Under the pieces are notes generated by a model. The model saw nothing but the letters and a program-made list of their open reading frames with translations, was not told where the DNA came from and did not search any database. Made by a program: the position numbers and the translations under genes. This document shows positions 1-12,551 of a DNA stretch of 12,551 bases, in pieces. The stretch's first letter is position 1. Every line of letters starts with the position of its first letter. This stretch comes from Candidatus Micrarchaeota archaeon (GTDB lineage: Archaea > Micrarchaeota > Micrarchaeia > Anstonellales > Anstonellaceae): NCBI GenBank assembly GCA_013331805.1, contig DUFS01000054.1:15589-28139 (forward strand). Reading direction: 5' to 3'.

Positions 1-38
1 ATTATCGCGCCGAGAAGGTAGAGTCTGTTGCCTGCCAA
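1..38 (-). CDS. Possible 5' start of a gene running off the left edge (MAGNRLYLLGAI...)
   Basis: On the minus strand GGTGG lies 4 nt before TTG at 38, followed by an open, hydrophobic, signal-peptide-like start. Only 12 codons are visible. Confidence 0.3.
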   Translation of the reverse strand, partial: MAGNRLYLLGAI

Positions 39-67
39 TGAACCACCAGATGGCAAATTCAGCCTCT

Positions 68-80
68 AAAAAATTAAAAA
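68..80 (-). terminator. Oligo-T tract (archaeal-type terminator) after the DUF4139 gene
   Basis: Minus strand reads TTTTTAATTTTTT starting 7 nt after the stop codon at 87. Confidence 0.4.
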
Positions 81-86
81 GGGATA

Positions 87-1556
87 TCAGTAGTACCTTG
101 CGAAGGTGGTCACCTTATACACATAGGTGATTGTCAGGTTCGCATTTGCTGGCGCGTCAGCCTTCCACTCCAGCTTGTTGCCAGGCAGCTGCTTAGCAGG
201 CACAGACGAGGACAAAAGCTCGACCTTGTCGCCATATGCCATGTAGTCCCGCAGGGTGAGCGGCGTTTTTTCCTTGGCGCTCGACTCCACCTTCATCTCC
301 ACACTGTAGGTGGTTTCCACGTTCCTGCCAATTGTCTGCGAGCCTTGCTGGCTGGATTCCTTTTTGACCACCAGCTGCGGAAGCGAGGCATACTTGGCTT
401 CTGCCTCCCTGCCATCTCCCGTATATTCTATCATGCCCTCTCCTGCGAAAATACCACTCTCATAGACGCGGAACACGCCTGAAGCAAAGGGCTTGCCAGC
501 ATTGTTCTTCACCCGCATCACCTGCTGCACGCTTCCGCCGCTTTCCCAGACATTGTCGTGCTCGTAGTCCGCCTTTGTCTCAAAGAGCTTGAGGTTCGCC
601 TTCTCCCCTTCCAGGATGGTTGCAGGCTCGGAGAGCGAATAGATGTACTGCGTTCCGGATTCCTCACCAGAAAACTCCGGAGCCGCTGATGCTCCCGCGG
701 CCTTGGATTCCATCATGGGAACATTGGCTGCGTCCTGATATGACGGGGAAGGGTAGTAACTGATCCCCTCTATGAAGTAAGGCGAGCCCACTGCCAATTT
801 CAGCGAGGAGTTCTCCCAGTCCTCGCCCGCGTTGTTCTGCACCTCTGCATATGCTGCCAGCCTGCCTGTTCCTTTCAGGCCTCCTGCTGTGTCGAAGTTG
901 TAGCTTGCCTTCCAGGCTGCGCCAGAGGCGATGTATGAAAGGAGCACGCTGTGCTGCCCTGCTTTTGCGGCATTCATGTAAAGCTCCAGTCCGCGATCAT
1001 AATAGGTGGTGTTCTTCTCGTCAGTTTTCATGGTCTGTCCGGAGTCCAGCAGGAATCCCTCTGGGTCTGATACGACCACCAGTTTCCCCTGCGACTCTAT
1101 TGCTATCTTCCCGTCTGAAACCCACAGCAGCTTGCCCGCCAATTTCCCATCCTTGGTTTCCACTCCAATTTCTTTTCCGTACGACTGGTTGAGGAGCTCG
1201 TCAAATGAAAGGAAGCGCTCGTTTTTTTCCGTGAGCGTCTTTTCCTCGTAGTATTTCTTTGCCCAATATATTTCGCCGTCCGCATCCTGCGCGCGAAGCG
1301 TGCCGAGAACTGCCATTTCGGTGAAGTTCTCAATCCTCAGCCTGGCTTTTCCTGCCAATGCCACCTCACCCTTTGCGACCGAGGAGACGAAAGCCATGCC
1401 GTTCGAGTAGACCAGCACCGACGAAACAGCAGAAGTCAGGGGCGAGGGGCTTTCGGTTCCTGCTGATGCCTGCTGGGTGAAGATGAGCATCGCGAAAGCC
1501 GCCACAAGGGCAACAACAGCCAAATAAGCCAGGACATTATTCTTCTTCCCGCCCAC
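87..1556 (-). CDS. Secreted or membrane-anchored DUF4140/DUF4139-domain protein
   Basis: N-terminal KK plus hydrophobic helix and ASA cleavage site. VSSVLVYSNGMAFV resembles DUF4140; LSYIASGAAWKASY and AEVQNNAGEDWENSSLKL resemble DUF4139. Start moved from 1565 to GTG 1556 because GGGGTG lies 6 nt upstream. Confidence 0.8.
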   Translation of the reverse strand: MGGKKNNVLAYLAVVALVAAFAMLIFTQQASAGTESPSPLTSAVSSVLVYSNGMAFVSSVAKGEVALAGKARLRIENFTEMAVLGTLRAQDADGEIYWAKKYYEEKTLTEKNERFLSFDELLNQSYGKEIGVETKDGKLAGKLLWVSDGKIAIESQGKLVVVSDPEGFLLDSGQTMKTDEKNTTYYDRGLELYMNAAKAGQHSVLLSYIASGAAWKASYNFDTAGGLKGTGRLAAYAEVQNNAGEDWENSSLKLAVGSPYFIEGISYYPSPSYQDAANVPMMESKAAGASAAPEFSGEESGTQYIYSLSEPATILEGEKANLKLFETKADYEHDNVWESGGSVQQVMRVKNNAGKPFASGVFRVYESGIFAGEGMIEYTGDGREAEAKYASLPQLVVKKESSQQGSQTIGRNVETTYSVEMKVESSAKEKTPLTLRDYMAYGDKVELLSSSVPAKQLPGNKLEWKADAPANANLTITYVYKVTTFARYY

Positions 1557-1593
1557 TGCAACCACCCCTTACGCAGAAGCGATGCTTTCGCTA

Positions 1594-3189
1594 TTATATT
1601 AATGGTTCTCTTTTCGTTCGGGCATTGTCTGCTTTCTGTTTTCCAAGCGAAAAAATGTCAACGTCCAAGCCTCCTTTCCTTTCAAGCTCGGAATTTATCC
1701 ACCCAAGAAGCATCTTTTTCACGCGCAAGTATTCCTCTTTCGGAAGCTCCTTGTTAAGCACCGCGTACCGCAGCCCCTTTGCGTTGAAGCAGAAAATGCC
1801 CTCCTCCACGTTCTCGCAGTTGTGGCAGAAGTAGCAGTCGCGGCAAAGGTAGCAGGAGTCGCACTCAAGGCAGTTCCTCACGCGGGTCACGTTATGGGAA
1901 TTGATGCAGAATTCCGAGTTAAGCACCCGCGCGTAGCCCCCGAAAACATATTTCGACTCGGTCACAATGGTGGAATATGCCGCATAGGATGAGCCGCGCG
2001 CCCACCAAAGCCCGCTCACATGCGTGGAATCAGACACAACTGAGGTGTCGCAACAGTTTCTTGACTGCCCCTCGTATATTTCCGGGGCAAAAAGCGCAAC
2101 CCTGCCAGCTCTTTTGGCAATTTCCCCAAGCGATGGCTGTTCGTTTTCGGATAGTTTGATGCCGTCTGAAGCGGATGCAAGGGCTTTTTCAAGCCTAGCA
2201 AATCTTCCTGCGGGTATGTCCCGTATCACAGGGAGATCCGCCTTATTGGCAAATCTCCCGTCTGCGTCCATAAATCGCTTCCTTTTCAGGGTGTTCCTCA
2301 TGAGCCAGGGCGCAAACCTTCCGGCATCCCTGTGCTCCTTTCCGAACAGGATTTTCGTCGTGGTGCCAAAGGCGGCTTCCACTTCTCCTGGGATCGCGGA
2401 AGAAGGTGATTTTGAGTCGCCTTCATAGTCCTGCCCAGTTCCGCAGATTTCGGCAATAGAGAAAATCCTCTTGTCCTTTTGCAGGGTTTCCGCCATTTCA
2501 GAAACCAGCTTTTCCTTGAGCTTGGAGTATCTCTCGCGGGAAAGCGCCAGGTTGCCGACCATGTGGCTTTTTGAGCGGAGGTTGAAGCAGAAAATGCAAT
2601 CCGTGCAGCCCGAGCAGTTGAAGGTGTAATACGAGTCGGAAATTCCGTTTGAGTAGTAGCATTCAAAAGAGCGGCTGGCCCCGTTCAAATAGCATGCGCT
2701 GCACCTGATTGCCCGGTTGCCGCGCCAGAATGGGCTGACGCCGTATATGCTCTCGGCGTACCTCCCGATCGCGCAGTAGGCCACGTATTTCGAGCTGTAG
2801 ATGTCATGCGAGTGGTGGACGTGCACAGAGTCCACAACATTGTCGCTTTCGCTTACGTTCATGTTCTTGCCGAAAAGCTTGTTGCCGCAGTACACCGCCC
2901 TTTCCTGCGCGGCCTCGAAAAGCGAGTCGATGTCCTTTATGTCATTGATATTCAGAGGCGCAAAGGACAGCCTGCCAAGCTCCTCCTGCGAAACGATTGT
3001 GGCATCCTCCCTGTAGAATGGGCTGGAAAGCATCACTTTCTTTTGCGACAGCGATGATTTGATGCTCAGGTCAGACATCATCATCTCCGAAAGATACGGG
3101 GCGAATTCCTCAAGCCCTCCGATTTCCCTACCGAAGATTATACTGCAGGTCTGCCTGAAGTCCTCGTTGAGTCTTGCAGATGGACCCAT
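1594..3189 (-). CDS. Cys-rich beta-solenoid-like repeat protein with two homologous halves (family seen in CPR bacteria and DPANN archaea; function unknown)
   Basis: 531 aa. Repeated CxxCxxC/FCFN runs (CSGCTDCIFCFNL; CLECDSCYLCRDCYFCHNCENVEEGIFCFNA). GGAGG RBS upstream; ATG is 2 nt after the previous stop. Confidence 0.75.
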   Translation of the reverse strand: MGPSARLNEDFRQTCSIIFGREIGGLEEFAPYLSEMMMSDLSIKSSLSQKKVMLSSPFYREDATIVSQEELGRLSFAPLNINDIKDIDSLFEAAQERAVYCGNKLFGKNMNVSESDNVVDSVHVHHSHDIYSSKYVAYCAIGRYAESIYGVSPFWRGNRAIRCSACYLNGASRSFECYYSNGISDSYYTFNCSGCTDCIFCFNLRSKSHMVGNLALSRERYSKLKEKLVSEMAETLQKDKRIFSIAEICGTGQDYEGDSKSPSSAIPGEVEAAFGTTTKILFGKEHRDAGRFAPWLMRNTLKRKRFMDADGRFANKADLPVIRDIPAGRFARLEKALASASDGIKLSENEQPSLGEIAKRAGRVALFAPEIYEGQSRNCCDTSVVSDSTHVSGLWWARGSSYAAYSTIVTESKYVFGGYARVLNSEFCINSHNVTRVRNCLECDSCYLCRDCYFCHNCENVEEGIFCFNAKGLRYAVLNKELPKEEYLRVKKMLLGWINSELERKGGLDVDIFSLGKQKADNARTKREPLI

Positions 3190-3191
3190 GA

Positions 3192-3947
3192 CTACAGCCT
3201 CCTTCCGATCCCTAACAGCAACCGCTTTTGCTGCGGCGCATAGCCAAGGTCAAGTATCGTGGACTTTTCCACAATGTGCCTGACGCTAATGAAAGGGTTT
3301 GTTTTGCCCCCTAAAAATTTCCGCTCCGGGTGCACGCTGACTCCTATCTGGGTGTTGTCTATTTTTTTCTCCAGCCCCCATACCAGCTTGAGCTTACTGT
3401 CATTTCCGTTCCAGGAGGCTGTTGATGAAACTGCGTTATTGCCGAAAATCACATCAGCGGAGAGATAGGTGCTCTTGGGCGTTTTCTCTGATTTGAAAGG
3501 AGAACCGCCAACCCCTATGCGCAGGTTGCTGGTTGTTGCGCCCATGTGGAAGGAAGGAGGGAGGGGGCCTATGCCATCGCCAAACTGGAAGGGAAAAACC
3601 ACCCCGAACTGGAAGGTCTTGTTGCCGGCTGCAAGGCGGATGTCGGCGGTTCTTGAAAGTTTGCCATTGGTGTAGGTTGAAGAAAGAACTGAGCCTGCAC
3701 CAAACCTGATGCCTTCGATTTCCGCAGCATAGTTTCCGATTGCGTTGATTGTTGGGATTTTTTCGTCCATGAGAGCTAGAAGAGTGACCTCGGTTGGGCG
3801 AAGTGGGCAACGCAAGAAGAACCCATTGACAAGATTGGAAGCCATATTGCGCGGAACCCATCCCGCGCCTTGCGTTGAGTCAGTTTGCGCTGTTGCAATG
3901 CTGATTCCTGCGAATGCGATTGCGATTGTTGCCGTTTTTGCCCACAT
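3192..3947 (-). CDS. Secreted protein with many amphipathic beta-strands (beta-barrel-like), hypothetical
   Basis: GAGGTG 6 nt before ATG 3947. Signal peptide MWAKTATIAIAFAGISIATA|Q. Alternating hydrophobic strands continue to the C-terminus (RLLLGIGRRL). Confidence 0.7.
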   Translation of the reverse strand: MWAKTATIAIAFAGISIATAQTDSTQGAGWVPRNMASNLVNGFFLRCPLRPTEVTLLALMDEKIPTINAIGNYAAEIEGIRFGAGSVLSSTYTNGKLSRTADIRLAAGNKTFQFGVVFPFQFGDGIGPLPPSFHMGATTSNLRIGVGGSPFKSEKTPKSTYLSADVIFGNNAVSSTASWNGNDSKLKLVWGLEKKIDNTQIGVSVHPERKFLGGKTNPFISVRHIVEKSTILDLGYAPQQKRLLLGIGRRL

Positions 3948-3964
3948 AAACCACACCTCTTTCT

Positions 3965-4016
3965 AACTTACCACATACGATACATATATAATTATGTGGT
4001 GAGTTTAAACACCACA
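3965..4016. promoter_or_regulatory. Divergent promoter region with overlapping inverted repeats (putative operator)
   Basis: AACTTACCACATA (3965-3977) and TATGTGGTGAGTT (3993-4005) form a 12/13 inverted match around an AT-rich TATA-like core. TGTGGTG (3995-4001) and CACCACA (4010-4016) form a perfect inverted pair around TTTAAA. Confidence 0.6.
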
Positions 4017-4028
4017 AAGTTGAGGTAG

Positions 4029-5147
4029 ATGGCATCGGAAACCGAAGTCCTCGTCGAATTGGGGCTGACCCAGAACGAGGCGAAGCTCTACCTCCTCATG
4101 GTGAAGGGCGGGCAGATGAAGGCAAGCCAGCTCTTCCTCGCCTCCGGACTTCAGCGCAGGACGGTCTACGATACGCTGCAGCAGCTGGAGAAAAAAGGGC
4201 TGGCTGGAAAAGCGGAGGTCGGGGGCGTCCAGGTATTCACTCCCTCCCCCCCATCCTCCCTCCTTTCCCTTCTTGAGGAAAAGCGCGACTCAGTTGAGAA
4301 GATACTCCCTTCCCTTTCCCGCATTTACGAGTCAGAGGGGAAAACCAGCGTTTCTGTGATGTACGGCTTAGGAGGGATAAAAATGGTGCTTGAGGACGTG
4401 TTATCCCTGCGGACCGATTTCTGTGTCTATCACGGGCAGCTCCAACTTGCAGAGGTCCTGCCAAAATTTTTTAGGATTTTCAATGAGAAAAGAAGTAGAC
4501 TTGGAATAAAAGCAAGGTTTATGCTTCTGGATATCCAAACTGCAAGGGAAAGGGCAAGAAGCGTGCCTCTTGCTGATTTTAAGTTCATAGATCCGTCAAC
4601 CATATCAGCCGGCGTCTGGTGGACCTACGCAGACAGGCTCGTGCTGTTCGTAATGCAAAAGACGCCCGTTGTCATCTTTATCAAAAACGCCGACCTCGCC
4701 ACGACCTTCAGGAAGAACTTTGACAACATGTTTGATTCCAAGACGCAGATTTACAGGGGCGACACTGGAATGAAGGCTCTTCTCAACATGACTCTTGAGC
4801 ACAAGGAGACCCTTTTCATAGGCGGCTCGGGCCAGGCGCCGACAAGGTACTCGGAATATTTCGAAAAGATATACACTCCTGCCGCAATGAAAAAAGGCCA
4901 CATCTGGTACAATGCAGCGCAGCGCGCAATACTGAAGACTCCCGCAGTCAAACTTCCGTTCCATCGCATCCGCGTGCTGCCTGCCTCCATGCCCTGGAGT
5001 CCGAACGTAATCTGGATTTTCGGCAACTGCGTGGCAAACGTTGTCTGGCTGCCAGAGCCGGTCGCATTCCTGGCGGAAGACCCGCACATTGCATCCGCTT
5101 ACAGGAACTACTTCAGGCTCCTTTGGAGGATTGCCGAAAGAAGATAA
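4029..5147 (+). CDS. TrmB-family transcriptional regulator (winged HTH plus two tandem C-terminal effector-type domains)
   Basis: LVELGLTQNEAKLYLLMV...SGLQRRTVYDTLQQLEKKGL is a typical TrmB HTH. The C-terminal domain motif occurs twice. Confidence 0.85.
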   Translation: MASETEVLVELGLTQNEAKLYLLMVKGGQMKASQLFLASGLQRRTVYDTLQQLEKKGLAGKAEVGGVQVFTPSPPSSLLSLLEEKRDSVEKILPSLSRIYESEGKTSVSVMYGLGGIKMVLEDVLSLRTDFCVYHGQLQLAEVLPKFFRIFNEKRSRLGIKARFMLLDIQTARERARSVPLADFKFIDPSTISAGVWWTYADRLVLFVMQKTPVVIFIKNADLATTFRKNFDNMFDSKTQIYRGDTGMKALLNMTLEHKETLFIGGSGQAPTRYSEYFEKIYTPAAMKKGHIWYNAAQRAILKTPAVKLPFHRIRVLPASMPWSPNVIWIFGNCVANVVWLPEPVAFLAEDPHIASAYRNYFRLLWRIAERR

Positions 5148-5149
5148 GC

Positions 5150-5157
5150 TTTTAAGA
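5150..5157 (+). promoter_or_regulatory. TATA box for probable leaderless mRNA starting at 5179
   Basis: TTTTAAGA begins 29 nt before ATG 5179. Confidence 0.45.
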
Positions 5158-5178
5158 TTTCGAAGGCGAAGGGGAAGC

Positions 5179-5988
5179 ATGAGAAGCATAATCGCGCTTG
5201 CGCTCCTGATTGCCTTGAACGCAGCCATTGCGGTCAGCATAATTTCCCCCGTGTCAGCCCAGGTCGGGCAGGAATCTGAAATATTGATCGGGGATGTGGG
5301 GCCAGGGCAGACCTTCCCCATTGTGGCCGAGCCGAAGGTGGCAAGCGGAGGCAGGTTCAGCCTTGGGGGCGCTTATGACCAGATGGCTGCAAATAGCCTT
5401 CCCTTTGGCTGGAGCTCCACGCCCTCCAAAATATACTCAGATCCCCTGCAGGTGGACATAACAGTGCCCAAGGACACACCCAATGGCGAATATGAGGTGC
5501 AACTCTCGCTTTGGGATGAGGCCGGCGAGCAGGGGCTGGGGGAAAATGTCACATTCAACGCGAAAGTCAAAGTCACCCGCGAGGTGATGGACATGAAAGT
5601 CGAGCCCGCCTCGATCACGGTCGGCGCAGGCCAGCCTGCGCGCTTCACAATAACAATAGTAAACAAGGGAATCGCCCCTGACACTTTCACGGTCGGCTCC
5701 AAGGGAGTGCGAACTTGGGTGTTCCAGCGCAGCGTGTACATCCCATCAGGCACATCCAAGTCCCTGAATTACGAGGTGGTGGGCGAGGACGAGTCGGATT
5801 ACTCTCTTACGATATGGGCCCGATCCTCCTCATCGGACAAGATCTACGCCGAACGTGACGCGAGCCTGAAAGTGAACACAGACCTTTTCTCTGATTACCG
5901 GGCAGTCAACCGCGGAGTGCTCCTTTTCCCCATCATCGAAGGCCCGGTCTATTTCGTGGTCGGGCTCCTTTCCAATCTCCTTCCCTGA
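5179..5988 (+). CDS. Secreted surface protein with two Ig-like (NEW3/CARDB-like) domains and a C-terminal hydrophobic anchor
   Basis: Signal peptide MRSIIALALLIALNAAIA from ATG 5179 (the ORF-track extension overlaps the TrmB gene). Ig-like motifs VDITVPKDTPNGEYEV and VGAGQPARFTITIVNKG. Hydrophobic C-terminus. 269 aa. Confidence 0.75.
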   Translation: MRSIIALALLIALNAAIAVSIISPVSAQVGQESEILIGDVGPGQTFPIVAEPKVASGGRFSLGGAYDQMAANSLPFGWSSTPSKIYSDPLQVDITVPKDTPNGEYEVQLSLWDEAGEQGLGENVTFNAKVKVTREVMDMKVEPASITVGAGQPARFTITIVNKGIAPDTFTVGSKGVRTWVFQRSVYIPSGTSKSLNYEVVGEDESDYSLTIWARSSSSDKIYAERDASLKVNTDLFSDYRAVNRGVLLFPIIEGPVYFVVGLLSNLLP

Positions 5989-5997
5989 GGTGCAAAC

Positions 5998-7665
5998 GTG
6001 GCAGTGAAAAAGAAATCCGCGGGCAGCGCATATGCTGCGGCAAGGCTTCAGGCAGAGCTTGGAAGGATTCCCGCGTTTGAGCCGAAGAAAAGGGAAATCG
6101 GGAAGGGGGAGGCCGCTCCCCGCAGGAAAGCCGCAAAAGAGTCGGCAGCAATCCTCCTGGAAAACCCGAAAACAGACCTTCCTTCACTGAAAAATTCCCT
6201 TGCAGTGAAATACGGCATCCGATATTTGAAGAATTCCGAAATACTCCCCTTCATACCAAAATCAAATCCCTCGCTCCGATCGCTCCTCCTCAAGTCGCCC
6301 ACCCGCACCCTTTCCGGCGTTTCGCCAATAGCGATAATGCCGCCTCCTGCGTTCTGCGGAGGAAGATGCACCTATTGCCCGAAAGGGGAAAACGCGCCGC
6401 AGTCCTATACTGGATACGAACCCACCACCATGAGGGCAATCCAAAACGCCTATTCCGCCTTGCGCCAAGTCGCATCCCGCCTTAAGCAATACTGCGAACA
6501 AGGGCACGGGGCTGACAAGTGCCACCTCATCATAATGGGCGGCACCTTCCTTTGCGTGGATGGGAAAGCCAGGCACTTATTCATGAAAGATGCATTCGAT
6601 GCACTGAACGGCAAAAAATCCCCCTCGCTGCAATCCGCAATTAATGCCAACGAACATGCCCCCCACCGCGCAATAGGCGTCACTTTCGAAACGCGGCCGG
6701 ATTTCGGCTTTGAATCCCATGCTGATGAGATGCTTTCCATGGGAGGCACGCAGGTGGAACTGGGCGTTCAGTGCCTGTCCGACGCGGTCTATCGCAAGGT
6801 GCAGAGGGGGCACACGGTATCGGACGTAGTCCGCTCCACGAAAATACTGCGCAACGCGGGCTTCAAGCTCACCTATCACATGATGCCAGGGCTATATTCA
6901 ACGCCTGAACAGGACATTTCGTATTTCAGGCGGCTTTTCACTTCCCAGGATTTCCAGCCGGACATGCTCAAGATATACCCCGCGCTAGTTGTCCAGGGAA
7001 CAGTGCTCTATAACCAGTGGAAAAAAGGCGAATTTGAGCCCTATGACACTGAAAAGGCGGCAGAGGTAATCGCGAATGCTGCCCGTTTCATCCCCCCATA
7101 TGTCCGCATACCCCGCATACAGCGCGACATGCCCTCCCCCCTGATTTCCGCAGGGGTGAAAAATTCCAACCTTCGGCAGATTGTAGAAAAAAAGCTTGAG
7201 GAAAGGGGAGAGAAGTGCAGGTGCATCCGCTGCAGGGAAATCGGAAGCGCAGTACGAAAAAGGACACCTCTTGGGAAGTTGAAGCTCTCTCTTGGACGTA
7301 TCGACTATTCCGCATCAGGAGGGAAGGAGATATTCCTTTCCTTTGAGGATGGGGAAAAGGACCTGCTAGCTGCATTCCTGCGCCTGAGAATTCCAAAACA
7401 GAGCCATCGCAAGGAAATCGATTCCGTTTCCTCAATTGTGCGCGAACTGCATGTGTACGGGCAGGAGGCTTCTATCGGCGAGGACAATCCCCTGAAGATG
7501 CAGCACAAGGGCTTGGGCAGGAAATTGCTCGCAGAAGCTGAACGAATAACATCGGGCGAATTCAGTTTGGAAAAAATTGCGGTCCTCTCGGGTCCCGGGG
7601 CAAGAGGCTACTACAGGAAATTCGGCTACTCGCCTGAAGGGCCTTACATGGCAAAGAAAATTTAG
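5998..7665 (+). CDS. elp3: tRNA uridine(34) acetyltransferase Elp3 (radical SAM plus GNAT)
   Basis: Motifs RTLSGVSPIAIM, CGGRCTYCP, QSYTGYEP, IIMGGTF, ETRPD, VELGVQ, KIYP, RIQRD, IVRELHVYG and the GNAT motif QHKGLGRKLL. GAGGTG RBS before GTG. Confidence 0.95.
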   Translation: MAVKKKSAGSAYAAARLQAELGRIPAFEPKKREIGKGEAAPRRKAAKESAAILLENPKTDLPSLKNSLAVKYGIRYLKNSEILPFIPKSNPSLRSLLLKSPTRTLSGVSPIAIMPPPAFCGGRCTYCPKGENAPQSYTGYEPTTMRAIQNAYSALRQVASRLKQYCEQGHGADKCHLIIMGGTFLCVDGKARHLFMKDAFDALNGKKSPSLQSAINANEHAPHRAIGVTFETRPDFGFESHADEMLSMGGTQVELGVQCLSDAVYRKVQRGHTVSDVVRSTKILRNAGFKLTYHMMPGLYSTPEQDISYFRRLFTSQDFQPDMLKIYPALVVQGTVLYNQWKKGEFEPYDTEKAAEVIANAARFIPPYVRIPRIQRDMPSPLISAGVKNSNLRQIVEKKLEERGEKCRCIRCREIGSAVRKRTPLGKLKLSLGRIDYSASGGKEIFLSFEDGEKDLLAAFLRLRIPKQSHRKEIDSVSSIVRELHVYGQEASIGEDNPLKMQHKGLGRKLLAEAERITSGEFSLEKIAVLSGPGARGYYRKFGYSPEGPYMAKKI

Positions 7666-8600
7666 CCAATTATCCTTTCCACTCTCGCCTTTCCTATGAC
7701 CCTCGGCATCGCTTCCGGCAAAAACAGGCAGAGCTCCTCGCCTTCGCGGACGCACAAGGGCGAGCCAAGATCAAGCAGGTATTTCCCCGCTTCGGTTTTT
7801 TTTCCCTTGCATGCGACAAATGAAAGGCCGGACAATACGAAGAACTGCACAGATTCCAGGTTCCCCTTGTAGAATTTAGTGAGAGAAACATCCGCCTCGA
7901 TTTTCGTTGCCGGCGCGAACTTCTGTTCAACAGCCAAATCCCCCTTGCTTACCTTTTCAGGGTCAATGCCCTTCAGGTTCAGTCCCACGCGGCTGCTTGC
8001 CTCTGCCTGGTTCACATTCTCGTCCTGCACCTGTATTGACTTTATTTCGGCCTCTATTCCCGAAGGCAGGAATGAGAGCTTCTGGTGGATGGACACAGTA
8101 CCCTGCTGCACAATCCCGAGCGCCACAGTCCCCACGCCCTTCACGGGAAAGCAGGCGTCAATCACCATCTCGGTTTTCCCAACCGGCTTCCTGCTGCTTT
8201 CTTCTGCGAGCAATATTTCCCTAAGCGCAATGTCGTCCCCCTCAAAAAATTCATATGACGGAAGCCCGGCTGACTTGAGGAACGGCTCGATTTCCTCCCT
8301 GCTCACCTTGTCAAGGACAACAATGAGCTTTTTCCCGAATGACGCAGTGGCAATGATGGACTCGCCGGTGAACTTGTCAATTGCCTGAGGGCGCAAATAC
8401 GCGACATCGGAAAGCGAGAGGCAGTAGAGCAGGGGCTGGATTTTGTCAGGGTACGCTGCAGGATGATAAAGGCAGAGCACTTTTTCCCCTTCCTTGCAGT
8501 TGTATATCGTGAAATCGGACTCGCTCCCCTTTTTGCCGATTTTTTTCGCAAGCTCGGCATCGGTTTCCAGTGCGGCGACATGTATGTGCTTCATTGTCAT
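7662..8600 (-). CDS. Archaeal SelB-like / EF-Tu-domain protein with truncated G domain (aSelBL type)
   Basis: EF-Tu/SelB domain II motifs IDACFPVKGVGTVALGIVQQG, EIKSIQVQD and RVGLNLKG. N-terminus LAKKIGKKGSESDFTIYN lacks a GxxxxGK[ST] P-loop. Start may be 8594. 4-nt convergent overlap with elp3. Confidence 0.8.
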   Translation of the reverse strand: MTMKHIHVAALETDAELAKKIGKKGSESDFTIYNCKEGEKVLCLYHPAAYPDKIQPLLYCLSLSDVAYLRPQAIDKFTGESIIATASFGKKLIVVLDKVSREEIEPFLKSAGLPSYEFFEGDDIALREILLAEESSRKPVGKTEMVIDACFPVKGVGTVALGIVQQGTVSIHQKLSFLPSGIEAEIKSIQVQDENVNQAEASSRVGLNLKGIDPEKVSKGDLAVEQKFAPATKIEADVSLTKFYKGNLESVQFFVLSGLSFVACKGKKTEAGKYLLDLGSPLCVREGEELCLFLPEAMPRVIGKARVERIIG

Positions 8601-8621
8601 TACCTTGGTGCATCGATTGGC

Positions 8622-9295
8622 TCATGCAAAATTGCATGCTGCCCCGTTGCAGATTCCTGCGCATTTTGCGACAAAATCGTTGGTTCCGATTTCCTTCTTC
8701 CCAACGGAAATGCCTTCAATCACAGAATTGTAATGGAACCCAAAATTCTTTATAACAAGGTATCCGCGGCCCTCCCTGTCGCAGTTGTTCGTGGCGCCGT
8801 GGATGGTTGCCTGGAAATCCGGGTACGCCGCATTCCCGAACCTGAACCAGTTGTTGCACGATCCTCCGCCCCAATAGGTGGAGCAGGTCTCCTCGCCAGG
8901 CGCAAGTGTAATGTCCAAATCCCGATAAATTCCTTGTTCAACATCGTAATAGAATGAATCGCTGTCCCCCCTCCGGTAATCCCCGTTATAACAACCGTGC
9001 TGGAACCCGTATTCCTCACCTTGATGTGGAACTGGCTCACGACCCTGTTTGAAGTCTCGGTCCTTTCGAATGCTGGTCCGACTTCCACCAGGGCAAGCGG
9101 GCTTGCGGACTTCCAGTATATTTCGCTTTCAGCAAGCATTGCATCGCTGGAAGTGCCGGGAAAGAATCCCAGCAGCGCTATTGCCACAAGCGCTATCACA
9201 AGAACAACCGCGAGCAGCACCAGGTATTCGGTGGCACCCTGTCCGGCTTGAGAAAAAGTCGAAACTATCGAGGCGAATCGCCGTTTATGGCGCAT
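8622..9295 (-). pseudogene. Class III signal peptide (type IV pilin-like) protein split by a 1-nt frameshift
   Basis: AGQG|ATEYLVLLAVVLVIALVAIALLGFFPG prepilin-type motif. ORF 8750-9295 becomes R/P/T-rich after ITGGG, while an overlapping frame continues DSDSFYYDVEQGIYRDLDITLAPGEETC to the stop at 8622. One extra G in the G6 run (8966-8971) gives a single 224-aa protein. May be a sequencing error. Confidence 0.7.
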
Positions 9296-9296
9296 A

Positions 9297-9370
9297 TGCG
9301 GCTGCCGGGATTTGAACCCGGACCTCGAGCTTGGGAAGCTCAGATACTAACCAGGTTATACTACAACCGC
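9297..9370 (-). tRNA. tRNA-Gly (anticodon CCC), intronless, CCA not encoded
   Basis: Minus strand GCGGTTGTAGTATAACCTGGTTAGTATCTGAGCTTCCCAAGCTCGAGGTCCGGGTTCAAATCCCGGCAGCCGCA folds to a cloverleaf: acceptor GCGGTTG/CAGCCGC, D stem GTAT/GTAT, anticodon arm TGAGC-TTCCCAA-GCTCG, T arm CCGGG-TTCAAAT-CCCGG, discriminator A. Confidence 0.95.
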
Positions 9371-10387
9371 TTTGTAAGGAATTTCCCCCGCGTAGTTCGT
9401 TATTTCTTCATAAATATCTTTATTAGATGGGACGTATCCGCGCTTCACAAAATATTTGAACTTGACGATATTTTTGGGGTTCGAGCTCCCTACTAGCCTG
9501 AAGAATCTCAGTACTTCTTCCTGATCTTGAACCCTTATATCGTGTCCTTCTGTCGTATAGCCGCTTATCGTAAAACTTTTTGAAGGAGTGAAACCCGTCT
9601 TTTTTAGCAGGAAAACTATGCCTTTTCTGATGCTTGGAGACATTGTCTGAAATTCAATAATGGCTCGCCTGTAACCTTTTTGTTTGTAGTAAATGCCGCC
9701 ATCGGTGTCAACTAGCCCCCTGAGCGCGCCATAAACAAATTCTGTCCTTTCCAGTATCCATTTTGGCAAAGAAGCACGGTTTCTTATCTTGTTACCGGCA
9801 GTCAATCCCATGCCAGTTAAAAATTTGACTAACTCGCGCGAATAGCAGTCTAAAATTATTGTATTCTTATTGGTGTAGCTGGCAAATATCTTCGTCTCAA
9901 TTCCGAATAGTTTTCTAATTTCTCGCCTAATGTATTCCAAGTACTCCTTCTCATGAATTGCACATGTAATTGTCAGTTCATTTTTTCCGATATATCCATC
10001 ACCAAGAATTGCTCCAAACAATTCAGCAAGCTCCTCGCTTTTTTCAGGGATATCTATCTTTTTTGTCCACCTTCGTCCGCCAGTTGTTTTGCCCCCTACC
10101 TTCTGTCCCCAGTTTGACGACAATACCCCCTCCACCATTTCAGCCCTGATTTCACTGAACTTCCCTATCTGATATTTCTTGACGAGTTTCTTCGCTGTTT
10201 TGTAAGGGATGGTTGAATTTTCCTCCCCCCAGTCAATCCTCAATGTTTGGGCGCTGACTCCTGCCATTTCTGCCAAACCATCCCAAGTCAGTCCGCTTCT
10301 TTCCTTTATTTTTCTGATGAGTTCCCGTTGCAATCCCGCCTTGAATCTTAGGCGTTTGCCTGAGATGTTTTCTCCTCTCCTTCTCAT
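9356..10387 (-). CDS. Free-standing two-motif LAGLIDADG (DOD) homing endonuclease with N-terminal HTH domain
   Basis: Motif 1 ELAELFGAILGDGYI and motif 2 YGALRGLVDTDGGIY, both with the acidic catalytic residue. N-terminal XRE/Cro-like segment IKERSGLTWDGLAEMAGVSAQTL. No intein splice residues. More AT-rich than neighbours. Confidence 0.88.
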   Translation of the reverse strand: MRRRGENISGKRLRFKAGLQRELIRKIKERSGLTWDGLAEMAGVSAQTLRIDWGEENSTIPYKTAKKLVKKYQIGKFSEIRAEMVEGVLSSNWGQKVGGKTTGGRRWTKKIDIPEKSEELAELFGAILGDGYIGKNELTITCAIHEKEYLEYIRREIRKLFGIETKIFASYTNKNTIILDCYSRELVKFLTGMGLTAGNKIRNRASLPKWILERTEFVYGALRGLVDTDGGIYYKQKGYRRAIIEFQTMSPSIRKGIVFLLKKTGFTPSKSFTISGYTTEGHDIRVQDQEEVLRFFRLVGSSNPKNIVKFKYFVKRGYVPSNKDIYEEITNYAGEIPYKAVVV

Positions 10388-10408
10388 TATTTTTTTACTG
10401 CAGGGAGC

Positions 10409-10416
10409 TATTTAAA
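10409..10416 (-). promoter_or_regulatory. TATA box of the endonuclease gene (probably leaderless)
   Basis: TTTAAATA begins 29 nt before ATG 10387. No RBS precedes the ATG. Confidence 0.55.
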
Positions 10417-10427
10417 GCTATTATTTT

Positions 10428-10452
10428 TCCTACCAGGCTGGACTACAGCCGC
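10428..10452 (-). pseudogene. Stranded tRNA 5' fragment (positions 1-24, Gly-like)
   Basis: GCGGCTGTAGTCCAGCCTGGTAGGA has an acceptor 5' strand, T8 A9 and D arm TCC/GGA with the GG loop motif. Its GCGGCTG is the perfect complement of CAGCCGC at the 3' end of the tRNA at 9297-9370. Confidence 0.8.
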
Positions 10453-10474
10453 GCGTCTTTTGTTGGGGCTGCCC

Positions 10475-10492
10475 TATATTATAAAGTTTGCC
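10475..10492 (-). promoter_or_regulatory. BRE/TATA promoter upstream of the tRNA 5' fragment
   Basis: Minus strand GGCAAACTTTATAATATA; TTTATAAT starts 33 nt before fragment position 1. The AT core could also serve the divergent gene at 10552. Confidence 0.6.
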
Positions 10493-10551
10493 GGCGAATC
10501 GGTTTTCCGTCTTTGGGAATTGCGCAAATGCGCAGCAAAAGGTGGTTTTGG

Positions 10552-10788
10552 ATGGCTGAGAAAAATCCGGTCTGGGCAGCGGTCTTGAACGTCATCCCAG
10601 GGCTTGGAACCTGGCTGGTCTGCAAAAACGGGAGCAAGGGCATCAAGCTTTTCGGGATAGCGATCGTCCTCTGGATAGTTACGATGATTTCGTTTGGTCT
10701 TCTCGGCATCGTGTATTTCGCATACTGGCTCGTGGTCATTTACGATGGCTACATGGAGGCGCAGGGCAAGCCGCTTATCAAGATCTGA
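10552..10788 (+). CDS. Small two-helix membrane protein (TM2/NINE-like), 78 aa
   Basis: AGGTGG RBS before ATG 10552. KNPVWAAVLNVIPGLG motif, hydrophobic helices and a YDGY tail. Confidence 0.75.
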   Translation: MAEKNPVWAAVLNVIPGLGTWLVCKNGSKGIKLFGIAIVLWIVTMISFGLLGIVYFAYWLVVIYDGYMEAQGKPLIKI

Positions 10789-10844
10789 AATAATGCCCCA
10801 GTCAAACCGAACCGATTAAATTGCTGCGGCTGGAATATCCTACA

Positions 10845-11843
10845 ATGGGCATTCCTGTCAAGGCTATTTTCGCCTTCAACGCAAACATAGACCACCTCAA
10901 ATCGGCAAACGAGGAGGACATTGCTAAAATCGGGAAGTATTCCCCCCAGATAGCCAGCCAGCTTTCAGAATGCTTTTCCTGGGGAATGCAAAAGGAAATA
11001 GCAATCGACCAACATGGGTGCGAATTCTTCCTCTCAAGCTTCAGGTTTGACTCCAAGATGGTGGGCGGGCAGGCTGGGAACGCAGCCGAGCAGGCATCGG
11101 CGCTTGGGGTGGAATCCTTTCTCCACTCGAATTTCGCAAATCCCGACCTGTTGCAGCTTTTTTCGCGCCAGGAAAAAATCCTGGTTGCAGACGAGAACGG
11201 ATTCTTCCCAGCGGCATCTGCAAAAAACGAATCAAAAAGCGCGCACCATTTTGTGTTTGAGAACACTGAAAGCCACACAAGATTCATCGCATCTTACGAT
11301 CCTTTCCCGCTTCACCCGGAGGACAACTTCTGCAGGCATATTGAAAAGGAGCTTCCCCAAACCAACAAAGCGTTCATTGGCGGCCTGCACCTGGTGAAGA
11401 CTCCTGACAGGATGCGCAAGTTCCTTTCCGAAATGAAAAAGTGGAAGGAACTCAATCCGAAGCTCCAAATGTTCCTTGAAATGGGCGAGTTCCAGTCCCG
11501 CGATGTCCTCAAGGCCGTGCAGGATGAGGTATTCCCATTTGTGGACATGGTGGGGCTGAATGAAGCCGAGCTTGGCTCATTAGGCTATGAGCTTGAAGAG
11601 CTAGCCGAACACGCTGCCTCCGTGCTTTTCCACACTGCAGAGGAAAGCAGGGTAATCCCAGAAAGCAAGACAAATGCAGCAGCGCTTGAGTTTGCGAGAA
11701 GGTGCGCATCATTCTTCGCCGAAAATGGCAGGAGGGCCACACAGGATGATATTCGGGGCTACGATGCCAAGTTCATCCCCTCGCCGGCAAGAATAGTGGG
11801 CTTGGGCGACACTTTTTCCTGTGCCTACTTCATGTCTATCTGA
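10845..11843 (+). CDS. ADP-dependent glucokinase/phosphofructokinase family protein
   Basis: Family motifs FNANID, VGGQAGN, VGLNEAEL and IVGLGDTFS. ATG 10845 is preceded about 30 nt upstream by ATTAAATT. 332 aa. Confidence 0.85.
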   Translation: MGIPVKAIFAFNANIDHLKSANEEDIAKIGKYSPQIASQLSECFSWGMQKEIAIDQHGCEFFLSSFRFDSKMVGGQAGNAAEQASALGVESFLHSNFANPDLLQLFSRQEKILVADENGFFPAASAKNESKSAHHFVFENTESHTRFIASYDPFPLHPEDNFCRHIEKELPQTNKAFIGGLHLVKTPDRMRKFLSEMKKWKELNPKLQMFLEMGEFQSRDVLKAVQDEVFPFVDMVGLNEAELGSLGYELEELAEHAASVLFHTAEESRVIPESKTNAAALEFARRCASFFAENGRRATQDDIRGYDAKFIPSPARIVGLGDTFSCAYFMSI

Positions 11844-12396
11844 CCTTGCCGGAAAGGTAGGCAGCGGCAAGAACCCACGCCTCGAACGCGAACACCGTCA
11901 CCGTCTCAAAAAAGGGCGCGAACTGCCTGGAAATTTCTGCAAAAAGGAAAGCCGCAGACAGCAGCACTTGCAATGCTCCGAGCGCAAACAGCAGGTTTGC
12001 GTATCCCTTCTTTCGTGCATTGCTAACCGTGAAGGCAAGGACTGCGATTCCTGCGAGCGCAAAATATGCAAAGGAGAAAGTATAGTGTGGGGGGGTGGTG
12101 GTTGGGAACAGTCCGACTCCCAAGAGCGCAATTCCGGAAAGCATTCCTGCCGCGCAGGCTGCGGTGCCAAGTTTGCCCGTTGCAGATTTCCTGAGAAGAT
12201 AAAAAACTCCAACCACTATCATGCCAGCAAACATGCAGCCGTAATTGAAGAAAGGCGCGGAAGGCGCGAGGGGATTTCCGTATGAGGATAGGTAATCCTG
12301 GAAGAATGTGAGGCTCGGATTTGATAGGACCGCAAGCGCAAGGAGCAGGTTGAACAGCAGGAAACCAGCAAGCGCGGCTGCAAAGGGTCTGTTCAT
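11836..12396 (-). CDS. Multi-pass membrane protein, DUF998-like
   Basis: FFQDYLSSYG, FFNYG and GVGLFP...PHY motifs with about 5-6 hydrophobic helices. 8-nt convergent overlap with the kinase gene. Confidence 0.75.
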   Translation of the reverse strand: MNRPFAAALAGFLLFNLLLALAVLSNPSLTFFQDYLSSYGNPLAPSAPFFNYGCMFAGMIVVGVFYLLRKSATGKLGTAACAAGMLSGIALLGVGLFPTTTPPHYTFSFAYFALAGIAVLAFTVSNARKKGYANLLFALGALQVLLSAAFLFAEISRQFAPFFETVTVFAFEAWVLAAAYLSGKVR

Positions 12397-12420
12397 GCAG
12401 CCTTTACACTAGTAGAAAAT

Positions 12421-12551
12421 AAAAAAACATGCGACGATCTGGAGCGGCGGCTCCAGATGTCAATTTTTTTCAAGAAGAAAAAAATGCGACCGCGCTTGGG
12501 CTTGCCAGCCCAAGGGTTCGGCATTTTTATAAATAAAAAATGCGACCGCCG
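12421..12551 (-). repeat. Three ~55-nt-period units (A-run plus TGCGAC) separated by hairpins
   Basis: TGCGAC at 12430, 12485 and 12541. Exact 15-nt direct repeat AAAAAATGCGACCGC at 12479-12493 and 12535-12549. Hairpins at 12437-12458 (9 bp) and 12495-12514 (8 bp). Confidence 0.7.
12541..12551 (-). tRNA. Probable 3' end of another tRNA (Gly-like) truncated by the window edge
   Basis: Minus strand CGGCGGTCGCA followed by T6. It is 9/11 identical to the 3' end of the tRNA-Gly at 9297 (CGGCAGCCGCA). Only 11 nt are visible. Confidence 0.45.

What the first reader, a model, noticed from the sequence alone, without database searches (positions are those of the whole stretch)
9297..10492. LAGLIDADG endonuclease inserted in a tRNA-Gly gene with a recoded replacement tRNA: candidate intron-less, tRNA-targeting homing element
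Seen (minus strand, in order): TATA box (10478-10485), a 25-nt tRNA 5' fragment (10428-10452), a 40-nt AT-rich spacer, the HTH-LAGLIDADG ORF (10387-9356) and a complete tRNA-Gly(CCC) (9370-9297). The fragment's GCGGCTG pairs perfectly with the downstream tRNA's CAGCCGC, whereas the intact tRNA's own GCGGTTG needs a U5-G68 wobble. The ORF is AT-richer than its flanks (hand-counted 60-nt lines: 19/60 and 20/60 GC at 9841 and 9601, though 30/60 at 10201, versus 36/60 and 39/60 at 481 and 6781). Established: LAGLIDADG enzymes normally spread inside introns or inteins so that the target gene survives. Inference: here the element split the host tRNA gene after position 24, left the promoter and 5' stub upstream, and restored function with its own divergent tRNA 5' part fused to the host 3' end. 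The stub and the tRNA 3' end would act as conserved homology arms, with no splicing needed.
Basis: partly seen in the sequence, partly recalled or inferred. Interest (0 to 1): 0.92.

Follow-up and report, generated by a model that had tools for sequence, protein, structure and literature searches.

The report
Homing endonuclease cassette splitting tRNA-Gly gene
A selfish DNA-cutting-enzyme gene has landed inside the glycine tRNA gene of a tiny archaeon, left the gene's first 25 bases behind as a dead stub and supplied a variant front end so the tRNA stays whole; the same trick recurs in many ultra-small archaea and bacteria.

Summary
Nine congeners carry an uninterrupted tRNA-Gly(CCC) that starts with exactly the 25-nt stub and runs straight into the anticodon stem. 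So the window holds a 1083-nt insertion (9345-10427, minus strand) between tRNA positions 24 and 25.

The insertion holds three things:
- a TATA-like box 21 nt before the start codon;
- a 343-aa HTH + double-motif LAGLIDADG gene;
- a diverged tRNA 5' part in which the ORF's stop codon lies.

It is not an archaeal intron: a bulge-helix-bulge test failed at the junctions while positive controls passed.

Of 80 homologous loci, 60 have a same-strand tRNA at the ORF's 3' end. These are Gly(CCC) in DPANN archaea and Ser(GGA) in CPR bacteria, and stub-like strings are about 16-fold enriched just upstream. Enzyme clades follow the tRNA type.

New here: the replacement D-arm is a natural variant. It is identical to the genus's tRNA-Gly(UCC) D-arm. 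It also sits, without the endonuclease, at the orthologous locus of the nearest relative found.

Cleavage, expression and mobility are inferred, not shown. This scan noted the same kind of element before on other DNA (at least 7 earlier notes). My four literature searches found no description of it. It is a new variant of a known kind.

The parts
10475..10485 (-). Resident tRNA promoter (TATA-like box), about 25 nt upstream of the stub
   Evidence: Read. Similar A/T boxes sit at the same distance before the uninterrupted tRNA in congeners. Function is inferred.
10428..10452 (-). Stub: positions 1-24(25) of the original tRNA-Gly(CCC), with the 'S-type' D-arm
   Evidence: 25/25 identical to the 5' part of the intact tRNA-Gly(CCC) in nine congeners. 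Only such string in the genome.
9345..10427 (-). Inserted cassette, 1083 nt: spacer with promoter, endonuclease gene, replacement tRNA 5' part
   Evidence: Boundaries come from comparison with the empty sites. G+C dips to 0.38-0.44.
10409..10416 (-). Element-borne TATA-like box, 21 nt before the ATG (predicts a leaderless mRNA)
   Evidence: The same octamer class lies 21-23 nt before the start codon in 12 of 18 loci of the Gly(CCC) group. 12 of all 19 octamer hits in the 120-nt upstream regions lie there. Function is inferred.
9356..10387 (-). HTH + double-motif LAGLIDADG endonuclease gene (343 aa, P0001)
   Evidence: Pfam PF14528. Invariant GDG and DxDGG motifs in 38 sequences. AF2 model pLDDT 87.9. 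Foldseek top hits are LAGLIDADG homing endonucleases.
9345..9370 (-). Replacement tRNA 5' part (positions 1-24, 'R-type' D-arm, one nt longer D-loop); overlaps the last 5 codons of the ORF
   Evidence: 5 substitutions plus 1 indel against the stub. D-arm identical to the native tRNA-Gly(UCC) of congeners and to endonuclease-free tRNA-Gly(CCC) alleles L130, L132, L133.
9297..9370 (-). Complete, presumably functional tRNA-Gly(CCC)
   Evidence: ARAGORN. Rfam 59.2 bits over the full model. No second tRNA-Gly(CCC) found in the genome.

Best explanation
A free-standing (intron-less) LAGLIDADG homing-endonuclease cassette sits inside the tRNA-Gly(CCC) gene. It holds its own promoter, the endonuclease gene and a variant copy of tRNA positions 1-24, and it lies between tRNA positions 24 and 25.

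Shown:
- The insertion and its exact site.
- The enzyme's fold and its conserved catalytic motifs.
- The same stub - endonuclease - tRNA layout across the protein family.

Inferred:
- The enzyme cuts the common ('S-type') tRNA-Gly(CCC) gene near the junction of the D-stem and anticodon stem.
- The break is repaired from a cassette-bearing copy. The recipient's own positions 1-24 pair with the donor's stub, and the recipient's 3' part pairs with the donor's tRNA.
- The recipient's 5' part is therefore left behind as the stub, and the tRNA is rebuilt with the cassette's variant ('R-type') D-arm.
- The R-type D-arm differs at 4 D-arm positions and has a D-loop one nt longer, so it should not be cut.
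- Neither junction carries a full target site, and no splicing is needed.
- The tRNA is transcribed through the endonuclease gene and released by the normal end-processing enzymes.
For: Empty site:
- Nine congeners have the stub sequence joined directly to the anticodon stem.
- Eight of them have the same upstream 161-aa gene, and seven have the same downstream EF-Tu-like gene.
- No close homologue of the enzyme was found in 40 relatives; the best match is 29% identity and lies elsewhere.

Not an intron:
- The bulge-helix-bulge test gives at most 3/4 central and 2/4 + 1/4 outer pairs at the permitted register.
- Three canonical introns in congeners give 4/4, 4/4 and 2-3/4 at the true splice sites.

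Enzyme:
- Pfam LAGLIDADG_3.
- G129-D130-G131 and D227/D229-G230-G231 are invariant in 38 sequences.
- The confident model matches the TliVMA intein endonuclease (E 1.9e-12), I-Tsp061I, PI-SceI, I-DmoI and I-SceI.

Family:
- 60 of 80 loci have a same-strand tRNA abutting or overlapping the ORF's 3' end: 18 Gly(CCC), 30 Ser(GGA), 12 others.
- Stub-like hits: 33 in 12,000 nt of upstream windows against 68 in 406,290 nt elsewhere.
- Enzyme clades follow tRNA type: 13 label changes against a shuffled mean of 32.4, with 0 of 200 shuffles as low.

Second case: the L034 stub is 24/24 identical to the 5' part of an endonuclease-free tRNA-Gly(CCC) in a relative, broken at the same tRNA position. In L034 the stub's acceptor strand cannot pair with the downstream tRNA's 3' end, so it is not an exon.

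Assembly: the arrangement recurs in separately assembled contigs (L131 and L134; contig pieces across both junctions).
Against: - No cleavage, expression or transfer data exist.
- No empty allele of this same locus was seen in the four runs laid. The one joint found belongs to another organism's intact tRNA, with unlike flanks.
- The ORF's stop codon lies inside the tRNA, so 5' processing of the tRNA would cut the message before its stop. How the two products coexist is unexplained.
- Stubs persist across enzymes only 45-69% identical. That fits regeneration at each homing event, but it could also mean the stub has a function of its own.
- The pairwise test of stub against the locus's own tRNA was significant in only 4 of 57 loci, and most nhmmer stub hits score low (17 of 33 reach 3 bits).
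- The fold also resembles WhiA, a LAGLIDADG-derived regulator (rank 9).
- The tree is the quick one with SH-aLRT support only; the careful search did not finish.
Confidence: 0.85

Rival explanations
1. Endonuclease-bearing archaeal intron. The stub is the true 5' exon, the 1083 nt are a bulge-helix-bulge intron at position 24/25, and the splicing endonuclease joins the stub to the 3' part.
For: - This lineage is rich in tRNA introns, including non-canonical ones (7 of 12 ARAGORN tRNAs have introns; T-loop introns).
- The stub pairs perfectly with the 3' acceptor strand.
- The genome's 16S rRNA gene carries a LAGLIDADG-bearing insertion.
Against: - No bulge-helix-bulge motif at either permitted register, while three positive controls pass.
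- The 'intron' would end in a complete, well-formed tRNA 5' part (Rfam 59.2 bits for the downstream tRNA).
- In L034 the stub cannot pair with the downstream 3' end.
- The same layout occurs in CPR bacteria; from general knowledge, bacteria lack this splicing system.
Confidence: 0.03
2. Domesticated LAGLIDADG/HTH protein (WhiA-like). It would regulate or process the adjacent tRNA gene, be inherited vertically and no longer be mobile.
For: - N-terminal HTH domain.
- Fold hits to WhiA (E 1.6e-7).
- Tight, conserved linkage to a tRNA gene in 60 of 80 loci.
Against: - Present in 1 of 23 genomes of the genus searched, at a site that is empty in nine congeners.
- The acidic residues of both LAGLIDADG motifs are invariant.
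- Enzyme clades cross phyla and follow tRNA type, not host.
- Low G+C against the flanks.
- A frameshifted copy exists in L035, as expected for a selfish gene.
Confidence: 0.07
3. Chance or artefact: a tandem partial duplication of the tRNA gene with an unrelated ORF between the copies, or a mis-assembly.
For: The window comes from a metagenome-assembled genome of 83 contigs. Short tRNA-like strings occur by chance.
Against: - Identical arrangement in two other metagenome contigs (L131, L134), and in contig pieces spanning both junctions in other runs.
- The same layout in dozens of unrelated genomes.
Confidence: 0.02

Closest known systems
Mobile endonuclease ORFs (mORFs) of fungal mitochondria that create gene hybrids: Allomyces macrogynus atp6; Glomus sp. 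atp6, atp9, cox2, nad3 (PMC3630166, passages read)
   Same: - A LAGLIDADG (or GIY-YIG) ORF travels with a copy of one end of its target gene.
- The inserted copy replaces the native end, which is left as a displaced duplicate.
- The native duplicate matches close relatives, while the inserted copy is diverged.
- No intron or intein is involved.
   Different: - There the target is a protein gene, its 3' end is replaced and the ORF is often fused in frame.
- Here the target is a tRNA gene, its 5' end is replaced, the native promoter stays with the stub and the element brings its own promoter.
- The hosts are DPANN archaea and CPR bacteria, not organelles.
Phage T4 SegB, a free-standing GIY-YIG homing endonuclease in the tRNA gene cluster (PMC2330249, abstract read)
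   Same: - Intron-less homing.
- Recognition of a conserved tRNA-gene motif.
- Spreads its own gene together with adjacent tRNA sequence.
   Different: - A different nuclease family.
- SegB lies between tRNA genes and recognises the T-arm motif.
- No split target gene, no stub and no replacement part are described in the abstract.
Archaeal intron- and intein-encoded single-chain LAGLIDADG enzymes (I-Tsp061I 2dch, I-DmoI 2vs7, TliVMA intein 7qsu, PI-SceI)
   Same: The catalytic core fold and both LAGLIDADG motifs.
   Different: - Those sit in bulge-helix-bulge introns of rRNA or in inteins, so the host gene is restored by splicing.
- This one has no intron or intein.
- It has an extra N-terminal HTH domain.
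- Sequence identity is 14-27%.
WhiA (LAGLIDADG-derived transcription factor, 8dy9_I)
   Same: A LAGLIDADG scaffold plus an HTH domain.
   Different: - The HTH domain here is N-terminal.
- The acidic residues of both LAGLIDADG motifs are invariant in this family. That WhiA has a C-terminal HTH and has lost those residues is recalled, not tested here.
- The gene shows presence/absence variation.

Membership tests
LAGLIDADG homing endonucleases (single-chain, double-motif) | Two LAGLIDADG motifs, each ending in a conserved acidic residue | tested here: met
   Pfam PF14528, 2 stretches. G129-D130-G131 and D227/D229-G230-G231 invariant in 38 sequences.
LAGLIDADG homing endonucleases (single-chain, double-motif) | Pseudo-dimeric alpha-beta-beta-alpha-beta-beta-alpha core fold | tested here: met
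   AF2 model pLDDT 87.9. Foldseek E 1.9e-12 to 1e-6 to intein and intron LAGLIDADG enzymes. Profile hits 7qsu and 2dch.
LAGLIDADG homing endonucleases (single-chain, double-motif) | Site-specific cleavage of the endonuclease-free allele | not testable with these tools
   Needs purified protein and S-type and R-type substrates.
LAGLIDADG homing endonucleases (single-chain, double-motif) | Presence/absence at one precise site among related genomes | tested here: met
   Nine congeners have the uninterrupted site. No close homologue in 40 relatives. A second case is L034 against G058.
Intron- or intein-borne homing elements | The endonuclease gene lies in a self-splicing or enzyme-spliced intervening sequence (bulge-helix-bulge, group I/II, intein) | tested here: not met
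   No bulge-helix-bulge motif at the junctions, with positive controls passing. Only 40 nt of the 1083-nt insertion are non-coding apart from the tRNA part, and no Rfam intron hit in the window.
Free-standing endonucleases with intron-less homing (Seg/mob type) | The gene is outside any intron, and flanking markers are co-converted | tested here: inconclusive
   The gene is free-standing. R-type markers in the D-arm and at position 47 of the variable loop fit co-conversion, but no cross has been done.
mORF-type gene hybrids | The endonuclease ORF carries a diverged copy of one end of the target gene, and the native end is left as a displaced duplicate that matches relatives | tested here: met
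   Stub is 25/25 identical to congeners. The inserted 5' part shows 5 substitutions plus 1 indel. It is a mirror image (5' instead of 3') and an RNA gene.
WhiA-like domesticated regulators | Loss of the catalytic acidic residues and stable vertical inheritance | tested here: not met
   Acidic residues invariant. Patchy distribution.

The most novel reading that the evidence does not exclude
Cycles of invasion and loss of these cassettes may rewrite tRNA genes.

- The resistant D-arm is borrowed from a paralogous isoacceptor: here it is identical to the genus's tRNA-Gly(UCC) D-arm.
- Loss of the endonuclease by recombination between the stub and the replacement part would leave a permanently resistant, promoter-proximal 'R-type' tRNA.
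- That is what the nearest relative (L130) carries at the orthologous locus, with C5 as in the stub.

If so, homing endonucleases drive tRNA sequence turnover in DPANN archaea and CPR bacteria. They would also be a route to broken or fragmented tRNA genes.
Probability: 0.3. Interest if true: 0.85.

Novelty: new variant of a known kind. Interest (0 to 1): 0.74.

Why it matters
Homing endonucleases are thought to need an intron or intein so that the invaded gene survives. Outside fungal mitochondria and phages, the alternative of bringing a replacement piece of the target gene is little documented.

Here that strategy is applied to a tRNA gene, with the empty site in hand. It belongs to a family spread across DPANN archaea and CPR bacteria.

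Consequences:
- It gives a concrete source of tRNA stubs, hybrid tRNAs and tRNA sequence variants in reduced genomes.
- It is a trap for tRNA annotation in these genomes.
- It offers a set of natural enzymes with long, tRNA-gene targets that can be assayed directly against known cut (S-type) and uncut (R-type) alleles.

Tried and rejected
- Bulge-helix-bulge intron: rejected.
- Group I or other structured RNA: no Rfam hit in the window apart from the tRNA and one sub-threshold sRNA match elsewhere.
- Pairwise alignment of each locus's upstream region to its own tRNA: too insensitive, 4 of 57 at p<0.01. Replaced by a generic tRNA 5'-part HMM.
- PDB search with the single sequence: 0 hits. The profile found 4.
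- Sequencing runs: no RNA holder listed.
- Contigs of four DNA runs showed no empty allele of this locus. The single joint (9321 to 10428, with 23 other letters between) is another organism's intact tRNA with unlike flanks.
- Careful maximum-likelihood tree: not finished within the time limit, so the quick tree was used. L043 and L104 were dropped for X or stop, and partial ORFs were left out.
- One search failed on a parameter ('of' needs a genome handle). This was corrected through.
- ARAGORN found no tRNA near the distant 331-aa homologues in G005 and G022. Not followed further.
- An integrase-type integrative element was considered. Nothing but the endonuclease gene lies inside the 1083 nt.

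Full report
**What is in the window.**
- A TATA-like box at 10475-10485.
- A 25-nt tRNA 5' fragment at 10428-10452.
- A 40-nt A/T-rich spacer.
- A 343-aa ORF at 10387-9356.
- A complete tRNA-Gly(CCC) at 9370-9297 (ARAGORN; Rfam 59.2 bits over the whole model).

The ORF ends at a TAA formed by tRNA positions 13-15. G+C falls to 0.38-0.44 over the ORF against 0.50-0.54 around it. The window lies in a 1.19-Mb, 83-contig archaeal genome, 91.5% complete. In that genome ARAGORN finds only 12 tRNAs, 7 of them with introns, and Rfam finds 16 over its cut-off.

**The empty site exists.** A BLAST of the region against 40 relatives, followed by direct reading of the loci, gives a clear result.
- Nine congeners (G005, G007, G010, G011, G013, G015, G018, G019, G022) carry a tRNA-Gly(CCC) whose first 25 nt match the stub. 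Eight match it exactly; G011 has one mismatch at position 5.
- In each, this part runs straight into the anticodon stem.
- Three of these genes are intron-less. The others have short introns at the canonical site or in the T-loop.
- Eight of the nine have the same 161-aa gene upstream, and seven have the same EF-Tu-like gene downstream.

So the window carries a 1083-nt insertion (10427-9345) between tRNA positions 24 and 25. One shared A leaves a one-base ambiguity. No close homologue of the ORF was found in the 40 relatives; the best match is 29% identity at other loci.

**It is not an intron.** I scored the two geometries of a bulge-helix-bulge motif at the junctions.
- At the register that gives the ancestral tRNA, the central helix has 3 of 4 pairs and the outer helices 2 and 1 of 4.
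- At the alternative register the first geometry gives 1, 0 and 1, and the second gives 2, 3 and 4.
- The same script gives 4, 4 and 2-3 at the true splice sites of three canonical introns in congeners' tRNA-Gly genes.
- Apart from the 40-nt spacer the insertion is coding or tRNA, which leaves no room for a ribozyme. Rfam finds none.

**The protein.**
- Pfam calls LAGLIDADG_3.
- In an alignment of 38 family members, both motif cores are invariant: G129-D130-G131 and D227/D229-G230-G231.
- The AlphaFold model (pLDDT 87.9) has an N-terminal helical HTH domain (residues 12-89), a disordered linker and a LAGLIDADG core (118-330).
- Foldseek's best matches are the endonuclease domain of the TliVMA intein (E 1.9e-12), the archaeal intron enzyme I-Tsp061I (6.1e-10), PI-SceI, I-DmoI and I-SceI. 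WhiA also appears, at 1.6e-7.
- A profile search of PDB sequences agrees.

**The layout is a family trait.** The large protein database holds 94 homologues, about 60 of them at 41-69% identity. Of 80 loci fetched from named genomes:
- 60 have a same-strand tRNA abutting or overlapping the ORF's 3' end: 18 Gly(CCC), 30 Ser(GGA), 4 Ser(GCU), 2 each of Glu, Ala and Gln, and 1 each of Val and Pro (three were corrected by eye where my ORF end was wrong).
- 11 have an opposite-strand tRNA at the ORF end.
- 9 have neither.

The Gly(CCC) loci are DPANN archaea. The Ser(GGA) loci are mostly CPR bacteria and Omnitrophota.

Stubs:
- Reading the upstream 160 nt of 18 Gly(CCC) loci shows a tRNA 5' fragment ending after the D-stem in at least 11.
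- A generic HMM of tRNA positions 1-27 finds 33 hits in the 150 nt before the start codons (12,000 nt in all) against 68 in the remaining 406,290 nt. That is about a 16-fold enrichment. Many of these hits are weak: 17 against 14 score 3 bits or more.

Other shared features:
- A TATA-like octamer lies 21-23 nt before the start codon in 12 of 18 loci. This points to an element-borne promoter and a leaderless message.
- A quick maximum-likelihood tree of 61 proteins groups the enzymes by tRNA type rather than by host. The window's enzyme falls in an 11-member Gly(CCC) clade (SH-aLRT 99) with Pacearchaeota and Woesearchaeota.
- The closest named homologue (L035, 66% identity) is frameshifted.

**A second empty site.** The stub of L034 is 24/24 identical to the 5' part of an endonuclease-free, intron-bearing tRNA-Gly(CCC) in a relative (G058). 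That gene continues into the anticodon stem exactly where the L034 stub ends. In L034 the stub's acceptor strand cannot pair with the downstream tRNA's 3' end. There the stub cannot be an exon.

**Where the replacement part comes from.** It is not arbitrary recoding.
- Positions 8-26 of the window's tRNA are identical to the native tRNA-Gly(UCC) of congeners G004, G009 and G016. Its variable loop matches that of G004 and G016.
- An exact search for the variant D-arm joined to the CCC anticodon stem found five metagenome contigs.
- Two of them are the same organism as the window.
- Three (L130, L132, L133) are endonuclease-free tRNA-Gly(CCC) genes that have this 'R-type' D-arm and C at position 5. 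L130 and L132 have a TATA-like box at the normal distance; in L133 the box lies before an intervening minihelix (see the notes in passing).
- L130 is the nearest relative seen: 78% identity in the EF-Tu-like neighbour, against 66-74% for the others.

So the cassette carries a natural tRNA variant of this group. The immediate donor was probably a related archaeon. R-type markers reach at least position 47, so the crossover to resident sequence, if there is one, lies in the identical 3' third.

The R-type alleles without the endonuclease admit two readings. They may be natural resistant alleles. Or they may be footprints of cassette loss by recombination between the stub and the replacement part, whose first 11 nt are identical except at position 5. 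The C5 of those alleles fits the second reading, but that is a single base.

**Mechanism.** The insertion, its site, the enzyme class and the recurrence are shown. Three things are inferred:
- cleavage of S-type genes near positions 20-30;
- repair from a cassette-bearing donor, with the stub and the tRNA 3' part as homology arms;
- immunity of the R type.

On this reading each homing event regenerates the stub from the recipient's own DNA. That would explain why stubs look fresh and host-like although the enzymes are old. One point stays unexplained: how the message keeps its stop codon if the tRNA's 5' end is processed.

**What is known.**
- The nearest described systems are the mORF gene hybrids of fungal mitochondria (PMC3630166, passages read) and intron-less homing by T4 SegB in a tRNA cluster (PMC2330249, abstract read).
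- Four full-text searches listed no paper whose title or abstract start describes LAGLIDADG genes inserted in tRNA genes of DPANN or CPR organisms.
- A 2024 survey of CPR rRNA insertions does not mention tRNA at all (PMC11270868, term search).
- Papers outside the held library were not searched.
- This scan has noted the same kind of element on other DNA (tRNA-Thr, Arg, Tyr, Val, Ile). Those are unchecked AI notes, not independent evidence.

**Limits.**
- All genomes are metagenome assemblies.
- The runs laid are contigs only, with no RNA.
- The tree is the quick one.
- The stub counts depend on a weak 27-position model.

Noticed in passing
G000:C10, locus L002 1219-1917 (minus strand): A 232-aa LAGLIDADG ORF (27% identical to P0001) lies inside the 16S rRNA gene, with rRNA sequence reading on both sides. 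It is probably an endonuclease-bearing rRNA insertion of the known archaeal/CPR kind.
   Followed up: partly
whole genome G000: Only 12 tRNAs by ARAGORN and 16 over the Rfam cut-off in a 91.5%-complete genome. Many have long introns (57-107 nt). tRNA-Gly(UCC) at the end of C56 has two introns (anticodon loop and T-loop). Many tRNA genes are probably missed by standard tools.
   Followed up: no
L130 (tRNA-Gly CCC), L114 (G010 tRNA-Gly UCC), L025 2559-2720 (G010 tRNA-Gly GCC): Nearly the same ~45-nt T-loop intron sits at the same position in three different glycine isoacceptor genes. This hints at intron transfer or gene conversion among paralogous tRNA-Gly genes.
   Followed up: no
L019 about 2003-2043 (G005) and L133 about 2440-2480: A tRNA-like minihelix lies just upstream of the intact tRNA-Gly(CCC). 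It is the acceptor 5' strand GCGGCTG, a 6-bp hairpin and the acceptor 3' strand CCAGCCGCA. In L133 it sits between the TATA box and the tRNA. Origin and function unknown.
   Followed up: no
window 8750-9295 (minus strand): A 181-aa ORF starts 2 nt after the tRNA's 3' end. It has no counterpart at the orthologous locus of 12 related loci, where the EF-Tu-like gene follows the tRNA directly. Its first ~90 nt recur at many places in related genomes. It looks like a second, separate insertion.
   Followed up: partly
L066, L082, L088, L089, L093, L098, L099, L102, L104, L105, L113: In Iainarchaeota and some other archaea, homologues of the enzyme end inside or against a tRNA (mostly Gly GCC/UCC) on the opposite strand. 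This is a different orientation of the same association, and these form their own clade.
   Followed up: no
L039, L040, L042, L044, L045, between the TATA box and the start codon: A second D-arm-like string lies between the element's TATA box and the ATG in several Gly(CCC) cassettes. It could be a nested older stub or a binding site for the enzyme. Unexplained.
   Followed up: no
G000:C55, locus L003 (1870-2226): A 1233-aa open frame has a LAGLIDADG-like stretch (32% identity over 125 residues). It is probably an intein-bearing gene.
   Followed up: no
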